In this document: positions 1 through 7,772 of the stretch, piece after piece
How the letters are laid out: each line of letters opens with the position of its first letter
Numbering within the stretch: the stretch's first letter is position 1
Assembly (NCBI GenBank): GCA_001179505.1
Contig: CDMY01000968.1
Location: forward strand, 1 to 7,772
Source: Vitrella brassicaformis CCMP3155
Taxonomy: Eukaryota > Protista > Chromerida
Length of the DNA stretch: 7,772 bases
Direction: 5' to 3'
Program-made: the position numbers and the translations under genes
Notes under the pieces: model-generated
Told to the model about the DNA's origin: nothing
Database searches by the model: none
Seen by the model: the letters and a program-made list of their open reading frames with translations, nothing else

Positions 1-270
1 AACGAGTTCAACGAGCTTTATCAGAAGACGCGCACGCGCAAATCGGAGTCAGAAGCGGTGGAGCTGTTCATTGACGGCCTGCTGCCTGACCTGAGGGACA
101 AGATATATGACAAAGACAGCGACCCCAGCACATTCAGCACCGTCAGAGAACTCGGACTGAGTGCGGAAGTATGGCTTTTGCGGACACGCAAACGCGGCAA
201 CAGCCACAACGAAGAAGACAGCGATGCCGAGAGGACGAGACCGTCAAAAAGCGCACGGATGCAGCCCTGA
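1..270 (+). CDS. gag: Gag, C-terminal part (5'-partial; frame 1 is open from base 1 to TGA at 268-270)
   Basis: Reads NEFNELYQKTRTRKSESEAVELFIDGLLPDLRDKIYDKDSDPSTFSTVRELGLSAE, matching the retrotransposon capsid C-terminal pattern F..GL...++..+....P.T+..+...A...E. Confidence 0.8.
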   Translation, partial: NEFNELYQKTRTRKSESEAVELFIDGLLPDLRDKIYDKDSDPSTFSTVRELGLSAEVWLLRTRKRGNSHNEEDSDAERTRPSKSARMQP

Positions 271-2377
271 ATGTACAGGCACTCGAGAAACAGGGCGATC
301 CCGATTCTGTGGATATTGTCGATACGAGAAGTACCACCAACCTGATACAACCTGACCACCATATCCCGGCGGCTGGGCCAAGGGACCGCCAGAGGGCCGT
401 AGAGCATCTTGGCGATTTGCAGAGTGTAAAAGAGCATCTTGGCGATTGTCAGAGGGCCACAGCGCATCTTGACAATTGTCGGAAAGCCAAAGAGCCTCTT
501 GACAAGAACTTGGTGTCCGGGTCGGAAGGACCTTTGGGTGCATTGGACAAGCGATTGTGCAACCCCCCTAATATGGCACACCCTGATGCATCAGCGGGCG
601 CGGATAGAAGTCAAGGACAGCCAGTTATGGGATACGCGGGTCTCGCGAGTAGGCTCGGAGGTACCGGTGGCGGTGGGCAGCCACTGATGATAACTGGCGA
701 AGGGCAGGAGCTGGACGGGGCTAGTTCCGCCGAAAACCCCGACGGCGGCAAACGAGAAGGAGGGACGCCTTCTTCCTCGGATGTCGTGCATGGCGGTAGG
801 CGAAGAGATGGGACGCCTTCTTCTTCGCATGCCGTCACGTCGCTGGGCCCACCAGTGACGGAGTGGAAAACGGATGGTCATGTTGTACGTCAGGATGTGT
901 ACAACGCAGTATGTAGCGGAGGCAATCAGGCTCCTACAGCTGCATGGAAGGAACGCCACACTGAGATTGTGCGAGGTGTGCGTTGGCAGACATTCGTACC
1001 GATGAGAGTGAATGGGGTCTCATCTGAGGTGCTTGTTGATACTGGGGCTGACGTGAGCTTGATCAGCAAGACAATGCTCGATAAGCTGCGGGCCGAGGGG
1101 ATTAAAGACATAACGCTGACGCCGGCGCGTGTGAAGCTGAGTATGCTGCATCATGCCGAGGCGACAGTGAAGAGCGTCGCAAAGGTTGCACTGTGGCCTG
1201 ATGGAGTCAAGGGAGCAGACACAAGCACGACGTGTTTGCGTCATCTTCTAGTGGAGTTTTGCGTTATTGATGGGCCGAAGAGTGTCATCTTACTTGGGGG
1301 AAAAGCCATTCGTGAGGAAGGCATCATTGTCGACTTCCAAATGGGCAAAGTGCGCATCACATCCCGACCAGAATGGCCACCTATAGACATACAAGAGCCG
1401 CAGATAGGGGAGGCAGATGGTTTTAGCATCACTGCGATTGGCGTAATTCGCTTGAAGCCACGCGCCGGGCACGACAAGACGAGTTGCCAGGTTCTCGTCA
1501 CTGCCAGGACGCCCATACCAGCCGGAAAAGAGACATGGGTGCGAGCGCGAGTGAGTGGAACTGAAGGCGAAGAAGGGGACATCATTCGTTTGATCGATCG
1601 TCCTGCTCTCACGTACCATGGTGGTGCCAGGCTTGCTGTCGCCAACCATATGCTGGAGGTCACGAAGGGTCGTCGTGTGTACGTAAGGCTTCGCAATGAA
1701 TCGCTGAAGAGGGCCGTGCTGCCAAGGAACTACCTGCTGGGGTATTTCGTCACATTGCCGAGCCTGGATGATGCGACTTCCCTAATGCAGACATCTGACA
1801 CAGCCAAACATCAAATAGCAGCACTAGGAATGGTTGACGACGACCTGCCAATGGCGATTGATACGATACCTGCTGAGATTGATCGAGAGCGCCTTGATCA
1901 CTTGATGGGGACTGCACCAGAGACAGAAGACGTCTGCAATTACCCAAATGCGAACGGCATCGAGCACAGCATTCATGTCGGCAAGGGCCTGACCGAGCAA
2001 CAGAAGAGACGGGCGATCGATATCATTCGAGAGACACAACAAACAGGGATTTTCTCAAAGGACAGCACTGACCTCGGTCATGTCGATCCGTCGTTGGGTG
2101 TGCATCGAATCTCTGTTAGCGGCAATCCGCCTTACATGAAACCACGGAAGCTGGCGCAGACGGAGTATGAGCAAGCCGTGAAGATAGTGAGTGACCTGGA
2201 GGCCAAAGGCATTGTCGAGCCTGCGGATTCCGAATACAATGCTGCGATTGTGATGGTCAAGAAGAAGGACGGCACTTGGCGTTTGTGTGTGGATTACCGA
2301 TGGCTGAACGAGATCACTGAGAAGTCCCGCTATGCTCCACCATTAATCGATCGATGTTTTGAATGCCTCCAAGGCAT
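171..2377 (+). CDS. pol: Pol segment 1: N-terminal spacer, aspartic protease, dUTPase-like domain, RT N-terminus. Frame 3 is open from 111, so the ATG at 171 may not be the real start
   Basis: Stop-free frame 3 from 111 to the first gap, containing VLVDTGADVSLIS and GIVEPADSEYNAAIVMVKKKDGTWRLCVDYRWLN. Confidence 0.93.
391..510 (+). repeat. Four imperfect 30-bp tandem repeats encoding a 10-aa repeat (RAVEHLGDLQ / SVKEHLGDCQ / RATAHLDNCR / KAKEPLDKNL)
   Basis: Units at 391, 421, 451 and 481 share the core agagcatcttggcgatt / agcgcatcttgacaatt / agagcctcttgacaa. Confidence 0.9.
744..839 (+). repeat. Two 48-bp tandem copies (GGKREGGTPSSSDVVH / GGRRRDGTPSSSHAVT)
   Basis: gggacgccttcttc occurs at 762 and 810; flanking similarity keeps the 48-nt period. 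Confidence 0.85.
987..1358 (+). other. Retropepsin-type aspartic protease domain
   Basis: MRVNG...VLVDTGADVSLIS with catalytic Asp codon at 1038-1040; C-terminal ILLGGKAIREEGIIVDF corresponds to the ILGxDFL motif. Confidence 0.9.
1485..1757 (+). other. Degenerate trimeric-dUTPase-like fold between protease and RT
   Basis: By-eye alignment to dUTPase consensus: IPAGKETWV~IPPGETVLV; IRLIDRPAL~GRIAPRSGL; VANHMLEVTKGRRVYVRLRN~VLNGVIDSDYRGEIKVLLFN; LPRNYLLGYFV~IEPGDRIAQLV. Catalytic motifs are not conserved. Confidence 0.55.
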
Positions 2378-2952
2378 NNNNNNNNNNNNNNNNNNNNNNN
2401 NNNNNNNNNNNNNNNNNNNNNNNNNNNNNNNNNNNNNNNNNNNNNNNNNNNNNNNNNNNNNNNNNNNNNNNNNNNNNNNNNNNNNNNNNNNNNNNNNNNN
2501 NNNNNNNNNNNNNNNNNNNNNNNNNNNNNNNNNNNNNNNNNNNNNNNNNNNNNNNNNNNNNNNNNNNNNNNNNNNNNNNNNNNNNNNNNNNNNNNNNNNN
2601 NNNNNNNNNNNNNNNNNNNNNNNNNNNNNNNNNNNNNNNNNNNNNNNNNNNNNNNNNNNNNNNNNNNNNNNNNNNNNGCTTCCTCGTCTCTGAGCACGGG
2701 CTGCAAGTTGATCCGAAGAAGATTGAAAAGATGGTCCACATGGCTGAGCCGACAGACAAGAAGGAAGTGAGGAGCATCCTAGGTGTCTTCCAGTTCTACA
2801 AACGATTTGTAGATGGCTATGCCGACTTGGCGAGGCCGCTTACTGACCTGACAAAGAAGAGCAACCCATTCGTGTGGGGAGAAAGAGAGAGGCGGGCATT
2901 CCAGTCACTGAAGGACAAGATGATTCAGGCACCTGTGTTGGCCTTGCCTGAT
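2208..2952 (+). other. Reverse transcriptase (core interrupted by N gap; the YxDD motif is hidden in the gap)
   Basis: Before gap: IVMVKKKDGTWRLCVDYRWLN and PPLIDRCFECLQG. After gap: FLVSEHGLQVDPKKIE, EVRSILGVFQFYKRFV, FVWGERERRAFQSLK...APVLALPD (thumb/connection). Confidence 0.92.
2378..2677. other. 300-N gap (placeholder)
   Basis: Exactly 300 N. Frame continuity needs a length of 2 mod 3, and a typical Gypsy RT needs roughly 115 codons here. Confidence 0.95.
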
Positions 2953-4518
2953 TTCAAGAAGCCATTCATTCTCAAGACGGACGCGAGCGGCTATGCGGTT
3001 GGCGCGATTCTCTGTCAGCGAGACTGCAACGGCAAGGAGAGACCGATCCACTATGCAAGTGCGATTCTCGGTGTCTCTGGGCGAAAGTGGTCAGCAACAG
3101 AAAGGGAGGCGCACGCCATCTACTATGCCGTTCGTCATTTCCGTCCGTACCTGTTCGGGCATCGATTTGAGCTGGTTTCGGATCATCAAGCATTGAGAGC
3201 GCTGCGATTCGCAGAGGAGGGCAACCGGAAGCTACAACGATGGTCGCTGATGTTGCAGGACTACGATTTTATCTTCCGTCATCGACCTGGGAAGGAGCAC
3301 ACAGACGTTGACGCGCTCTCGAGACCTCCTGGACAAGAAAACATGGGAGACATCCCTGCTTCGGTCGATGTGCATGAGTATCAACTCGGGGCAATTGACC
3401 TTGAGGCCATGGAGGATAGCCACTTGTTCCATCTTGACCAGACCATGGAGGCCCAGGACCAGTGTGCTGACGTCTCACGCGTGAAGGCGTACCTGGAGGC
3501 CAAGGACAACAACACAAGCAAAGGAGAGCTCGATCAGCTGCGTGACACCATTCCGAAATCATATTGGTCGAAGTTTGACGATGCTTGCCTACTGGATAGG
3601 CTGGTGAGAGTCGTGTCGAAGCACCAAGAGCATGGACCTGTGTTGCTGGTGCCCACGTCGCTGCGATTAGAGGCCATGAAGCTGCACCATCAACACCTCT
3701 TGGCTGGCCATCTGGCAATTGAGAGGGCTTACAAGCGCATGGCGCGAGAGTTCTACTGGCCAGGGATGTATGGCGACCTTCGCAAGCATATCGACGCTTG
3801 TCCAGCTTGCGAGAGCAAACGAAACCTGAGGACAAACAAGAGAGCGAGCATACAGATACCGCCAGTTGAGAGACCATTCCAGAGGGTGGCCATGGACTTC
3901 ATCGGTCCGTTTCAACCTTCAGAAGATGGCAATCAGTGGGCGCTTACCATCCAGGATGACTTCACGAAATTGCCAGAGGTTGAGTCTTTCCGCAGTGCAC
4001 CGACCGGTGAAGACACGGTTAAGGCAATCATCAGGGTCATCGCGAGACACGGAGTTCCGGAAGAGATCATCACCGACAATGGGAGCCACTTCGTCAACCA
4101 ATTGATGCATAAGGTGACGACCAGGCTGCGGATCAAACATACTCGGGCTTCACCGCTGCATCCACAAGGCAATGGGATGATTGAGCGTTTCAATCGCTCT
4201 CTGAAGGATGGCATTCGTCCGTACTTGGACAAGAAGCAGACGAACTGGGACAGGGCCATCCAGGTCTTCCTCTATGCGTACCGCACAACGGAGCACCAAT
4301 CCACCGGATTCACGCCTTTCAAAATGCTGACAGGGCGAGAGGCAGTCCATCCCGGCAGCACTGTGCGGCTCGTTGCCCTTAACGAGTCGGCAGGGAAGGA
4401 CATTGACCTGCAAGATGCCACCAAGCTGATAGTCGAGGGCATCCAAGCCATTCATGAGAAGGCCCGCGTGAACATGGATAGAGCCAAACAGCGAGTAGCT
4501 GCTCGTGAGAGGGATCTT
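2680..4518 (+). CDS. pol: Pol segment 2: RT thumb/connection, RNase H, integrase zinc finger and catalytic core
   Basis: Stop-free frame 1 across the whole block between gaps 1 and 2, with canonical Gypsy motifs. Confidence 0.95.
2953..3324 (+). other. Ty3/Gypsy RNase H domain
   Basis: FILKTDASGYAVGAIL (D at 2980), SATEREAHAI, LVSDHQAL (D at 3181), HTDVDALSR (D at 3310); all four acidic catalytic positions are present. Confidence 0.95.
3685..4518 (+). other. Integrase: HHCC zinc finger plus DDE core
   Basis: HHQHLLAGH...YWPGM...CPAC; RVAMDFIGP (D 3895), IITDNGSHF (D 4075), GNGMIERFN (E 4183). D-to-E spacing is 35 residues. Confidence 0.96.
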
Positions 4519-4818
4519 NNNNNNNNNNNNNNNNNNNNNNNNNNNNNNNNNNNNNNNNNNNNNNNNNNNNNNNNNNNNNNNNNNNNNNNNNNNNNNNNNN
4601 NNNNNNNNNNNNNNNNNNNNNNNNNNNNNNNNNNNNNNNNNNNNNNNNNNNNNNNNNNNNNNNNNNNNNNNNNNNNNNNNNNNNNNNNNNNNNNNNNNNN
4701 NNNNNNNNNNNNNNNNNNNNNNNNNNNNNNNNNNNNNNNNNNNNNNNNNNNNNNNNNNNNNNNNNNNNNNNNNNNNNNNNNNNNNNNNNNNNNNNNNNNN
4801 NNNNNNNNNNNNNNNNNN
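4519..4818. other. 300-N gap (placeholder)
   Basis: Exactly 300 N. Frame continuity needs a length of 1 mod 3. Confidence 0.95.
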
Positions 4819-4820
4819 AC

Positions 4821-5681
4821 AACCAGGTGCCCAGGGGCCTCAGTAAGAAAGCCATCTCACCTTGGCGGACAGTCGGCATCGTCGAGAAGAAGACGGGACC
4901 CGTCACATACAAGGTCCGTGTGTGCGGCGACCAGACGGCGAAAACCATCAATGTTGATCGACTGAAGGCATCCACACCGCCGTTGGGCGAATGCATCCAC
5001 GATGGAGCCTTTGAGGTGCCAGAAAGCCACCTGACGAGGGACAGGAGACAGACGGTATTCAATCAGGACGCATTCTTGTCGCCTGAACAAGAGGATACCT
5101 TGAAAGGCTTCGGGCTTGGAGAAGACCACATGCCGACACAGACGAGAGCATCATCAGTTGGAGCTGCGTTGGACCCGATGATGAATGATCCGCGTCTCAG
5201 GGACGTCGAGCCGGATGCACGATTTGAGAAGGGTGTTGAGCACGAAGTGGAAGCCATCGTTGGGAAGAGGATCCACAAGGGGCGTGTCCAATGCAAATGC
5301 AAATGGCGCTGGCATCCACTCTCGAGCGCGTCATGGGAGGACGAGAGCGACGTGCTCTGCAAACAACTTGTGCAGGACTACGAGAACCGTGACGTTGGCT
5401 CTGACCTGCGTTTCGATGATACGCCATTCCCGCCGTTGTACGCCATTGTGCGCGTGAGGCACTGCAAGGAGCTCAACCGCGAACACACCGTGAAGGTGAC
5501 TAAGCTTGACAAGGATGGCATCCAGCTGCATTACCTGAAGGAGCCGACACGCACAAAGCGGTCAAAGAAGGAGAGCCTCGTGGGCATGAAGAGTGCCATA
5601 TCGCTGGCCGACTTCCTTCGTTTTTACCAATGGGAGCGAGAGAGGGATGAGAACGAGGACGAACAGGGAGTGGAAGGCTGA
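4821..5681 (+). CDS. pol: Pol segment 3: integrase C-terminus with GPY/F-like module, linker, chromodomain and C-terminal extension; stop TGA at 5679-5681
   Basis: PRGLSKKAISPWRTVGIVEKKTGPVTYKV...INVDRLK matches the GPY/F (SH3-like) module pattern; the frame is open from the gap to the stop. Confidence 0.9.
   Translation, partial: NQVPRGLSKKAISPWRTVGIVEKKTGPVTYKVRVCGDQTAKTINVDRLKASTPPLGECIHDGAFEVPESHLTRDRRQTVFNQDAFLSPEQEDTLKGFGLGEDHMPTQTRASSVGAALDPMMNDPRLRDVEPDARFEKGVEHEVEAIVGKRIHKGRVQCKCKWRWHPLSSASWEDESDVLCKQLVQDYENRDVGSDLRFDDTPFPPLYAIVRVRHCKELNREHTVKVTKLDKDGIQLHYLKEPTRTKRSKKESLVGMKSAISLADFLRFYQWERERDENEDEQGVEG
5238..5384 (+). other. Chromodomain fused to integrase
   Basis: EHEVEAIVGKRIHKGRVQCKCKWRWHPLSSASWEDESDVLCKQLVQDYE aligns with consensus YEVEKILDKR..KGKVEYLVKWKGY...ENTWEPEENL.C..LI.EFE. 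Confidence 0.88.
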
Positions 5682-6059
5682 ACGACAGGCCGCCGCTGCA
5701 CTGGTTCTTTGCTGAAAGTGCTGTTTTCCTCTGGGGGCCTGCCCCCCGCTGCATGCGCATGTAGTTTACATGCGGATAGGATTTCTGTGGCTGCTTTCGC
5801 CAGAGACGAGGACTCCCATGCCTAGAAAGGGTGCTGCTCAGCAGCCGGTTTTCATCTCCAACCACCAGAACACTGAGGGACGGTCATTGATGGGTTGGGC
5901 CGTACCGAAGGCGAGGCAGACAAGGAGTTTTTGCTACTGACTGTAGGTTTTCTCCTTCCTTGTCGTGTATTGTAATGTATTTACTGTGTATTTTCATCAG
6001 AGAGGCATTGATGTGTCATCCTCGTAGATAGGACGGGTGCTGCTCGGAGCTCAGCACTC

Positions 6060-6072
6060 GAAGGGAGGGAAA
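6060..6072 (+). promoter_or_regulatory. Polypurine tract (plus-strand primer)
   Basis: gaagggagggaaa (13 purines), downstream of the pol stop and immediately followed by TGTTG. Confidence 0.75.
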
Positions 6073-6318
6073 TGTTGCAGGGTGCAAGGAATGACACATC
6101 AATCATGAGTCTGTCATGAGGAAAGTGGTGCCTTGCGTGCATGTTGTGGTGTATATCGCTGCGCTGATGAAGGGAGGGAAGATCCCTCATCGCCGGTGAT
6201 TCGTCACTCCATCAGCGCACGAGCACTTTTTGGGTTACTGTCTGGGGGTGCACTGTCTGCCTTCACTCCTCTGGGTCTGTATGATTCGTGTATGTGTATG
6301 TGCTCATGTATATGAATG
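6073..6318 (+). repeat. Probable 3' LTR, 5' part (U3); end not visible
   Basis: Starts with TG directly after the PPT. No second LTR copy is in the window to confirm it, and no clear CAACA terminus appears after the gap. Confidence 0.62.
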
Positions 6319-6618
6319 NNNNNNNNNNNNNNNNNNNNNNNNNNNNNNNNNNNNNNNNNNNNNNNNNNNNNNNNNNNNNNNNNNNNNNNNNNNNNNNNNN
6401 NNNNNNNNNNNNNNNNNNNNNNNNNNNNNNNNNNNNNNNNNNNNNNNNNNNNNNNNNNNNNNNNNNNNNNNNNNNNNNNNNNNNNNNNNNNNNNNNNNNN
6501 NNNNNNNNNNNNNNNNNNNNNNNNNNNNNNNNNNNNNNNNNNNNNNNNNNNNNNNNNNNNNNNNNNNNNNNNNNNNNNNNNNNNNNNNNNNNNNNNNNNN
6601 NNNNNNNNNNNNNNNNNN
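6319..6618. other. 300-N gap, probably covering part or all of the remaining 3' LTR
   Basis: Exactly 300 N, 246 nt after the putative LTR start. Confidence 0.9.
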
Positions 6619-6621
6619 CAG

Positions 6622-6660
6622 GAGAGACCGTTGAAGACAGCCCAGCGGCAACGGTCTCTC
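6622..6660. repeat. Perfect 12-bp inverted repeat with 15-nt spacer
   Basis: gagagaccgttg (6622-6633) and caacggtctctc (6649-6660) are exact reverse complements. Confidence 0.9.
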
Positions 6661-6871
6661 GGTCTTTTTCTTGCGCTTGCGCCTTCCTTATTCCGACTGG
6701 TTGACCTTTGTGCGTTGCTTCGTTTCCCCGTTTCATGCTTGGTTGAGCATCGGACAGTCCTTTCTATTATCGGTGTATGTTTACGGACGCTCACAGCGAC
6801 TGATATCTTCATCGTCGGTCACTCTCACTCAACCACAGCGAAGATCTTCACCACCAAGCCAATCCGCCTCG

Positions 6872-7772
6872 TCACTTCACACATCCATTCTCCACTAAGA
6901 CCCGCTCGCTGAATAGACACTCGGGAGCTGGAACAGCGAGCACCTCAAACAGCTGGGAGGTAAGGCGGGTGATGATGTGACGCGCCTCGAGGAGGCGAAC
7001 GGCCTGCTCGGTCGCCGTGTCCACGTAGCCGGGGAAGTGTTGCTCCAGCACGCCCATGGCGTCACGGGCCGCTGAGGAAGTTGACGAGTTGAGAACACCA
7101 ATGATCTGAGCGCACAAAAACAGGTGGGGTGCAGGCTTGTTAGGCTTCAACTGCGGTGTGCAGTTGGATCGCCAACCTCTGTGGTAGTGGTGAGGTTGGG
7201 GTCCACTCTCAGAGGACATCTGCGGACATGACAGATGATGGCCTCTGCGGCGAAGGCCACTGCAAACGTAAGTTGCAATAACAGAAGGAGTCCGAAAGCG
7301 CACTCCGTGTGTCATGCACCTGCCGCCCGTAGCCGATTGTTGGATGGCACGGCAACTCCGCCAACTGACTTCTTGCAGAACTGAGCACACACATCCACAC
7401 ACACACGGGTGTTGAGGAACACACCCACCCCATTCTCAGCCCGCGGCCCCACCCTCCATCCCACTCTCCCTTCCTCCCTCTGTGCACCCATCATTACCTG
7501 GGGTGCGTAGAGTTTGTCGAGAGTGGGCCGTAGTTCCTCATACGCAGTGCGGCCTTGTGTGCTGAGCATGCTCTGGGCCACCTGCAAGCGACTGACGAGG
7601 ACGCGCTGCCAGGAGATGAAGCGGATCAGTTTGTCCAGGGCCTGAATCGCAGTTGGCGTGGTTGTGTTGGCTGAGGCCTCAAGGATCTGTATGGCGCCGT
7701 CCAGGTCCATCGAAGGAGAGGGGACCTGAGGCTGCTGGAGGGATCTGCAGGAAGTGGCGATGGCCTTGTTGT
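6872..7772 (-). CDS. Spliced host gene of unknown function, 3' part. Putative exons 7772-7498, 7380-7320, 7259-7177 and 7105-6872
   Basis: GT-AG introns of 117, 60 and 71 nt (CAG|GTAATG...CTCAG, G|GTGCAT...TTTGCAG, GAG|GTTGGC...CTAAC...CTCAG) join into one frame: ...LDKLYAPQ|FCKKSVGG...LRAAV...TTTTE|IIGVLNSS...VENGCVK*. The last exon end is less certain. Confidence 0.68.

What the first reader, a model, noticed from the sequence alone, without database searches (positions are those of the whole stretch)
5385..5681. Extra ~98-aa domain after the chromodomain: possible second Royal-family reader (tandem reader integrase)
Seen: chromovirus Pol normally ends shortly after the chromodomain, but this one continues FPPLYAIVRVRHCKELNREHTVKVTKLDKDGIQLHYLKEPTRTKRSKKESLVGMKSAISLADFLRFYQWERERDENEDEQGVEG*. 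That is alternating hydrophobic strands, a helix, then an acidic tail. The pattern V.VRH...H.VKV.......LHY....KR..E.LV....I resembles Tudor-knot/chromo-barrel domains (V.VHY.GWNKR.DEWV in Esa1/MOF). AIVRVRHCK also echoes AIVGKRIHK of the first chromodomain, hinting at a diverged duplication. Inference: an integrase with two chromatin- or nucleic-acid-reading barrels could represent an undescribed targeting module that compensates for the degenerate cage in the first domain.
Basis: partly seen in the sequence, partly recalled or inferred. Interest (0 to 1): 0.72.

Follow-up and report, generated by a model that had tools for sequence, protein, structure and literature searches.

The report
Orphan barrel domain after integrase chromodomain
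A jumping gene (Ty3/gypsy retrotransposon) of the alga Vitrella brassicaformis has an integrase that does not stop after its histone-reading chromodomain: it carries one more small, strongly conserved, probably barrel-shaped domain found nowhere else, which looks Tudor-like in shape but lacks what a methyl-histone reader needs.

Summary
One open frame (window 4827-5681) runs from the integrase C-terminus through a Pfam chromodomain (5244-5390, E 7.5e-10) into 96 more codons with no family match.

The tail is real protein. It is intact in three other diverged genomic Vitrella copies, with synonymous sites saturated (pS 0.69-0.78) and pN 0.12-0.32. That is as constrained as the chromodomain.

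HMMER against 1.84 billion representative proteins, two metagenome scans and one viral scan found it only in Vitrella.

AlphaFold2 on a 3-sequence alignment (pLDDT 67) gives six strands plus a C-terminal helix. The best structural matches are nearly all Tudor domains, but weak (Z up to 6.2, Foldseek E 0.37), so only a generic small beta-barrel is shown.

The barrel is basic and has one conserved aromatic residue, so there is no aromatic cage. Profile comparison shows no kinship to the element's own chromodomain or integrase SH3 domain.

Verdict: a lineage-restricted accessory domain on a chromodomain integrase, most likely an extra tether (nucleic acid, nucleosome or host protein). It is not a demonstrated second histone-mark reader.

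The scan noted the same architecture earlier on other DNA of this genome (s1-215953).

The parts
1..270 (+). End of the gag reading frame. It runs off the window start and stops at 268-270.
   Evidence: Translation. No Pfam match.
171..2377 (+). Start of pol, in the -1 frame relative to gag: long N-terminal region, aspartic protease (about 996-1118), start of RT. It runs into masked N 2378-2677.
   Evidence: Asp_protease_2, E 8e-6.
2680..4518 (+). pol continued: RNase H (about 2875-3264), integrase H2C2 zinc domain (about 3649-3816), integrase catalytic core (about 3868-4215). It runs into masked N 4519-4818.
   Evidence: RT_RNaseH 1e-34, Integrase_H2C2 9e-17, rve 1e-12. N runs are 300-N placeholders that do not keep length, so frame changes across them are not frameshifts.
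4827..4973 (+). Visible part of the integrase C-terminal SH3-like (GPY/F-type) domain.
   Evidence: Integrase_p58_C, E 6e-4, below cut-off. Alignment with P0002.
4974..5243 (+). Less conserved linker between the integrase SH3-like domain and the chromodomain.
   Evidence: dN 0.28-0.34, the highest of the alignable segments.
5244..5390 (+). HP1-type chromodomain. The cage positions read His / Trp / His in this copy.
   Evidence: PF00385, 39 bits. (profile against Drosophila HP1 1kna, E 5.6e-15, with residue alignment).
5391..5429 (+). Short acidic linker (DVGSDLRFDDTPF).
   Evidence: pLDDT is below 50 for the first residues.
5430..5600 (+). Basic beta-rich core of the extra domain (tail-core residues 10-66). 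Predicted strands are 15-19, 27-35, 40-46, 49-52, 55-58 and 63-66. The invariant motif R-x-R/T-H-x-K-E-L-x-R-E-H-x-V-K-V lies here.
5604..5648 (+). Conserved amphipathic C-terminal helix (SLADFLRFYQWERER).
   Evidence: Predicted as a helix in both AlphaFold2 runs. L, F, L and Q-W-E are invariant in the copies that have this stretch.
5652..5681 (+). Variable acidic end of Pol and the stop codon (5679-5681).
   Evidence: not conserved between copies.
6060..6072 (+). Polypurine tract GAAGGGAGGGAAA.
   Evidence: same motif directly before the 3' LTR of L001.
6073..6951 (+). 3' LTR, starting TGTTGCAGGG. It contains masked N 6319-6618. Its 3' end is not fixed and lies somewhere about 6870-6951.

Best explanation
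Shown: window 5430-5651 encodes a genuine, selectively maintained C-terminal domain of the integrase of a Vitrella-restricted group of chromodomain-bearing Ty3/gypsy elements. It is translated in frame directly after the chromodomain and has no detectable sequence relatives outside Vitrella.

Probable, from a model of modest confidence: it folds as a small SH3/Tudor-like beta-barrel of about 55 residues, followed by an amphipathic helix of about 15 residues and a variable acidic end.

Inferred: it has no aromatic cage. It is basic (barrel pI 9-10.5), and its invariant residues are mostly charged or polar (R17, H20, K22, E23, R26, E27, H28, K31, D36, E47, T49, R50, K52), clustering in the loop between the first two strands. 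I therefore read it as an accessory binding module. On this reading it gives the integrase a second contact with its target beside the chromodomain's contact with methylated H3: with DNA or RNA, the nucleosome surface, or a host chromatin protein. That would strengthen or refine tethering of the pre-integration complex. The partner and the effect on insertion sites are not shown.
For: - One ORF, with a Pfam chromodomain followed by 96 codons.
- Conservation: the tail core is 58-78% identical in L001, L002 and L003. pS is 0.69-0.78 against pN 0.12-0.32, with Fisher p at most 9e-9 in all six pairs. Third codon positions are 43-55% identical against 65-89% at positions 1 and 2. So the constraint is on the protein, not the DNA, and equals that on the chromodomain.
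- L001 has LTRs that are 99-100% identical, so a tail-bearing element inserted recently.
- Fold: AlphaFold2 on the tail alone gives pLDDT 67.4 with six strands and a helix. The main strands and the helix recur in the independent two-domain run.
- Structural matches are dominated by Tudor domains (SETDB1, PHF1/19, LBR, SMN, TDRD3), with SH3, PWWP and KOW barrels further down the list. Z is 5-6.2 with 52-62 residues aligned at 1.7-3.8 A.
- Basic composition and a single conserved aromatic residue.
- Precedent, from established knowledge: integrase C-termini of LTR elements carry the target-tethering modules. Chromodomains direct integration to heterochromatin (Gao et al. 2008, cited in PMC12477816). 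A Tudor-bearing Gypsy element was reported in Ectocarpus (PMC12477816).
Against: - The model rests on 3-4 sequences. In the two-domain run even the bona fide chromodomain got pLDDT of about 25, so AlphaFold2 is barely informed here and the barrel topology is not secure.
- Z of at most 6.2 and Foldseek E of at least 0.37 are within what unrelated small barrels give (notes).
- There is no binding evidence of any kind, and no insertion-site data.
- The basic hairpin TRTKRSKKE could simply be a nuclear-localisation patch, and it is unstructured in the second model.
- All sister copies carry defects elsewhere (L001 two frame changes, L002 one, L003 an internal deletion), so no fully intact tail-bearing element was seen end to end. 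The window copy is open in all visible parts, but 600 nt of pol are masked.
Confidence: 0.5

Rival explanations
1. It is a true second Royal-family reader: a Tudor or chromo-barrel domain that binds a methylated lysine or arginine. That would give the integrase bivalent reading of histone marks.
For: The top structural matches are almost exclusively Tudor domains, many of them methyl-lysine readers. Two invariant histidines (H20, H28) and the conserved Tyr/Phe44 sit in the first loop and the second and third strands, where Tudor cages lie. This is inference only, because no residue-level superposition was available. One Gypsy element with a Tudor domain is published (PMC12477816).
Against: No Pfam Royal-family model matches at E 10 in five tails, and no PDB sequence matches. 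Only one conserved aromatic residue lies in the barrel, whereas canonical cages need three or four. Z of at most 6.2 is in the generic range.
Confidence: 0.12
2. It is a protein-protein module. Either it dimerises, making it a functional analogue of the HP1 chromo shadow domain that follows the HP1 chromodomain, or it docks onto a specific host factor, as the Ty5 targeting domain binds Sir4 and Ty1 integrase binds Pol III subunit AC40.
For: The amphipathic helix with its invariant L/F/L/Q-W-E face is conserved. The order chromodomain-then-second-module mirrors HP1. The invariant charged surface residues fit a specific protein interface as well as they fit nucleic acid. The host-factor examples are from established knowledge.
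Against: Chromo_shadow (PF01393) gives no hit, and chromo shadow structures are not among the listed structural matches. The helix may simply pack on the barrel. No partner is known.
Confidence: 0.25
3. It is an internal duplication of an existing integrase barrel, either the chromodomain or the SH3-like C-terminal domain, diverged beyond easy recognition.
For: All three are small beta-rich modules.
Against: hhalign of tail against chromodomain gives probability 0.4%. hhalign of tail against the integrase SH3-like domain gives probability 0.07%. Only 3-4 residues align in each case.
Confidence: 0.08
4. It is a meaningless read-through or disordered tail of a decaying copy.
For: TE copies decay. 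One transcript-like contig (L004) has a 22-residue deletion in the tail and a broken chromodomain.
Against: Strong purifying selection holds across four genomic copies with saturated synonymous sites. Ordered strands and a helix are predicted twice.
Confidence: 0.03

Closest known systems
Chromodomain-bearing Ty3/gypsy integrases (chromoviruses such as MAGGY, Tf1 and plant Tekay/CRM; Gao et al. 2008)
   Same: The domain order is the same: PR-RT-RNaseH-IN(zinc, core, SH3-like)-chromodomain. The chromodomain is HP1-like (E 5.6e-15 to HP1). The presumed role is tethering integration to chromatin.
   Different: Those Pols end within a few residues of the chromodomain (median 7 in my sample). This one adds a conserved domain of about 75 residues plus an acidic end. 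The first cage residue is His, not Tyr. Placement in the chromovirus clade was not tested.
Gypsy-10_Ec32 of Ectocarpus, a Gypsy element with a C-terminal Tudor domain (PMC12477816)
   Same: A Ty3/gypsy integrase carrying a small-barrel, Tudor-type C-terminal module. [quoted passage not shown]
   Different: There the Tudor domain is recognised as such by the authors and stands in place of a chromodomain. Here the barrel follows a chromodomain, matches no Tudor profile and lacks the aromatic cage.
Tudor domains of SETDB1, PHF1/PHF19/MTF2, LBR, SMN and TDRD3 (PDB 6bhg, 6wat, 2l8d, 4qq6, 5yj8)
   Same: These are the best structural matches of the model: 52-62 residues at 1.7-3.8 A, Z 5.2-6.2. The fold is a five-stranded SH3-like barrel.
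   Different: Sequence identity is 6-18% with no profile match. Their ligand-binding aromatic cage has no counterpart here, and the Vitrella domain carries an extra conserved C-terminal helix.
HP1 architecture (chromodomain, hinge, chromo shadow domain)
   Same: A chromodomain is followed by a second small beta-plus-helix module on the same chain.
   Different: The linker here is about 13 residues rather than a long hinge. There is no Chromo_shadow match by sequence or among the listed fold matches.

Membership tests
Chromodomain-bearing Ty3/gypsy retrotransposon (chromovirus type) | Pol order PR-RT-RNaseH-IN with an H2C2 zinc domain and an rve core | tested here: met
   Pfam hits in that order. 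The RT itself is mostly under the masked N run, but it is present in the sister L001 (RVT_1, 5.6e-32).
Chromodomain-bearing Ty3/gypsy retrotransposon (chromovirus type) | Chromodomain fused to the integrase C-terminus | tested here: met
   PF00385, 39 bits against a cut-off of 25.1. The profile matches HP1 at 5.6e-15.
Chromodomain-bearing Ty3/gypsy retrotransposon (chromovirus type) | Three-residue aromatic cage (HP1 Y24, W45, Y48) of group I chromodomains | tested here: not met
   The alignment to 1kna and to sister copies gives His / Trp / His in the window and His / Trp / Trp-or-Tyr in the sisters.
Chromodomain-bearing Ty3/gypsy retrotransposon (chromovirus type) | Phylogenetic placement of RT/IN inside the chromovirus clade | not tested
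   The nearest RT relatives are 37-48% identical and include chromodomain elements of green algae and plants. No labelled reference tree was built.
LTR retrotransposon | PPT followed by an LTR starting with TG, with the LTR repeated at both ends | tested here: inconclusive
   The PPT and TGTTGCAGGG LTR start are conserved with L001, whose two LTRs were found. The window lacks the 5' LTR.
Tudor / Royal family (Tudor, Tudor-knot or chromo-barrel, PWWP, MBT, Agenet) | Sequence match to a family profile | tested here: not met
   No Pfam family at E 1 or at E 10 in five tails. No PDB sequence at E 10.
Tudor / Royal family (Tudor, Tudor-knot or chromo-barrel, PWWP, MBT, Agenet) | Five-stranded SH3-like barrel fold | tested here: inconclusive
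   Model pLDDT is 67. Best Z is 6.2, to the SETDB1 Tudor domain. Foldseek E is 0.37 with probability 0.93. These values are within the generic range.
Tudor / Royal family (Tudor, Tudor-knot or chromo-barrel, PWWP, MBT, Agenet) | Aromatic cage of three or four residues | tested here: not met
   The barrel part has 1-2 aromatic residues, and only Tyr/Phe44 is conserved.
Tudor / Royal family (Tudor, Tudor-knot or chromo-barrel, PWWP, MBT, Agenet) | Binding of a methylated lysine or arginine peptide | not testable with these tools
   This needs peptide arrays, ITC or NMR.
Second chromodomain (tandem duplication) | Detectable profile similarity to the element's own chromodomain | tested here: not met
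   hhalign probability 0.4%, with 4 columns aligned.
Duplicated integrase SH3-like C-terminal domain | Detectable profile similarity to the element's own GPY/F-type domain | tested here: not met
   hhalign probability 0.07%, with 3 columns aligned.
Chromo shadow domain | Match to PF01393 or to chromo shadow structures | tested here: not met
   No Pfam hit at E 10. None among the 50 best structural rows.

The most novel reading that the evidence does not exclude
The integrase is a true bivalent chromatin reader. The partly degenerate chromodomain and the cage-less Tudor-like barrel together recognise a combinatorial nucleosome feature, for example H3K9me plus DNA, the acidic patch or a second histone tail. 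On this reading the barrel is a previously unknown branch of small-barrel chromatin binders that arose in chromerid retroelements and directs integration in a very gene-dense, TE-poor genome.
Probability: 0.15. Interest if true: 0.7.

Novelty: new variant of a known kind. Interest (0 to 1): 0.45.

Why it matters
Integrase C-terminal modules decide where LTR retroelements land. Each new module has been a handle on host chromatin biology and a possible tool for targeted integration.

Vitrella is a free-living relative of apicomplexan parasites. Its genome is compact and holds only about 1.5 Mb of transposable elements (PMC4501334). An element that keeps two C-terminal modules under selection there hints at a stringent targeting requirement.

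The domain is also an orphan fold candidate: it has no relatives among 1.84 billion representative proteins. A structure and a binding partner would therefore be new information. The practical importance is moderate, because the principle of extra targeting domains on integrases is known.

Tried and rejected
- **Phage tblastn.** This was irrelevant and a wasted call.
- **Word-index search on the tail of the L001 ORF.** It returned only the query's own protein, so it says little.
- **ESM Atlas.** The feature search (scores at most 0.88, phage hypothetical proteins) and the shape search (TM 0.5-0.6 to assorted bacterial DUFs and one Tudor cluster) gave no usable lead.
- **P0007 and P0008 from the big HMMER search.** They looked like distant relatives, with E of 1e-7 and 3e-4. 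Each is a sum of 6-12 repeat stretches of at most 9.6 bits in repetitive surface proteins, so I rejected them as artefacts.
- **Two-domain AlphaFold2 run.** It failed (pLDDT 45) even on the chromodomain. It therefore cannot say whether the two domains pack together.
- **Duplication hypotheses.** Both were rejected by hhalign.
- **NLS idea for TRTKRSKKE.** The basic character is conserved, but the K-K/R-x-K/R pattern is not, so I keep it only as a minor possibility.
- **3' end of the LTR.** It could not be fixed.
- **Masked N runs (2378-2677, 4519-4818, 6319-6618).** I worked beside them and did not try to fill them.

Full report
**What the window is.**
The 7772-nt window holds most of a Ty3/gypsy LTR retrotransposon of Vitrella brassicaformis CCMP3155. 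The closest database proteins are named as Vitrella proteins by NCBI and UniRef.

- A gag frame runs off the left edge and stops at 268-270.
- Pol follows in the -1 frame. It has an aspartic protease, RNase H, an integrase zinc domain, the integrase core, a weak SH3-like C-terminal match and a chromodomain.
- Three runs of exactly 300 N interrupt it. In the sister locus L001 a 440-nt LTR stretch is represented by 300 N. The runs are therefore placeholders that do not keep length, and the frame changes across them are not frameshifts. I worked beside them.
- After the Pol stop (5679-5681) come about 380 nt of untranslated sequence. Then follow a polypurine tract (6060-6072) and an LTR starting TGTTGCAGGG at 6073, the same arrangement as in L001.
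- Pieces of a host gene lie on the minus strand from about 6872.

**The observation.**
It lies directly after a chromodomain that passes Pfam's threshold (nt 5244-5390). A profile of that chromodomain matches Drosophila HP1 at E 5.6e-15.

I tested the premise that chromodomain Pols normally stop there. Among the 120 nearest RT relatives I could place a chromodomain in 11. Eight of them end within 12 residues of it, with a median of 7. None matched a tail HMM even at E 10.

**Is the tail real protein?**
Yes. Four more Vitrella sequences carry it:
- P0002 / L001: an element with LTRs that are 99-100% identical.
- P0003 / L002.
- P0005 / L003: an internally deleted element that keeps gag plus only the linker, chromodomain and tail.
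- P0006 / L004: a short JGI contig, decayed, with a 22-residue deletion in the tail.

The copies are old relative to each other. Proportions of synonymous difference are 0.69-0.78, which is saturated. Non-synonymous proportions in the tail core are 0.12-0.32. pN/pS is 0.18-0.42, with Fisher p between 1e-15 and 9e-9 for all six genomic pairs. Third codon positions are 43-55% identical against 65-89% at positions 1 and 2. The chromodomain shows the same level of constraint, and the linker before it shows less. The acidic end beyond ...QWERERDE is not conserved.

**Relatives elsewhere.**
- No Pfam family matches at E 1, or at E 10 across five tails. No PDB sequence matches at E 10.
- A profile search of 1.84 billion representatives gave five hits. 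Three are the Vitrella proteins. The other two are repetitive surface proteins whose significance is a sum of 6-12 stretches of at most 9.6 bits each, and I reject them.
- Two scans of JGI metagenome contigs and one of viral contigs found nothing.
- Absence from unannotated eukaryotic genomes such as Chromera could not be tested.

**Fold.**
AlphaFold2 on the 83-residue core with three sequences gave mean pLDDT 67.4. It predicts strands at 15-19, 27-35, 40-46, 49-52, 55-58 and 63-66, and a helix at 68-82.

A second run on chromodomain plus tail with four sequences was poor overall (pLDDT 44.8). Even the certain chromodomain scored about 25. Low confidence here therefore reflects the shallow alignment, not disorder. 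Still, the tail reached 50-68 and reproduced strands 1, 2, 3 and 6 and the helix.

- Foldseek against the PDB gave no match at E 0.001. Its best rows (E 0.37-1, probability up to 0.93) are Tudor-SN, Krimper, TDRD1, Agenet and PWWP.
- VIA-align against 48,161 representative chains gave a best Z of 5.9 (SETDB1 Tudor). Next came LBR, SMN and TDRD3 Tudor domains, a designed SH3 and the KIN SH3-like tandem, with PWWP, KOW and the MRG15 chromo-barrel lower in the list.
- The second look at Foldseek's own list gave Z up to 6.2, almost all Tudor domains.

The tool's own calibration says Z under 8 can be just a common arrangement. I conclude 'small SH3/Tudor-like barrel plus helix, probable' and no more.

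**Reader or not.**
A Royal-family methyl reader is defined functionally by its aromatic cage. The barrel part here has one or two aromatic residues, and only Tyr44 (Phe in P0005) is conserved.

What is invariant instead is a set of charged and polar residues: R17, H20, K22, E23, R26, E27, H28, K31, D36, E47, T49, R50 and K52. They are concentrated in and around the loop between strands 1 and 2. The barrel is basic (pI 9-10.5). That pattern fits a specific polar interface with nucleic acid, the nucleosome surface or a protein. It does not fit a hydrophobic methyl-ammonium pocket. The two invariant histidines and Tyr44 may sit where Tudor cages sit. I could not check this, because no residue-level superposition is available.

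**Origin.**
My own alternative, a duplicate of the integrase SH3-like domain, fails too, with probability 0.07%.

**The first chromodomain.**
Alignment to HP1 and to the sisters shows His at the Tyr24 position in all copies and Trp45 kept. The Tyr48 position is His in this copy but Trp or Tyr in the others. 'Degenerate cage' is therefore partly right. Whether the tail compensates for it is untested.

**Mechanism proposed.**
By analogy with the established role of integrase C-terminal modules in tethering, I think the tail most likely gives the integrase a second contact with chromatin or DNA that cooperates with the chromodomain. The analogies are chromodomains and heterochromatin (Gao et al. 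2008, cited in PMC12477816) and, from established knowledge, Ty5-Sir4 and Ty1-AC40.
- Real, conserved domain: about 0.9.
- Barrel-plus-helix fold: about 0.6.
- Nucleic-acid or nucleosome binding: about 0.35-0.4.
- Protein partner or dimerisation: about 0.25.
- Methyl-mark reading: about 0.12.

**Novelty.**
I found no paper that mentions Vitrella, retrotransposon and chromodomain together. The chromerid genome paper treats TEs only in bulk, reporting 1.5 Mb in Vitrella (PMC4501334). A 2025 Ectocarpus study reports, 'to our knowledge', the first TE with a Tudor domain, standing alone rather than behind a chromodomain (PMC12477816). A chromodomain followed by an orphan barrel is thus a new variant of a known principle.

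This scan had already noted the same architecture on another piece of the genome (s1-215953, also s1-227040 and s1-212226). My tests agree with the follow-up of s1-215953.

**Limits.**
The alignment is shallow. The 5' LTR lies outside the window. The 3' LTR end is not fixed.

Noticed in passing
L003:3800-6801: A small non-autonomous LTR element with short terminal direct repeats (3800-3959 and 6641-6801, 86-97% identical). It keeps gag plus only the linker, chromodomain and tail ORF (P0005, L003:5713-6246). Protease, RT, RNase H and the integrase core are deleted. It is annotated as a stand-alone 'Chromo domain-containing protein'.
   Followed up: partly
L001:1515-10485: A sister element with 806-nt LTRs that are 99-100% identical, so it inserted recently. 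Even so, it has two reading-frame changes in the RNase H to integrase-linker region, near L001:7000 and 7330. These could be real mutations or assembly errors.
   Followed up: partly
window 2378-2677, 4519-4818, 6319-6618; L001:10003-10302: The masked runs are always exactly 300 N but replace stretches of other lengths (440 nt in the L001 LTR). Frame shifts across them are therefore artefacts of masking.
   Followed up: yes
window 171-270: The gag frame stops at 268-270 while the pol frame, -1 relative to gag, is already open from 171 or earlier. This is the layout of a -1 frameshift junction. In sister L001, gag and pol are one continuous 1610-codon ORF.
   Followed up: no
window 390-501 and 744-835: Three 30-nt tandem units and two 48-nt units lie inside the long pol N-terminal region. 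They encode repeated peptides such as ..EHLGD.Q.. .
   Followed up: no
window 6872-7710 (minus strand): Two long minus-strand ORFs (6872-7402 and 7312-7710) lie just outside the LTR. They are probably exons of a host gene ending close to the element. No Pfam match.
   Followed up: partly
P0065, P0093, P0106 (environmental relatives): These Gypsy polyproteins from metagenomes list a precomputed Pfam SET-domain entry (PF00856) beside a chromodomain. My Pfam scan of the C-terminal thirds of P0065 and P0093 did not show SET there, so where it lies and whether it is real remain open.
   Followed up: partly
P0120 (environmental relative): Another chromodomain Gypsy Pol with about 137 residues after the chromodomain and no Pfam match in that tail. 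It is unrelated to the Vitrella tail by HMM.
   Followed up: partly
L001:1-917 (minus strand): The host gene next to the L001 element is annotated with OTU and Chromo domains (precomputed Pfam).
   Followed up: no
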